A DNA stretch of 64,000 bases, taken from assembly GCA_963666285.1 (NCBI GenBank), contig OY762711.1. One strand, written 5' to 3'. Shown piece after piece: positions 1 through 64,000 of this stretch. Under the pieces are notes generated by a model. The model searched no databases, was not told the origin of the DNA, and was given only the letters and a program-made list of their open reading frames with translations. The translations under genes were made by a program, and so were the position numbers. Every line of letters starts with the position of its first letter. The first letter of the stretch is position 1. Source of the stretch: Sedimentisphaerales bacterium (GTDB lineage Bacteria > Planctomycetota > Phycisphaerae > Sedimentisphaerales > SM23-30).

Positions 1-192
1 CAAAACTTAACGATCACCACAAAGTACACAAATACCTTACAGACCAGGTAGCTCAAATTTATAATATGCTCAAAGCCGGCGAAAAACTCAACCCGATGCT
101 ATTATCAGATTTCTTGAAAGACTGGGCTTGAAAATCTTATCTTAAAAATTGATATGCATTATGCTAAGTTCAATCAAGGCGTACTTGTATAA
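1..192 (+). pseudogene. 3' end of a hemerythrin-like gene with an apparent +1 frameshift (partial, starts before the window)
   Basis: The frame from nt 3 reads KLNDHHKVHKYLTDQVAQIYNMLKAGEKLNPMLLSDFLKDWA* (stop 129-131). Removing one G from TGGG (123-126) gives ...FLKDWLENLILKIDMHYAKFNQGVLV* (stop 190-192), matching the hemerythrin HxxxH...WLxxHIxxxDxxY pattern. Confidence 0.65.
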
Positions 193-207
193 TTATTTTT
201 TCTCCAA

Positions 208-255
208 TAATACCTGGTACCTCTCAAACTGACCACCGGTCAGTTTAAGTTATTT
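208..255. repeat. Palindromic REP-like repeat, copy 1, with heptamer tract
   Basis: TAATACC TGGTACC followed by CTCAAACTGACC-acc-GGTCAGTTTAAG (223-249) and TTATTT. Confidence 0.85.
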
Positions 256-381
256 AACAGATACAGTTACGATGGACTTTCACCATAACAGCCTTTCTTA
301 TTTGCATTCTGTTACATAATGTTGCATAATTATATTGTGTTATTTTCTGACAATCACTAACAACTGACTGATAACTGTACT

Positions 382-1809
382 ATGAAAAAATACGAAATGA
401 TTATGGATCGTGTCATCGGCCTGATTGACGGCGGTATCATTAACGAAGGCGACAAGGTTCCTTCTGTTCGCGCTATGTCCGGTCAGATGAATGTTGGTGT
501 TATGACCACACTTGAAGCATACCGCAGACTTGAAGCTAAAGGGGTCATAGAAAGCCTGCCTCGCAGCGGATATATCGTATGCCCGCCCTCGCTCAAACGG
601 TTTGATATCAGCATAAAGCTTCCAGAAGCCAGACTGAGCGATATATCTGTCCAGGAAAAAACCGTCAGAATTCCGGAAGAAACAGACGCTCTCTTCAAGT
701 CTGTCACCCAGCCCGGCATGATTCCTCTCGGCGCCGGCATGCCCGACCCTTCCGACCTGCCTAGCGAAGAACTCAGCCAGTCGCTCGCACGCGTATCACG
801 TACATGGCCGCTTGATAACAATCAATACTTCCTCGGCTCTGGCGACAAAGGGCTTGTCAAGGAACTTAATAAATGGATGATCCAGACTGGCTGCACACCT
901 GCCCATGACGAACTTACTGTTACCCAGGGGATAACCCAGGCTCTCACCCTCGCACTGCGAGCTGTTTCCAAACCCGGCGACACCGTCCTGGTCGAATCGC
1001 CCGGATATTATGGTTTCTACACCCTGCTGGAATTCCTTAGCTTAAAAGCTGTCGAAGTACCGGTTGACCCTACCACCGGCATCAACATTGACGCCCTCAA
1101 CAAAATGCTGAAAAATAAAATCAAGGCAAAAGCACTGCTCTGCTCGCCTACTTTTTCAAACCCAACCGGTGCCGTTATACCTGCTGACAATCGACAGAAA
1201 CTCATCGAGCTTGCCCAAAAGCACAAGTTTGTCATTATCGAAGACGACACCTACGGGGAATTATATTTTAGTAAAAAACGCCCGGAACCGCCGCTTAAAG
1301 CTATAGATCCGGAAAACATTATACATCTCGGCAGTTTCAGTAAAATCATTGCCCCCGGCTATCGCATCGGATGGGCTGCTGGCGGAAGATACACCGAAGA
1401 TATACGCAGATGCTTCAGAATGTCGGTTCTAGCCTCACCTATTGTCATCCAGAAAGCCCTCGCTGACTATCTCAAACGCGGCGGGGTCAAACAGCATATG
1501 CGCAGACTACGCGACAAATACCGGCAGAATGTAGCTCTAACCCAGAGCATTATCGCTGATTTTTTCCCTGAAGGTACCCGCACCGCAAACCCTGCCGGTG
1601 GTCATTACTTATGGGTAGAACTGCCAGAAAATATTGATTCTGTCATTCTGGCTGAAAAAGCCCTTAAAAAGAAAATATCGATCGCTCCCGGCGTACTGTT
1701 TTCTTCCCGCAAACATTATAGAAACTATCTGAGACTAAACTGCGGACTCAAATGTTCCGAGAAAGTCATTAAAGCTCTTAAAACCGTCGGCGATCTGGCG
1801 AGAAACTAA
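382..1809 (+). CDS. MocR/GabR family (GntR HTH + PLP aminotransferase domain) transcriptional regulator
   Basis: N-terminal GntR HTH (GDKVPSVRAMS...AYRRLEAKGVI); class I/II aminotransferase motifs PTFSNPTG, IIEDDTYGEL, GSFSKIIAPGYRIGW. Confidence 0.92.
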   Translation: MKKYEMIMDRVIGLIDGGIINEGDKVPSVRAMSGQMNVGVMTTLEAYRRLEAKGVIESLPRSGYIVCPPSLKRFDISIKLPEARLSDISVQEKTVRIPEETDALFKSVTQPGMIPLGAGMPDPSDLPSEELSQSLARVSRTWPLDNNQYFLGSGDKGLVKELNKWMIQTGCTPAHDELTVTQGITQALTLALRAVSKPGDTVLVESPGYYGFYTLLEFLSLKAVEVPVDPTTGINIDALNKMLKNKIKAKALLCSPTFSNPTGAVIPADNRQKLIELAQKHKFVIIEDDTYGELYFSKKRPEPPLKAIDPENIIHLGSFSKIIAPGYRIGWAAGGRYTEDIRRCFRMSVLASPIVIQKALADYLKRGGVKQHMRRLRDKYRQNVALTQSIIADFFPEGTRTANPAGGHYLWVELPENIDSVILAEKALKKKISIAPGVLFSSRKHYRNYLRLNCGLKCSEKVIKALKTVGDLARN

Positions 1810-2029
1810 CTCCAATAAGTCCGAAAAAGTCACTTCACCTGAATCAAAATCAATAACAACTGCGATATATTGGCAATACATTTTGCATCGAATTTGTTGG
1901 AAAAACAAATACTAAAGCAAATATGCCAAAAACAAAAATGATTGATATGCCAATAATCTTTGTTTTCTTTTTCAGAGTTGTCATAATTCACAATTCATAA
2001 TTTACCCAAACTAACTGATTGGGGACTAC

Positions 2030-2105
2030 TTACCCTTATGCCTTATCTCTTATCTCTTATGCATTATGCCTCTCAAACTGACCATCGGTCAGTTTGAGTT
2101 ATTTA
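2030..2105. repeat. Palindromic REP-like repeat, copy 2, with heptamer tract
   Basis: TTATGCC/TTATCTC/TTATCTC/TTATGCA/TTATGCC heptamers, then a perfect 12-bp stem CTCAAACTGACC-atc-GGTCAGTTTGAG (2072-2098) and TTATTT. Confidence 0.88.
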
Positions 2106-3845
2106 ATTTTCACCTGACAGTTCGTCTGCATCGAAATTTTCAGGAGCTGGTGGAATATCTGATGAAGACTGATTAGCTGCCGCCGGCAGAATAGCCGACA
2201 TTTCCTGGTAAATATGAACATCTCGCTGTGGGAATGGAATTGAGATATCGTTATTGTCAAACCGTTCTTTTACTGCACGGGTAATATCCCAATATACTTT
2301 CCAGTAATCAGAAGTGTTGGTCCACGGACGACAAACAAAATTAACCGAGGAATCAGCCAGCTCGTGCATGCGAATTACCGGCTCAGGGTCTTTAAGGACA
2401 AGTTCGTGAGACACAACAATATCTTCGAGAATTGATTGTGCCTTGGAAATGTCATCAGAATAGCTGATACCAAACACCATGTCAACCCGACGGGTGCTGC
2501 TGCCGGTAACATTAGTTATAACTCCGCCCCAGATAGAGCCGTTAGGAACAACAACGATCTGGTTGTCAAAAGTCTTTACCGTAGTGGTATTAAGATTCAT
2601 CGAAGCAACCACACCAGTCACTCCTGCTGCACTTACTACATCACCGACATCATACGGACGGTGCATAAGGATCATAATTCCCGCGGCAAAATTGTTCAGT
2701 GTCCCCTGCAGGGCAAAACCGATAATAAAACCTATAGCTCCGATACCTGCAACCAGCGGGCCGATATCAATTCCCAGCATTGAAAGGGCAACAACAAAAC
2801 CAATTATCATGGTAACTTTTGATACTGTATTACTGAAAAATTCCTTGAGCAAATCAGAACTGCCTTTATGAATTTTCATCGCATGGCGGGTCATCGAACT
2901 TAGGAAAACTGCCAGGATCTTAAATACAACAACTATCAGAACAAAGCAGATAATATTCCAGCCCCAGCGGATCCCGCCTTCTGGCGAGGTCAGCCAGCCG
3001 ATTATTAAAGCTTTTGTTGCCGATACATCCTTTACATCAACCTTTATACCGGAAACAGCTGCTATATACTTTTCGTATTCATCGATCTCACCGCCTTTGC
3101 CTTTCAATGACTGAATGACAATTGAGCATCGGTCAACCAGTGCGGTCTGTTCTTCACGCAATTTATTTAATTGTGCCAGCAGATGTTCTTTTACCTTGCC
3201 GTGTAACTCTACCTCGGCATCTGCCACTTTTTGAACCTTATCCTCAATCTTTATATCTGCTTTTTCCAGTGACTCGGCTGTCTCCTCCAGTTTGGCCTTT
3301 GCTGCTTCTACTTCTCCAGCACTCGCAATCACTTCTTTTTCAGAAGCTCGCACTTCTTTACCTTCACCATTAGCAGCTTTATCAGCAATAGCTTGACTCA
3401 CTTCCTGAGTTTTCTGATCGATTTCCTCGGTTTTTTCCTTGAGAGCCGCTATGTTTTTATTCAATTCTTCTTTTACAACCAGTTCATCAGTTGATTGATT
3501 TCCTGCTGCATCTGCCGCCTTATCGCCATTTTTAATCTGGTCAATTTTATCTTTCGCTCCATCTATCGCCTTGGTGATGTCTCGATTTACATTTTTGACC
3601 TCGATCTCCTTCAGACCTATCTCTCGAACTTTTTCTTCCAGCAGACTAAACCACGCTTCGGTTTCAATAAGAAGCTGCTCTTTCCGCAGCGGCTTAAGTA
3701 ATAACCCAAGATCTTCTACCGGGATATTAGGGTTATCAACCGTCACTGCCGCATCTGCACCCTGCTCCGCTGAAAACGCAGGCATAACATTAAATACCAA
3801 CAGAAACAACACGAAAATCTTGATAGTTTTATATTTCTTAATCAT
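2103..3845 (-). CDS. MscS family mechanosensitive channel with signal peptide and long N-terminal coiled-coil region
   Basis: C-terminal MscS core (IGFALQGTLNNFAAGIMILMHRPYDVGD, RRVDMVFGISYSDDI, ISIPFPQRDVH). The likely start is MIKKYK at 3845; the ORF track starts at 3890. Confidence 0.88.
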   Translation of the reverse strand: MIKKYKTIKIFVLFLLVFNVMPAFSAEQGADAAVTVDNPNIPVEDLGLLLKPLRKEQLLIETEAWFSLLEEKVREIGLKEIEVKNVNRDITKAIDGAKDKIDQIKNGDKAADAAGNQSTDELVVKEELNKNIAALKEKTEEIDQKTQEVSQAIADKAANGEGKEVRASEKEVIASAGEVEAAKAKLEETAESLEKADIKIEDKVQKVADAEVELHGKVKEHLLAQLNKLREEQTALVDRCSIVIQSLKGKGGEIDEYEKYIAAVSGIKVDVKDVSATKALIIGWLTSPEGGIRWGWNIICFVLIVVVFKILAVFLSSMTRHAMKIHKGSSDLLKEFFSNTVSKVTMIIGFVVALSMLGIDIGPLVAGIGAIGFIIGFALQGTLNNFAAGIMILMHRPYDVGDVVSAAGVTGVVASMNLNTTTVKTFDNQIVVVPNGSIWGGVITNVTGSSTRRVDMVFGISYSDDISKAQSILEDIVVSHELVLKDPEPVIRMHELADSSVNFVCRPWTNTSDYWKVYWDITRAVKERFDNNDISIPFPQRDVHIYQEMSAILPAAANQSSSDIPPAPENFDADELSGEN

Positions 3846-4086
3846 TTTTCTTCCTATTTCATTCAATTGATGTATGTTTTTTTCACACAATATTGTTCAA
3901 AGTTAAACAGAGCTTATATATATCCGTAATTATATGAAACTCTGATACAAAAATTATTAACAAAACAGCATTTCATGTCAAATTAATAATGCAATAAAGT
4001 TTAATTACTCAAAGTGACCGATTTTACATTTTTTATTGCTATAACACAATTCATTGCAAATTGTTACATTAATGATTTAATTAGCC

Positions 4087-4172
4087 TGCCGCTTTGCGGC
4101 AAACCTTCCCTAATACCAAATAACTAATACCTAATACCTCTCAAACTGGCCATCGGTCAGTTTGAGTTAATT
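4087..4172. repeat. Palindromic REP-like repeat, copy 3, with heptamer tract
   Basis: TGCCGC-ttt-GCGGCA mini-hairpin, TAATACC/AAATAAC/TAATACC/TAATACC (4111-4138), stem CTCAAACTGGCC-atc-GGTCAGTTTGAG (4140-4166). Confidence 0.88.
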
Positions 4173-4232
4173 ATTACCGTATGCCTGTTCGCAACTTGTT
4201 ATTTTTCCAGAATAGCATTTATTACTCATTAT

Positions 4233-6233
4233 TTATTTACCCTTCCCCCTCTTTTTCTTCCCAATTTCCGGTGCGTCTTTCAATTCCTGTATCTGGTCTC
4301 GCAGTTTGGCAGCTTTTTCGAACTCCATTGCCTCAGCAGCAGCAAACATCTCCTTCTCAAGAGTCGCCAATAGCTCTTCACGGTCGTATTCGCTGCCATC
4401 CCGGGCGATAACTTCCTCGGCCAGCTTCTTCGCCTGGAACTCTGTCTCAAGCGATTTACGTATAGCCTTCTGAATCGTCTGTGGTGTTATGCCATGAGTT
4501 TCATTATATTCAAGCTGCAACTGCCGTCTGCGCGATGTCTCATCCATTGCCCGCTGCATCGAGTCTGTTACCTTATCGGCATACAATATTACCTGGGCAT
4601 TCACATTACGGGCTGTACGACCGATTGTCTGGATCAGCGAGGTCTCACTTCTCAGGAAACCTTCCTTATCAGCATCCAGGATACCGACCAGCGATACTTC
4701 CGGCAAATCCAAACCCTCTCTTAGAAGGTTTACACCTACCAACACATCAAATTCTCCCTCACGCAGCTGCCGCAGGATATTCACACGCTCCAGCGTATCA
4801 ATTTCACTATGCAAATATGCACACCGGAAGCCTTTATCTTTTATGAAGTTACTCAAATCCTCAGCCAGCCGTTTGGTCAGAACCGTAACCAGAACTCGCT
4901 CATTTTTGGCAACCCGTTTTTCGATCTCACCCAATAAATGCGGAACCTGCTCACTGGCCGATTCGATTGATATCTCAGGATCCAGCAGCCCGGTCGGACG
5001 AATTACCTGCTCTACCACATGCCCGCCGCATAGGTCAAGCTCGTACGGACCAGGCGTTGCAGAGACAAATATTACCCTATCCCAGCTCTTTTCAAATTCT
5101 TCATATTGGAGCGGCCTGTTATCCATCGCACTTGGCAAACGAAATCCATGATCTACCAGTACCTGCTTTCGGCTCCTGTCCCCGGCATACATCGCTCGTA
5201 ACTGCGGTATCGTGACATGTGATTCATCTATCAGCATCAAAAAATCGTCCGGAAAATAGTCCAGCAGCGTAAACGGCTTACTGCCTGGCTGCAGCCCGGC
5301 CATATGCCTGGCATAATTCTCTATACCGCTGCAATAACCAACCTCTCGGATCATTTCAATATCATAACGGGTACGCGCATTCAATCTCTGAGCCTCCAGC
5401 AGCTTACCCTCATTCCGCAACTGGTACAACCTGCTCTTCAGCTCTTTCTCGATTGATGCTGTTGCTTCCTCTATCCTGTCTTCAGGCATAACATAATGTT
5501 TGGCCGGATAGATAAAATACTGCGTTTCCTCGGCCAGCACCTCTCCACTAACAGGATTAATCAGTGAAATACCCTCGATTTCATCGCCAAAAAACTCTAC
5601 CCGAACGGCAAATTGGCCGTATGCCGGCCAGATCTCAACCACATCACCTCGTACACGGAAATTACCACGCTCAAATGCTATATCATTTCGTTCATAACTT
5701 ATACTCGTCAGATCGAGCAAAACCTGGTCTCGATCAACTTCCAGCCCCACACGCAACGCTACAATGTAATTTTTATAGTCATCCGGACTGCCCAGACCAA
5801 AAATACAAGACACGCTGGCAACCACAATCGTATCAGGCCTGCTCAAAAGCGACGTTGTTGTACTCAATCGCAGCCTGTCCAAATCATCATTACGGGATGC
5901 GTCCTTCTCTATATAGATATCTCGCTGCGGAATATAAGCTTCCGGCTGATAATAGTCGTAATAACTGACAAAATACTCTACCGCATTCTCCGGAAAAATC
6001 TCCTTAAACTCTTCATACAGCTGAGCCGCTAATGTTTTATTATGACTTACAACCAGTGCAGGTCGATCATATTTTTCTATAACATTAGCCATAGTAAAGG
6101 TTTTACCGGAACCGGTAACACCCATAAGAGTCTGAAACTTACTCTGGCTATTAAGGCCTTCATACAGCTCTTCAATCGCCTTAGGCTGATCTCCTGCCGG
6201 ACCATATTCACTTCTTATCTTAAATACTGACAT
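4233..6233 (-). CDS. uvrB: Excinuclease ABC subunit B
   Basis: [54 protein letters not shown]-terminal UVR domain ([13 protein letters not shown]). Confidence 0.98.
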
Positions 6234-6252
6234 TAATATTTATTTCTCTCTC

Positions 6253-6327
6253 TGCGGCATTCCCTGCCTAATACCAAAAAGCTATATCTGATACCTTTCA
6301 AACTGACCATTAGTCAGTTTGAGTAAT
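6253..6327. repeat. Palindromic REP-like repeat, copy 4, overlapping the sulfatase stop codon
   Basis: TGCGGCA...TAATACC AAAAAGC TATATC TGATACC, then TTCAAACTGACC-att-AGTCAGTTTGAG (6297-6323). Confidence 0.85.
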
Positions 6328-7759
6328 AGACATTATTCAATCTCGTTTTCAGTTCTGTTGTTAACGTTTGTACCACACTGGGTTCTTTTTCAGCCAGATT
6401 CACTGTCTCTTTTTCTTTTGTCCTGTGGTCATACAATCTTACATCTCCATTTTTATTGAGTATAAGACGGTAGTTTTTAGACCTGATACTTTGGAAACCT
6501 CCCCAATACGATACAGCATAACCACTTTCAATTTCAGGACTTTCCAGTACAGGCTTAAGCGAACTGCCATCTGCAAATTCAGGTACTTCCAATCCGGATA
6601 ACTCGCATAGTGTTGGGAAAATGTCAATAGTATTAACAATTGCATTTGTTTCACTGCCAGTGTTTTTCATTCCCGGATAAGACAAAATCAGAGGAGAGTG
6701 TAAAGCCTCTTCATATAGAGTATGCTTACCCCAGATATGATGCTCGCCCAAATGCCACCCATGATCACCCCACAAAACAATAATGGTATTTTTGTCTGCT
6801 CCGACTTCTTTCAATTTCTTCATCACTTTTCCTACCTGGGCATCGGCATAACTCACACAGGAGGCATAATGACGTCTTACCTCATCGGCAAATTCAATAT
6901 CAATATTAGGATTTTTACCCCAGCGATTGTATTGCATAAACTCGCCGGATCCATGCCAGATAAAAGTATCTTCCGGCTTTGCATAAAACGGTATCGCTGG
7001 TAGCTTCATATCCTTATAGATATCATAATACTCTGCCGGACAGCCAAAAGGCAAATGCGGCTTGATTATTCCAACTGCCAGGAAAAATGGTTTGCCTGAA
7101 CCTGCCAACATGTCCAGCTGTTTTAACCCTTCTTCAACTATTAAACCATCAGGATAAATAGTATCTGGCCCTTCAACAGCCTGAAAAACATCAGTTTTAC
7201 CGGATTTCTCGCGTTTCTCGCCGTGGGCCAGGCCGTGCATCGCACCTCGCGGATGCTCCCATTCTCCCACCGGCATAAGAAGCTTATCCCAGGCTTCCGG
7301 CATCTCAATTATCAATTCGTCATCCCAGTTATTTCCACCCATCCCGCCCGGATGATGCGAGACCTTTCCTACAGATACGGTTGTATAACCATGCGTCTTA
7401 AACCATTCAGGCATACTTGGAGGAACAGAAGCAGGATCTTCCTTCATTTTCTTAGCTCTGAAAAATAACGCATTGTTATTTGATGTTGATCCATATTTAC
7501 CAGTAAGCATCGCATATCTGGAAGGCCCACAGCTGGGAGCCTGCACATAATGACGATTAAACTTCAATCCATTTTCAGCCAGGGAATCGATATTCGGTGA
7601 TTTTATAAATGGTTTTCCAAAGCAGTTCAGCTCGGTGCGAAGGTCATCAATACATAAGATCAATACATTCAACCTCTTAGACTGATGTTCCATATTTGAC
7701 TCTAAACCAAATGCATTTACTACCAGCATAAATATAAATATTACAATTAGCTTTTTCAT
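6314..7759 (-). CDS. Secreted formylglycine-dependent sulfatase (iduronate-2-sulfatase-like)
   Basis: Signal peptide; [16 protein letters not shown] (CxPxR motif), [21 protein letters not shown]. Confidence 0.93.
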
Positions 7760-7787
7760 TAAATTCCTACTAATACGTCATGATTTT

Positions 7788-8741
7788 TTATTTTTCCCCA
7801 ACTTTTTCCATCCGTTCACATTCCCGGCTTATTTCACTCAATAATGAGGTTTCATCTGAAGTATCCTGACTAATCTCCCAAATCATAACACCACCAATAT
7901 TATTTTCACAACAATAACGGATTTTCTTTTGCATTGTATCCGGTCCATTAAAGTAATATCCACCTACCTCATCAACATCCCTTTTGGGATTATATTTCTC
8001 AACTAACTGATTGTACCCCATACTATTTCCAAAATCTTCAATCATGCGGCCATAAAATGGTACTCCCAAACACAATTTAGAACGATCAACACCATGCCCC
8101 ATAAAAAAATTAAGACTTTCGACTGCTTTATTATAAGTGGAATGTCTTTTTCCCTGATCATATGCCATAATATGCACTCTATCTAAAGCCTGGTACGCTT
8201 CTTTTGATAACTTCTGCCAGGGTGATAACGCGCATGTTACTAATATCCCATACGACTTTACTGCCTGCGATGTTTCAACTATCAATTTATTATAAGCCTG
8301 CTTCTGCTGCTCATTATCCGGAAACTCCCAATCATAATCTATCCCGTCAAATTTATATTTAAGACAAAGTTGATGTAAATCATTAATTAGCTTCTTTCTT
8401 AAACCATCATTTATACAAACAGATGCAAAATTCTTACATCTGCCCCAACCACCTATAGCTAATAATAGTCTAAAACCATGTTTTTGCTTTAATGAATGCA
8501 AATAATCGATATCAGATTGCTTAAGCCTTGATGTGTCTATTGTACCATCTAAAGAGGGCTCTACTGAAAAATATATAATATCTGTCAGTTTACCTGCAAT
8601 AGAATCGTCTACCTGCTTTACGTTATATGTCAAAAGATAACCAACAACTAGAAATTCGCGGTCTGATGAAGAATTGATTGATTCTCCTTTACAGAAGATA
8701 ATTACTGCAAACATAAAGCATGTAAATACTACATATCTCAT
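7788..8741 (-). CDS. GH18 chitinase-like glycoside hydrolase, secreted
   Basis: AIGGWG, catalytic DGIDYDWE (DxxDxDxE), MAYD, LGVPFYGR, GVMIWEISQD. Confidence 0.9.
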   Translation of the reverse strand: MRYVVFTCFMFAVIIFCKGESINSSSDREFLVVGYLLTYNVKQVDDSIAGKLTDIIYFSVEPSLDGTIDTSRLKQSDIDYLHSLKQKHGFRLLLAIGGWGRCKNFASVCINDGLRKKLINDLHQLCLKYKFDGIDYDWEFPDNEQQKQAYNKLIVETSQAVKSYGILVTCALSPWQKLSKEAYQALDRVHIMAYDQGKRHSTYNKAVESLNFFMGHGVDRSKLCLGVPFYGRMIEDFGNSMGYNQLVEKYNPKRDVDEVGGYYFNGPDTMQKKIRYCCENNIGGVMIWEISQDTSDETSLLSEISRECERMEKVGEK

Positions 8742-8922
8742 TTATTGTTTACCACCGGCGAAGCAAATCATAAATCGTTACTATATAAACAGCTACACAA
8801 ATATAACATTAAATACAAATAATAGATATTAAATGATTTAGACAATCTTTTCAAGCATAGAAAACTTACTTAACCAATTATGTTCTCATTATTCATAATT
8901 ATTATCTAAATCACTATTTATC

Positions 8923-8964
8923 AAAAAAATAAAGGCGAATAGTTCTATTCGAGCTATTCGCCTT
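8923..8964 (-). terminator. Intrinsic terminator downstream of fusA
   Basis: AAGGCGAATAG...CTATTCGCCTT stem followed by a T-run on the minus strand. Confidence 0.75.
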
Positions 8965-9022
8965 CTGTGCTTCAGTAAATTAATACTGTTTTTGGTCTTA
9001 TAAGAAAAGTAAAAGAATCTCT

Positions 9023-11143
9023 TTACTTCTTAGCCTTCGCTTCCTGCATTTGCTTACGTTTTGCAATTACTTCTTCAGCAATATTTGGCGGAACCTGAGC
9101 ATAACGTTTCATTTCCATACTGAATGTTGCCATACCTTTACTCAAACTACGAAGTATGGTAGCATAGCCAAACATACTGGAAAGTGGTACTTCAGCTTCA
9201 ATATTTGAGACATTTTCACGACTTTCAGCATTCATAACCATTCCGCGGCGACTGTTAAGATCACCAACAATAGCACCCTGGAACTCGGTTGGAGTCTCAA
9301 TGTCCACAGACATCATAGGCTCCTGCAGGCATGGTTTTGATTTCAAAAATGCCTGGTTAAACGCATCACGAGCAGCAATACGAAAAGCCATTTCACTTGA
9401 GTCAACATTATGGTAAGTACCATCATCAAGACACATTTTACAGTTAACTATCTGATAACCGGCAACAGGACCCTTAACCATAGCATCTTCAAATCCCTTG
9501 TTTACAGCAGGGATGTATTGTGATGGTATACGGCCACCGGAAATATTATCTTCGAATTCATATGGAGTTTCAGCGTCATCCGGCAATGGTATAAGACGAC
9601 CTACCACATGACCATACTGACCTGAACCACCAGATTGCTTCTTATGCTTGTAATCGTATTTAGCTTCAACTGTCGGAGACTCACGGTAACTAACACTTGG
9701 AGCACCAACTTCAACGTCAGCACGATATTCACGTCTCATACGTTCAATATATACATCCAAATGCAACTCACCCATACCAGCAATAACTGTCTCACCTGTT
9801 TCAGGATCTGTTGATACTCTGAAAGTTGGATCTTCTTTCATGAAACGGTTAAGAGCTTTACCCATTCTATCCTGAGCAGTTGTATCTTTAGGCTTAATTG
9901 ATAGACTAATTACAGGCTCAGCAACATAAATACTTTCAAGTGAGTAGTTAATACCATCACCACAGAAAGTGTCGCCACTGGCACAATCAACTGCAAGCAA
10001 TGCAACGATATCACCAGGACCGGCTGAATCAATATCTTCACGATCGTTAGCATGCATTAGAACCATACGACCTACGCGAATAGGCTTGTTTGTACGTGCA
10101 TTTTTATACATCGATCCTTTTTCAATCTTACCTTGATAAATTCGAGTATATGTCAGCTGACCAAAAGTTTCATCAGTCACCTTAAATGCCATTGCACATA
10201 GAGGAGCATCAGGATCGCTAGTTAGAGGCACTTCAGCACCATTATTGTCGTGATCACGAGCTGTGTTAATTCTATCAACCGGACTAGGAAGAAAACGACA
10301 TACTGCATCCAGCAGAGGCTGAATACCCTTATCTTTGAACGCTGTACCCATCATCATAGGTACAATATCACGATTGATAGTAGCTTCGCGAACAAGATCA
10401 TAAATACGATCTATAGTTGGAACCTGATCTTCAAGCAGCATTTCCATCAGCTCATCATCAAACATGCTGAGATTTTCCAGCATTTCATGACGTGCTTCTT
10501 CAGCTTTATCCAGATAATCGGCAGGAATATCATTTTCAACAACCTTTTCACCACGAGAACCTTCAAAAGTAAGGAACTTCATTTTAATCAGGTCAACAAC
10601 ACCTTTAAATTCTTCACCAGCACCAACATTAAGCTGTAAAGGCACAACATTCAGACCAAGCTTTTCCGCTATATCCTGCTTAACACGTTCAGGATCAGCA
10701 CCTGTACGGTCCATCTTATTAATAAATGCAATGCGAGGAACCTTATAACGCTTCATCTGGCGGTCAACAGTAACAGACTGACTCTGAACACCACCAACAG
10801 AACAAAGTACCATGATAGCTCCATCAAGAACACGCAAAGAACGCTCTACTTCAACTGTAAAGTCTACGTGACCAGGAGTATCGATAATATTTACTGTCTT
10901 ATCCTGCCATCTAACCTGAGTTGCAGCAGAAGTAATCGTTATACCTCTTTCACGCTCCAGTTCCATAAAGTCCATAGTGGCACCGCCATCGCCGCCTCTA
11001 ACTTCCTGGATTTTATGAATACGACCTGCATAGAACAGCATACGTTCTGTTAATGTGGTCTTACCCGAATCGATATGTGCAGATATACCGATATTCCTGA
11101 TGTTTCTGATATTTTCCATAATTTTTTCCTTGTCGGCATCCAT
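9023..11143 (-). CDS. fusA: Elongation factor G
   Basis: [63 protein letters not shown]. Confidence 0.97.
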
Positions 11144-11269
11144 ACTTAGGTACCTTCTACTTTTCTTTGATTACCAAAAAATACTAATTTACTATACACA
11201 TTTTTCGCGATATCAATATGTCGCACAAACATATAGACATTTTCCGCGATTATACAATATCTTAACTAT

Positions 11270-11374
11270 GATGGAGGGAATAAATCCCATCCCCAATCTT
11301 CTCGCAGTCATTTGTAAATCTAAAGGTGGGCTAGACTTACAGCTCTTTGCTTACCGCCCCACACGAGCAAAGAA
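11270..11374 (-). ncRNA. Candidate structured RNA (two hairpins with complementary loops plus a third hairpin) upstream of fusA
   Basis: Stem TCTTTGCT/AGCAAAGA (11373-11344) and stem TGTAAGTCTA/TAGATTTACA (11341-11313). Their loops contain GTGGG and CCCAC. The RNA would start just after a near-consensus promoter. Confidence 0.5.
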
Positions 11375-11379
11375 TAGTT

Positions 11380-11408
11380 ATTTTAATAATTTCACTACGC
11401 GGTGTCAA
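11380..11408 (-). promoter_or_regulatory. Sigma70-type promoter facing fusA
   Basis: Minus strand TTGACA (11408-11403), 17-nt spacer, TAAAAT (11385-11380). Confidence 0.7.
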
Positions 11409-11640
11409 TAAAAATATTTAATTTTCAATAATTTTTTCATCGTAATTATAATTAATATAATTTAATTATATTAAGATAAACAGACACCATAAGGATTATA
11501 GCAATTACTGTAAGGTTTTAGTTAAAGAAGAGTTAAATAAATGCAAATAATGCCATATGTTTTTGCAAAAACTCTTACAACCGTTATAATTGATACAAAT
11601 TATAAGACCAAATTAAATCGTTTTCAGGAGTGCAATCAAA

Positions 11641-12039
11641 TTGTTTAGCAAAAATATAGAACCCAGATTTGGTGATACAGATTTCCTTGGACACATAAAC
11701 AATGTAGCGATAGCAGGTTGGTTTGAGCTGGCACGAAACGATTTATATCGAGAAATTGTGCCTGACATGGGACCGGAGAATTGTCCGCTGACGATGGCGG
11801 CGTCGAGCTATGAATTCAAGGGTGAGACATACTATGGAGCTATGGCAGAAATACAGACTTATATTGCCAGAATCGGCAACTCCTCTTTTACAATAGCACA
11901 TAAACTATTTCAAAATGGTAATTTATGCGTAACCGGCTCTACGACACTAGTATATTTTGATCATGAAACCAAGCAATCAAAGCCAATTCCAGATGCAATC
12001 AGAGAAGTTCTACAACTGCATCTGGAATCAACTATTTAG
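11641..12039 (+). CDS. Hotdog-fold acyl-CoA thioesterase (4HBT family)
   Basis: RFGDTDFLGHINN, ARIGNSSF; AGGAG RBS before the TTG start. Confidence 0.88.
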   Translation: MFSKNIEPRFGDTDFLGHINNVAIAGWFELARNDLYREIVPDMGPENCPLTMAASSYEFKGETYYGAMAEIQTYIARIGNSSFTIAHKLFQNGNLCVTGSTTLVYFDHETKQSKPIPDAIREVLQLHLESTI

Positions 12040-12150
12040 TTTTCAATATGTTACAGCACAAATTATGTTAGAAGCGCAACTGATCGGCTATAGCGAGTAT
12101 AAGCTCAAAACTAAAACAACATAAGTCTCTTAATGACAAAGAACTACAAA

Positions 12151-14637
12151 TCAGTTGCTTAGCCATTGGCCTGCAATTACTGCCAAATCCAAGAGGTCAA
12201 CAATTGAATCATGGTTTATATCAGCGGAGTTATAAGTTCTTATTTGCGGGTAATTACCTAAAGACATTATCCAGATACCAGAAAAATCTAAAGTTGTAAA
12301 TGATTCACTTACAAGCATTTGCGATTTGGTTAGTGGATGAGCCATACTAAAAAGAGCGTATTCGCTATTGTAGGTCAAATAATAGCAATCAGCTGTATAT
12401 TCTGTGTTAAGTCCAAAGTAGGCGAGGTTCTCACAGCCAGGCGATAAATTTAGCTTACCACTGCAATAGCAGTTACTTACGTTGCCAGCTAATCGTTGCC
12501 CGCAGAAGCCGCCAACATAAGAACAATTGGAATTGCATGATATATCTCCTGTGCAATAACAATTGGATACAGTGGCATTTTCGTCGACAATACCACAGAA
12601 TCCTCCTGCATAAGATCCTTGATACAAGGCACTTACATCAGCGGTAGAAAAACATTTCCGGATGGATCCTGAATTCTGACCACAGAAGCCTCCGACATAA
12701 GTTTTGCCGGAGACACATTGAGTGCTGTAACATCTTATAATTTCAGCAGATCCGGAATTCATGCCGCAAAAACCACCTACTTGCGAGTTACCTATAACGG
12801 TAAAGTTAGAAGCGCAATTGCTTATATAACCACAATTTAAGCCACATAGCCCGCCTATAACATTGTTTTGTCCGCCGGTTATGATCCGGCCACTAACTGT
12901 AAGGTTTTTGATGACTGCCATGTCGCCGACCAGGCCGAAGAACCCCAGATAATCATTGTCATAAGTTGTTCCATCACCATAATTTAAGGTATCAATAGTT
13001 ATATCTGAAATTTCATATTCAGCACCATCAAAATTACCCTCGAAGTTTCCTGGAATGCCGCCTATAATAGCCTTTTGATAGGTATAATCAGCCATGGATA
13101 TGTTATCAACAAGCTTAAAGCTCGAATAGAAATCCTCCGGCGAATTACTTAGAAAAACGATGTCCGAAGGGTTAGCGAGCAGAAACGGCGACTCCGCGGA
13201 GCCATCACCACCACTGTACGGCATACCGCTGGAAGCGAAAAGCGTAACGGCGCTATCTGCCGAAACATAACAGCCTGCGGAGGGCTCAGAACCGATAACG
13301 GCGCCTTCGGGAACGGTCCGGGACGGTTGGTAAACGATATCGGCAACGATGAGCGAAGCATTAGCGATTTCAGCTTCAGCCTGCGAAATGGTCAAACCAG
13401 ATAAGGGTGGTACTACCACATATTCTATCTGCCATTTTAGATGCGGATACTCATTTGACTGAATCGCCCATACGGCCGGGCTACCATCAGAATCAGAGAA
13501 ATCCCAGTTAACAAAACTTTCGGCCAGACACATCTGCTGCTGAGTAAGAGGAGCGGCATCGTTTGAAGCTTCCTGTTCGACGATATCAAGATAATAGCAG
13601 TCAATTTCACTGCCATAGTCCATGCCGGCAATTTCTCCCGGATTATATTCCGCAGAGATAAAAGAAGCGGAATAGCACCTTGAAATAGTAGAACTGACAT
13701 TTTGTCCGGCAATTCCACCGATGTTGCTGTTACCGGAGATCAGCAGCAGACTATAGCAATCAGAAATAGAACCATTATAACATGTACCACAAATACCACC
13801 AACATTAGTATGACCGGTAACAATCAAGTCAGAAGCAGATAATTCAATAACAGATTCGTTCATGCCACAGATTCCACCAACGTAATGACTGGAACTAAAT
13901 TTGAATTCTCCCTGAACCGAGCACCGGGATACAGTACCATAATTATAGCCAACAATTCCGCCAATATAATAAGTAAAATAAGTTTCGTTTGTGTTCAAGG
14001 CCGCCCTGCAATTATTGACTGTACCATGGTTCTTCGCCGCTATCGCTGCCATATAATTTGTATTTTCCTGGGGTTTTAACATTACCGAATCAACTTTAAG
14101 ATTAGAAACCTCTGCACCAGAATTAACAACACCAAATACAGCCAGATATGATTCTGAACCATACAAATCCCAAAGTATAAAGTTTGATATTGTATGGCCG
14201 TTACCGTTGAAATGGCCGGAATAGCCAACACCCTGAAAATCCGGGGTTGATTGATAAACAACATCTTCGCCACCGATAATAGCTCGATAGAACATTTGGT
14301 CATTCAGTTGTATATCACAGTTTAACTCTACATATACATTAGCAGACCAATACAAATCAGCATTGCTATAATCAGAAAACTGCTGAAAATGCGAAAGCAG
14401 CTCGATACGGTAAGGGTCAGTTGAGGTACCAGAACCGGGAAGAACAGCATGACTTACGTTAACAAGTAATAATACAAAAAGCAAAGCCTGAATGACTATG
14501 AACTTTTTCAAGGATGAAGAATGGATAATGAAGTATAAAGGATGAAGTATAAAGGATAAAAATTTATAAGGTGTTGCTTCGCAACTTATTTTTAAATATA
14601 CAGATAAACGATGTGATTGACCAGACGTACCCTTCAT
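12151..14637 (-). CDS. Secreted GLUG-motif repeat protein with internal PASTA domain and C-terminal dockerin-like motif
   Basis: Two blocks of VGG[IF]CG.N.G.I..CYS repeats, each preceded by G.G[ST]..[DS]P[YF]; central PASTA-like VVVPPLSGLTISQAEAEI...VPEGAVIGSEP; C-terminal ADINHDSIVDLLDLAVIAGQWL; AGGAG RBS. Confidence 0.8.
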   Translation of the reverse strand: MKGTSGQSHRLSVYLKISCEATPYKFLSFILHPLYFIIHSSSLKKFIVIQALLFVLLLVNVSHAVLPGSGTSTDPYRIELLSHFQQFSDYSNADLYWSANVYVELNCDIQLNDQMFYRAIIGGEDVVYQSTPDFQGVGYSGHFNGNGHTISNFILWDLYGSESYLAVFGVVNSGAEVSNLKVDSVMLKPQENTNYMAAIAAKNHGTVNNCRAALNTNETYFTYYIGGIVGYNYGTVSRCSVQGEFKFSSSHYVGGICGMNESVIELSASDLIVTGHTNVGGICGTCYNGSISDCYSLLLISGNSNIGGIAGQNVSSTISRCYSASFISAEYNPGEIAGMDYGSEIDCYYLDIVEQEASNDAAPLTQQQMCLAESFVNWDFSDSDGSPAVWAIQSNEYPHLKWQIEYVVVPPLSGLTISQAEAEIANASLIVADIVYQPSRTVPEGAVIGSEPSAGCYVSADSAVTLFASSGMPYSGGDGSAESPFLLANPSDIVFLSNSPEDFYSSFKLVDNISMADYTYQKAIIGGIPGNFEGNFDGAEYEISDITIDTLNYGDGTTYDNDYLGFFGLVGDMAVIKNLTVSGRIITGGQNNVIGGLCGLNCGYISNCASNFTVIGNSQVGGFCGMNSGSAEIIRCYSTQCVSGKTYVGGFCGQNSGSIRKCFSTADVSALYQGSYAGGFCGIVDENATVSNCYCTGDISCNSNCSYVGGFCGQRLAGNVSNCYCSGKLNLSPGCENLAYFGLNTEYTADCYYLTYNSEYALFSMAHPLTKSQMLVSESFTTLDFSGIWIMSLGNYPQIRTYNSADINHDSIVDLLDLAVIAGQWLSN
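14511..14566. repeat. Degenerate heptamer tandem repeat inside the 5' end of the GLUG gene
   Basis: AGGATGA AGAATGG ATAATGA AGTATAA AGGATGA AGTATAA AGGATAA. Confidence 0.7.
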
Positions 14638-14714
14638 GATATTACTCCTTTTTCAATTAAAGTAAAAGTTCCCGAGCGGCACCCAATAACACAATTTTGG
14701 CCACTCTAATTTAA

Positions 14715-14770
14715 AAATGTAAAATGTAAAATAAAAAGTGTAAAGAAGGTGTCTGCCTTAGGCAGACCTT
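14715..14770. repeat. Heptamer tract plus short palindrome
   Basis: AAATGTA AAATGTA AAATAAA AAGTGTA, then GTCTGCC-tta-GGCAGAC (14751-14767). Confidence 0.7.
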
Positions 14771-15108
14771 ATTTCTAAAGCCGACGCATAAGCTTATACT
14801 ACTCTAATATACTTGATATCTAATGATTAAAAAGACAGCAGCATAAACTAATAATTGCTTTGCCTCAGTACACCATAAATACACACAACAATACAAAAGA
14901 ATAAAACTCAAGATAGAGACATCAATGCCAGAACATATTTGATTTTATTGGATTTACGCTTTATTGCAATAATTAAAAACTTAAATATGTAAAAAGAGAT
15001 GGAAGAGATATATATAAAGTTATAAATGTTAACTATTTATGTATTTCGGCAAAATAATATGATTCTCCGCCATTCAAAAGTACCCTTTAAAGATAGATGT
15101 ATCCCAAG

Positions 15109-15142
15109 AAAAAAGCCACTCCTGAAAAGAAATGGCTTTTTT
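15109..15142 (-). terminator. Intrinsic (probably bidirectional) terminator after the GH127 gene
   Basis: AAAAAAGCCA...TGGCTTTTTT inverted repeat. Confidence 0.7.
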
Positions 15143-15165
15143 GATTGTCACAGAATATTATTTGA

Positions 15166-18100
15166 TTACTCCATTGAAACATCTACATATACAGAATGGT
15201 AGCCGTAGGTTTCATAGAACGGCTTGAGTGTAACGCCGTTAGATTCGAAGGTCAGGGTTGACGAATCGCCTGAGATCGATTTCGAGATATCATCGGCATT
15301 GAGTGTAAATTTTCGCCAGGTTGTGCGGGAGTCCGGTTCCTGAACAGCCAAAAGTACCGGTCCGTAGAAGATACTGGCAATATTGGGCTGGTCCATAACC
15401 TGAGAGAGATGGAAACTCATAGGCATTTTGATTTCAATAGTGTCGCCTGATTTCCAGTTCTGCTGAAGTTTGACATATGAACCAGGCTGAGCAGATACCT
15501 TTTGAGGTTTACCGTTGACGGCGACAATAAAGCCGTTAACCGCCCATTTTGGATAGCGGAAATAGATGGGGAATTTACCGCTGCCGGAAATTTTGAGCGT
15601 GGCGGTATCGGCATAAGGGATGGAAGTCATCTGGGTAAGCGTAACGTTCTTTTCAGCCCAGTTGAGGGTAGAAGGAACGTATAGATTGACATAGAGAGCA
15701 CTGTTGTCGTCAGCTTTGAAGTAGATAGAATCCTGCAGTTTGGTGCTGCTTTCAATGCCAGTTCCATTACAGCAGGTGAAGCCGTTCATATGTGAGTTAC
15801 TAAAGCTTTTATGAGAACCGGGATTTAGCGGTACATGATAGGTATTGCCGGGGTTATCCTCATCAACAGAAGCAAGGATATGGTTATACAAAGCCTGTTC
15901 GTAGTAGTCCATGTAGCGGGCATCCTGATCGAACATGAAAAGCTGACGCGACAGCTTGAGCATATTGTAAGTTGCACAGGTTTCGTTCTGGCCGCCCTGC
16001 GAGAAGCCGTTTGTGAAAAGGGTGTCCGGCTGAGCGGTGAAGCATTCGGCATTATTGGGATTTTTGGCACCGGCAACACCGCCAATGGAATACATATAAC
16101 TATGGGTAGTGATATTCCAGAAGTTTTCGGCAACATCATAATATTCGGTTTGCCCGGTACCTTTGAAGGTTTCAAGAGAGCCGGTAATCTGTGGAATATG
16201 CTGGTTTGCATGTTTACCGCGGATAGTGTCGACGTTACATGCCAGGCCGTGTTTATGCTCAGCGTTGCCGAAGAAGAAGTCGATATTATCGAAAAGCTGG
16301 GCACATTTGAGGAAACGATCGTCTTTGGTGATAAGGTACAGACGTGCCATAGCTTCGTTCATGCCACCGTATTCGCCGGCAATATACCTGTTCCACATAT
16401 GTATGCGAGTTTCAGTTGGGACAGCGTTCAGACGTTTATAAACCCAAAGTCCCATGCCACGGGCGATCTCTAGTGCCTTGGGATTACCACCGACCTCGTA
16501 GCAGTCCATGAGCCCGGCAAGAATCTTGTGCAGGGTGTAATATGGCGCCCAAATCTGGTTGTTTCTACCGCCGTAGGTAGCACCATTTTCTAGCATTATG
16601 AACTGGTCCGGCGGATAACCGGAGATGAACCCTTCGCCCCAGTTCCAATAGTCTGTCCTGATGCCTTCATGGCTGAGGTCTGAATCGAAGCTGTCTTTGC
16701 CGGGACCGACAGGTACTGTAAGAGGATCGGAATTGCTTGGGCCGCCCTGTTGGGCCGGTTTGCCGGACATTTGCGACAGTTTATAGAGATTATCTATCAT
16801 ATAGTCCATCTTTTGACGGAAGTTGCTATGGAGCGTGTCATCATATGTAGTGCTTGCATATGCCTGTGCGATAGCAGAGAGATAGTGGCCGCTGGCATGG
16901 CCGCGCAGGCGGCAGGTCTGGGTGTCCCATACCCCTAGTGGCCGAACACCGTCTGGTTGAGGCTGACCAAATGCATCCCGGAAGTTATAGAGGAAACTAT
17001 CGGGGCTGGTTTTGGCAAGGGTAAGAATGAATTTATCACGATTTTTGATAAATGGCGTATCACGACCTTCTGTATCCTTGTTGAGTATAACACTGCCAAG
17101 AGGGAAAGGCGATAGTTGCTGATGATTGGATCTATCATGAATAGATCTGGCTATGACCTTAACAGTGGCAACGGGAGCGAAATCAGTTCCAGGTACAGAA
17201 CCGGTAATGGTATAAGAGCCGGTCTTAGCAACATCATCATTGTTTTTGGGAGCGGGCCATATAACGCGAATATCCGGACCTGCAGAATTGTCACTGTATA
17301 TACCGGGCAGGTAGAATGGCAGCTGCGGCAACTGGCCGACAGATGTAGTGATCTCAATATTTTCTACGCCAGTGAGGTTTTGCACCAGCTGGTGCGGTCC
17401 GTAAATGCCGGAATCAAGCTTGGTGTCTGATTTTTCACCTTCGACAAAAGTAATTTTGTCATCAGAAATTGCGTTGTGACGTATGACAGCGACCTGTTTT
17501 TTAGAAAGAGGGATACTGTAAAAACGAACATCATACAGGCGGCCTGACAGACATTCATCTTCATCATAAAGAGATTTACCGAGATAAAGATGGTTGTTGG
17601 CGGGGTTGTCCCGGTCGAGTATATCAGACAGCTTACAGGATATATTTTCTACTTGGTCAACCTGAATGCTGTCAACAAATATACTGAGAGTCTTTTTCTT
17701 GGCATCGAGAACCACGGCAAGGTGTACCCATTTGCCAGTAGAGATTCTAAATGCAGCCGGGCCCTGCTCATTGCCGTATCCAGCAGATGTTATCCTGGAT
17801 CGATAACCAGCGTCACGTTCTTCGCCAACCGGAGTGCAATAGAAGTAACTGTTGGTGCTACGGCCAAGATCGAAGAATCTCTGCCATGGGGTAAGTTCGT
17901 TAAGGTACACCCATCCGGTAATACTAACACTCTCGAGACCATTGAGTGCATTGCCGGGCAGCTGCACATAAGAGTTATTTGATTTTCCGGGTAAAGAGAG
18001 AACTTTGCCAAACTGCTGATCTTCAATAAAACTAATATTTTCACCTTTGAATGCAGCATGTAGGTTATTGCGGGTCCAATCTTCGGGATTGCCGTTAAAC

Positions 18101-18231
18101 AGATAGCGAGCGACCAGAGCGGTTTCGCCTATGCCGTCGAGGAACTGGTCGCCTTCAGTAGTATCAGCATAAAGAGCGGATGAGAAAATCAGAATAACAG
18201 CTAAGAGCCAAGTAAAAGTTGTCATTTGCAT
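15166..18231 (-). CDS. GH127/GH146-type beta-L-arabinofuranosidase with N-terminal LamG-like and Ig-like domains
   Basis: LRGHASGHYLSA, WAPYYTLHKILAGL, GEYGGMNE, HANQHIPQ, ETCATYNMLKL, FTCCNGTGIES; LamG-like WQRFFDLG...WVHLAVV; signal peptide. Confidence 0.9.
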   Translation of the reverse strand: MQMTTFTWLLAVILIFSSALYADTTEGDQFLDGIGETALVARYLFNGNPEDWTRNNLHAAFKGENISFIEDQQFGKVLSLPGKSNNSYVQLPGNALNGLESVSITGWVYLNELTPWQRFFDLGRSTNSYFYCTPVGEERDAGYRSRITSAGYGNEQGPAAFRISTGKWVHLAVVLDAKKKTLSIFVDSIQVDQVENISCKLSDILDRDNPANNHLYLGKSLYDEDECLSGRLYDVRFYSIPLSKKQVAVIRHNAISDDKITFVEGEKSDTKLDSGIYGPHQLVQNLTGVENIEITTSVGQLPQLPFYLPGIYSDNSAGPDIRVIWPAPKNNDDVAKTGSYTITGSVPGTDFAPVATVKVIARSIHDRSNHQQLSPFPLGSVILNKDTEGRDTPFIKNRDKFILTLAKTSPDSFLYNFRDAFGQPQPDGVRPLGVWDTQTCRLRGHASGHYLSAIAQAYASTTYDDTLHSNFRQKMDYMIDNLYKLSQMSGKPAQQGGPSNSDPLTVPVGPGKDSFDSDLSHEGIRTDYWNWGEGFISGYPPDQFIMLENGATYGGRNNQIWAPYYTLHKILAGLMDCYEVGGNPKALEIARGMGLWVYKRLNAVPTETRIHMWNRYIAGEYGGMNEAMARLYLITKDDRFLKCAQLFDNIDFFFGNAEHKHGLACNVDTIRGKHANQHIPQITGSLETFKGTGQTEYYDVAENFWNITTHSYMYSIGGVAGAKNPNNAECFTAQPDTLFTNGFSQGGQNETCATYNMLKLSRQLFMFDQDARYMDYYEQALYNHILASVDEDNPGNTYHVPLNPGSHKSFSNSHMNGFTCCNGTGIESSTKLQDSIYFKADDNSALYVNLYVPSTLNWAEKNVTLTQMTSIPYADTATLKISGSGKFPIYFRYPKWAVNGFIVAVNGKPQKVSAQPGSYVKLQQNWKSGDTIEIKMPMSFHLSQVMDQPNIASIFYGPVLLAVQEPDSRTTWRKFTLNADDISKSISGDSSTLTFESNGVTLKPFYETYGYHSVYVDVSME

Positions 18232-18283
18232 AGTACACCTTTAATTTATTTGTTTGTTATTTCCTAAAACCAATTATATGGTT

Positions 18284-21200
18284 TTATTTTTTTTTTACAA
18301 TTAGTTTGAACCAATCGAACTCAACCCAGCCTGTTTCATTATCACGATGAATGGACTGGGTAAGGCCGGCCTGAAGCGGCAGGCCATCCATATCTGATCG
18401 CCAGATCGGTGTTTCCGGCAGCGGTTCCCAGTTTTTACCGTCGGGACTGGTCCTGAAATGGAAAATATTACCGGCACGTTGTATCTGAAGGTACATATCA
18501 CTATTATAAGAAGTTCGATTGAAACCCTGACGGCGGCCCCTGCCGTCTTTACTGGTCCAAATATTGCCGCAGTCCCAATATGGGAAAATACCAGAGCGAA
18601 GATGGTCTTCACCGGGTCCGGCATCTGAATTATTAGCAACACGAACCATAATTGCAGGCTCGAGCAATCCGGGCGGCCTTCTGTTATTCCAGCCCTGATA
18701 CGGAGCAACTTTGGCTTCGATTATGAAATCGCCGTCAATGTTTTTATATAATAAAGGAGCACCATTGGCCTCATCTGCAATTGCGCCGGTAGCTTCGAGG
18801 CGGAACATACCATTGGAAGTTTTGGCCTGAGTAACTGTCATTTTGTCGGAGATATTGGTAATCAGGCCGTCCCAGATTGTACCTTCAGTGCCGTCAGCGA
18901 GAAAATCATGGTCCTGGCTAAAGTCGTCATAAAATATAACAAAATCATCAGGACTGATTTTAACTTTTACAGGTTCCGAGGCTTTTGAGACATTACCATG
19001 ATAGTCACGAACCTTGACAGTATAAGCATATTCGATATTTGGCTGCAAACCGTAGTTCTCAAAATAATTATCATTAATCCAACCGCTGGTTTTGCCGCCG
19101 GGATTACCGGAAGTTTCCTCAAAATAATATTGGACACGGCCACTTAGATCGTTTGCCTTTTGTGCTGACATGCGAACTGAAGACAAAGTCATGGCTGTTG
19201 GTTCAGTATCAAATTGGACAGGTGCCGGAGGCTCAAGGTCCTGAGTATGAGATTCATAAAAGCCGGCAATATCACTTTCAGTTAATGCCTTATTAAAAAC
19301 AGCAATATCAGTGATAGCCCCTTTGAAATTTTTACCAATCGATAATTTTTCACCAACCGTTAGATCCAGAATTGCTTTTCGTGTTGAAGGTACCATTTTG
19401 CCGTCGACATATACCATTCCATTGCTGGTTATGACAACATGAGACCATGTGTTTTTAAGTTTTACCGGAAACGGGATATATTTATTATCTTTTACCCTGT
19501 TGAAGAAAGCTGCCTGATTTTGCGGATCACTGATAACAAAGGCCTCTATCGAGAAACTGCTGCCAATGTCTACACTAGAATCGCTTATAAGCTCCTCGGT
19601 ACCGTCAAAATAGAGAGCAATTCTGCCATCGGCATCTTTGATAACCGGCGGCTGAGAAACAGCAGTAAACTGCCCTTCCATAGATCCTGAATTAGAAATA
19701 CTTTGCAATGGGCCGTAATCCAGGCTACTGAAATCGAGTTTGGCAAATACTTCTGAATGAGGTTTTTGCGCGGCTAATTCGCTTATCTGGCCAGAATCTA
19801 ACGCCTGATCATATATTTTCAGGGAAGCAATTGAGCCGGAAAATAAACCGGACCTATCATGGCTTCGCCCGATGAATATTTCCTCGGTCGGAGTGATGTG
19901 CAGCATTTTTTGGGCCTGATTGTCAAGTTTACCGTCGATATAAACTTTTTCCATATGGCCGTCAAATGCCACCGCAATATGATGCCATTTAGCAGCTTCC
20001 GGAACCTGGTTATACCGCATATCGGCCCAGCCGTTATGAGCAATCGCACCAAGATCTCTATTGCGGCCATAGCCAAGGCTTGCACTGGTAGCTTCCAGGC
20101 CACCGTACCGCCCCCAGCTGACCATTGTTTCAGTGTCTGCGATTTCAGGATTAAACGCCCAGACAGCAATGGTGTAGCTAGCATTGCCATAGAGTGATTT
20201 TGGATACTGGAAATCAGACCTAAGAGAATCTTCACCTTTGAAAGTAACTGCTTTGACACCGGCAACAAGTTCAACAATCGGAACAGAGCCCTGCGGCAGG
20301 AATTTTTCTTTCAGCAAGCCATTATTAAACCACCTGTCAACAGTTCTGCCTATTTCAAGGCCGGCAGAATCCAGATCGACAAGTAATCCTTTTGGTTGGG
20401 CAGCAGGCGGAACCGGTTTCTGGTAAGGCTGCTGCATAAGATATTCAATTTCAGACGGATGAAGTGCACGTGCATAAATACGAAGTGAACACAACTCTGT
20501 TTTATTGTTTTGGGCTAGAGAGGTAAATGAGAATAAGTCATTTAGAGGTTTAGTAATCTTTTCAGTATCTATAAGTTTACCATCGAGGTAAGTCATTAAG
20601 TTTTTACCATCGCCAACAGAGGCAATCTGCTTTATTTTGCCGTCATCACAGTTTACTTTGATAATCTTTGTAAATACCTTGTTATTTATAATGGTGTCAG
20701 GGACCGGTTTATTCAATGTGATCGAACGCCCGCCGGAAATAACAATCGCATTGTTGTGGTCAATATTGCCCACAATAGTGAGAGCATCAGGAATGAACGC
20801 CCCACCCATCATGCCGCGATGATTGGAAAGCTCTTTACATGGCCCTTCCGGCATATCATTCGCTTCAAGATGTACCAGTAATTGCGGCGGATCGTATGTG
20901 GCACCTTCGAATGCCTTAAAGTTCCAAATAGCAGCAGACATGCCGGGCTTTTCCAGGCCGGTAACAGTCAAACGCAGATACCTGGCCCGAACGTCAGCAA
21001 AATCAACCATCGGACAGCCTTCAAGAACATTATTTCTTTTATCAGAGAATATCAGCCAGTTAATACCATCAGTTGAATATTCGATCAGATACTGATAGTA
21101 CCAGTTTGGATACTGGAACTGTATCCTGGTGCGTTGAATATTTTTTACTTGCCCCAGATCAACTTCAAGAGTTTGCGGCAACTGGTTAGTCTTTGCCTTC

Positions 21201-22315
21201 CAGAGAGTGCCGTTATTATCATCAACAGCAAATTCCGGTTTGAATTCCTCGCTGTAATAAGAAGAAGCCTTTATATTCTTCTGTAACAGCAGATTGTCAA
21301 ACGGATTGGTATTTTCGCCAAGATATCCTATGCCGGTGTGAGTCGGTTTGACTTTTTTGATCGTATTATTGGGTCCAAACTCTAATAGATCGGCAGCAAT
21401 CTGGCGATGCATGCCATGATTAGAATGCGGATTGTCATGACGATGATAGATGATATAATACCGGCCATCCTGTTCGAGCATGCAATGATGCCCCGGTCCA
21501 TGTATGGAACCGTCAGTGTTGGTTGACAAAATCGGGTTATTCACATTATCGAAAGTGTAGGGTCCCCAGATGTCTTTGGCGGTTGCATACTGGACACAAT
21601 AAGTATCAGTGTGGCAGGAACCGGAAGAATACATGAGATAATATATCCCATCCTTTTTGATCATAAAAGGCCCTTCAAACACATCTTTAAGCTGGGTGTT
21701 AGGTATAATGCCTTTGGTACTATCGATTGGCAGCATATCAGGACCGACCTCGACCATACCACAACCATGGCCGTTATAAATTGCCCAGGTACAGAATTTG
21801 CCGTAGCGTTTACCATCATCATCTTTGAAAATCTGCCAGTCGAGAGTGATAACGGGATCAACATACTTATTTGGAATTATCATACCGTCCATATTGACAT
21901 CTCGATCAGGTTTCATACTGGTCCAAGGTCCAAGAGGTGACTCGGAATAGCCGGCATGAATCTGGCATGGCTGCGAATAATAAAAATAATATAGACCATT
22001 ATCATCCTGAACGACATCCGGGGCCCAGATATATTGAGATTTGGGCCAATTCATGGAAAGGTTGGTCCAGTTAACAAAATCTTTACTAACCCACACCTGA
22101 GAAGGACCATTGCCGGCAGCAGTACCGTCAGTGGTGGCATACATATAAAATGTATCGCCGAATTTTCGAACGGTAGGATCGGCATAATAACCAGGCACAA
22201 TCGGATTGCCCATACCCGGACTGTCATGTGCAGTATCACCTGCATTGACAACCAGGCATAGATTCCCAATAAACAGCAAAAATAAGCTTAAAATAGTCTT
22301 CATATAAAATTCCAA
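18284..22315 (-). CDS. Multimodular GH43 glycoside hydrolase with F5/8 type C (CBM32), LamG-like and FN3-like domains
   Basis: NPIVPGYYADP, WAPD, EGPFM, GPGHH; AVDDNNGTLW...LEVDLG...ARYLRL; repeated WHHIAV-type LamG motifs. Confidence 0.88.
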   Translation of the reverse strand: MEFYMKTILSLFLLFIGNLCLVVNAGDTAHDSPGMGNPIVPGYYADPTVRKFGDTFYMYATTDGTAAGNGPSQVWVSKDFVNWTNLSMNWPKSQYIWAPDVVQDDNGLYYFYYSQPCQIHAGYSESPLGPWTSMKPDRDVNMDGMIIPNKYVDPVITLDWQIFKDDDGKRYGKFCTWAIYNGHGCGMVEVGPDMLPIDSTKGIIPNTQLKDVFEGPFMIKKDGIYYLMYSSGSCHTDTYCVQYATAKDIWGPYTFDNVNNPILSTNTDGSIHGPGHHCMLEQDGRYYIIYHRHDNPHSNHGMHRQIAADLLEFGPNNTIKKVKPTHTGIGYLGENTNPFDNLLLQKNIKASSYYSEEFKPEFAVDDNNGTLWKAKTNQLPQTLEVDLGQVKNIQRTRIQFQYPNWYYQYLIEYSTDGINWLIFSDKRNNVLEGCPMVDFADVRARYLRLTVTGLEKPGMSAAIWNFKAFEGATYDPPQLLVHLEANDMPEGPCKELSNHRGMMGGAFIPDALTIVGNIDHNNAIVISGGRSITLNKPVPDTIINNKVFTKIIKVNCDDGKIKQIASVGDGKNLMTYLDGKLIDTEKITKPLNDLFSFTSLAQNNKTELCSLRIYARALHPSEIEYLMQQPYQKPVPPAAQPKGLLVDLDSAGLEIGRTVDRWFNNGLLKEKFLPQGSVPIVELVAGVKAVTFKGEDSLRSDFQYPKSLYGNASYTIAVWAFNPEIADTETMVSWGRYGGLEATSASLGYGRNRDLGAIAHNGWADMRYNQVPEAAKWHHIAVAFDGHMEKVYIDGKLDNQAQKMLHITPTEEIFIGRSHDRSGLFSGSIASLKIYDQALDSGQISELAAQKPHSEVFAKLDFSSLDYGPLQSISNSGSMEGQFTAVSQPPVIKDADGRIALYFDGTEELISDSSVDIGSSFSIEAFVISDPQNQAAFFNRVKDNKYIPFPVKLKNTWSHVVITSNGMVYVDGKMVPSTRKAILDLTVGEKLSIGKNFKGAITDIAVFNKALTESDIAGFYESHTQDLEPPAPVQFDTEPTAMTLSSVRMSAQKANDLSGRVQYYFEETSGNPGGKTSGWINDNYFENYGLQPNIEYAYTVKVRDYHGNVSKASEPVKVKISPDDFVIFYDDFSQDHDFLADGTEGTIWDGLITNISDKMTVTQAKTSNGMFRLEATGAIADEANGAPLLYKNIDGDFIIEAKVAPYQGWNNRRPPGLLEPAIMVRVANNSDAGPGEDHLRSGIFPYWDCGNIWTSKDGRGRRQGFNRTSYNSDMYLQIQRAGNIFHFRTSPDGKNWEPLPETPIWRSDMDGLPLQAGLTQSIHRDNETGWVEFDWFKLIVKKK

Positions 22316-23090
22316 TCACAAAAGAGCATCACACATTTATATAATACTTTAGGCAACCAAAATCTTAAGCTATCACAACAAAAGCAATTTCAAAAGGCCA
22401 CCTATAAACTCAATATTGCGTGATTGACTAACAAGAATGTTTAACAATGATAATATATTAGAAATATTTGATGTTTATGTAAACATTAAATATCTATCAC
22501 TACATGAGTTAATAACACAGATTCTGAACCGGTTAAGTACAAAAATCAGAAGAAAATAATAAAGGCAAAGTAAAAATGTTTAATTAACCAGTAGTTACTT
22601 TAATTTTAACACAATTGAATGATAGAATTTTAACCTCATGTATAAAAATATTTATGAAAAAAATGTATGATTTGAAGTTTTTTTTTGGAAAGATTTTCGG
22701 TTATGAGCAGAAAAAATGCAAGTTTGGCAATACCTCTGGCATGTTCATATTTAATTCTTAAAATAATAATATTCAACCATTATATCTATTGAATACGTCA
22801 AGCCTTTGATAAACAAACAGTTAGGCTTGACTTGTTAAACCACAATGAATTACCGAAAGGCAATTATTTAGGATGATATGGAACCAACTAACTGTAATTC
22901 TTTATAATACAAGCACATATATACAATCAAGAATTTGTGACAGGCTAGTAGAAAAAAAATAATTACAAAAAAAGGCTACTAAGGATATTTTCATACCTAA
23001 GCAGCCTTATTAATATAATACAGTAATTTTGTTATAATAAAATATAACATCTACACTACGTTAAAGCGAAGCAGGATTCCATATGGAAGG

Positions 23091-24224
23091 TTATAGCTTA
23101 TCACATACTGCTACACCTACATAAGAATCAGCAGTACCATAGTACAGATACCATTTATCCTTGAAATAAACCAAACCTTCGATAAATACAGTACCATCGG
23201 TGTACTGCCCGCTTTTTTCAAAGTCTAACTCAGGCTTGAAGAAATAGTTATCACATCGATCAAGAACTTTAGTCGGGTTATTTACATCCAGCAGCAGCTG
23301 GCCGGCAGAATAGGCACCTTTGCCAATAGTTTTATCAGCACCACTGTTTTTGCCGTTATAAAGCAGAATAATACCATCTTTTGTCACAACAGCAGGAGGA
23401 CCGGCTTCAGTTAAAAGACTATCGAACTTGTCACGCCTTGGCTTAATAAGAGTAAGTAACTCACCTTTATCATCTAAAACAGGTTTCCAGTCCATCAGAT
23501 CATCTGAAGTAGCAGCCAGAATGCGATTTTCGCCCCAATACATCCAGTATTTACCATTGATCTTTATCGCTTTAAGACGACCATCCTGAATTTTAGTAAC
23601 AACAGAAGCAGCTTTATGCCAGCTATTCAGGAATTTACCATTATATGCATCTTCAAAAATAGGCCCGTGTTTTGTCCAGTTTTTGAGGTCTTTGGAACTG
23701 GCAACACCTAACCGAGCAGAACGTGAAGTACCAAAAGGATTGTCCCTGTTCCACATAGTATAGTAGATATAAAAAGTTCCATCAGGGGCTTCAACAACCC
23801 TGGGATCTTCGCAACCACCTTTCCATTCAAACTGCCTGGAATTGTCGTCAGCAGGATAAAACACCGGTACAGGTTCTCTTTTGAAATTTATGCCGTCAGA
23901 TGAACGGGCAAGTCCAACACGAGATGTATGACCACCAAGCGATTCCCCGCTGCCATCTTCGGCACGATAAAGAACACATATCTGGTCCCGGTATACAACA
24001 GCGGCAGGGTTAAAAGTGTCGCTACTTTCCCATTTTACCATTTTACCGGTCATAGGACATTTAAATGTGGTATCAGATCGCGGTGAAATAATCGGGGAAT
24101 CTACAGGCCTTTTAAACGGGCCAAGCTGCCAGTCAGAACCAGCATAAACAAATGATACATTAATAGATAAAATTACAGACAGACACAATAACAATGTGGT
24201 AAAGAAAGATTTTGATTTTGTCAT
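23091..24224 (-). CDS. GH130 family beta-mannoside-active enzyme, secreted
   Basis: TFNPAAV, LYRAED, GGCEDPRVVE, EAGPP, VFIEGLV, YYGTADS; signal peptide. Confidence 0.9.
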   Translation of the reverse strand: MTKSKSFFTTLLLCLSVILSINVSFVYAGSDWQLGPFKRPVDSPIISPRSDTTFKCPMTGKMVKWESSDTFNPAAVVYRDQICVLYRAEDGSGESLGGHTSRVGLARSSDGINFKREPVPVFYPADDNSRQFEWKGGCEDPRVVEAPDGTFYIYYTMWNRDNPFGTSRSARLGVASSKDLKNWTKHGPIFEDAYNGKFLNSWHKAASVVTKIQDGRLKAIKINGKYWMYWGENRILAATSDDLMDWKPVLDDKGELLTLIKPRRDKFDSLLTEAGPPAVVTKDGIILLYNGKNSGADKTIGKGAYSAGQLLLDVNNPTKVLDRCDNYFFKPELDFEKSGQYTDGTVFIEGLVYFKDKWYLYYGTADSYVGVAVCDKL

Positions 24225-24380
24225 ATTATTTTAATACTCCTTTTTTTCAATTTATTGCATTGACTGACAATATAACTTAAAAAACAATATAAATCAATAA
24301 AAAAACAAGTCGAAAGCAAATGCATAACACATACTATTCGACTTGTATACATATAAGGCACCCTTAAAAATTACTGCGAA

Positions 24381-26720
24381 TCAATACATCTCAAATAACT
24401 CAGATGTATTAGTACCCAGCTTTTTGTTTGGTTCAGGACCCATTTGGAATTCCAAGACTCCTCCCTTAATGATTTCATCGTGTTTTATCCAAAGTCTCTG
24501 CAAATCCTTACCATTTAGTTTTACAGACTGAATATATGTATTAACTTCAGAATTATCAATAGTTCTAATCGTAAATGTTTGCCCATTGGCATATTTATCA
24601 CTAAGTTTATACGTAACACTATCAAACAATGGACTGGTCAGAATATAAATGCCATCACCAGGGCATACAGGATGCATACCACTAGCAGCAAGAACATACC
24701 ATGCAGACATTTGACCGACATCTTCATTACCGCACAAACCATCAATGCCAACACCGTAAGCATTTTCACAGACAATTCGGCTCCATTTCTGAGTTAACCA
24801 CGGCATACCGACATATGGGAACATAAACGCAACCTGATGTACCGGTTCGTTTGGATGATTATAATAATCATTCCAGGTAAATTTTTTCGGTGCTTTTTCA
24901 AAAAATGCAATGAGTTCCTGAATAAAATAATCTTTACCAAAAAGCTCAATCAAACCTTTAATATCATGAGGGACAAACCACCCCTGCTGATAAGGATTGC
25001 TTTCTACACAGCCCTGACCATGTACAGTTTTACCTCGCCAGTCATACCACTGCCCATCAGCTTTACGAGCATGAAACCATTGGACAGCCGGATCGTAAAT
25101 ATTTTTATAAGCCTGTCCTCTCTGATAGTACTTTTCAGCATCCTGGCTATTATTCAATAAATCAGCAAATCGGCCGACACACCAATCAGTATAGGCATAT
25201 TCCAGCGTCTGGGATATATTACCCGGTCGATATCCCTTGGGAGCATTACCGAACTTTTCGACAGAATTTTTACAATAAAGATAAGCTTTGTCAATATCGT
25301 AATCTCTAATCCCCTTGGTATAAGCATCAACAATAACGGAAACAGCCGGATTTCCGATCATACAACCAGAAAATGAATTCAATATTTCCCATCGCGGATA
25401 ATATTGTTTGCCACTTAACTCAGCTAACTGAATAAGAGAATTTATTTCATCATTAACCATTTCGGGGTTAATGATTGTCTGAAGTGGAAACTGGCTGCGA
25501 AAAACATCCCAGCCGCTAAAAATAGTACGATACTGAAATTTATCAGAAGAATGGATTTTGTTATCAGCACCACGATATTTACCATCGACGTCAGAAACAC
25601 AACGGGGATCAATCATTGTATGATACATTGCCGTATAGAATATTTCTTTCTGCTGTTCGGTTCCACCATCGACATTAATACGAGATACGGCACGGTTCCA
25701 TTTTCTGGCAGCCTGATTGCGAACCTGATCGAAATCCCAGTTTTTGATATCTTCTTCAAGGTTTTTACGCGCACCATCCATACTAACAAAAGAAATGCCG
25801 GATTTAACCAGAACCTGACTGCCTTTCTTTGTCGGAAATTCGAGGTAAAAGCCAAGATGTTCACCCTGTTTTTCTTTACAGCCATTTTCAACAATTGCTT
25901 TGGCAACCAGATCTTTATAACGAGCACTGGTAACATCATCTCTTTTTCTATTCCAGTCATCAGGTATATCAACAGACCAAATGCCATATTGCTTCAGCGG
26001 AACACTAAACTGACAATAAAAATATACAGTATAATCAGCTTTTCCATCACCATTACCCCATCCGCCGCCTTTAGGCGGGCATTTCATCCATCCCTGAATG
26101 GTATTAGAATCAAGGATCTTTATATACTGCTCGGTTGAAGTGCCACCAACTCTCCTGGCAAGATCGATCTGAATACGAGCCTGATCGGTTTCCGGAAAAG
26201 TAAACCTTAATATGCCGGCATGGGTTGCCGCAGTCATTTCTGCCTGAATATTATAATCATCCAGTATTACAGAATAATAGCCTGCTTTGGCGATCTCTGT
26301 ATCATGGATAAATCTCGAGCGATACCCATTTTCCGGAGCATCAGCAGGCCCATTTACTGTTTTCAGAGGTCCGATTGTTGGCATAACAAGGAAGTTACCC
26401 AAATCACCATACCAGCCAATACCACTCATATGGGTAAAACTGAAACCCTCGATAGTTTTATGATGCCAGGAATAACCCGGACCATTATCGCCACCAGTTA
26501 TAGTATCAGGACTTAACTGAACAAGCCCAAAAGGAGTTGTTGCCCCTGGAAACGTTTTACCAAGACCATGTAATACTCCGGCGGCTTCAGTTGAAGTAGA
26601 ACAACCTATCATCGGATTTATATATTCTACGGGCTGTTTAGCATAAAGAGCAGACTGTAATACAAATAACACTATAAAAACATTAAAATACCAAAACACT
26701 TTGCTTTTTTTCAGAAACAT
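24381..26720 (-). CDS. GH92 alpha-mannosidase
   Basis: TFPGATTPFGLVQLSPDT, FSGWDVFR, SQTLEYAY, HPNEP, GNEDVGQMSAWY. Confidence 0.94.
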   Translation of the reverse strand: MFLKKSKVFWYFNVFIVLFVLQSALYAKQPVEYINPMIGCSTSTEAAGVLHGLGKTFPGATTPFGLVQLSPDTITGGDNGPGYSWHHKTIEGFSFTHMSGIGWYGDLGNFLVMPTIGPLKTVNGPADAPENGYRSRFIHDTEIAKAGYYSVILDDYNIQAEMTAATHAGILRFTFPETDQARIQIDLARRVGGTSTEQYIKILDSNTIQGWMKCPPKGGGWGNGDGKADYTVYFYCQFSVPLKQYGIWSVDIPDDWNRKRDDVTSARYKDLVAKAIVENGCKEKQGEHLGFYLEFPTKKGSQVLVKSGISFVSMDGARKNLEEDIKNWDFDQVRNQAARKWNRAVSRINVDGGTEQQKEIFYTAMYHTMIDPRCVSDVDGKYRGADNKIHSSDKFQYRTIFSGWDVFRSQFPLQTIINPEMVNDEINSLIQLAELSGKQYYPRWEILNSFSGCMIGNPAVSVIVDAYTKGIRDYDIDKAYLYCKNSVEKFGNAPKGYRPGNISQTLEYAYTDWCVGRFADLLNNSQDAEKYYQRGQAYKNIYDPAVQWFHARKADGQWYDWRGKTVHGQGCVESNPYQQGWFVPHDIKGLIELFGKDYFIQELIAFFEKAPKKFTWNDYYNHPNEPVHQVAFMFPYVGMPWLTQKWSRIVCENAYGVGIDGLCGNEDVGQMSAWYVLAASGMHPVCPGDGIYILTSPLFDSVTYKLSDKYANGQTFTIRTIDNSEVNTYIQSVKLNGKDLQRLWIKHDEIIKGGVLEFQMGPEPNKKLGTNTSELFEMY

Positions 26721-26744
26721 TATAATACCTCTTCGAAAAATAAA

Positions 26745-29483
26745 TTAGTAAATACGGATGGTTCGTACACCAAAACGCGGGATATTAAGTTTTAACTGCA
26801 GTAAATTTTCATTAATTTTAACAGGAACAATATCCTTTATCAACTTGTTATTGAGCTCGACTAACTGAATTTTTTCGGGTTTATAATGCAAATTTACAAT
26901 AATTTCATCAGCATCAGCCTCGGCATTAAAAAGCCTTAGATAATACTGATTATTATTAACCGTAACCGATGTTAATTCGACACCTTTTGTATCAATTTCC
27001 AGCAATGATTTACTTGGATTCTTAGGTCTGTTACCAGAAATTACTGCCAATAAAGGCTCGTTCCATGAAACACTTTCTGCATTTATGCCGGCCTGGACCC
27101 ATAGATCATAATGAGGTAATAATGCATATTTGATATCAGCAGGTCCATGAGTTACATAATTTCTTCCCCAAAGAGCTCGTCCTATATACTGAACAGTTAA
27201 ACCAAGAGGCATTTCCGGACTATTTATATAACTTGTTGTATGATCCGAAAATAAAGCCATGCCATATTTACCGGGATTGTCTGTTACATCCACCCAGTTT
27301 AATATTACATTATGCTTGATGGTATCCCAGCTATCAAAATATGTATCATCTAATTGACTTTCGCAAACATCAAAAGGAGCATTTTTGAATACCCTGCTGC
27401 CGAGACCTTTTAACGGGAAGCGAACCTGCAGCTTATATTTATCATTATAGAATGCCTTTTTCCATTCTTCAGCTTTATAATTATGCTTTTGAGAATAGGC
27501 CCCTATACCTGGCTGGTTTTGCCAATCGATGTGCAAATCAAAGTCAATTCGAGGTTTTTGGTCGTAAAAAGTTATATGCTGAATATAAGGATTTCCAGCT
27601 AAATTACCTTCAACTTTCAAACGTATCAGTAAAGGACCGCATTCGACAATAGAAACCCGGACATCATTGTCATAAGTAGAAATATACTTTTGCTCATCAT
27701 AAAAATATCCACCCAGGTTATTCAAGCCTTTCCCTTTATCAACCAGCTGGATATTATTCATTTTTTTGGCGATAAGACTTGTTATGCTCCCGCCCTGGGA
27801 AGGATTTATCACAGCCTGATAATACCTGGTATCAAGCCGGTAAGAGTCATTTTCGAGCGATATAATGCTAATGGAAGTTTTTTCATTGCAATTGGCACCT
27901 TTTTTGAGCTTATAAGTTGAATAGCCAAAAGCCGGAACAGATGCTTCAAATATAATTGTCTTTGTTTTATCCTGCTCAGTAACAAACTGCGATGGTACAT
28001 CTCTGCCTTTGCTGTCCTGAACAGAAATATCTTCAGCATCAATACCATCAGGCAAATTTATAACAGCTAAATCATTTCTTGCGCTTCCCAGAGTGTTAAA
28101 AACGGTAATACAGCGTTCATCAGTTGAATCACTTTCAGAAATGCCACGTATAGAATCATATATTATTGCATCTGCTATTTGATTAGATTTTCTGGTCCAT
28201 TCGGTAACATTAGTGGCCCAGTTGCCGCCCGGTCGGCCATTATAGGGAACAATCCAGCAATCATGGTGTTGAGAAAGCATCAAGGTCCGCCATGCTTGAT
28301 CAAGCTGCTTATCCGGATATTCACCGTGAAAGAAATTATTATTAAATGCCGCAATCTTTTCGGCCATAACGATTCGATTTTCAGTAAACCTGACTTCCTG
28401 AGCCAGTTTTTGCAGGATATGTGAACCCCAAACGAGTCCCGGCTTGACATCCTCAATAGTAAAATTCCAGTCAATAGGAGTTACCTTAGAAGCAGCCATA
28501 TTGATATAATCAGTCCAAAGAACATATTCACTTGGCCGGTAAAACTTTCGAATAACATTTTCCAGCCAAGGGCCATGCTTCCATCCGGCATCCTGAAAGC
28601 ACATGCCGACAGGATATTTGACATCACTGTCAAAACAAGACTGAATAAAAGAATTAGAATTATTCCATGATTCAGTCTGCCAGGTAGAGCCTTTTACCAG
28701 CCCTTCACAGGCATATCGGGGAACAGTTAGAATTGAAGAACCATCAGATGACTGCCAACGAACCAGATCATTGCCGAAAGCAGAAGTATACCCACCCCAG
28801 CAAGTGTCAGGATTCCTTAAAACTGCATATTTGAAGCCAAGAGAATTAAGCAACTGCGGCAGACAGCTTGTAAAACAAGGTTCTTCGCAAGAATAGGTTG
28901 TGAATTCAGCATCCGGGAAATGCTCTCTGACCTTCTCCATGCCGTATTGAAATTGCCTGATAATACTCTCACCGGAGATATTATAGCAATACGGCTGGGC
29001 ATAAGCCGGATTAACAAATTCAATACGCTTATCAGACTCATTGTCAGAATAAATCTTACGAAGCTCAGAAAGGCTATCCGGAGCCCGATCATTTACGACA
29101 TCCCAGCTTTCAGGCTCAATTTCCAGATTGATTTTCCAATCAGGATATTCCTGAAGTTTATCAACCATAAACTGAGTTTGCCACATAGGATAATGGCCGT
29201 AAATACCGCCATGATAGCCATCGGCAAAAAACGCCTGCTGACCGCAGCACATATGTACTGCAGACAACAGAAAAGCTACAAAAATATATCTTTTATACAG
29301 TGCGGTTTCGCACTTTTGGCTGTTTAACATTATACGCAAAGTCCGGAACAGGGCCTTGTGAATGAAAAACTTTACATTTAATTGTATTTTCGAGCAATTT
29401 CTCGAAAGTGTATTAAATTCAAAGTGTTGCAGGAAGGCCCTTTTAGGCGATTTATGCAACTTAAAAACTACAAAAGTAAACAT
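26745..29483 (-). CDS. GH38-like alpha-mannosidase; first ~61 codons come from an inserted 182-bp element
   Basis: DGYHGG start of the catalytic domain, GESIIRQFQYG, AWRTLMLSQHHDCW, VFNTLG; the N-terminus overlaps the dispersed repeat at 29300-29481. Confidence 0.8.
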   Translation of the reverse strand: MFTFVVFKLHKSPKRAFLQHFEFNTLSRNCSKIQLNVKFFIHKALFRTLRIMLNSQKCETALYKRYIFVAFLLSAVHMCCGQQAFFADGYHGGIYGHYPMWQTQFMVDKLQEYPDWKINLEIEPESWDVVNDRAPDSLSELRKIYSDNESDKRIEFVNPAYAQPYCYNISGESIIRQFQYGMEKVREHFPDAEFTTYSCEEPCFTSCLPQLLNSLGFKYAVLRNPDTCWGGYTSAFGNDLVRWQSSDGSSILTVPRYACEGLVKGSTWQTESWNNSNSFIQSCFDSDVKYPVGMCFQDAGWKHGPWLENVIRKFYRPSEYVLWTDYINMAASKVTPIDWNFTIEDVKPGLVWGSHILQKLAQEVRFTENRIVMAEKIAAFNNNFFHGEYPDKQLDQAWRTLMLSQHHDCWIVPYNGRPGGNWATNVTEWTRKSNQIADAIIYDSIRGISESDSTDERCITVFNTLGSARNDLAVINLPDGIDAEDISVQDSKGRDVPSQFVTEQDKTKTIIFEASVPAFGYSTYKLKKGANCNEKTSISIISLENDSYRLDTRYYQAVINPSQGGSITSLIAKKMNNIQLVDKGKGLNNLGGYFYDEQKYISTYDNDVRVSIVECGPLLIRLKVEGNLAGNPYIQHITFYDQKPRIDFDLHIDWQNQPGIGAYSQKHNYKAEEWKKAFYNDKYKLQVRFPLKGLGSRVFKNAPFDVCESQLDDTYFDSWDTIKHNVILNWVDVTDNPGKYGMALFSDHTTSYINSPEMPLGLTVQYIGRALWGRNYVTHGPADIKYALLPHYDLWVQAGINAESVSWNEPLLAVISGNRPKNPSKSLLEIDTKGVELTSVTVNNNQYYLRLFNAEADADEIIVNLHYKPEKIQLVELNNKLIKDIVPVKINENLLQLKLNIPRFGVRTIRIY
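29300..29481. mobile_element. 182-bp MITE-like element, copy 1, with 5-bp target-site duplication ATACA
   Basis: ATACA at 29295-29299 and 29482-29486; collinear with 40743-40924 (22 mismatches by manual count, no indels); imperfect terminal inverted repeats. Confidence 0.85.
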
Positions 29484-29497
29484 ACATATAAACCTGA

Positions 29498-32449
29498 TTA
29501 TTTAACTGTTGTTGGTGTACGGTATTGTTTTATAATGATTTTCGGCTTACTTCCTTTTAATAAAGCCGGATCAAATTCCATATTTACTTCATGAGACTGG
29601 CCCGGAATTAATGAGAAATAGTTATCATCCATAAAAACAGGTAATATTTGTTCATCTGTACGACTATTTACGAGCATAACTCGCACAGCAAAAGCAATAT
29701 TAGGAGCATTACTCGGACAGCTAATCGCTGCTGTTATTATTTGCATACGACCATATTTCCTTGATTTGGATTTCACGTTCAGATCTACTTCGGAAAGCGT
29801 ATTTAAGGCCGTATAATCCTGGTATTCATTACCACGCCAATAGAAGTTTTCAGAGATAAGGTTACCTTGTTTGTCATGCAGCTCTAATTTAATGAAGTGC
29901 ACGTCAGAGAGAGGATTAACCTCTTTTATACTTCTATCTTTATTGAAAACCTTAAATTCCCAGAGAGAACATCCCCATTGAGTAGCTCTTTTGATACCAA
30001 GCATTCGAACATAGCGACATTTTACAGGATCAATTTTTATTTTATCCTGGTTGCCGTTACCATCGTTACAGGTGTAAACATCAGTCCAACTTTTTGCATC
30101 GTCAGAAACCTGAAGCTTATAAGAAGAAGCGTAAGCGGCTTCCCAGTCGAGATGGATTTCATTAATCTCCTGAATTGATTCCAAATCAACATAAATCCAC
30201 TGCGAATCAAAATACATACTGCTCCAACGAGAACCGGCACCGCCATCAGTAGCTTCTGAAGGCAATGTATTATCAGCAGAAGATGAAGCAAAGGTCGGTT
30301 TCTTGTAAGCAAGATTATTCTTTTCCTCAAATCGAATGGTAAAACAGGTAACAGCTGTGTTTGACTCGGCATTAACCTTAGATGTGTACTGGAAGCCGGG
30401 AACTTCTTTGCCGTCCAGATTGTAAACAGTAGCAGAAGCAACAGCATCGTCCAGGTTATCTGATGATGTATTAACTACCCTGATGTCATTATTTGAGCAA
30501 TTCCAAAGTATATGGACCGGCTCGCAACCTTTCTTAGCACCCCAATATGCGCCGGTAAGATCATAATAGTAGTCATAAGTCTGCCAGACAAATGATGGAT
30601 ATGCACTCTGGCTCATCCAGATAAGAATCCCAGAGGCATCGTCCCAGATTCGGTCAGCCCACCCTTCATACATCGCTTTATTAGTTTCGATATTAACCAG
30701 CTGGGCCTTCTTACAGAAATCTTCAATATCCCCAGGCTCGCCATACCTGTCGACAATACTATCGTAATAACGGTCAGGACCGGCATTAGCGGCTGATTTG
30801 CCAAAGAAATGTTTATTCCACATTTCGTTTTGCGGCCACCATTTATCTTTAGGAATAAATTTTTTGAAACTTTCGAAATTAGAGAATACAGCGGTACCGA
30901 TTTCGGTTCTAAGCCCCCATCCTTTTTCACCGCCAAAACCAAGCGGCGGGCTGGCAAAATAACCCTTTGGTTCTAAATTTACCCATATACCACTTCCTGT
31001 CAAAGCATCAGAATGGGAGTTAGGATGATACCTCCTATCATTACCATCATAAACCTTTATATCTTCGCGCAGCCATTCATTCAAAGGCTCCAGCGGATAA
31101 CCTTCATTGTCACCACACCAAACAGCAATGCAGGCGTAGTTACGCAAACGTTTAACCTTCTCAACAGCATTTTTATTAAAAGCAAATACATCGCGGGGAA
31201 GGTTTGGGTGTGAATTGAGCCAAAAGTCATCCCAAACCATTATACCGTACTTATCACATGCATGGTAGAATTCTTCATCTGTAGTAGAGCCTATCCAGTT
31301 GCGAATCATATTATAGTTCATTTCCTTATGCAAACGAATTTTGGTATAATACTCATCACCACGACATCGCAGCATGTATTCAGACATCCCCCAGTTTCCA
31401 CCTTTCAAAAAAATCCTTTTGCCATTAACGGAAACATGAAGCACATTATCTTCGGTATCGTAACTGTATTTACGAATACCAAACTTTACTTTTTTAACAT
31501 CAGAGACAATCTTGTCTGCCTCAAACTTGAAATTGCAAGTATAAAGCGGCTGATCACCATAACCACTTGGCCACCACAAGCGGGGATTATTTAACGAAAG
31601 AACAGAATCACTTGAAGAATCAAAATATATTTTACTAAAATGATCTGCCCGAATTGATACATGCCTGGAAATTTTGATATTGCCAGGATTAATAATACCA
31701 GTTAAAACACCTGAAACATCAGAACCAGTGGAATTTTGTAGTTCAACTTCAATTGACAGATCAGCAGAAGAACCATCAAGCTTTTGAGTACGAATCCATG
31801 GATCTACAATCTGGACAGGACCGGTACAGCTCAAATACACATCATCAGTAATACCACTGAGTAAACCAGGGACATATGGCATCCAGTCCCAACTGGCACT
31901 CGAAATATATGTTGGGCCGGCATAATTGGGAATCGGCTCTACCGGACAATATACCAGCACAGCCAGGACATTCTGAGAATTTCTTTTAACGATTCTGGAA
32001 ATATCAAATTTACCCCGCTCGTAAAATCCATTCAAACTGCCAACGTAGGTACCATTTACAAAGACATCAGCCTTACGGTTAACACCTTCAAAATTAAGCC
32101 AGACAAATTCATTTTTAAATTCGGCAGGCACTTTGAACTTTGTGCGATACCAGAAATTTCGATTGTATTTATCCTTATCAACATGATAAATATTATCACC
32201 GAATTCCGGGGTATCTTCCAGCCCTTCATTTACATAAGAAGCGAAAACAGTGCCTGGCACAACCGCGGAAACCCATTTTTTATCATTGTAGTTACCTGCA
32301 TTTATATCTGCTCCATCTAACTCGTCAGCAGCCTTAACCTTCCAGGATATTTCATCACTATTGAGGCTTGTTATCTGCTGTGAAAATGATGAGTTTACTA
32401 TAAACACAGAAGTCAAAACGAAAAACAATACTTTTTTTCTCATGTTCAT
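29498..32449 (-). CDS. GH2 beta-mannosidase-like enzyme with CBM32 (F5/8 type C) insert
   Basis: WVSAVVPGTV, ASWDWMP, LWWPSGYGDQPLY, KGGNWG, NMIRNW, WCGDNEG, TEIG; ATDGGAGSRWSS...QWIYVDL. Confidence 0.9.
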   Translation of the reverse strand: MNMRKKVLFFVLTSVFIVNSSFSQQITSLNSDEISWKVKAADELDGADINAGNYNDKKWVSAVVPGTVFASYVNEGLEDTPEFGDNIYHVDKDKYNRNFWYRTKFKVPAEFKNEFVWLNFEGVNRKADVFVNGTYVGSLNGFYERGKFDISRIVKRNSQNVLAVLVYCPVEPIPNYAGPTYISSASWDWMPYVPGLLSGITDDVYLSCTGPVQIVDPWIRTQKLDGSSADLSIEVELQNSTGSDVSGVLTGIINPGNIKISRHVSIRADHFSKIYFDSSSDSVLSLNNPRLWWPSGYGDQPLYTCNFKFEADKIVSDVKKVKFGIRKYSYDTEDNVLHVSVNGKRIFLKGGNWGMSEYMLRCRGDEYYTKIRLHKEMNYNMIRNWIGSTTDEEFYHACDKYGIMVWDDFWLNSHPNLPRDVFAFNKNAVEKVKRLRNYACIAVWCGDNEGYPLEPLNEWLREDIKVYDGNDRRYHPNSHSDALTGSGIWVNLEPKGYFASPPLGFGGEKGWGLRTEIGTAVFSNFESFKKFIPKDKWWPQNEMWNKHFFGKSAANAGPDRYYDSIVDRYGEPGDIEDFCKKAQLVNIETNKAMYEGWADRIWDDASGILIWMSQSAYPSFVWQTYDYYYDLTGAYWGAKKGCEPVHILWNCSNNDIRVVNTSSDNLDDAVASATVYNLDGKEVPGFQYTSKVNAESNTAVTCFTIRFEEKNNLAYKKPTFASSSADNTLPSEATDGGAGSRWSSMYFDSQWIYVDLESIQEINEIHLDWEAAYASSYKLQVSDDAKSWTDVYTCNDGNGNQDKIKIDPVKCRYVRMLGIKRATQWGCSLWEFKVFNKDRSIKEVNPLSDVHFIKLELHDKQGNLISENFYWRGNEYQDYTALNTLSEVDLNVKSKSRKYGRMQIITAAISCPSNAPNIAFAVRVMLVNSRTDEQILPVFMDDNYFSLIPGQSHEVNMEFDPALLKGSKPKIIIKQYRTPTTVK

Positions 32450-32505
32450 TTTAATTAATGCTTTCTTACATGTATTAACACTATTTATAATATATCTAAA
32501 TCAGA

Positions 32506-33810
32506 TTATTCTACTGCAATAATCTTAATTGTATGAGTAACCGGCTTAAAAGTTCTGGCAATCTCATCAGTAAAAGTTTTTCTTGCTTTTTCAGATATAT
32601 TTACAACCCCTTCCATATCCGCCTGACCTTCCGGCCCATGGAAAAGAGACTTGATCTGCTTGGTTTCATAATCCTGCTTTTTTCTGACAGCATCAGAAAC
32701 AGTTTCAAAAGGTTTTGAGAAAGGATTTTCGGCAAAATCTGCTGCAAGGTTTATACCTGCCTTAAGCTGCTGATCAGAATATGTTTGCTCCCATGTCCCC
32801 CAAACAACTTTATAGCTTTTTGCACCGGCATTTTCAACTTTAAGAATGAACCTGTTGAGATTCTCATTAAATGGAACAAGATTCATGCCGGCCCGGGTGC
32901 TGCCAAACTGGTCCGGAGCACCTTTATCACAGAAAGGATAACGGCTACTTTCGATTGTAATTATTCCATCATTAGAACTCAGGACTTTATGCCCGTCACC
33001 AGTCCTGGCTTTACCAGATTGCAAATCAACTTCAATTATTCCTATGTTGCCATCCAAACCTAATGCTTCCAGAAACGCATATGCCATAATCAGATGGCCC
33101 GCCCAATCCGGGTGAACACCATCATCTCCGGCAACTTTGAAATCTGAACCATAAAGAGTCTGGGCCTTATAAGTTGAAACAAACATAGGCAAATAGACAT
33201 CTGCAAAAGCTACATTATATTCAGCTGCAATTTCAATATCCATATTACGCAATTTGAGAAGATTAAGGTTTAATGCCTTAGTTGTGATTTTAGGATCACC
33301 CTGCCACCAAGGTTTTTTACCAACACAACCCGGAGAACCTAAGACGACTTTTGTGCCATTATCTTTGAATTTTTTTACTATTGCCGACATACTTTTGTTA
33401 TATTCCTTTCCAATTTCGTCGGCATACGGCACGTAGCGATGATCGTTCATACCATAGCAGGTTGTCGCAACATCAGGCTTAAACCTTAAGCAATCATTTT
33501 CCATGCGTGCAAGGAATCCAGGTGCAGTCTCTCCGCCCCAACCATACTGACGCACTTTGATCTCAAGTGCAGGCTCACATACTGTTAAATAATTTTCAAT
33601 CATAACAGAATACATTTTTTGTTCGGTAATAGAATCGCCGCAAATAGCAAGCCTATCGCCTTTTTTGAGTATCAGCTCACTAGCCTCAGGAGCATCAAGA
33701 ATCTTAAAATCAGCAAAAATTGAGTTCAAATCTAAAGAATGATATTCCTGGGCATTTAATGAAATAGAGTAGGTGACAGCAATTAAAAACAGAACAATAA
33801 TTTTTCTCAT
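32506..33810 (-). CDS. SGNH/GDSL family esterase, secreted
   Basis: GDSIT, GWGG, YGMND, DGVHP. Confidence 0.9.
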   Translation of the reverse strand: MRKIIVLFLIAVTYSISLNAQEYHSLDLNSIFADFKILDAPEASELILKKGDRLAICGDSITEQKMYSVMIENYLTVCEPALEIKVRQYGWGGETAPGFLARMENDCLRFKPDVATTCYGMNDHRYVPYADEIGKEYNKSMSAIVKKFKDNGTKVVLGSPGCVGKKPWWQGDPKITTKALNLNLLKLRNMDIEIAAEYNVAFADVYLPMFVSTYKAQTLYGSDFKVAGDDGVHPDWAGHLIMAYAFLEALGLDGNIGIIEVDLQSGKARTGDGHKVLSSNDGIITIESSRYPFCDKGAPDQFGSTRAGMNLVPFNENLNRFILKVENAGAKSYKVVWGTWEQTYSDQQLKAGINLAADFAENPFSKPFETVSDAVRKKQDYETKQIKSLFHGPEGQADMEGVVNISEKARKTFTDEIARTFKPVTHTIKIIAVE

Positions 33811-34522
33811 AAGATAGCTCGCTTGTTTTGGAAGTTATAAAATGTATTTTAAGCTCACCAAAGCTAAAATTTTCAGATATTAAGTATAACTAATTTATCC
33901 ACATTTTCATTTATTTTCTCAACAATTGCATAATATTAAAACTTCATTCTAAAAGCATTATTTCAAGGCATATATCCGAATATACTATATCTGCCTAAAT
34001 CACTTTGAATAACTAATGAATGCTTATCAGGTATGTGTTAAGATTTATTAAAACCTCATTATTTATATGACTGCAAAAAGTTAAATTTAAACGTAAATTC
34101 TCAGGTAAGGATGCCAATTAATATAATATATCGGTGATTTTCATAATGTTTCAAGTATAACAAACAAACATTGCCATAAATACAACTCTAAAACACAATG
34201 ACCATACAAAGCTGATTACAACATAAGAAGTTACCTATCAGACACTTACATTATTTTGGCAAATTTATACCATTCTGTACTTTTCTAACTTAAAGATCTT
34301 TGGAGACACTTGCTAAAAAATACGATAATTATACAGGGCTTAAATAACCGGAATTATACTAAACAATTTTACAAAACAACCATAATGCATTACTACAAAA
34401 ACACTTATAACACTTAAATAATGTAATTTGATAAAATCTTTTTATTGCGCTTAAATTAAACTGGAATTTGACGTATATATATAAGCGGATGTTGAAATAT
34501 GCAGCATCTGCAAGGCACCAAA

Positions 34523-35074
34523 ATGAAAAAAAGTGAAAAAGACAAAAATTCAAACAGCCTAAAAACCGAAGAGTTTGTTGAATTACTTACGGCTAACCAG
34601 AGAAAGATATTTGCATATATAATGAGCCTGGTTATCAATATCAATGATGCAGACGATATTCTCCAGGAAACAGTCAAAATTATGTGGAATAAATTTGATC
34701 AGTTTAAATCGGGAACAAATTTTTTAGCCTGGTCAACTACAATTGCTTATTATCGTATACTTGAATTTCGCAGACAAAAAAGTCGGAATAAAATAATATT
34801 TGACGATCAGGTTTTTGAAAATCTTCAATACCAGGCATTATCCCAGACACAAGATTCTGATGAATACCTGGTATATCTTAAACACTGTCTGAATAAATTA
34901 AAAGAATCAGATCAGGTCATTATAAAAATGAGATATACAAACGGTTCAACCTTACAGCAGATAGCTTCTCAGCTAGGCAGAACCTTTCAGAGTGTACACC
35001 GCAGTATATGCCGGATACAGGGCCTACTCCGTGAATGCATAAACAGGCAAATAGCTACGGAGTTGAGACGATGA
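34523..35074 (+). CDS. ECF-type RNA polymerase sigma-70 factor (planctomycete-type)
   Basis: DADDILQET..MWNKFDQFKSGTNFLAW; C-terminal HTH and LLRECINRQ; ATGA overlap with the next gene. Confidence 0.9.
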   Translation: MKKSEKDKNSNSLKTEEFVELLTANQRKIFAYIMSLVININDADDILQETVKIMWNKFDQFKSGTNFLAWSTTIAYYRILEFRRQKSRNKIIFDDQVFENLQYQALSQTQDSDEYLVYLKHCLNKLKESDQVIIKMRYTNGSTLQQIASQLGRTFQSVHRSICRIQGLLRECINRQIATELRR

Positions 35075-36744
35075 GAAATGATTACAATAGATTTGAAATG
35101 CTATTTATAAAAGCTCAAGAAGGTATAATTTCTTCAGAAGAATGTACAGAGTTTAATATTCTGCTGAAATCAACCGAATTTCAAAAAATATATTTTGAGA
35201 TGATCAAGCTGAATTGCGCCTTAAGCCAGCTTGAAATATCAGAATGCCAGTTGAGTAATCCTGTAAATGGCAGTCATAAATGCGATATCAGTGTGTTAAT
35301 GAAACTGGCAAGTGGAGAAACATTAATTCCTGAAATAGAGATCACAAGCAAAATACAACACCCTAAAAAAAGAAAACCTTCACCTGTTATTTTCAGTATA
35401 TCTGCATCAATTGCTGCAATCATTACAATTATATTTTGCCTACAATTTTACATGCAGCCTCAAACGGTAAGTAATGCTGTATTAGTTGAATGCATACACG
35501 CTTCCTGGTCAGGAATATCTACATCACCAACAATTGGAAGTAATTTGAATTCAAAAAACGGACTATACAATCTGCACGAAGGCGTTGTAAAGCTCCGCTT
35601 TAGCAGCGGTGCTGATGTAATAATCGAATCCCCTTCAAGATTTGAAATATTGTCAAGCAATAAGATGCATTTACATGATGGGAAAGTATATGCCAAAGTT
35701 CCCAAGCAAGCTAAAGGTTTTACTGTTGTTACTCCAAAATGCAACATTATCGACCTTGGAACCGAATTTGGCGTAAAAGTTGGTTCTCTTGGGATTACTG
35801 AGCTGCATGTAAACAAAGGTAAAACCGTAGTTGAAACTCAGAATATGAAAACCAAACAGAGTATGGAAGTTAATGCCGGATCGGCCTGTTTGGTTGAAGA
35901 AACAAATATAATAAAAGATATCACATGCCGGAAAGATGTATTTGTACGGGAAATAAATCAGGATACCGGCATGATCTGGCGAGGTAAAACAAGAATAAAC
36001 CTGTCTGATATAGTAGGCGGTGGAAACGGATGGGGAGATAACACATTTGCAGGGGCGATAAATCCAGTTACTGGTATTTTTGGTGCCTATAAAACAGCGA
36101 TAAGAGAAGGTAACGGACAATATGCCAGAGTAATCACCACCCCATATCCTTATATTGATGGAGTATTTGTGCCCGTTAATTCAACACAAATTATCAGCAG
36201 CAAGGGTCACGTTTTTAAGGATTGTCCGAAAACCAATGCACAATACTATTCAGAAATCCTCAACAATGTTGGTCTGAAAATGTATGACACAAGCAACAAA
36301 CCAGCTATCAGGAAAATTGAAAATCAGAATTATAACAAGACAGATTTCTCATCAATTATTATGCACGCTAATTCAGGAATAACATTTAACCTGCAAAATA
36401 TCTGTCACGACATACCAGGAAAAAAGATAACCTGGTTTACATCAGATGCTCTTATTTCGATGTATAGGCCAGTTGAAAACCAGAACACATCTTATATACC
36501 CAGGCAAGCAAAGGCTGAAGTTTGGATTTTAATAGATGGGAAAGTTGTTTTTAACGCTAAACTAGATGAACCTGGTACAGCAAAACATATAGATATTGAA
36601 ATAAGTGACTCTGCCCAATTCCTTTCACTAGTTGCTACTGACGGTTCCAACTTTGAAGATTCAGATCTGCTAAATATACCTACTAATGAATCAGACTGGT
36701 GTATTTTTGCCAAACCGGAATTAATGTTTTCTGTCGGCAACTAA
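35071..36744 (+). CDS. FecR-like anti-sigma factor with C-terminal NPCBM-like domain
   Basis: Transmembrane helix (SISASIAAIITIIF), GFTVVTP..IIDLGTEFGV, INLSDIVGGGNG, C-terminal FLSLVATDG...DWCIFAKPEL; start at ATG 35071. Confidence 0.85.
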   Translation: MRNDYNRFEMLFIKAQEGIISSEECTEFNILLKSTEFQKIYFEMIKLNCALSQLEISECQLSNPVNGSHKCDISVLMKLASGETLIPEIEITSKIQHPKKRKPSPVIFSISASIAAIITIIFCLQFYMQPQTVSNAVLVECIHASWSGISTSPTIGSNLNSKNGLYNLHEGVVKLRFSSGADVIIESPSRFEILSSNKMHLHDGKVYAKVPKQAKGFTVVTPKCNIIDLGTEFGVKVGSLGITELHVNKGKTVVETQNMKTKQSMEVNAGSACLVEETNIIKDITCRKDVFVREINQDTGMIWRGKTRINLSDIVGGGNGWGDNTFAGAINPVTGIFGAYKTAIREGNGQYARVITTPYPYIDGVFVPVNSTQIISSKGHVFKDCPKTNAQYYSEILNNVGLKMYDTSNKPAIRKIENQNYNKTDFSSIIMHANSGITFNLQNICHDIPGKKITWFTSDALISMYRPVENQNTSYIPRQAKAEVWILIDGKVVFNAKLDEPGTAKHIDIEISDSAQFLSLVATDGSNFEDSDLLNIPTNESDWCIFAKPELMFSVGN

Positions 36745-37031
36745 TAATACGCTTTCGTACTTTAATCCTAGATTCTGCCGTTGATCGATAATAACCATTT
36801 TCAAATCATTTATGCTTCATGTTTTGAACCAGCACGCCAGATTAAAAAATGCGTTCTAAGATTCTGCTATAAGTACACAACCAACAGGAAAAACATATTC
36901 ATATACCGATAAGTATGTGCCAGTTAAGCTTTTAACAATAGATACTTGTGTTAAAAGAACATGAGTTGATGATGCATATGATACAATACGCATTATCACT
37001 GCTTGGCTCTGGCTGGAATTCCAGTTTGATT

Positions 37032-39008
37032 TTATTTCTGCTTTTCAAATAGAGCTTCACCATTGCCTATAAGAAAAATATCAGGTTTAGGAGGATCTTT
37101 CATCTTATCGCCAAGAAAGAAGCTGGTATGAGGTGGTTTGTTATAAACCACATTCTGCCAGGCAATTGAGAGCCGATATTGAGGATTATGCATCAAGGTA
37201 TAAATGCGATGGCTGGTAGGTATGGTAGTAGTATAAAGCCTTAATGAACTGTTGTCCGGACCGGTAAGCAGTAACTCTTCACGCCAGTCACCAATAAAAT
37301 CTCCCATAAGTTTAGGGCGAAAGTTTCTCCATCCTCTTTCACCTGTTGAGAATAATATATCAGGGAATTTATCCGATCCCCGCCATTTGTATATGGTGGA
37401 ACCGCCCAGAATTTCACGCAGCAGGTCACCATCCCACCAGATAACAAAATCCCGCATCCGGGGAGCATGGCCTATGACATTACCATCTTTATCACGTAAA
37501 TTACCGGTACTGTCCCAGGCTTCAAAGCCGGGGTAATCGGCATCAATATCAGCAGCAACTCCCTGACCAATATCAACAGAAATACTGTGTTTCCAGATAA
37601 CTTCGCCGGTCCTCGCATCTCGCATAACAGCACCGGGTGTCTTGAACCGTACGGTTTCATCTTCATTTTCGTGAACAGTAAATGCTTCAAGACCGGGTCG
37701 ATCCGGATACATATCAGCAACATGAAGGGCGTCACCGTGGCGGAACCCGGTAGAATAAAGCCCTTTGCCATTATCATCAATAACCATAGCATGATAGACG
37801 ATCTCATCTTTCCCGTCACCATCAACATCGGCAACGGAAATACTATGTCCGCCCATGCCGGAATATTTAGAAGCATTTTCAAATGGCGGATAGCTAATAC
37901 CCGAATCAAAAACCCAGCGGCTGGTAAGTTTATTATCACGCCAGTCCCAGGCAGCTAATACCGTTCGGCCATAAACCCCACGGCACATAACAACGCTTGG
38001 CCGACTACCATCCAGATAAGCAATACAAGCGAGAAACCGGTCGCAACGGTTACCATAGTTGTCGCTGCCGCCATTACCACCAATGCCGCCCCATCCATCA
38101 ATAGGATCACGAGACGGGATATAATCAACCGTTTTCAATTCAGCACCGGTCTGCCCGTCAAATATAGTGAAATACTCAGGACCTTCAAGTATACGCCCGA
38201 ATTTCAGGGTACTATCATCATGAATACGCCAATCCCTGTCCTTATCACCAATAATCCTGCCGGTACCATCTTTTGTGCCATCAGCGGTTTTACAGGCAAT
38301 CTCAGCTTTGCCGTCACCATCAAGATCATAAACCATAAACTGGGTATAATGCTCACCTTCCCTGATATTAATGCCAAGATCAATTCGCCACAATAGAGTA
38401 CCATCCAACTCATAGGCATCCAAAACGGGCGAACCGGTAATGCCTTTGAAAGAATTATCCTTACCTCTTGATGCCTGATGCAATACGATTTCATATTCAC
38501 CATCACCATCCAGATCGGCGATAGAAGCATCACCGGGCCAATAGCCATCAATATTATTAATCGGAATTTCAAGGTACTGCTCATCCCAGACGCTGACCGG
38601 TTCGCAAGACTGAAGCTCTTTGCCATCGATTACGGGAGCAACATAGTATTTCAATGCTGAAGCAGAATTTTCTAGGCTATCAATATAATTTGTAGAGTCT
38701 GTGACCGGCTTAGTATTAATCAATACCGGTTTGCTATCTTCAGCAACACGATAAATATTGAACGCAATATCATCCGGATCGGTTCCGAAAAGACGCCAGC
38801 TGATATATACTTTATTTTCCGGCTGTTTAACAGCGACAACTCCACGTTTAAGATTTTCCATCTGACGCTGGGCAAAGCAGGCATTGCCGGAATAAATCAG
38901 AACCAGAAAAAATAATAAAACATGATTGAAGGTTGAGACAGTACAGATAGATTTTATAAACAAGCAAAAATCTGTAACAATTCTATATCCAAAGCGATTG
39001 CTGAACAC
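37032..39008 (-). CDS. PL11 rhamnogalacturonan lyase
   Basis: RQMENLKRGVVAV, ISWRLFGTD, DLDGDGEYE, HYTQFMVYDLDGDGKAE, HGDALH, TLMHNPQYR..IAWQN..YNKPPH. Confidence 0.93.
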   Translation of the reverse strand: MFSNRFGYRIVTDFCLFIKSICTVSTFNHVLLFFLVLIYSGNACFAQRQMENLKRGVVAVKQPENKVYISWRLFGTDPDDIAFNIYRVAEDSKPVLINTKPVTDSTNYIDSLENSASALKYYVAPVIDGKELQSCEPVSVWDEQYLEIPINNIDGYWPGDASIADLDGDGEYEIVLHQASRGKDNSFKGITGSPVLDAYELDGTLLWRIDLGINIREGEHYTQFMVYDLDGDGKAEIACKTADGTKDGTGRIIGDKDRDWRIHDDSTLKFGRILEGPEYFTIFDGQTGAELKTVDYIPSRDPIDGWGGIGGNGGSDNYGNRCDRFLACIAYLDGSRPSVVMCRGVYGRTVLAAWDWRDNKLTSRWVFDSGISYPPFENASKYSGMGGHSISVADVDGDGKDEIVYHAMVIDDNGKGLYSTGFRHGDALHVADMYPDRPGLEAFTVHENEDETVRFKTPGAVMRDARTGEVIWKHSISVDIGQGVAADIDADYPGFEAWDSTGNLRDKDGNVIGHAPRMRDFVIWWDGDLLREILGGSTIYKWRGSDKFPDILFSTGERGWRNFRPKLMGDFIGDWREELLLTGPDNSSLRLYTTTIPTSHRIYTLMHNPQYRLSIAWQNVVYNKPPHTSFFLGDKMKDPPKPDIFLIGNGEALFEKQK

Positions 39009-39327
39009 GTCATACTCCTATCAAAAATACAGACGATTAAACATAAGGTGTGAATAATTCGAAATTCAATACATTCTTTCAATACAATTATTCAATTATG
39101 TCAGGCAGGTAAATAAATATCAATACAAAAATCCAACTTAATACACGACGTAAATAACTGCTGTCAATACAGTTAACTCACACCCTGCCATCCGGAAGCC
39201 AAAAATAAGCATAATTCCACAATATTAAAACGGCATTTATGCCAGATTTATTTCATAAAAAAGGCCTTGCGAAAGAAATATGCCGCAAAGCCAGAATAAT
39301 AAAAACTACTTAGATAATATGAAAAAA

Positions 39328-40680
39328 TTATTTTATAAACGAACTGTCAATGGTCGTACCAGACAATTTAATCTTATAAGGCCACTGTTCATCCTTAATT
39401 TCCTCTGAACCAGGCCTTCTCCCCCATCTCATAACAATCGGCCAATGTTCTGTTGGTGCTCCCATTACCACCAGCCACAGATATTCGGTATTATCAGGCA
39501 CTTTAAAGGATAAAGTACCATCATTATCTTTACCAACCATGCCATAAACCCGGCTGCCGTCTTTTAATGAGGCAAGAAAACCATACCGCCATCCGGCTTT
39601 GTCGCTTTTGACATTGCTATATCCCTCGGCATCAGTGATACCTTTAAAATTCAAAACAACATTTGTATTGGCAGGCGGAACATTGAGTTTGATGCCATTG
39701 TAACCATAATTCTGAGGGCATAAAGAAGCCGGAATCTGATACCAGTCATCGCCGATATCTTCAAGCAAACATATATGCTGATTGGCATATTTATGGGCAA
39801 CTTTTTCTACACGTTTCAGATCCCAGGTAATAAACTTACGCGAGGCATCAAACATTTCATCATTAAACTGCTGCTGATCCAAAGAATTCAAGCGTTTGTA
39901 AGTAGCGACAGGATCTTCACCATTTTCAGTCTTGCGGCATAGTTCCCCAAAAAATTGCTTGCCATGTTTTTCTGACCAGTATTCCAATACATAAGGAGAA
40001 TGATACATATTAATCGGATGAAGAAAGGCATAGTGGGTCTGCTTCATGAAATCCACCAGATGGTAATTTTCAAAAGTCATCCATTCAGGATATACCTGCC
40101 ATAGCATATACTGGGCAGACATTTCTATAATAGATCCGCCAGGGCCATGACCGGAATCAGTTCGGGAAAAACTCTGGAAAGAGTGCCCCATTTCATGAGC
40201 CAGAACACCGTATGGAGTATTATTTATTCTAACAGCAGGTGTCCAAAGAGCACCAATTTCATCACCTATCGCGCCGCCGTAGGCTGTACCTTCATTTCCA
40301 CCAAAAACAATCATAATCAATTTATATTTATCTGAGACAGACTCTCCTTTTTTCACCATTTTCAAGACATTAACATAATAATCATAGAATCGTTCACACT
40401 CCATAAGAGCTGTCTGTGGGTCAAACCGCTTCTTGACATCCGGGTTTGCTATAGGGTCATCGCCATATTCCTTGCTCCATAATAAAGCAATGTTTTCGCC
40501 CTCAACCATGCGGCTGTAACTGAATTCGCTTTCTTTATTATTAAAGTCATTATTTTGCGGCACCCTATCAATACCATCCGGTAGATACAATTCCTTTGCT
40601 GCATAGACATAACCAGAAAACAAGAATGAAAATACAAAGACCGCTAATAGGGTATTGGTACTACGGGATAATAATCTCAT
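39328..40680 (-). CDS. Secreted protein with HExxH motif (DUF6055-like, possible metallopeptidase)
   Basis: LAHEMGHSFQ followed by EMSAQY; signal peptide; AGGAG RBS before ATG 40680. Confidence 0.65.
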   Translation of the reverse strand: MRLLSRSTNTLLAVFVFSFLFSGYVYAAKELYLPDGIDRVPQNNDFNNKESEFSYSRMVEGENIALLWSKEYGDDPIANPDVKKRFDPQTALMECERFYDYYVNVLKMVKKGESVSDKYKLIMIVFGGNEGTAYGGAIGDEIGALWTPAVRINNTPYGVLAHEMGHSFQSFSRTDSGHGPGGSIIEMSAQYMLWQVYPEWMTFENYHLVDFMKQTHYAFLHPINMYHSPYVLEYWSEKHGKQFFGELCRKTENGEDPVATYKRLNSLDQQQFNDEMFDASRKFITWDLKRVEKVAHKYANQHICLLEDIGDDWYQIPASLCPQNYGYNGIKLNVPPANTNVVLNFKGITDAEGYSNVKSDKAGWRYGFLASLKDGSRVYGMVGKDNDGTLSFKVPDNTEYLWLVVMGAPTEHWPIVMRWGRRPGSEEIKDEQWPYKIKLSGTTIDSSFIK

Positions 40681-40742
40681 TGAGCTGCTCCTATGATTTA
40701 GAATAATAAAACACAAACCGAATCAATTTCTTATTTACAATA

Positions 40743-40924
40743 GTGCGGTATCGCACTTCTGACTGTTCAGCATTATACGCAAAAGCCTGAACATGGCCTT
40801 GTGACTGAAATACTTTACATTTAACTGTATTTTCGAGCTAATTCTCGAAATTGTATTTAATTCAGATTGTTGCAGGAAGGCCCTTTTAGGCGATTTTTTC
40901 AACTTAAAAACTACGAAAGTTAAC
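40743..40924. mobile_element. 182-bp MITE-like element, copy 2, with 5-bp target-site duplication CAATA
   Basis: CAATA at 40738-40742 and 40925-40929; same length and ends as copy 1. Confidence 0.85.
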
Positions 40925-41132
40925 CAATATTAACCAGTTGAGAAAGTTAAAACAACATGAAAATCACAGGCTGCGAAACCATCAAAAACGATAATATACA
41001 GCCGGAGACAAACGTTATTCTAGAATAGCTCGATATGTGCGCATATGCCTATCTATTGCTAATGCAACGGCATAAAGCCTGTGGTTTGTTAACCGCCTTG
41101 ATTTACTTTATGAAAAACATATAATTAATGAA

Positions 41133-41675
41133 ATGATAAAAAAAGATATACTAATTACCGGTTTCGAACCATTTAATGAATTCAAATCAAATCCGAGCGG
41201 ACTTCTTGCCGCGGCAATGGAAGAGCAATTCACCAATAAGATCAATAGTACAGTCTTGCCTGTTGATTACTTTTCTGCCAGACAAAATCTGTTGGCTCTA
41301 CTGCAAAAACACAAACCGACAGTATGCATTTGCATGGGGTTAGCCAAAGGCGATACGTTCCGTATTGAAACCAAGGCCCGCATACCCAAAGAATACTCAT
41401 CTATTGACGGTCGGAATGAATACCTATCATTGATACCGGAAAACATTAAAACATACTGTGATAGAGAGTGCAATTTCATACTATCAGCAGATTGCGGGCA
41501 ATATGTCTGCGAAGCGACTCTCTGGACCTTGCTTGACTTTGCTGACAAAAATGCTATACCTTCAACAGCGTTTTTCCTGCATGTTCCCGCTATAAGTCAA
41601 AACTGGCCGTATTCAAAAATTCAAAGAGTCGGCATGGATTTCCTTGAGTTTATAACAAATGAGTTATCACAGTAA
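41133..41675 (+). CDS. pcp: Pyroglutamyl-peptidase I (peptidase C15)
   Basis: ILITGFEPF...NPS, RIE, GQYVCE, FLHVP (Glu-Cys-His triad). Confidence 0.85.
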   Translation: MIKKDILITGFEPFNEFKSNPSGLLAAAMEEQFTNKINSTVLPVDYFSARQNLLALLQKHKPTVCICMGLAKGDTFRIETKARIPKEYSSIDGRNEYLSLIPENIKTYCDRECNFILSADCGQYVCEATLWTLLDFADKNAIPSTAFFLHVPAISQNWPYSKIQRVGMDFLEFITNELSQ

Positions 41676-42165
41676 GACAGTTGGTTTTCCTACAATTTTA
41701 AAGCTTGTTTTCCAACCATTTTTTAATAATTCCCGAAATTTACTACATCTATAAAATATACTATCGTAACCATTTCTGAGAATATCATTAAATCCTACCT
41801 TAAAAACATATATAGTATTGTAATATATTTATTGCCATGTAGTTACGTACAAAATGTACAAATAATACAAATATATGAGACTAACGAATTTAGTTATTTA
41901 CCCTTACAGCCAACAAATAGTTTTATATTTAAACCATCATTAAGAATAAAATTGCACAAAAATCACTTTTTTACTGCCTAAAATGATTTTTACTTTTTTT
42001 TGTTTTCTTTTGTAGTAGAGTATACTTTATATATATCCCATTGAAAAAAAGTCATAAGTTAATATTGGCATTATAATCAACTTAACGGTTTCTCATTTGA
42101 ATACACACGTGGACTCCGTGAAAGTAGTCTCTAATAATTTCTAATAATACTCGGAGGTATATGAA

Positions 42166-43086
42166 ATGCGTAAAGATAAAAAAGGTTTTACATTAATTGA
42201 ACTGTTGGTAGTAATTTCAATCATTGCTTTACTGGTAAGTATTCTTATGCCTGCCTTGAATAAAGCTAAACAGCAGGCATACACAACAACTTGTCTCGCT
42301 AATCAGAAGGCATTGATTATGGCATGGACTATGTATAACGATGACAATAGTGATACGATGGTGTGTCACTATGTAATCTCTGATACTATGAAAGGTGGCA
42401 GTCGTCCTCACAGCTGGGTAGAGCCTCCGCAAAACCCTGAAACCGGAGCCTTTTTAGGTGGTTGGGGGAATCTTGAATCTTTTCAAAATTCCGGCGGTAA
42501 TATCCAGAAAGCCAGAGAAGCAGGTATTGAAAATGGAGCGTTGTGGAAATATATCAAAGATGTTGAGGTCTATCATTGTACAGGTGACAAACGTTTTCAA
42601 GATGCTATAACAGATGCGCAAGTGTATCGTACTTATGGTATACCGGCAGGGCTGGGGTCGGCAGGCGATTTTAGATCTGAAGGTGGACATAATTCATCTA
42701 CATACATCAAAAAAGCGTCAAGTATTAAATACCCTACAGAAAAGTATGTTTTTGGTGAAGCATCGTATGATTGCTTTTTCGGAAAAAGAGACAATTCTGG
42801 TACGAATTATCTCGATCAGTATATTTTGGACCTTGGAACGTATTACCATTGTTTGAAGGATGGTCCAGAACTTTCATTATGGATACCAAACTCAATTTGG
42901 CATAACAATAGCTCAACTTATGGTTTTGCTGATGGTCATGCAGACTCGCATAAATGGTTGACAAAAGATATAATAGAACATTTTAAAGATCGTATAACCA
43001 ATATGAAACAAACCCTGGAAGTTCCATATACAAATGAAGATGCAATATGGCTCTTTAGACACTATCCTAATTCTCAGAATTTTTAA
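42166..43086 (+). CDS. Prepilin-type N-terminal cleavage/methylation protein with H-X9-DG motif
   Basis: GFTLIELLVVISIIALLVSILMPALNKAK; HNNSSTYGFADGH; GGAGG RBS. Confidence 0.9.
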   Translation: MRKDKKGFTLIELLVVISIIALLVSILMPALNKAKQQAYTTTCLANQKALIMAWTMYNDDNSDTMVCHYVISDTMKGGSRPHSWVEPPQNPETGAFLGGWGNLESFQNSGGNIQKAREAGIENGALWKYIKDVEVYHCTGDKRFQDAITDAQVYRTYGIPAGLGSAGDFRSEGGHNSSTYIKKASSIKYPTEKYVFGEASYDCFFGKRDNSGTNYLDQYILDLGTYYHCLKDGPELSLWIPNSIWHNNSSTYGFADGHADSHKWLTKDIIEHFKDRITNMKQTLEVPYTNEDAIWLFRHYPNSQNF

Positions 43087-43120
43087 TTTGTTTTAACAAA
43101 AATAGATATGTTAGTTTAAT

Positions 43121-43156
43121 CATAAAAACGCCTGATGTTAATCGGGCGTTTTTATG
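43121..43156 (+). terminator. Intrinsic terminator
   Basis: CATAAAAACGCCTGAT-gtta-ATCGGGCGTTTTTATG. Confidence 0.8.
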
Positions 43157-43360
43157 TGGTTATGGATTGAATAACCGGCCTCGCAATAATTATCTCGTTG
43201 AATCTTTCTGTTTGATTTGATAATCTATACTCATAACAGTTGAAAATGCCTGTTCAAGCGTAGTGTAGGTGATTACATTATCATTACTTACCTTTCAAGC
43301 AATCGGACAAAAACCATACACTATGTGTATAACTGAAAAACAACAAGAACAACAGCTAAT

Positions 43361-44182
43361 ATGACTCAACAAGATAATATGCATAGTAATACAAAAAATA
43401 CCACTATAGTACGATGTGAAAATATATCTTTTCTCCGCGGAGATAAAGAAATATTACAAAACGTTTCATGGGAAATTGAGCCAGGCGAAAACTGGGCGAT
43501 TCTAGGCGCCAATGGTTCCGGCAAAACTACATTTCTAAAAATTATCACTGGTTATGAATGGCCGACCAAAGGCAAAGTAGCTGTTTTAGGCAATGAATAT
43601 GGCAAATGCCAGCTGCATCAGGTACGTAAAATGATCGGTTGGGTAAGTAATAACATATCCACAATAGTACCACATAAAGACACCGCAATCGAAATAGTTA
43701 CATCCGGCATAGAAGCGTCTATAGGGCTGTATCGACAATACAGTGAAGAGGAATTTGAACGAGCTATGGCATCTTTGGAGATGCTTTCTTCAGCTTATAT
43801 TGCCAACCAGAAATATGCCACACTTTCGCAGGGCGAGCAGCAGCGAACACTTATAGCCAGAGCGTTGATAAATAAGCCTAAACTTCTAGTACTGGATGAA
43901 CCTTGCAGCGGGCTTGACCCGGCAGCCAGAGAGCATTTTCTCAAGGACATTCAAAGCATGGCTAACCATCCTAACGCCCCGGGGATAATCTATGTTACCC
44001 ACCACATCGATGAACTACGGGAATGGATTAACAATGTTCTGGTTATCAAATCAGGTAAGCTACTTGCCGCCGGTAATAAAAACTGCGTCTTAACAGATGA
44101 AATTCTCAGCCAGGCATTTGACTGCAAATGCAGAGTATTAAATAAAAGCGATAATTATTCCCTAATAATTGAGAATATTTAA
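43361..44182 (+). CDS. ABC transporter ATP-binding protein (ModF-like, orphan)
   Basis: GANGSGKTT, LSQGEQQR, LVLDEPCSGLD, VTHH. Confidence 0.9.
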   Translation: MTQQDNMHSNTKNTTIVRCENISFLRGDKEILQNVSWEIEPGENWAILGANGSGKTTFLKIITGYEWPTKGKVAVLGNEYGKCQLHQVRKMIGWVSNNISTIVPHKDTAIEIVTSGIEASIGLYRQYSEEEFERAMASLEMLSSAYIANQKYATLSQGEQQRTLIARALINKPKLLVLDEPCSGLDPAAREHFLKDIQSMANHPNAPGIIYVTHHIDELREWINNVLVIKSGKLLAAGNKNCVLTDEILSQAFDCKCRVLNKSDNYSLIIENI

Positions 44183-44246
44183 GCCAGCCTTTCATCTTAT
44201 TATTCAAGCCATAGTCTCTTTCCAAACAATCTCCAGAAAATGAATC

Positions 44247-45845
44247 CTAATTCAGCTTTCGAACCATGACTTCAATATCCTTCCGGTCTTCAAGCAGTTT
44301 CAATAATCCATTTACATCTGTTTTTCCATAATGGTAGGGATAAAGCATTTTAGGCTTAAACGACTTTGCGGCATCAGCAACCATTTCCGGGGTCATTGTA
44401 TACGGCTGATTCATCGGCAGAAAAGCAATATCAACCCCCTGCAATGTCTTCATTTCAGGTATAATTTCAGTATCGCCGGCTATATACACCTTAGTTCCGT
44501 CAAAATCAAGAATATAGCCGTTTCCCCTGCCTTTGGGATGATAAGGTTCGCCATCAGAACGCTTACTAATAATATTATAAGCAGGTACCGCTTTAACAGT
44601 AATACCCTCGTACAACGGGCGACTATCGCCATTTTTCATTAAAATACCATCGGCAATCTTCGCTTTGCATGAATCTGTCATAATAATACGACAATTATCC
44701 TGTCGAGCCTGCTCCACAGCCTTTGGGTCAAGATGATCTGCATGTTCATGAGTTATAAGAATAACATCAGCCTTAGGCAACTTTGAATAATCAGCCAGCC
44801 TGGACCACGGGTCAATATGGAATATTTTTTCATGGTATTTAATCATTAATGTGCCGTGACCGATAAAGGTAATTGCCATCTTCCCTGCATCAGTTTCAAT
44901 AATATCAGTTTTAAAACCGGCAACAGAATCAGACTTACTAAGAGTACGCTGAAAAAACTCGATAACAGGGTCATTAACACCTTCAATACCCCAAAATCCA
45001 TGACCGCCGCCTTTTACGACTATCAATTTAACATCACAACCTGATTCGTTTAGTTTATCGTTTAGTAATTGACTTTGCTTTAAAGGAACAATATTATCCT
45101 TGTCACCATGCATAATTAAAAAGGGAACTGCATCTTTATTGACATGTGTTAACGGGCTGGCCAGTTCTGCGACATGTTTTTTTTCAGATAGTGTGCCGCC
45201 AAGTAATCTATCCATAGGCGAAGTTCCATTTTTAAATATTTTATTGGATTCGGGATCATTCGGCATAGACAGTAATTCTGACGGTCCATACCAATCACAT
45301 ACCGCCTGAACATCACTTGAAGTATCCAGGTGTTCGCCAACAGTACCTTCGAGCTCCTTATTACCATTTGTTGTGCCCAACAGAGCAACCAGATGACCGC
45401 CTGCTGAATCGCCCCAAACACCAATGTGATCAGGATCAATGCCATATTGGTCAGCATTAGCCCGGAGATATCTAATAGCGGCCTTGCAATCGTAAATTTG
45501 GGCCGGAAATATGCCGACATCAGTCAGACGATAGTTAATACTGGCAACAGCAAAACCATGATTGAGCAAAGGCAAAGCAAGACAGAAATCCTTGCTGCCG
45601 GCCTCCCAGGCACCACCGTGTATAAAAACCACCAGCGGCATCGGAGCTTCAGCTTTTGGGGTAATGTATAAGTCCAGGGCCAAATCCATATTATCCACTG
45701 TCGCATAAGTGATATTTTTTTTCACAGTAATATCTTTACTATAAGGCTGGGCCTTACAGAAACACCAGCTGCCGGATATGAGAATAATTGAAATAGAAAA
45801 GTAAATTGAAAATTTCTTATAAAAGTTGTTATTTAACATAGCCAT
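44247..45845 (-). CDS. Fusion of an alpha/beta-hydrolase (HSL-like esterase) and an MBL-fold metallohydrolase
   Basis: HGGAW, GDSAGG, HGDKD, GGGHG; then FIGHGTL, IDPW, THEHADH, YIAGDT, PYHY. Confidence 0.85.
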   Translation of the reverse strand: MAMLNNNFYKKFSIYFSISIILISGSWCFCKAQPYSKDITVKKNITYATVDNMDLALDLYITPKAEAPMPLVVFIHGGAWEAGSKDFCLALPLLNHGFAVASINYRLTDVGIFPAQIYDCKAAIRYLRANADQYGIDPDHIGVWGDSAGGHLVALLGTTNGNKELEGTVGEHLDTSSDVQAVCDWYGPSELLSMPNDPESNKIFKNGTSPMDRLLGGTLSEKKHVAELASPLTHVNKDAVPFLIMHGDKDNIVPLKQSQLLNDKLNESGCDVKLIVVKGGGHGFWGIEGVNDPVIEFFQRTLSKSDSVAGFKTDIIETDAGKMAITFIGHGTLMIKYHEKIFHIDPWSRLADYSKLPKADVILITHEHADHLDPKAVEQARQDNCRIIMTDSCKAKIADGILMKNGDSRPLYEGITVKAVPAYNIISKRSDGEPYHPKGRGNGYILDFDGTKVYIAGDTEIIPEMKTLQGVDIAFLPMNQPYTMTPEMVADAAKSFKPKMLYPYHYGKTDVNGLLKLLEDRKDIEVMVRKLN

Positions 45846-45985
45846 ATATCTCCTTTTGTGAACATGCCTTAACTAGCAGTAATATTTGATGTTGGTTTAA
45901 GCGATTGCATAATTGCATCTTTTCATATATATTGACGTTATTGTGTTTAGAAGTCAATAATTGTTTTCAATGAACAGGAGCTGAT

Positions 45986-47077
45986 ATGTCAAAAACCAAG
46001 AACTACTTCAAATCGACATATGCTATAATTTCAGCACTCATATGTATGTTTATTTCCGGATGCTCACAACTAAATCAAAATAGAAACCCTATTGCCAATG
46101 ATAAAAATATGGAAGCATACCTGCTGACATATTTCTCAGATGATACTCACAGCCTGCATTTCGCATTGAGTACAGACGGCTATACTTTTACGGCAGTAAA
46201 TAACGGAAAACCTGTTATTGACGGCAAAACCATTGCCAGCCAGAAAGGCATTCGCGACCCACATATCACCCGCGGACCAGACGGTGCTTTTTACCTGGCA
46301 ATGACTGACCTGCATATATTTGCTAAAAGAGAAGGATTGCGTGATACGGAATGGGAAAGACCGGGAGAAAAATACGACTGGGGCAATAATCAAGGTTTTG
46401 TCCTGATGAAATCATTTGACCTGATAAACTGGACCCACCATAACGTTTTGTTAACCAGGGAATTTCCGGAACTAAAAGAGATGGGTTGTGCCTGGGCACC
46501 AGAAACAATCTACGACCCGGAAGCCAAGAAAATGATGTTGTATTTCACAATGAGAATGGGGCACGGACTGACTAAGCTGTACTATGCTTATACCGACGAC
46601 GATTTCACAAAACTTACCACCCTGCCGCAGCCGCTTTTCGAGTATCCAAACCCGAAAATTCAGATACTGGATGCAGATATTACCCCTCTGCCGGATGGAC
46701 GCTACTGTATGATGTACGTGGCCCAGGAAAATCCCGGCGGTATCAAGATGGCATTCTCTGACAGCATTAACAAAGACTATGTATATAAACCTGAACAAGT
46801 TGATTTCGAGCGGGGATCCTGCGAAGCTCCAAATGTCTGGAAACGTATCGGTGAAGATAAATGGGTGCTGATGTATGATATCTTTAGTATTCGCCCGCAC
46901 AATTTCGGTTTTTGCGAGACTAGTGACTTTGTGACTTTTGAAAATCTTGGCCGTTTCAATGAAGGGGTAATGAAAACCACAAATTTCACCTCACCGAAAC
47001 ATGGTGCAGTTATTCCAATTACCAGGAAAGAAGCTGAGACACTGGCAAATCACTGGCAAATGAAACTGGAATTTTAA
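45986..47077 (+). CDS. GH43 family glycoside hydrolase, lipoprotein
   Basis: Lipobox ISGC; GIRDPHI, AWAPE, ILDADI, CEAP, PKHG. Confidence 0.85.
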   Translation: MSKTKNYFKSTYAIISALICMFISGCSQLNQNRNPIANDKNMEAYLLTYFSDDTHSLHFALSTDGYTFTAVNNGKPVIDGKTIASQKGIRDPHITRGPDGAFYLAMTDLHIFAKREGLRDTEWERPGEKYDWGNNQGFVLMKSFDLINWTHHNVLLTREFPELKEMGCAWAPETIYDPEAKKMMLYFTMRMGHGLTKLYYAYTDDDFTKLTTLPQPLFEYPNPKIQILDADITPLPDGRYCMMYVAQENPGGIKMAFSDSINKDYVYKPEQVDFERGSCEAPNVWKRIGEDKWVLMYDIFSIRPHNFGFCETSDFVTFENLGRFNEGVMKTTNFTSPKHGAVIPITRKEAETLANHWQMKLEF

Positions 47078-47097
47078 TTTTTTGTACGGATTGAAAA

Positions 47098-48087
47098 ATG
47101 AAAAAGATTATTGTTGCACTAATATTAGTATTTATCCTACCACCGGCATATTCTCAATTCAAAAGGTTTGAACCAAAAGAGAATATAGAACTGAACTCTA
47201 TAAGGCTGAGCGATCCCTGCATCCTGGCAGATAAAGATACTTCTACTTACTATATGACCGGTACCGGCGGCATGATGTGGAAAAGTAATGACCTGAGGAA
47301 ATGGGATGGTCCTTACAAAGTTGCAGAAACCGATCCGGATTCATGGATGGGACCGAGACCGATGATCTGGGCCGCGGAACTGCATGCCTATAAGGGCAAA
47401 TACTATTATTTTGCGACTTTTACCAACAGGGACGTTGTTATCGATACGGTTAAAGGAAACGCTATCAACCGACGCGCAAGCCATGTACTGGTCAGTGATA
47501 AGCCTGACGGCCCTTATGTGCCAATGGCAGACCCTATCTATCTGCCGGCTGATAAACCAACCCTGGACGGTACATTCTGGGTCGATACAGACGGTAAGCC
47601 ATATATGGTCTACTGCTATGAATGGCTGCAAAACTGGAACGGGACAATCGAAAAGATTGAATTAAAGCCGGATTTAAGCGGCAGCATCGGGCAAAGGAAA
47701 ATACTGTTTTTTGCCAGCGATTGTCCATGGAGCAAGACAAGAGACCAATACGACAGGTATCTATTCAACAAAGTAACCGACGGACCTTACCTGTTTAAGA
47801 CTCAAACCGGCAAACTGGGCATGATATGGACCAGCTGGGTAATGGGCGATTATACCCAAGGTGCGGCATATTCAGAAAGCAGCACACTGGACGGGCCCTG
47901 GATACAGGAAAAAGAACCAATTACCCCGCCAAACTTCGGACACGGCATGCTGTTTCGCACTTTTGATGGCAAACTGCTAATTAGTGTCCACAGCCATAAG
48001 GAAGAAAACGGACGAACAATTCGAATTCCACACCTATTTGAAGTTGATGATTCAGGTGATAAGATCGTTGTGGGCAAGGAATATTGA
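47098..48087 (+). CDS. GH43 family glycoside hydrolase, secreted
   Basis: LSDPCILAD, WAAELH, TLDGTFW, VTDGP, GHGMLF. Confidence 0.87.
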   Translation: MKKIIVALILVFILPPAYSQFKRFEPKENIELNSIRLSDPCILADKDTSTYYMTGTGGMMWKSNDLRKWDGPYKVAETDPDSWMGPRPMIWAAELHAYKGKYYYFATFTNRDVVIDTVKGNAINRRASHVLVSDKPDGPYVPMADPIYLPADKPTLDGTFWVDTDGKPYMVYCYEWLQNWNGTIEKIELKPDLSGSIGQRKILFFASDCPWSKTRDQYDRYLFNKVTDGPYLFKTQTGKLGMIWTSWVMGDYTQGAAYSESSTLDGPWIQEKEPITPPNFGHGMLFRTFDGKLLISVHSHKEENGRTIRIPHLFEVDDSGDKIVVGKEY

Positions 48088-48110
48088 TATCGACCTGTTA
48101 GCTCAAGATT

Positions 48111-48449
48111 TTACACCTTGCGCACAAATTCAGACTTGAGCATCATCGCGCCGAAACCGTCAATTTTGCAGTCGATATTATGGTCGCCCTCTACCAGCCT
48201 GATATTTTTGACCTTTGTACCTGCCTTTATACGTGAGCTTGACCCCTTAACCGGCAGATCCTTTATCAAGCTGACAGTGTCGCCGTCAGAAAGAATATTG
48301 CCGCTTGCATCCTTGAATACCGGGCCAGACGGTTCGGCTTCAATGGTCTCAGGATTCCATTCATAGCCGCATTCCGGGCAAACAACGAAATCTCTATCCT
48401 GATAGGTATAGTCACAATTACATTTTGGGCAGGCGGGTACTTCGCTCAT
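48111..48449 (-). CDS. yjdM: Zinc-ribbon protein YjdM (PhnA-like)
   Basis: CPKC...[33 protein letters not shown]; start MSEVPA at 48449. Confidence 0.9.
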
Positions 48450-48849
48450 AATCTTTCTTCTTTCTCTCTTAATATCAACGGCTCTACAGCTTTCTTCAGC
48501 TTCGCAAAAGTCTATAATATAACATATTTCGCTGAAAATGTCACTAAAATTGGCATTTTGAGTTTGAAATACGGGCACCCTGCTGTATTTCCCTATAAAC
48601 GAAATAGTCGCGTCATTACCATCCGATAAAGCCGGTCGTGTCAGTTATCTTCGACAATCAACTGCCCTGAATCCACATATGCGATTCTCTTTTTACCTTT
48701 ATAAATGCCCTGAATTGCCGGGCGACTATTGTGAACTGTAGCCGCAGGCTGTTGACCGCCAAAAGAAACCGGCTTACCAATCAGAGCAAAACCGCCTTCT
48801 GCCGGCTTATAAAATGCTGCAACATACTGTCTATCAGGGTTTTGACAGA

Positions 48850-49056
48850 TTAGCGTCTTGCCGTTCTCCTGCGAATAACCATCCTCCAGATGATAAGCAG
48901 TATGTACACCCCAACAACGCCGAGACTGGCCGCCAGGGACGAATGGGTTTCTAACAAATCATCAGTTCCAGAAATAACCACCGGATATTCTGGAATATTA
49001 CTGCAGGATGCTAAAAATGTTAGAAACACAAGAATTATTAATGTATAAATCTTCAT
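48850..49056 (-). CDS. Small putative lipoprotein with C-terminal transmembrane helix
   Basis: GGAGG RBS, MKIYTLIILVFLTFLASC lipobox, hydrophobic C-terminus followed by basic residues. Confidence 0.5.
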   Translation of the reverse strand: MKIYTLIILVFLTFLASCSNIPEYPVVISGTDDLLETHSSLAASLGVVGVYILLIIWRMVIRRRTARR

Positions 49057-49176
49057 ATTGACCTCCAAAAAACATCAAGATTTTTTGAATTCAGATACAG
49101 GATTATACACCCTATGCGGCGTAAAACTCCCTGTCCTACACTAGTTATATAATTATTCATATTTGAAACTTTAGTT

Positions 49177-51546
49177 TTATCTTGTCATTGAATACGGCCT
49201 GGCTTCCTGCGACACCGCCCATTTTCGATTGGGAACAGGCCCCATATTGAAAATCAGCTTCCCACCGGCAACTATCTCTTTATGCCACAGATAGCATCGT
49301 TCCAGAGACCTGCCATTGAGAGTCACGGACTGAATATATATATTATCAGTAGTCAGCTCTTTTGCCTCAATAACAAATTGTTTATTATTTTCCAGATTGA
49401 TCACGGCCTTATCAACACAAGGACTGCCAATGACGTACTGGCTACTACCAGGAGCTACAGGATAGAAGCCCAGGCAGCTAAACAGATACCACGCCGACAT
49501 CTGACCACAATCGTCATTACCACACAAACCGTCAAATGTCGGTTTGTACATAGTGTTAACAATTTGATGCACACGCTCTTGTGTCTTCCATGGCTGGCCT
49601 GCATAGCAATACAAATACGGTACGTGATGGCTGGGCTCATTGCCATGCACATAATTACCGATCATGCCCACACGTGTGACATCCTCACTGCCGGCTATAT
49701 CCTCGTCAGAAACTTCCATTGTAAATAGAGTATCCAACCATGTTACCAGCTTTTGGTCTCCGCCAAGCAGTTGGATAAATCCCTTTGGATCATGCGGAAC
49801 ATAGAGTGAATAGTTCCAGGCATTACCTTCAATATAACCCTGGCCATGGGTACTCATCGGGTCAAATGGTGTTTTGAACGAACCATCGGATAACCTGGCA
49901 CGTATAAATCCAGTTTTCGGATCAAAAATATTTTTGTAGCTGTTAGCTCGTTTGTAAAATTCTTCGGCAACGTCATGCTTACCAGTTTTTTCGGCAAATT
50001 GAGCTATAGTCCAGTCATCATAAGCATACTCCAGGGTCTTGGAAGCGGAGCTGCCGCTCTTATCTTCAGGGACATAACCACACTTTTCATAGGCATCGAT
50101 CCCGTCATAAGGACCGTATGTAGCACTGGAGACTACCGCTTCAAATGCAGTGTCAATGTCAAAGCCGCCAATGCCCTTCATGTAAGCATCCACGATCACC
50201 GGCACCGCGTGGTAACCAATCATGCACCAGTTGTCATTAGCATAATGAGACCATACCGGCAAAATCTTATGTACGCTCTGCTGGTAATGGGCCAGCATAG
50301 AGTTGACCATATCGCCAGTACGCTTCTGCTGTACTATTGTAAAAAATGGATGGAGAGCTCGGTAGGTATCCCACAGGGAAAAGATGGTGTAATTGGTAAA
50401 ATCCTTCGGCTGATGAATGTTTTGATCCAGCCCGCGATATTGGCCATCTACATCCGCATAGATAATCGGACTCAGAAAGCTGTGATACAGTGATGTGTAA
50501 AAGCTGACCATCCGGTCTTTAGAACCTCTCACCTGTATTTTAGACAGTTCCCGGTTCCACTTATCTCGAGCAGATGCAGCCACTTTTTCAAAATTCCATC
50601 CCGGCATCTCTTCACGCAGGTTGTTCATCGCCCCCTGGCTGCTCACCGGTGACAAAGCAACCTTAACCAGAACTTCTGAACTATTCCTGGTATCAAAGTC
50701 AAAGTGACACTTGAGTTTTTTACCGGTACGTTCCGGAAAATTGTCATCCAGCTTAAACTTGCGCCACCAGCCGGTATATGTCTCCCGCTCATCATTTTTC
50801 AAACCGTAAGAGATAAACGGTTGAGAAAATTCCATGGCAAAATAGACATAGCGGGTACGGGCCCAGCCATTAGTCTGACGGAAGCCCGTGATCAGATGGT
50901 CATTTTCCACCCGGACAGAAGACCAGACCACCTTGCCGTCGTAGTTATAGATACCCGCGGTCATATCCAGGATAACATGAGCATCGGCCCCCTTGGGAAA
51001 TGTCACCTTATGCAGACCAACACGTTCGGTTGCAGTCAGTTCAACGTCAATATCATAGTCGTCCAGATGCACCGAATAGTAACCGGGTTTTGCAGTTTCC
51101 TTGTCATGGGAAAACCGGCTTCGATAGCCTGTCTCAGGAGCTTCCCGGGTGCCCGGCTCTAATTGCAGCGGTCCCACTGTCGGCATAACCAGCAAATCTC
51201 CCAGGTCAGAGTGGCCCGTACCACTGAAATGCGTGTGACTGAACCCAACAATCGTGCTATCCTGATATTGATAGCCCGCACAATAGGCATAAGCGTTGGG
51301 ATTATAGCCGTTGCCCAGGCTGTAAGGCTGAATATCTGTGTCCGGGCTAAGCTGCACCATACCGAACGGAACAGTAGCTCCAGGATAACAATGCCCCATA
51401 TCGTGGGTTCCAATTATGGGATCGACATAATCTACCGGATTTATCTCCAATCCGGAAGTATTATCGAAACTCTGACACCCTGCCAGAAACATACCCAAAA
51501 CCATCAGCGTCGCACTAAACATACTTTTCATTTTTGTTGCTTTCAA
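49177..51546 (-). CDS. GH92 alpha-mannosidase, lipoprotein
   Basis: Lipobox LAGC; PGATVPFGMVQLSPDT, FSLWDTYRA, SKTLEYAYDD, HGNEPSHH, GNDDCGQMSAWY. Confidence 0.94.
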   Translation of the reverse strand: MKATKMKSMFSATLMVLGMFLAGCQSFDNTSGLEINPVDYVDPIIGTHDMGHCYPGATVPFGMVQLSPDTDIQPYSLGNGYNPNAYAYCAGYQYQDSTIVGFSHTHFSGTGHSDLGDLLVMPTVGPLQLEPGTREAPETGYRSRFSHDKETAKPGYYSVHLDDYDIDVELTATERVGLHKVTFPKGADAHVILDMTAGIYNYDGKVVWSSVRVENDHLITGFRQTNGWARTRYVYFAMEFSQPFISYGLKNDERETYTGWWRKFKLDDNFPERTGKKLKCHFDFDTRNSSEVLVKVALSPVSSQGAMNNLREEMPGWNFEKVAASARDKWNRELSKIQVRGSKDRMVSFYTSLYHSFLSPIIYADVDGQYRGLDQNIHQPKDFTNYTIFSLWDTYRALHPFFTIVQQKRTGDMVNSMLAHYQQSVHKILPVWSHYANDNWCMIGYHAVPVIVDAYMKGIGGFDIDTAFEAVVSSATYGPYDGIDAYEKCGYVPEDKSGSSASKTLEYAYDDWTIAQFAEKTGKHDVAEEFYKRANSYKNIFDPKTGFIRARLSDGSFKTPFDPMSTHGQGYIEGNAWNYSLYVPHDPKGFIQLLGGDQKLVTWLDTLFTMEVSDEDIAGSEDVTRVGMIGNYVHGNEPSHHVPYLYCYAGQPWKTQERVHQIVNTMYKPTFDGLCGNDDCGQMSAWYLFSCLGFYPVAPGSSQYVIGSPCVDKAVINLENNKQFVIEAKELTTDNIYIQSVTLNGRSLERCYLWHKEIVAGGKLIFNMGPVPNRKWAVSQEARPYSMTR

Positions 51547-51871
51547 ATATAAGTAATGTGAATTTTAACTATCCGAGCCGCTTTTGCACACTCTAACCGA
51601 CTCTTTACAAATCTTTTTTTCAGAGTAAATTATAACAATTTTGCAGGTTAATACAAGCAGGATAATTCCACAACACTGCGGCCGGGTGCATCCCTTGCCG
51701 GAAGTAAAATATGTTGTGGATCGATGGTAGTTGGATTATAATCATTATCGGTCGCATCGTTCACTGGCATATATGCCCCGGCAGCGTTCGCTCAGTTATG
51801 TGTCGAAACCAGCTGCTGCAAGGATAACACTAAGCCGGAGAAAATGGAACTGAATTAAGGAGTCAATAAGA

Positions 51872-52879
51872 ATGGATGCATGGATTAAGGATTTGATGGA
51901 AGACTTAAAAAACTCAATGCGAAAAACTGAGTTTAGTGGTGTTGTTTCTTTGAATGGGCCGGGCTTTGATGGCTTTATCGATGCGTTGGGTTATCGTAAT
52001 GTCGCGGAACAGTTACAAAACAATCCGCAAACTCGTTTTGGCATTGCCTCCGGGACAAAGCTTTTCACTGCTCTAGGGATAGGTAGACTCATTGAAAAAG
52101 GTGCTCTTTCTTTTGAAACAAAAGTCGCTGACATAGATAAAAGCTATTGTGGGTTTGTGGATCCGGATGCAACGATTGAAGAGCTACTCACTCATACTTC
52201 TGGAATTTTTGACTACTTGGATGAAGAAATCATTGAAGACTTCGAAAATTTCTTTGTAAAAATCCCCTGGAACAAGCTGGAATCTCCTACTGATTATTTT
52301 CCTTTATTTGAATTTGAAAAGAAGAAATTCAATCATGGCCAAAGGTTTTCTTATTCAAACGGAGGCTATGTCTTTTTAGGGATCGTGATCGAAAAAATAG
52401 CGAAAATGAAATATGCTGATTTCATGGAACAGGAAGTCCTTGGCCCCGGTAAGATGAGTAGAAGCGGTTTTTTTGCTTTTAACGATTTGCCTCACAATAC
52501 CGCACTTGGCTATAAAAAGAACTCTACACAGACCAATGTTTATAACCTGCCAATACGTGGAGGTGGTGACGGAGGCATGTATACTACCTGTGAAGATTTG
52601 GAGAATTTTTGGAATGCCCTGTTTAATTTTGATATTTTATCTCCCGGGCTAACAAATACGTTTTTAGAAACAAAACACCGGTTTAATGAAAAGAACGGGT
52701 ATGGATGCGGCCTCTACAAGCGTTGTGACGATTCTATCTTTAGAATTGTTGGCGTGGACGCCGGTGTCGGGTTTGAGTCTTTGCATTTGCCGCAGAAAAA
52801 AATTACTATCACCGTTTTTAGTAATGTATCTGGGGGAGAACAGGCTGTCAGAGAAGTGATAAAGAGTCATCTTCCATAA
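51872..52879 (+). CDS. Serine hydrolase, beta-lactamase/PBP-like family
   Basis: IASGTK (SxxK), LLTHTSG, FSYSNGGY (YxN); AAGGAG RBS. Confidence 0.9.
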   Translation: MDAWIKDLMEDLKNSMRKTEFSGVVSLNGPGFDGFIDALGYRNVAEQLQNNPQTRFGIASGTKLFTALGIGRLIEKGALSFETKVADIDKSYCGFVDPDATIEELLTHTSGIFDYLDEEIIEDFENFFVKIPWNKLESPTDYFPLFEFEKKKFNHGQRFSYSNGGYVFLGIVIEKIAKMKYADFMEQEVLGPGKMSRSGFFAFNDLPHNTALGYKKNSTQTNVYNLPIRGGGDGGMYTTCEDLENFWNALFNFDILSPGLTNTFLETKHRFNEKNGYGCGLYKRCDDSIFRIVGVDAGVGFESLHLPQKKITITVFSNVSGGEQAVREVIKSHLP

Positions 52880-53218
52880 AAGAATCAAAATCTTCGGGCA
52901 AAATTTTGTCTGTTAACCCAATTTACTCAGTGACTCTTTTGCTATTAACCAGCAGATTTGCATGAAAAATAGTAACCCAATGGTTAACAGAGTCATAACA
53001 GATTAACCTTTTTCTGCACACTTGCAAATAATCCAAATTCGTCTATAATAAGCATTAATCGCATGTGACAAGTTTAGAACGCAGCTTATAAACACCCTAT
53101 TCTTATAACAAAATGCCCATTTAGGATTACTTCTCTTATTCACTTGTCAGATTTCCGAATTCAGTGGAACGGGAAGGGAAGTTGCCTTATCTTAAAACCG
53201 TTAAGCGATGCTCTATGG

Positions 53219-53932
53219 TTAATCTCTACCTGGAAGAGAACTGTCATTCTCATTAAAAGATAAAACAAGATTATTGAAGTTGCTATTATACTCAGGCCCC
53301 ACAAAGAAAAAACGATCAATAATTTGCTCCTCTTGTTTATAGCATACATATACAGCCATCGTTATCTCACTTGGAATCGATTTAAAACTAAAGCAACCTG
53401 TTTTAGTTGTGACAGTTTTATATGTCCCAGTGTCCATACTAATATCCATAGCATGGATACTAACAATAGCGTTACTTATTGGATTACCCTTATCGTTTAG
53501 AACTACCCCATTTAACGTATCATAATCAATTTCCAATTCACTATTGATACCATATGAATATATATATTCCTTATCAATTATGGAAACACGGTTTAAAGTA
53601 ACTAATGATATGAGAAAACCAGGATTATCGATCACACTGAAATTAGGTTTATTAAGAAAGTCTGGCCAACTTCTACCTTCCTTCAAACGAACTTCAAGTA
53701 AAGGTGACCAACTTTCAAAATATCGATAATCTACATTTGCAATAACCCCTCGCTTAATATTAAACTTACTATCAACATAAATACATTCTTCACCCACAGA
53801 ATTGTATATTTTTTCTACACAGGGCAAATAACGAAATAATAAGCATGCAAATATATGAAGTAAAAATACTATAACAAGTAGGATAGTAAAAAATACTATA
53901 AACAATTTAATGAATTTAATATTGACTATCAT
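53219..53932 (-). CDS. Hypothetical membrane-anchored protein with carboxypeptidase-regulatory-like Ig domain
   Basis: N-terminal transmembrane helix; LNGVVLNDKGNPISNAIV...TTKTGCFSF. Confidence 0.55.
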   Translation of the reverse strand: MIVNIKFIKLFIVFFTILLVIVFLLHIFACLLFRYLPCVEKIYNSVGEECIYVDSKFNIKRGVIANVDYRYFESWSPLLEVRLKEGRSWPDFLNKPNFSVIDNPGFLISLVTLNRVSIIDKEYIYSYGINSELEIDYDTLNGVVLNDKGNPISNAIVSIHAMDISMDTGTYKTVTTKTGCFSFKSIPSEITMAVYVCYKQEEQIIDRFFFVGPEYNSNFNNLVLSFNENDSSLPGRD

Positions 53933-53953
53933 ATTATAAACACCTGTTTTTTA

Positions 53954-54281
53954 GTAAACTTTTGCACTTTTCATAGTTTATTTAAGCCGCTGGAGCCAGA
54001 GCATCCAGCAGAAACGTATATTTTTTATCATGAACGGCCGAATTACCGAACATATATTTAATTCTTTCGCTTCAAAGCTCCCTTCTGAGGTTAGTAATAG
54101 CATCGGCGAAGCTAGGAGTCTCTTTGTGTTGATACTATGGCTGAACAAAGAAGTATTGTTCATTGGGCTTCTTGGTCAGATACCTCAACCAGACCTTCGA
54201 ATACAGCCAGAGTCCAAGACCTGCGGCTCTTTCTGGACCTTTGCCTTTATATGTCTGAGGCTGTTGAACACCGAGTAACCA
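53954..54281 (-). pseudogene. DDE transposase C-terminal remnant (IS701-like) with terminal repeat
   Basis: One frame reads LLGVQQPQTYKGKGPERAAGLGLWLYSKVW...P*YQHKETPSFADAITNLRREL*SERI...LAPAA*. The two stops fall where Trp is expected (PWY..K..PSFAD...LRRELW). It is followed by the end-like sequence GTAAACTTTTGCACTTTT (53954-53971). Confidence 0.7.
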
Positions 54282-54500
54282 GTTTGACATAAAACAAATG
54301 CTTGAAAAAATTCCCAAGCTGGCTAACCTTTTATCTCTGTTTTGGACGTAAGTGTATTTTTTCAACCTGCTGGTTAATAGAGTAGAGTCATTGTTTTTCT
54401 ATTCAGTTTTTAATGAACTATTAATTTGCTGTGATATAGCCGAAAAGCTCTTTCTCTGAGCCGTTCCAAAACTCAACACTGCACTTATTAATGAAGAGAG

Positions 54501-54914
54501 CTACTCGTCTTCTTTAGTTAGAAATTTAAAAAGACTACTCTCCCAGCTTTGGTTGAGATAATCAGAAATTGAGACTTTCGACCAGTTCATAGCACCATGA
54601 GGCCTAACCGACCAATAGTAATTGAGATTATTTTTAAGTTGAATTGGAAGTTGATATTCAATGTCAACAATTTTTTCGACATAATGAATGCGTTTGCCAA
54701 CAGCATATCTTTTTTCCGAAGGAATCCAAATTGATTCCCAGACAGCTAAGTCATAGCTTTTAGAATCATTATACGGTTTCCACTTTAATATTGGAGTCAA
54801 TGTCGGCTCAATTAAGTCTGGTTCCACATAACTATATTTTGTAGAGACGCAACCACTTATAAATACGACATATAGTATTATTAAGAAATACTTTTTCATA
54901 CATTTATTGTTCAC
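54501..54914 (-). CDS. Hypothetical lipoprotein (FN3-like; probable start 54899)
   Basis: MKKYFLIILYVVFISGC lipobox; TPILKW...YYWSVR pattern. Confidence 0.6.
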   Translation of the reverse strand: MNNKCMKKYFLIILYVVFISGCVSTKYSYVEPDLIEPTLTPILKWKPYNDSKSYDLAVWESIWIPSEKRYAVGKRIHYVEKIVDIEYQLPIQLKNNLNYYWSVRPHGAMNWSKVSISDYLNQSWESSLFKFLTKEDE

Positions 54915-55812
54915 TTTCAGTATTATTTGTAGTGTTGATTACATAAACCTCTTCATTCGGCGATAGATTCTTAACTATATTTTTCATCTCCCTATCTAAA
55001 CAATATATTTTGCCAGATTCAGGAATGGTAAATAGTTGATCAACATGGCTAGATTGTATTGTATACCCTGTACCATAATATGTAGTTTTGGTAAATCCAG
55101 ATAAAATATAATTACCTGGCTCTAAACCAAAAACAAAAATACGCTCATTTCCTATATTTAATGCAGATGCTATTTCAAATTCCTTTTTTGTTTTGGTATT
55201 CATAATATTAGCCCGTTCCTCAACCCTATGCCATGATTCTTTTCTACTATCAATTGAGCTAGCAGAAACAAAAAGCAAGGAGCTTGTATTCTGAAACTGT
55301 CTTTCTGTAGCATATGCTTCTAGTTGTGCCATTGCAGTTTTAATACTTGCTTTCAAATTATCCCAACATGGAAAGAAAGGATGAACGCAATTTCCCCGAC
55401 TGACTGTAGAGTGCATTATATAAGATCTAAATATTTCATTATTGGTTTTATTATCACAAAGCTGCCAGACTGAAACAATTGAAGGACGAACACATTCTGG
55501 ACATAGGTTATCACATATTCTTGCAGATATTTTCAATTCAAAATCTGCATCATCTTGAACAGTGGAAAATTGATTAGAACTATCAAATGATTCTATTACA
55601 TTTTTTTCATATTCATTAAGTAGTTCACTCATTTCCTCATCACCAACATCAGAGCAAAGTGGAACAATGGAAATACTAACAGTATTATCAAAAGGTGTTT
55701 TAGACACAAAATCTTTAACAGGAAATGAAACACATCCGGTAATACATGTTATGGATAACATCAAAATAATTAAAAATAAAATCTGCTTAAATATAATTTT
55801 ATAAATTACCAT
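54904..55812 (-). CDS. Hypothetical lipoprotein
   Basis: Lipobox ITGC; GGAG RBS; 302-aa ORF in AT-rich DNA. Confidence 0.6.
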   Translation of the reverse strand: MVIYKIIFKQILFLIILMLSITCITGCVSFPVKDFVSKTPFDNTVSISIVPLCSDVGDEEMSELLNEYEKNVIESFDSSNQFSTVQDDADFELKISARICDNLCPECVRPSIVSVWQLCDNKTNNEIFRSYIMHSTVSRGNCVHPFFPCWDNLKASIKTAMAQLEAYATERQFQNTSSLLFVSASSIDSRKESWHRVEERANIMNTKTKKEFEIASALNIGNERIFVFGLEPGNYILSGFTKTTYYGTGYTIQSSHVDQLFTIPESGKIYCLDREMKNIVKNLSPNEEVYVINTTNNTESEQ

Positions 55813-55910
55813 ATAGGCTCCATTTTGTAACTCAATAATAAGTAAATATCTAATTTGTTAATGTACCAAGCCAAAATATGTATTATTACTCTTTTTGACT
55901 TAATTGCAAT

Positions 55911-55941
55911 AAAAATCCTGCACCATGTGAGATGCAGGATT
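55911..55941 (-). terminator. Terminator-like hairpin downstream of the tRNA remnant
   Basis: AATCCTGCA...TGCAGGATT followed by a T-run on the minus strand. Confidence 0.55.
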
Positions 55942-55960
55942 ATGCACCCTATGTGGTGCA

Positions 55961-56050
55961 TAGCTCCCCGAACTGGACTTCCGCCAGAGGCGGACGATGC
56001 TCCCCTGTATCCTAGCGGTTAATCAGCCTGAGGCGAACTCGCGATACCGA
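55961..56050 (-). pseudogene. Degenerate tRNA-Asn-like remnant interrupted by short palindromes (possible att site)
   Basis: Minus strand GGTATCGCGAG-[TTCGCCTCAGGCTGA]-TTAACCGCTAGG...[TCCGCCTCTGGCGGA]-AGTCCAGTTCGGGGAGC. This resembles the tRNA-Asn D-arm end, anticodon-arm 3' side, T-stem 3' strand and acceptor end. Confidence 0.55.
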
Positions 56051-56294
56051 ATTTCTTATCCAGCCATTGTTTGCCTTGGCCGGATTTAAGTTGTTTCTCA
56101 CGGTTCATTGCTTCTGATCGGGTATCAAATAATTCTTTGTGAAGAAGTTCCCATTTACCAGGATATTTACTGGTATAGCGATGTTTGTTTTGGCTTAGAC
56201 CATTATGCTCAGCGATTCTTCTTTCCAGATTGTCAGTCTGGCCGATATAACGCTTCCCAGCTTCTTTGTTGATGATTACGTACACCCAAAACAT
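56019..56294 (-). CDS. Small GIY-YIG nuclease family protein
   Basis: WVYVI...RYIGQTDNLERRIAEHN...RSEAMNREKQLKSGQG; GGAG RBS. Confidence 0.92.
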   Translation of the reverse strand: MFWVYVIINKEAGKRYIGQTDNLERRIAEHNGLSQNKHRYTSKYPGKWELLHKELFDTRSEAMNREKQLKSGQGKQWLDKKFGIASSPQAD

Positions 56295-56308
56295 TAATAC
56301 ACTCCATT

Positions 56309-56344
56309 AAAAAAGGCACTGCAAGATTTACTCTCACAGTGCCT
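56309..56344 (-). terminator. Intrinsic terminator upstream of the GIY-YIG gene
   Basis: Minus strand AGGCACTGTGAGA-gtaaa-TCTTGCAGTGCCT followed by a T-run. Confidence 0.7.
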
Positions 56345-56347
56345 GAG

Positions 56348-56465
56348 CTCGGCAAACCATCCAGCATTTCCAAATGTCTCTATTCTGAGACTCAGAGAGA
56401 TGTCTCTAATGCTGTTAACCAGTCGGTCAGCCAGTTTCGGTCAAGCTACGATTGCCATATTTGAA
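56348..56465. repeat. Direct repeat copy A (pairs with 56971-57061)
   Basis: CTCGGC..ACCATCC.GCATTT.CAAATGTCTCTA...TGTTAACCAG...CGATTGCCATATT. Confidence 0.75.
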
Positions 56466-56534
56466 TCTATAAAGGCTATTTCCCCGTGAATGTGCCAAAT
56501 CTTATAGTGCATCAGGGGTTAAAAAAGGAACACA

Positions 56535-56930
56535 TCATAACTCGTCTGAATTAGTTTCTTCTTTAGGAAATTTTTCTTTAAGCCATTTTTCAAAATTTCT
56601 ACTAAGACTTCCTGGGTATTGAACTTCATTTTTCTCGGTAGTAGGTGGCAGTTTATCAAAGATTTTCTTATGCGCCTTTTCAAAGTGATCTCGCCATTCC
56701 CATAGAGACTCAATTAATCCAGTACCAGTATAATCTTTATCATAAGATTCTATGCACTCAAAACATTGTTCATGATGAGTTCTCTGTACAGCAATATCTT
56801 TGTGGCATTCATTACAAATAAACAACCTAAAGTTCAACCATTCATCACCGGCATAATAGGTGAATCCTTCTCGATAGCTAATTTCTTTTTTACAAATGCC
56901 GCAAACTTCTGATTTATCATATTTGGTCAC
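56535..56930 (-). CDS. Hypothetical Cys-rich (CxxC x3) putative zinc-binding protein
   Basis: CGIC, CNEC, CFEC; GAGG RBS before the GTG start. Confidence 0.55.
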   Translation of the reverse strand: MTKYDKSEVCGICKKEISYREGFTYYAGDEWLNFRLFICNECHKDIAVQRTHHEQCFECIESYDKDYTGTGLIESLWEWRDHFEKAHKKIFDKLPPTTEKNEVQYPGSLSRNFEKWLKEKFPKEETNSDEL

Positions 56931-56970
56931 AATAAAACCTCGTTATTTCTTAAATGTTGAACCTAAAAAC

Positions 56971-57061
56971 CTCGGCCACCATCCTGCATTTTCAAATGTC
57001 TCTAATGCCTGTTAACCAGCTGTGCCACAGCTTTGGCTAGACTCCGATTGCCATATTCAAA
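56971..57061. repeat. Direct repeat copy B (pairs with 56348-56465)
   Basis: Same conserved blocks as copy A, without the internal duplication. Confidence 0.75.
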
Positions 57062-57129
57062 CAAGTTTGTCGCAATACCATGTCGCGATATGTCGCGATC
57101 ATCTATATTGCTATGTATTTTTTGTTCCA

Positions 57130-58878
57130 TTAGGGTTCCCCAATAACATTTTCTTTTCCAAATATATGTTCAATTTGCTCAATTGCACTCACAGAAAGCT
57201 TTTGAGTGAAGAGTAGAGCAAGTCTCTTTTTAGCCCGTGAACAAGATACATAAAACAAGTTTCGATTACGTTCAAAGGCATCTTCTTTTCCAGCAGGCAC
57301 ACCATTTTTGAACCATTCGAGTAATTTATTCCAGTCATAGTGATTCCAGCCACGACCGCAAACAACGAGAACTTCGTCAAACTCAGCACCTTTAACGCCA
57401 TGTTTTGTTGAAAATGGTGTTTTGTCTTCTACGTAATGGTAAAGATTGATTACTTCAGAATAAGGCACTGCTTCTAACTTGCGTATTTTTTTTGCAAATT
57501 TTTCATCAGCCTCTTCAATATCCTCTCCAGCAACCTCCGCATTAGATATTTTTACCAATCTTTCTTCTGCGGCAGCAACTTTTGCTGATAAAAGAGGATG
57601 AGACGTGTCATTTAGAAGCTTGAGTACATCGCGTATTGTACCAATTTTCCGAAGCTCTATAAGTTTCTTCAAATCAGATGACCATGCAATCTTGTCTTGT
57701 TGACATGAAAGTCTAGGATGTTTTTTGCCGAGGACAGAAAACATCTCTCCATAGTGCCCAACTAAAAAGTGCTCGTACATAGGTTCTACTGTTTCCAAGA
57801 AAAATTTAATATAATGGTCATTCTTTTTTAGATAATCATCCGTATCTCGAAAACATGCAGTTAAATTACGGTAATTTTGTTCAGATGCCAAAACATTATT
57901 TGTCAGCATTAAAATTTTAGAACTGTCAGTGTTAAGGCTCCATCCACATGCCTTTAAGTTTGTGATTGCCCTTTCAAGGTATTCGTGAGCGTTTGTTTCT
58001 GGCAGGTCTTGTTGCCAGTGGTTTTGTGTCCTTCTCTCACCCTGATATTCATTAGAATGGAATACATAAATACTACCGTTTGAATTTGGGTCCATTTCAT
58101 GTTGTGGAAGGTCTGGTCTCATCCGATTCAAACATTCTACAATATTCTTCTCTGAGCGAAAGTTGGCATTTTTTCCGATAACCTGAATCTTTTCGCTTTC
58201 TATAAGACCGCATGCTTTAGTCCCATAGATTTTTTGCCAGTGATCACCGAAAAGCCCGACCAGCATACCAGAAGAGTTTTCGATAAGGTTAGAAACCAAT
58301 GAGGCAGCAAGGCCAATATTTGTATCCTGATATTCATCAATGAACAATACAGGATATTTAGATTTCAACAATGATTGAAATTTAGGTTTCTCAAGAAGTT
58401 GAGCCATTATTTTGATTACATCATCATGGTGAAGCTCAATAATGTCTTCGTTGGCTTTTGGATATCCAAGGTCATAAATTACTTTCTGCGACTTGAGACC
58501 TCCTGCTTCTTCAATGCGGGCTGCCCATTTGTCGCTTAGGTCTGGCACAAGTAATCTTATTGCAGATTGAAATCCTTTTAATAAACTCCATGAGAAAGCA
58601 TGGATGGTGTCAGTGAAAATTACAGGGTGATTGTCAGTCCGATCACGTATTTCGTCGGCTGCAACATTGGTATAGGTAATACACGCAATTTTTTGCCCGC
58701 TCTTTTCAAACTCAGCAGCCCTGTTGTCGATGTAATACTTTAATGCTTCTACTAACGAATAAGTTTTACCCGCACCTGCACCTGCTTCTACGCGAAAGCA
58801 GGAATTTTCATTTATCGCAGCGAACATTTCATCCGAAGCCCTTTGTGCTGCCTCTAATGCTGGATTAGTGTCGCTCAT
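57130..58878 (-). CDS. UvrD/SF1 helicase-like protein (Gabija GajB-like)
   Basis: AGAGAGKT, CITYTN, IDEYQD, GDHWQKIY, NFRS, STKHGVKGAEFD, LFYVSCSRAK; ATGA overlap with the OLD gene. Confidence 0.88.
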   Translation of the reverse strand: MSDTNPALEAAQRASDEMFAAINENSCFRVEAGAGAGKTYSLVEALKYYIDNRAAEFEKSGQKIACITYTNVAADEIRDRTDNHPVIFTDTIHAFSWSLLKGFQSAIRLLVPDLSDKWAARIEEAGGLKSQKVIYDLGYPKANEDIIELHHDDVIKIMAQLLEKPKFQSLLKSKYPVLFIDEYQDTNIGLAASLVSNLIENSSGMLVGLFGDHWQKIYGTKACGLIESEKIQVIGKNANFRSEKNIVECLNRMRPDLPQHEMDPNSNGSIYVFHSNEYQGERRTQNHWQQDLPETNAHEYLERAITNLKACGWSLNTDSSKILMLTNNVLASEQNYRNLTACFRDTDDYLKKNDHYIKFFLETVEPMYEHFLVGHYGEMFSVLGKKHPRLSCQQDKIAWSSDLKKLIELRKIGTIRDVLKLLNDTSHPLLSAKVAAAEERLVKISNAEVAGEDIEEADEKFAKKIRKLEAVPYSEVINLYHYVEDKTPFSTKHGVKGAEFDEVLVVCGRGWNHYDWNKLLEWFKNGVPAGKEDAFERNRNLFYVSCSRAKKRLALLFTQKLSVSAIEQIEHIFGKENVIGEP

Positions 58879-60908
58879 TTGTCCTCTCCCTCAGTTTCTT
58901 CGGCAATAAGCTCTACTTCATCTGCCAGCCAGACAAGGCCTTCTTCAATATACTTGGGAATCTCCCACTCGGTTTCTTCAATCGCGTATTTGATAGCAAA
59001 ATCGGGCTTGCCTGAATCGCCGATTTTCTTAGCTTTATCAAACGCTTCTTTTTCAAGTAAAGTATCGTCAGTTTCTGTAAGGTCAAAGAGTGATTTGTTA
59101 GCTAACATAAATGCGTCTTCAAAACTTCTGCCGCAGGCGGTAGAGCTATCCTCTGGTACTTGGTAAGATAACCGCCGCTTTCCATTCACCTTGTCTTTGT
59201 CGCCTTTTTCTCTGATCGCAGCTAAATCCATATATCCATCTTCTCCAAACCAATTAGAGATTCCCGTATTACTGGAGTGTGTTCCATCACTTACAGGGGC
59301 ACCGCAATAACTGGTTCGTTCGACGTCGTTTTTGTCCTTCTTTGTTTCAGATTTCACAGAATCAAGATCGGTGATAATCAAGGTTTGCAGTTCTAAGAAA
59401 TCAATGAATTTGAAAAAACGCTGGGCATATGCACCGCCTATTTCAACTATTGACATGTAGCTACGTCGCAGATTTTTAGAATGCTTCTCGTCAACTTTTT
59501 TTATAATTTGGGGTGTTAAAATTCTTTCCGTAGCACCTTCGACAAAAACGGCTTTATCTGCGAAATACAGATCGCATTTGGTAAGCGTCATATATTTATG
59601 AACGAAGTCTCGATCTTCTTTCTCAGCCTCCGGGTCAAATATTGTACTTAAGTCCTTTACCTTGGTACCGGCTTCATCTTTCGATAGAAAATAGCGTACT
59701 TTATTAAAATCAACCTCATTAGCCAGGTGAGTCGAGTGCGTACTTACCACGAATTGGACCGGCCATTTGTGGTAAGAGTGGAGGCTTTTTTCAAATTCTG
59801 CAACAATCAGGTCTAACTGCCGTATAAAAACTTCCTGCATTTGCGGATGAAGGTGTGCTTCAGGCTCTTCAATAAAAATAACGTGTCCTTTTGGTGTCTG
59901 TTCTGCTGATTGATATTGCCTGAAAAATTCATAAATTTGGAATAAGATGTAAATAAGATTTCTAAAACCAAGGCCGTTATAAGTTTCTGGCAAAGTAAAG
60001 TGTTCGCTTTTCTGGTAAAAAACTCGGGTATTACTCTCAAGCAATGATTTTACATTCAACTCTGTCTGTGCACTTAGATTAGGGTCATTAAGTCCAGGAT
60101 AGCCGAACAATTCAAGGGACGGGAGCAGTTCTTTTAGTTTTCCCTGAAAATCAGTATCTACTTTAGTTTGCAGTTCATCAACAACATCATTTATCTCAGA
60201 TGATTTAGCTTTGAACTCTTCAGGAGCACTTTCCGATGACGCACTTTTGAAAATATTCCCCAGAGACTTCCCCAGTACATCTTTTTCGTTGTGGGTTTCG
60301 TCATCAAGACCACGCTGAGCGTTAATGAAATCCGACAAAAGAACCCGTTTAACCTTAGCGAAATCAACGGATACAAAGTTATTTACATTGCCTGGCTCAA
60401 CAGCAAAAGCTTTTATTTCAAAATACTTGGCAATCCGTTTTTTTAGGTCTTTGGAATAAGCTGACATGTTTTCCGTTTCCAGCCCCTCAAGTAGTGGCTG
60501 GATTTTCCCATCCTTAACTTGGTAACTGATACGAATAATGGTCTCAACTCTGGTCTCATCAAGATCAAGAATAAAATCTCCGAGGGTGCCGTAGTCGTCT
60601 TGATTGTCTTCATAGTTCAGTAATATCTCTAACTCTATCGATGGAATAAGCTTCCTTATGTCTGCTTCATCATGTCCTCCTTGGGTATAAACAGCTTGTG
60701 CATTTTTAAATTCCATAAGCGATGCAATATTAAAGTCCTCGTAGCTGACCTTGGGAGGCTTATCTGACAGAAAACTCCTGAAAATTTCCGTAAGCGATGT
60801 TTTCCCTGTATTATTCCGCCCAACTATAACAGTACTCTTATCTGAAAAGCTAAGAGATACATCTTTAAGAAGCCTGTAATTTTTAACCTTTAATTCTATG
60901 ATTTTCAT
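58875..60908 (-). CDS. OLD-family ATP-dependent endonuclease (ABC ATPase + TOPRIM; Gabija GajA-like)
   Basis: VGRNNTGKT, IEEPEAHLHPQMQ, STHS, VFVEGATE, ITDLDS, RSFEDA. Confidence 0.9.
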   Translation of the reverse strand: MKIIELKVKNYRLLKDVSLSFSDKSTVIVGRNNTGKTSLTEIFRSFLSDKPPKVSYEDFNIASLMEFKNAQAVYTQGGHDEADIRKLIPSIELEILLNYEDNQDDYGTLGDFILDLDETRVETIIRISYQVKDGKIQPLLEGLETENMSAYSKDLKKRIAKYFEIKAFAVEPGNVNNFVSVDFAKVKRVLLSDFINAQRGLDDETHNEKDVLGKSLGNIFKSASSESAPEEFKAKSSEINDVVDELQTKVDTDFQGKLKELLPSLELFGYPGLNDPNLSAQTELNVKSLLESNTRVFYQKSEHFTLPETYNGLGFRNLIYILFQIYEFFRQYQSAEQTPKGHVIFIEEPEAHLHPQMQEVFIRQLDLIVAEFEKSLHSYHKWPVQFVVSTHSTHLANEVDFNKVRYFLSKDEAGTKVKDLSTIFDPEAEKEDRDFVHKYMTLTKCDLYFADKAVFVEGATERILTPQIIKKVDEKHSKNLRRSYMSIVEIGGAYAQRFFKFIDFLELQTLIITDLDSVKSETKKDKNDVERTSYCGAPVSDGTHSSNTGISNWFGEDGYMDLAAIREKGDKDKVNGKRRLSYQVPEDSSTACGRSFEDAFMLANKSLFDLTETDDTLLEKEAFDKAKKIGDSGKPDFAIKYAIEETEWEIPKYIEEGLVWLADEVELIAEETEGEDK

Positions 60909-60990
60909 AATATGTCACTTAGCAAAATTTTGTGTATTTTCAAATATACTTATGATATGAAGCAATTGCCTTTGCTTCATATCATATTTC

Positions 60991-62604
60991 CTACGCCTTA
61001 TTTCCCCTGGTTAACCTTCTGTTAGATAGTTTTTTCCAGATGCTATTTGCTAGTGCAATTTCATTTGAAGTAAAACCATAATGTTTTTGCAGAATAACTT
61101 TGTTTGTCACTTCTAAAACTTCCTCAATGGTTTTCCCTGCCCTAATCATCTGGTCAATATTCTTTAACAAAGATTTATTGTCTGCGTGGTACGGAAGCAT
61201 AATTTCTTCAACTTCATTTGGCATCAATTCTAAAACTCCACCTCCATGGCTTCGACCACATATTTCTGCAAATGCAAGAGATAAGGAATTATAATAACTT
61301 GCAGTCAACGCTTTAATATCTACTTCTGCCCCAGGAGTGACTCTGTGCATAGTGTCAGTTGTATAAGCTTTAGCTTCATTAATAATAAGTTTGGGATATA
61401 TATTGTTTCTTCGAATGAATAATGCATCAGATATCCTTAAGGAAGGGACTATTTGCCATTCATCTCTTATCCTACATTTATATCCTTTATCGATTCCATG
61501 TTTCTGCCCCCAGGCTAAATACTTTAAGGCCCCATTGTTTTTCCTTAATTTATCTTTTGTAGGAAAAGTCAATAAATGTGCTCGGGCCTCATTATCTCTA
61601 TTAAACTCCCAGTCCATTGCAGTAAATATTGCACTTGGAACTTGAACACTTCTTCCAACTAATGGTTTTGCATATTTCTTCAAGTTATACATACTTATTG
61701 TAGAACTAGGTACAGTAAAAAAAGGATTTGCGCCTGTTGTAATTCCAACTTCAACGGTAGCATATTCACCGAATAAAGGAACAGTCTTTTGTTCTTGTAA
61801 CCTTTCAAGGAAATTAATCTCTTTCTGACTCAAAAAATAAAAAGTCCATTTGTTTGACTTAAAATCGATTGTTTTTCGGGGACTTCTTAACTTGGTCATG
61901 TCGATTTTTGTTAAGTCGTCTGCATCCTTAAGCTCTAAGTGCTCAATGCAATGTTTTTTTGATTTATTTTTTTCACATAATAAGAGAACGACTTCTTGTT
62001 GGATATCAGGAAAAACTAATTTCTTGAATGAAATAACATTGATCTTGTTATAAAACTGCGAAAGAAATTGGCGAAGCGTTTTAGCATAAGAGACTTGCAA
62101 TATTTCAGCAGGAAGAACAAAACCAATCTTTCCGCAATCTTTTAATAATAGACTTGAACCTACAACAAATGAAACCCAAGCGTTTGTAAGCTTAGAGTAC
62201 TTTAAATTTGCTCGTTGAAATATCTGTTCAGCTTCATTTCGCTGCTGCTTGTCAAAGTACTGATATCGTATATATGGCGGATTCCCAACAACCAAATCAT
62301 ATTTCTTGTTTGTTTCGTTACAGAATATATGAAAATCTTTACAAATTATTTCAGTCTTAGAGAGACTGATCTTTTTTGCCTTACCAGCTTCTGTTTCGTC
62401 TAGCTCAATTGCATCTACGGATTTATACGGATAGCCTGCTTCTTTAATTTCTTCCAGAAACACTCCATCCCCACAACTTGGCTCTAAGACATCATGGCCT
62501 TTACTTCCATTAAAGCCCCATTTCAAGATAAATGATGCTATTGCAGGAGGAGTGTAAAAACCTCCTCTGAGTTTTTCTTCACTTGCTTGATTAATCAGTT
62601 TCAT
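60991..62604 (-). CDS. N6-adenine DNA methyltransferase (Eco57I-type companion methylase)
   Basis: GGFYTP, VLEPSCGDGVF (motif I), VVGNPPYIRYQ (motif IV), GGGVLELMPNE; start MKLIN at 62604. Confidence 0.88.
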   Translation of the reverse strand: MKLINQASEEKLRGGFYTPPAIASFILKWGFNGSKGHDVLEPSCGDGVFLEEIKEAGYPYKSVDAIELDETEAGKAKKISLSKTEIICKDFHIFCNETNKKYDLVVGNPPYIRYQYFDKQQRNEAEQIFQRANLKYSKLTNAWVSFVVGSSLLLKDCGKIGFVLPAEILQVSYAKTLRQFLSQFYNKINVISFKKLVFPDIQQEVVLLLCEKNKSKKHCIEHLELKDADDLTKIDMTKLRSPRKTIDFKSNKWTFYFLSQKEINFLERLQEQKTVPLFGEYATVEVGITTGANPFFTVPSSTISMYNLKKYAKPLVGRSVQVPSAIFTAMDWEFNRDNEARAHLLTFPTKDKLRKNNGALKYLAWGQKHGIDKGYKCRIRDEWQIVPSLRISDALFIRRNNIYPKLIINEAKAYTTDTMHRVTPGAEVDIKALTASYYNSLSLAFAEICGRSHGGGVLELMPNEVEEIMLPYHADNKSLLKNIDQMIRAGKTIEEVLEVTNKVILQKHYGFTSNEIALANSIWKKLSNRRLTRGNKA

Positions 62605-64000
62605 ATAACTCACCAATTAGTGGTATTAATAGGTCCTTGCCCTTTAGCCCATATAGTTTTTTTAGGAGGTTACACATTGCATTCTTTTGTAATTCAAAAG
62701 TTTTTTGCAATGGTTCCTGCTTCCTCTTGTTGCCATCATTTTGACCAATCGAGTGGTAGATTTCAATTAATTGTTTTTGAACACGTGATATTTCATCATG
62801 GACTGAAACGTCATTTTTGTCTTTAAAATTAATAGCTCGTATAGGGAGACGCTTAAGCACTTTAGTACCACGAGCAATGTAACCGCCGCGAAATACTTCA
62901 CCATATAAAGCAGAAAACCACTCGACGTATTTTGAGTTAAGTAATGCTTGGATGTAGTAAATAGAGTATTGACAGTCATCGGGCAATGTGATCATACAAT
63001 AACCTGCAGTGCCTCCAGAGGATATAAGAGTGCCGTAATAATCAATGGCATACTTGTCACCTTGGGATAAAACTCCAACAATAATTTTGGCGGGAACATC
63101 ACATTTATCTAAACACTGATGCCTACCATATCGGTACCATTCATTTTCAGCTGTAGGTGGTGGACTAATATTCCGTTCAGTAAGTTTATCCTTATATGCT
63201 CTCAAGTATTCAAATGCCTTGGGATATTGCTTTCTCAACACATCCAGCTTAACAAAATCAATACTATCGTTCTGTTTTATATAAGGGTAGATGACAAATG
63301 AATTTGGGGAAAAGGGGCGATACGTATTTAGATTGTCAGCCCCACTTGATGTTTGGAAGTAAGGTCGTGTTAGTTCTTTCTCTATCGCCCATACTTTCCC
63401 ATCTTTACGAAAGTAGTAATACTTAGAATCGTCACTAATAGGAATATGGACGTAAATACTATTGGCACTGGTTTGTATACCATTGTAAATATTGCTAGGC
63501 CCAAGCAAGTCACCAAGTTCTACGCTCTGATTGCCAATGGCATCGTAAATTGGTTTTAGATCACTTGACACAAGCACCCAGCCGTTATTGTCTAGGTCGT
63601 CATAATTTACATTCTCATAAGCCTTGGTGGTTTTACGAGTCATCCAACTATCAAGGTCATTGTACTCTGCATATTGCAAAAAATCTTGAGTTTGCTTTTG
63701 AGCGATTAGTAAGCATGTATATGTCGTCTTATCCTGAAAAACTTGATTAGCACCAAATGAAAGTATTCGGCTTATATAGTCATTGTCTTTTAAGTATTTT
63801 CGAAGTTCCTTTCCTGCTCCGACTTTTGTAAACTTGCTCGGGACTATATACCCCAAGTGTCCGCCATCCTTTAACAAAGAGCAAGCACGTTCTATAAATA
63901 GAAAGTATTTATCGAACTGCTTATGTGATGTTTGATAATACTGTTTATATAAACCAAACTCTTTTGGGGTTAGGTTTTTCATGTTTTCTGTCGAAAGGTA
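62591..64000 (-). CDS. Type IIG (Eco57I-like) restriction-modification protein, C-terminal part (5' end outside the window)
   Basis: The frame is open to the window edge (YLSTENMK..., probably just after NPP); FDKYFLFIERA...GYIVPSKF, WYRYGRHQ, YIQALLNSK...FRGGY target-recognition-like region. Confidence 0.82.
   Translation of the reverse strand, partial: YLSTENMKNLTPKEFGLYKQYYQTSHKQFDKYFLFIERACSLLKDGGHLGYIVPSKFTKVGAGKELRKYLKDNDYISRILSFGANQVFQDKTTYTCLLIAQKQTQDFLQYAEYNDLDSWMTRKTTKAYENVNYDDLDNNGWVLVSSDLKPIYDAIGNQSVELGDLLGPSNIYNGIQTSANSIYVHIPISDDSKYYYFRKDGKVWAIEKELTRPYFQTSSGADNLNTYRPFSPNSFVIYPYIKQNDSIDFVKLDVLRKQYPKAFEYLRAYKDKLTERNISPPPTAENEWYRYGRHQCLDKCDVPAKIIVGVLSQGDKYAIDYYGTLISSGGTAGYCMITLPDDCQYSIYYIQALLNSKYVEWFSALYGEVFRGGYIARGTKVLKRLPIRAINFKDKNDVSVHDEISRVQKQLIEIYHSIGQNDGNKRKQEPLQKTFELQKNAMCNLLKKLYGLKGKDLLIPLIGELYETD

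What the first reader, a model, noticed from the sequence alone, without database searches (positions are those of the whole stretch)
11270..11408. Promoter-driven kissing-loop RNA resembling an SRP Alu domain, upstream of EF-G
Seen in the sequence: a near-consensus promoter (TTGACA-17-TAAAAT) puts +1 near 11373, exactly at hairpin 1 (TCTTTGCT-cgtgtggggcggta-AGCAAAGA). After 2 nt comes hairpin 2 (TGTAAGTCTA-gcccacctt-TAGATTTACA). The loops are complementary (GTGGG/CCCAC), and a third hairpin (GGGA-tttat-TCCC) follows. The segment is a GC-rich patch in very AT-rich intergenic DNA. From memory, the layout GCU..GNGGGGNGGUA.GC...CUGUA..hairpin matches the 5' Alu domain of Bacillus large SRP RNA, but no S-domain motif (CAGG..CGGAAGG.AGCAG) follows. 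The Alu domain is known to dock at the elongation-factor binding site of the ribosome, so a stand-alone Alu-like RNA or leader in front of fusA would be a novel regulatory arrangement (inference). Caveat: here the UGUA can pair within stem 2, unlike the Alu U-turn.
Basis: partly seen in the sequence, partly recalled or inferred. Interest (0 to 1): 0.8.

Follow-up and report, generated by a model that had tools for sequence, protein, structure and literature searches.

The report
Structured leader of spare EF-G gene
The hairpins are real and form the start of a conserved, folded messenger-RNA leader in front of an extra copy of the translation factor EF-G in one genus of uncultured planctomycetes; it probably helps control that gene, but it does not fold like the SRP Alu domain it superficially resembles.

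Summary
On the minus strand a near-consensus promoter precedes two adjacent hairpins with complementary loops; 1 of 3000 shuffles and no other of 334 strong promoter-like sites shows this. The element is the 5' half of a ~232-nt, four-hairpin leader of a stand-alone EF-G paralog, probably spdEFG1, in Sedimentisphaerales. It is conserved in 5 close relatives (19 of 44 pairs with double changes), is single-copy, and was found in only one genus among 151 genomes. It is not an Alu domain. True Alu domains from the same class pair the G-run in a stem, a model built from them misses the leader, and the genome has its own short SRP gene. The five-pair kiss belongs to this genome alone; relatives keep a weaker four-pair version. 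A faint set-level sequence likeness of order-wide leaders to Alu remains, without Alu pairing. Best reading: a cis leader whose G-rich and C-rich elements switch partners (0.45); a passive stabiliser is the main rival. There are no expression data.

The parts
11380..11408 (-). sigma-70-type promoter (-35 TTGACA 11408-11403, -10 TAAAAT 11385-11380); predicted +1 about 11375
   Evidence: same position in the three same-genus genomes; consensus match only, no transcript data
11343..11374 (-). H1, 5'-terminal hairpin of 13-14 bp with invariant GGGG at its tip (element G1, about 11362-11354)
   Evidence: 87% of cells paired, 5 of 14 pairs with double changes across 5 sequences
11313..11341 (-). H2, 8-10 bp hairpin; its loop 11331-11323 carries the C-rich element C1 (CCYACCU)
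   Evidence: 4 of 7 aligned pairs with double changes; in L036 the C1 word lies just 3' of H2 instead of in its loop
11270..11298 (-). H3: G-rich element G2 (11294-11285, invariant GGGGAUG) paired with C-rich C2 (11279-11273); followed by a U-rich tract in relatives
   Evidence: best U count in 8 nt after the stem is 4 here and 6, 6, 6, 7 in the four relatives; not called a terminator by the scan
11205..11249 (-). H4, extended hairpin in the 3' half of the leader
   Evidence: 5 of 12 pairs with double changes; -15.0 kcal/mol
11144..11204 (-). conserved AU-rich stretch (about 11194-11180) and weak SD-like AGAAGGT (11158-11152) before the start codon
9023..11143 (-). stand-alone fusA paralog, 706 aa, probably spdEFG1 (mitochondrial EF-G1 type); one of three EF-G genes in the genome
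   Evidence: 44% identical to the str-operon copy

Best explanation
It is the 5' untranslated leader (about 232 nt) of the mRNA for an extra, non-str-operon EF-G and acts in cis. Shown by comparison: it travels with this fusA paralog, folds into four conserved hairpins, and keeps two G-rich (G1, G2) and two C-rich (C1, C2) words while the stems drift. Inferred: these words allow two exclusive states. In state A the H1 and H2 loops kiss (G1:C1), which leaves G2:C2 to form H3 ahead of a U-rich tract as a weak terminator or pause; this would give a ~105-115 nt cut-off RNA. In state B the H2 loop pairs with G2 (8 bp, H-type pseudoknot geometry), which breaks H3 and lets transcription run into fusA. 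The state is probably set by a component of the translation machinery (30S subunits on the SD-like G-tracts, a ribosomal protein, or EF-G itself), so that the paralog is tuned separately from the str operon. Odds: cis leader 0.85; regulatory partner-switch 0.45; any one named ligand below 0.15.
For: Upstream neighbours differ in the genus relatives and family members with enough flank, while promoter and leader stay with fusA. It is single-copy in the genome and found only at this gene in the genus. 19 of 44 consensus pairs have double changes, 0 of 500 shuffles reach that, and slid controls have 1-7. Duplex energies are similar for G1:C1 (-7 to -9), C1:G2 (-10.2 to -11.2), G2:C2 (-9.1 to -11.3) and G1:C2 (-8 to -9.3) in all five sequences. 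One C1:G2 register holds 8, 7, 7, 8, 7 of 8 pairs and one kiss register holds 4, 5, 5, 5, 4 of 5. A U-rich tract follows H3 in 4 of 5. Across the order a G-tract lies 13-34 nt after the -10 box in 46% of 59 representative leaders, against 8-14% further downstream, 0 of 16 rpsL and 1 of 22 rplM upstream regions. The gene looks accessory: found in 17 of 24 family relatives and not found with this query in a 99%-complete genome. Clade-specific, multiform leaders before translation genes are described (PMC2965389, passages).
Against: Only five sequences carry the element, two of them almost identical in the hairpins, so about four independent. The structure was derived from these same sequences. 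No compensatory change supports G1:C1 or C1:G2, because those bases are nearly invariant. The C1:G2 duplex is no better than shuffles of the same G-rich region (101-306 of 1000). The scan does not call H3 a terminator in the window or in L008, L009, L036, and this genome has the weakest U-tract (4 of 8). In L036 C1 lies outside the H2 loop. Leaders in other genera have different folds and no kiss (3 of 56 with >=4 loop pairs). Start-site accessibility shows no common pattern. 5'-paired starts are common at other housekeeping promoters (55-75%).
Confidence: 0.45

Rival explanations
1. Passive, constitutive 5' UTR: H1 protects the 5' end from decay, and the G-tract is an SD-like site that parks a 30S subunit and stabilises the mRNA. 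The loop complementarity is incidental or merely structural.
For: H1 starts within about 2 nt of the predicted +1. Predicted 5'-paired starts are about as frequent at rpsL and rplM (75%, 55%) as here (64%). Order-wide only the G-tract is shared while folds differ. 5' stem-loops and non-translated SD sites are described as stabilisers (PMC7509114, passages and reference titles).
Against: It does not explain four conserved helices, the fixed 13-14 bp length of H1, the retained C1 word (kept even when displaced in L036), or the invariant GGGGAUG.
Confidence: 0.3
2. Degenerate descendant of a duplicated SRP Alu 5' domain that was co-opted as the leader and has since refolded (history only; compatible with the best explanation).
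For: Alu-bearing SRP RNA occurs in 12 of 24 family relatives, while this genus has the short type. The first 75 nt of 59 order-wide leaders align to Alu better than their shuffles (mean z 0.79-0.97). Of the decoy references, 0 of 156 23S-region windows and 1 of 330 GC-matched GGGG windows reach that, and 2 of 293 others come near. Control leaders score 0.26 (rpsL) and 0.08 (rplM). The G-tract aligns on the Alu GGGG in 19 of 59.
Against: No single leader is a significant model hit. At changed positions only 21-27% of Alu pairs survive. The G-tract leader also occurs in genera that keep a full Alu. Four other short-SRP genera have no kissing leader. Three of the four genus relatives score 0.3 or less. 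Leaders outside the order score 0.52-0.57. The leaders are related and so not independent.
Confidence: 0.1
3. Stand-alone ~105-nt small RNA, or the Alu half of a split SRP, that docks at the ribosome's factor-binding site.
For: Strong promoter, compact two-hairpin 5' part with complementary loops; terminator-like H3 in relatives; the genus lacks Alu in its SRP gene.
Against: It fails helix 2, helix 3, t1 and the free UGU junction. The Alu model finds nothing here or elsewhere in the genome (best E 7.6). The short SRP RNA is a closed hairpin, with co-folding gains of only -0.3 to -2.4 kcal/mol and no shared pairing site in 3 genomes. Conservation continues to the start codon.
Confidence: 0.07
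4. Ribosome-mediated attenuation by a tiny upstream ORF starting at the invariant AUG in G2, sensing slow translocation.
For: The AUG is invariant in 5 of 5 sequences and gives two-codon ORFs (MR, MR, MG) in three.
Against: It gives 25 and 40+ codons in the other two, with no peptide conservation. The G-run abuts the AUG with no spacing. The AUG lies in the H3 stem.
Confidence: 0.06

Closest known systems
rpsL-leaders and fusA-upstream attenuators of Naville and Gautheret 2010 (PMC2965389, passages read); ribosomal-protein autogenous leaders (PMC10931766, passages)
   Same: Structured, clade-specific 5' leader before a translation gene; different folds in different clades; possible alternative pairing.
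   Different: It sits before a stand-alone EF-G paralog with its own promoter, not in the str operon. No canonical terminator is called, no ligand is known, and there is no Rfam match.
Bacterial SRP Alu domain (Rfam RF01854 5' region; Kempf, Wild and Sinning 2014, PMC4231752, parts 2-3 of 6 and passages read)
   Same: Two neighbouring hairpins with complementary loops near a 5' end. In this genome there is also a similar order of words (G-run, AGC, CUGUA, a 5+11+5 hairpin).
   Different: The G-run is a loop rather than a helix-3 strand. There is no enclosing helix 2 and no 5'/3' helix 1. UGU is paired and not conserved, the loop-loop register differs, and there is no S domain.
5'-terminal stem-loop and SD-like mRNA stabilisers (ompA type, STAB-SD; PMC7509114 passages, STAB-SD seen only as a reference title)
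   Same: Hairpin at the predicted +1; purine tract near the 5' end.
   Different: Three further conserved helices and conserved complementary loop words.
Conditionally expressed EF-G paralogs, e.g. Bacteroides EF-G2/fusA2 (PMC10294740, passages)
   Same: An extra EF-G outside the str operon, with its own control.
   Different: fusA2 is controlled by a transcription factor at its promoter and is another EF-G subfamily; no RNA leader was described for it in the passages seen.

Membership tests
SRP Alu domain | Helix 2 encloses helices 3 and 4 (three-way junction IIIB) | tested here: not met
   Threading keeps 2/3 pairs here and 0/3 in the four relatives; the covarying fold has H1 and H2 side by side with no closing helix
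SRP Alu domain | The G-run forms the 5' strand of helix 3 | tested here: not met
   Covariation in 29 real Alu sequences; the leader keeps 1/5 here, and 1, 1, 3, 4 of 5 in gapped threadings of relatives; GGGG is the H1 loop
SRP Alu domain | Five-pair loop-loop helix t1 between L3 and L4 | tested here: not met
   Alu t1 is AGCGG with CCGCU, 100% paired. This leader keeps 2/5 in that register; relatives give 0, 0, 5, 3 of 5, where the 5 comes from a gapped threading that lays the two H2 arms on L3 and L4. The leader's own kiss uses other bases
SRP Alu domain | Unpaired, conserved UGU junction between helices 3 and 4 | tested here: not met
   UGUA is inside H2 here and is not conserved at that column in the four relatives
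SRP Alu domain | Helix 1 clamping the 5' and 3' ends | tested here: not met
   The 5' end pairs locally in H1 in all five sequences
SRP Alu domain | Helix 5 with the minor-saddle motif | not testable with these tools
   It needs non-canonical pairs and tertiary data; only an irregular stem below H3 is predicted
SRP Alu domain | Scores with an Alu or SRP covariance model | tested here: not met
   No SRP family at E<=10; model R1 scores a real Alu at 90 bits and gives no hit on this leader or its four relatives
SRP Alu domain | Joined to an S domain (in cis, or in trans if split) | tested here: not met
   The SRP gene is at G000:C1:6220-6318, about 2.9 Mb away; no conserved trans pairing in 3 genomes
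SRP Alu domain | Binds the elongation-factor site of the ribosome | not testable with these tools
   Needs a binding assay or cryo-EM
Attenuator or autogenous leader of translation genes | Lies between its own promoter and a translation gene and travels with it | tested here: met
Attenuator or autogenous leader of translation genes | Conserved secondary structure with compensatory changes | tested here: met
   19 of 44 pairs in 5 sequences, about 4 independent
Attenuator or autogenous leader of translation genes | Intrinsic terminator or RBS-sequestering helix | tested here: inconclusive
   H3 has 6-7 U in relatives but 4 here; H3 is not called by the scan; no common RBS helix
Attenuator or autogenous leader of translation genes | Mutually exclusive alternative helix | tested here: inconclusive
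   C1:G2 is possible in 5 of 5 but is no better than composition-matched shuffles and shows no covariation
Attenuator or autogenous leader of translation genes | Mimics an rRNA site and binds a ligand | tested here: inconclusive
   No shared word with 16S is conserved among the five; no 23S-region window stands out for order-wide leaders (best 0.79); binding cannot be tested here
spdEFG1 (downstream gene) | Three-residue KDG-type insertion in switch I; outside the str operon; planctomycete | tested here: inconclusive
   A two-residue insertion at that site against a str-operon EF-G (feature from PMC3150367 passages). Location and lineage fit. No tree with reference spdEFG1 sequences was built

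The most novel reading that the evidence does not exclude
The leaders of this EF-G paralog across Sedimentisphaerales descend from a duplicated SRP Alu 5' domain. In this genus, which has lost Alu from its SRP RNA, the refolded kissing-loop leader is a feedback sensor for EF-G or the ribosome's factor site. That would be the first EF-G-sensing RNA I know of, and a bacterial case of Alu exaptation.
Probability: 0.07. Interest if true: 0.85.

Novelty: new member of a known kind. Interest (0 to 1): 0.38.

Why it matters
How bacteria with several EF-G genes control the copies outside the S7-regulated str operon is little studied. A conserved four-hairpin leader on the mitochondrial-type paralog gives a small, mutable element with clear predictions. 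Its narrow range (one genus), lack of expression data and unknown ligand limit its importance. The side result, Alu-bearing SRP RNA in many Phycisphaerae and missing in several lineages, bears on where bacterial elongation arrest exists.

Tried and rejected
Rfam: no hit in the window at gathering score, only chance hits in 10900-11800 and in 9 relative loci. DNA search of 41 genomes found only two 22-23 nt chance matches; homologues had to be reached through the protein. RNA runs: no RNA holder listed. DNA contigs of 3 runs from one study show no variant in the leader and may be the source data. Viral contigs: 0 matches to a leader pattern. Upstream ORFs: not conserved. The 118-aa plus-strand ORF 11055-11411 matches relatives mainly where it overlaps fusA in antisense and has a stop in L036, so it was rejected as a gene. 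An apparent P-x-T-H-L-stop codon pattern in another subgroup's leaders has no start codon and shifts frame (read by eye), so it was rejected. The TTY word after the -10 box is general to housekeeping promoters (86% at rplM) and is not part of the element. rRNA mimicry: searches covered only 16S plus non-rRNA flank, because the 23S gene is unlinked; 23S was tested. Split-SRP pairing: rejected. Alu model over 65 loci (64 EF-G or short-SRP loci plus one large-SRP positive control): the only hit inside a leader was L021 at E 5.4; the two best others (E 0.007, 0.02) lie outside leaders. Paper searches found no description of this leader. The library lacks most subscription papers and I read no supplements, so motif lists in supplements of large RNA surveys could hold it.

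Full report
OBSERVATION. The feature is on the minus strand. The promoter TTGACA-17-TAAAAT (11408-11380) is the best of 8 sites in the region. Two hairpins, 11374-11343 and 11341-11313, form in the MFE and centroid (z -2.55), and their loops share five Watson-Crick pairs. With criteria set after seeing it, 1 of 3000 shuffles, 0 of 6000 random windows and 1 of 334 strong promoter-like sites (this one) show the pattern. Rfam has no family for it. The GC enrichment is modest: 47% against a genome mean of 41%.

CONTEXT. The gene 232 nt downstream of the predicted start is a 706-aa EF-G. The genome has three EF-G genes: the str-operon copy (44% identical), this one, and a divergent one (32%). The closest named records are labelled Sedimentisphaerales and Phycisphaerae. 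The protein has a two-residue insertion in switch I relative to a str-operon EF-G. Papers give a three-residue insertion there as the mark of spdEFG1, the mitochondrial-type subfamily of spirochaetes, planctomycetes and deltaproteobacteria (PMC3150367 and PMC4342817, passages). I call it probably spdEFG1; no tree with references was built. It was found in 17 of 24 family relatives and not with this query in two genomes 93% and 99% complete, so it looks accessory. The divergent upstream gene is a thioesterase. Upstream neighbours differ among the relatives with enough flank.

CONSERVATION. Three same-genus genomes and one metagenome contig (L007-L009, L036) carry an alignable leader. The promoter is at the same distance in the three genomes; the contig begins too late to show it. 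The consensus fold has four hairpins across the whole leader. 87% of cells pair, 19 of 44 pairs have changes on both sides, 0 of 500 shuffles reach this, and slid controls give 1-7. Two sequences are nearly identical and the fold came from the same alignment, so the support is good but rests on few lineages. A model of the 5' half finds one copy in the genome, 4 of 151 genomes in the order, all in this genus, and only its five training sequences among 78 loci. Stems drift while four words persist: G1 (GGGG in the H1 loop), C1 (CCYACCU, in the H2 loop in four and just after H2 in L036), G2 (GGGGAUG) and C2 (CCCNCC).

THE KISS. The five-pair GUGGG/CCCAC match is particular to this genome. In the three genus relatives the predicted loops allow four pairs including a G-U. 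One shifted register holds 4-5 of 5 pairs in all five sequences, but these bases hardly vary, so covariation cannot confirm it. C1 can equally pair with G2 over 7-8 of 8 positions with a bulged A, with loop lengths that suit an H-type pseudoknot; this duplex is not better than shuffles of the same G-rich stretch. All four pairings have similar energies. H3 is followed by 6-7 U in 8 nt in the four relatives and 4 here. The scan does not call it a terminator.

WIDER ORDER. From 181 loci (150 distinct) I kept 95 leaders in the Sedimentisphaerales part of the tree with a TTG-type best promoter, dropped 7 by hand for doubtful promoter calls, and clustered to 59. The promoters were picked by my own scoring. 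A G-tract 13-34 nt after the -10 box occurs in 46% of them, against 8-14% further downstream and 0 of 16 rpsL and 1 of 22 rplM regions; several rpsL picks fall inside the upstream gene. Folds differ by subgroup, and 3 of 56 non-genus leaders have four loop-loop pairs. So structured leaders with a G-tract are widespread on this paralog, and the kissing form is genus-specific.

ALU TEST. The genome has a short SRP RNA about 2.9 Mb away. However, 12 of 24 family relatives have a full large SRP RNA (11 inspected), and so do the 30 best hits among 151 class genomes. This gave true local Alu domains to compare. Their covariation fits the features given for the Bacillus structure (PMC4231752): helix 2 encloses helices 3 and 4, the G-run is a helix-3 strand, t1 is AGCGG with CCGCU, and UGU is a junction. 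Threaded on these pairs the leader keeps 2/3, 1/5, 2/5 and 2/5. A model built on this fold scores a real Alu at 90 bits and misses the leader, its relatives and the rest of the genome. Local alignment of this leader to Alu gives p about 0.08, and the four relatives show nothing. No trans pairing with the short SRP is conserved. Membership fails.

RESULT AGAINST MY READING. As a set, the 59 leaders align to Alu better than their shuffles (mean z 0.79-0.97). That exceeds all shuffled decoys (0 of 40 in each of nine tests) and nearly all natural decoy references, and it exceeds rpsL and rplM controls. Several of the best alignments are collinear, and 19 of 59 put the G-tract on the Alu G-run, yet only 21-27% of changed Alu pairs still pair. 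Leaders outside the order score about 0.55. This may be a trace of old descent or a shared G-then-C order of hairpin words among related sequences. I give descent 0.1.

MECHANISM. Shown: a conserved four-hairpin cis element tied to this EF-G gene. Inferred: an attenuator-like switch in which the kiss holds C1 and lets H3 form before the U-rich tract, while C1:G2 pairing opens H3. The G-tracts are SD-like and C1 resembles the 16S 3' tail of this genome, so 30S subunits are a plausible input, as are a ribosomal protein or EF-G. None was tested. A passive stabilising leader is the main rival, since 5'-paired starts are common at housekeeping promoters here. No RNA data were available.

VERDICT. 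A real, apparently undescribed (searches; no supplements read), genus-level structured leader of a known kind, comparable to the multiform rpsL and fusA leaders (PMC2965389). It is not an Alu domain. Interest 0.38.

Noticed in passing
L196-L206, L210, L219-L248 (SRP loci of family and class relatives): Large, Alu-bearing SRP RNA is common in Phycisphaerae (12 of 24 family relatives; the 30 best class hits), while this genus and several others have the short type. PMC4231752 states that Gram-negative bacteria lack Alu except Thermotogae. One paper search found nothing on it; Rfam's own full alignments were not checked.
   Followed up: partly
L239-L248: Ten class-level large SRP RNAs (nine from family f9) carry an extra hairpin inserted at the UGU junction of the Alu domain.
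   Followed up: no
L207 (G013:C94:265-480), L213-L215: SRP RNAs of intermediate length with long helix-5-like extensions but no Alu 5' domain, possibly stages of Alu loss.
   Followed up: no
leaders in L039, L043, L044, L068, L071, L093, L098, L099, L112: Another Sedimentisphaerales subgroup keeps a word like CUCACCUGUAAU in its EF-G paralog leader in different helical contexts; a separate candidate motif with more sequences than the one studied here.
   Followed up: partly
leaders in L047, L052, L053, L066, L128, L142, L155, L163, L167: Subgroup with a multibranch leader closed by a long 5' helix, with visible compensatory changes.
   Followed up: partly
G000:C1:1451086-1452627, 1183643-1185184 and near 3848208: Two 16S genes were found; one exact match to a 23S landmark motif lies far from both, so the rRNA genes appear unlinked.
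   Followed up: no
L287-L315 (rplM) and L257-L271 (rpsL) upstream regions: Housekeeping promoters in this order share a TT[TC] word 5-9 nt after the -10 box; the rpsL upstream region is conserved in the genus and begins with a predicted hairpin.
   Followed up: no
window 7788-8741 (-): The gene after fusA is a weak chitinase-family match, not the RecA-like ATPase that scan note e1-2195052 reports after spdEFG1 in other phyla.
   Followed up: no
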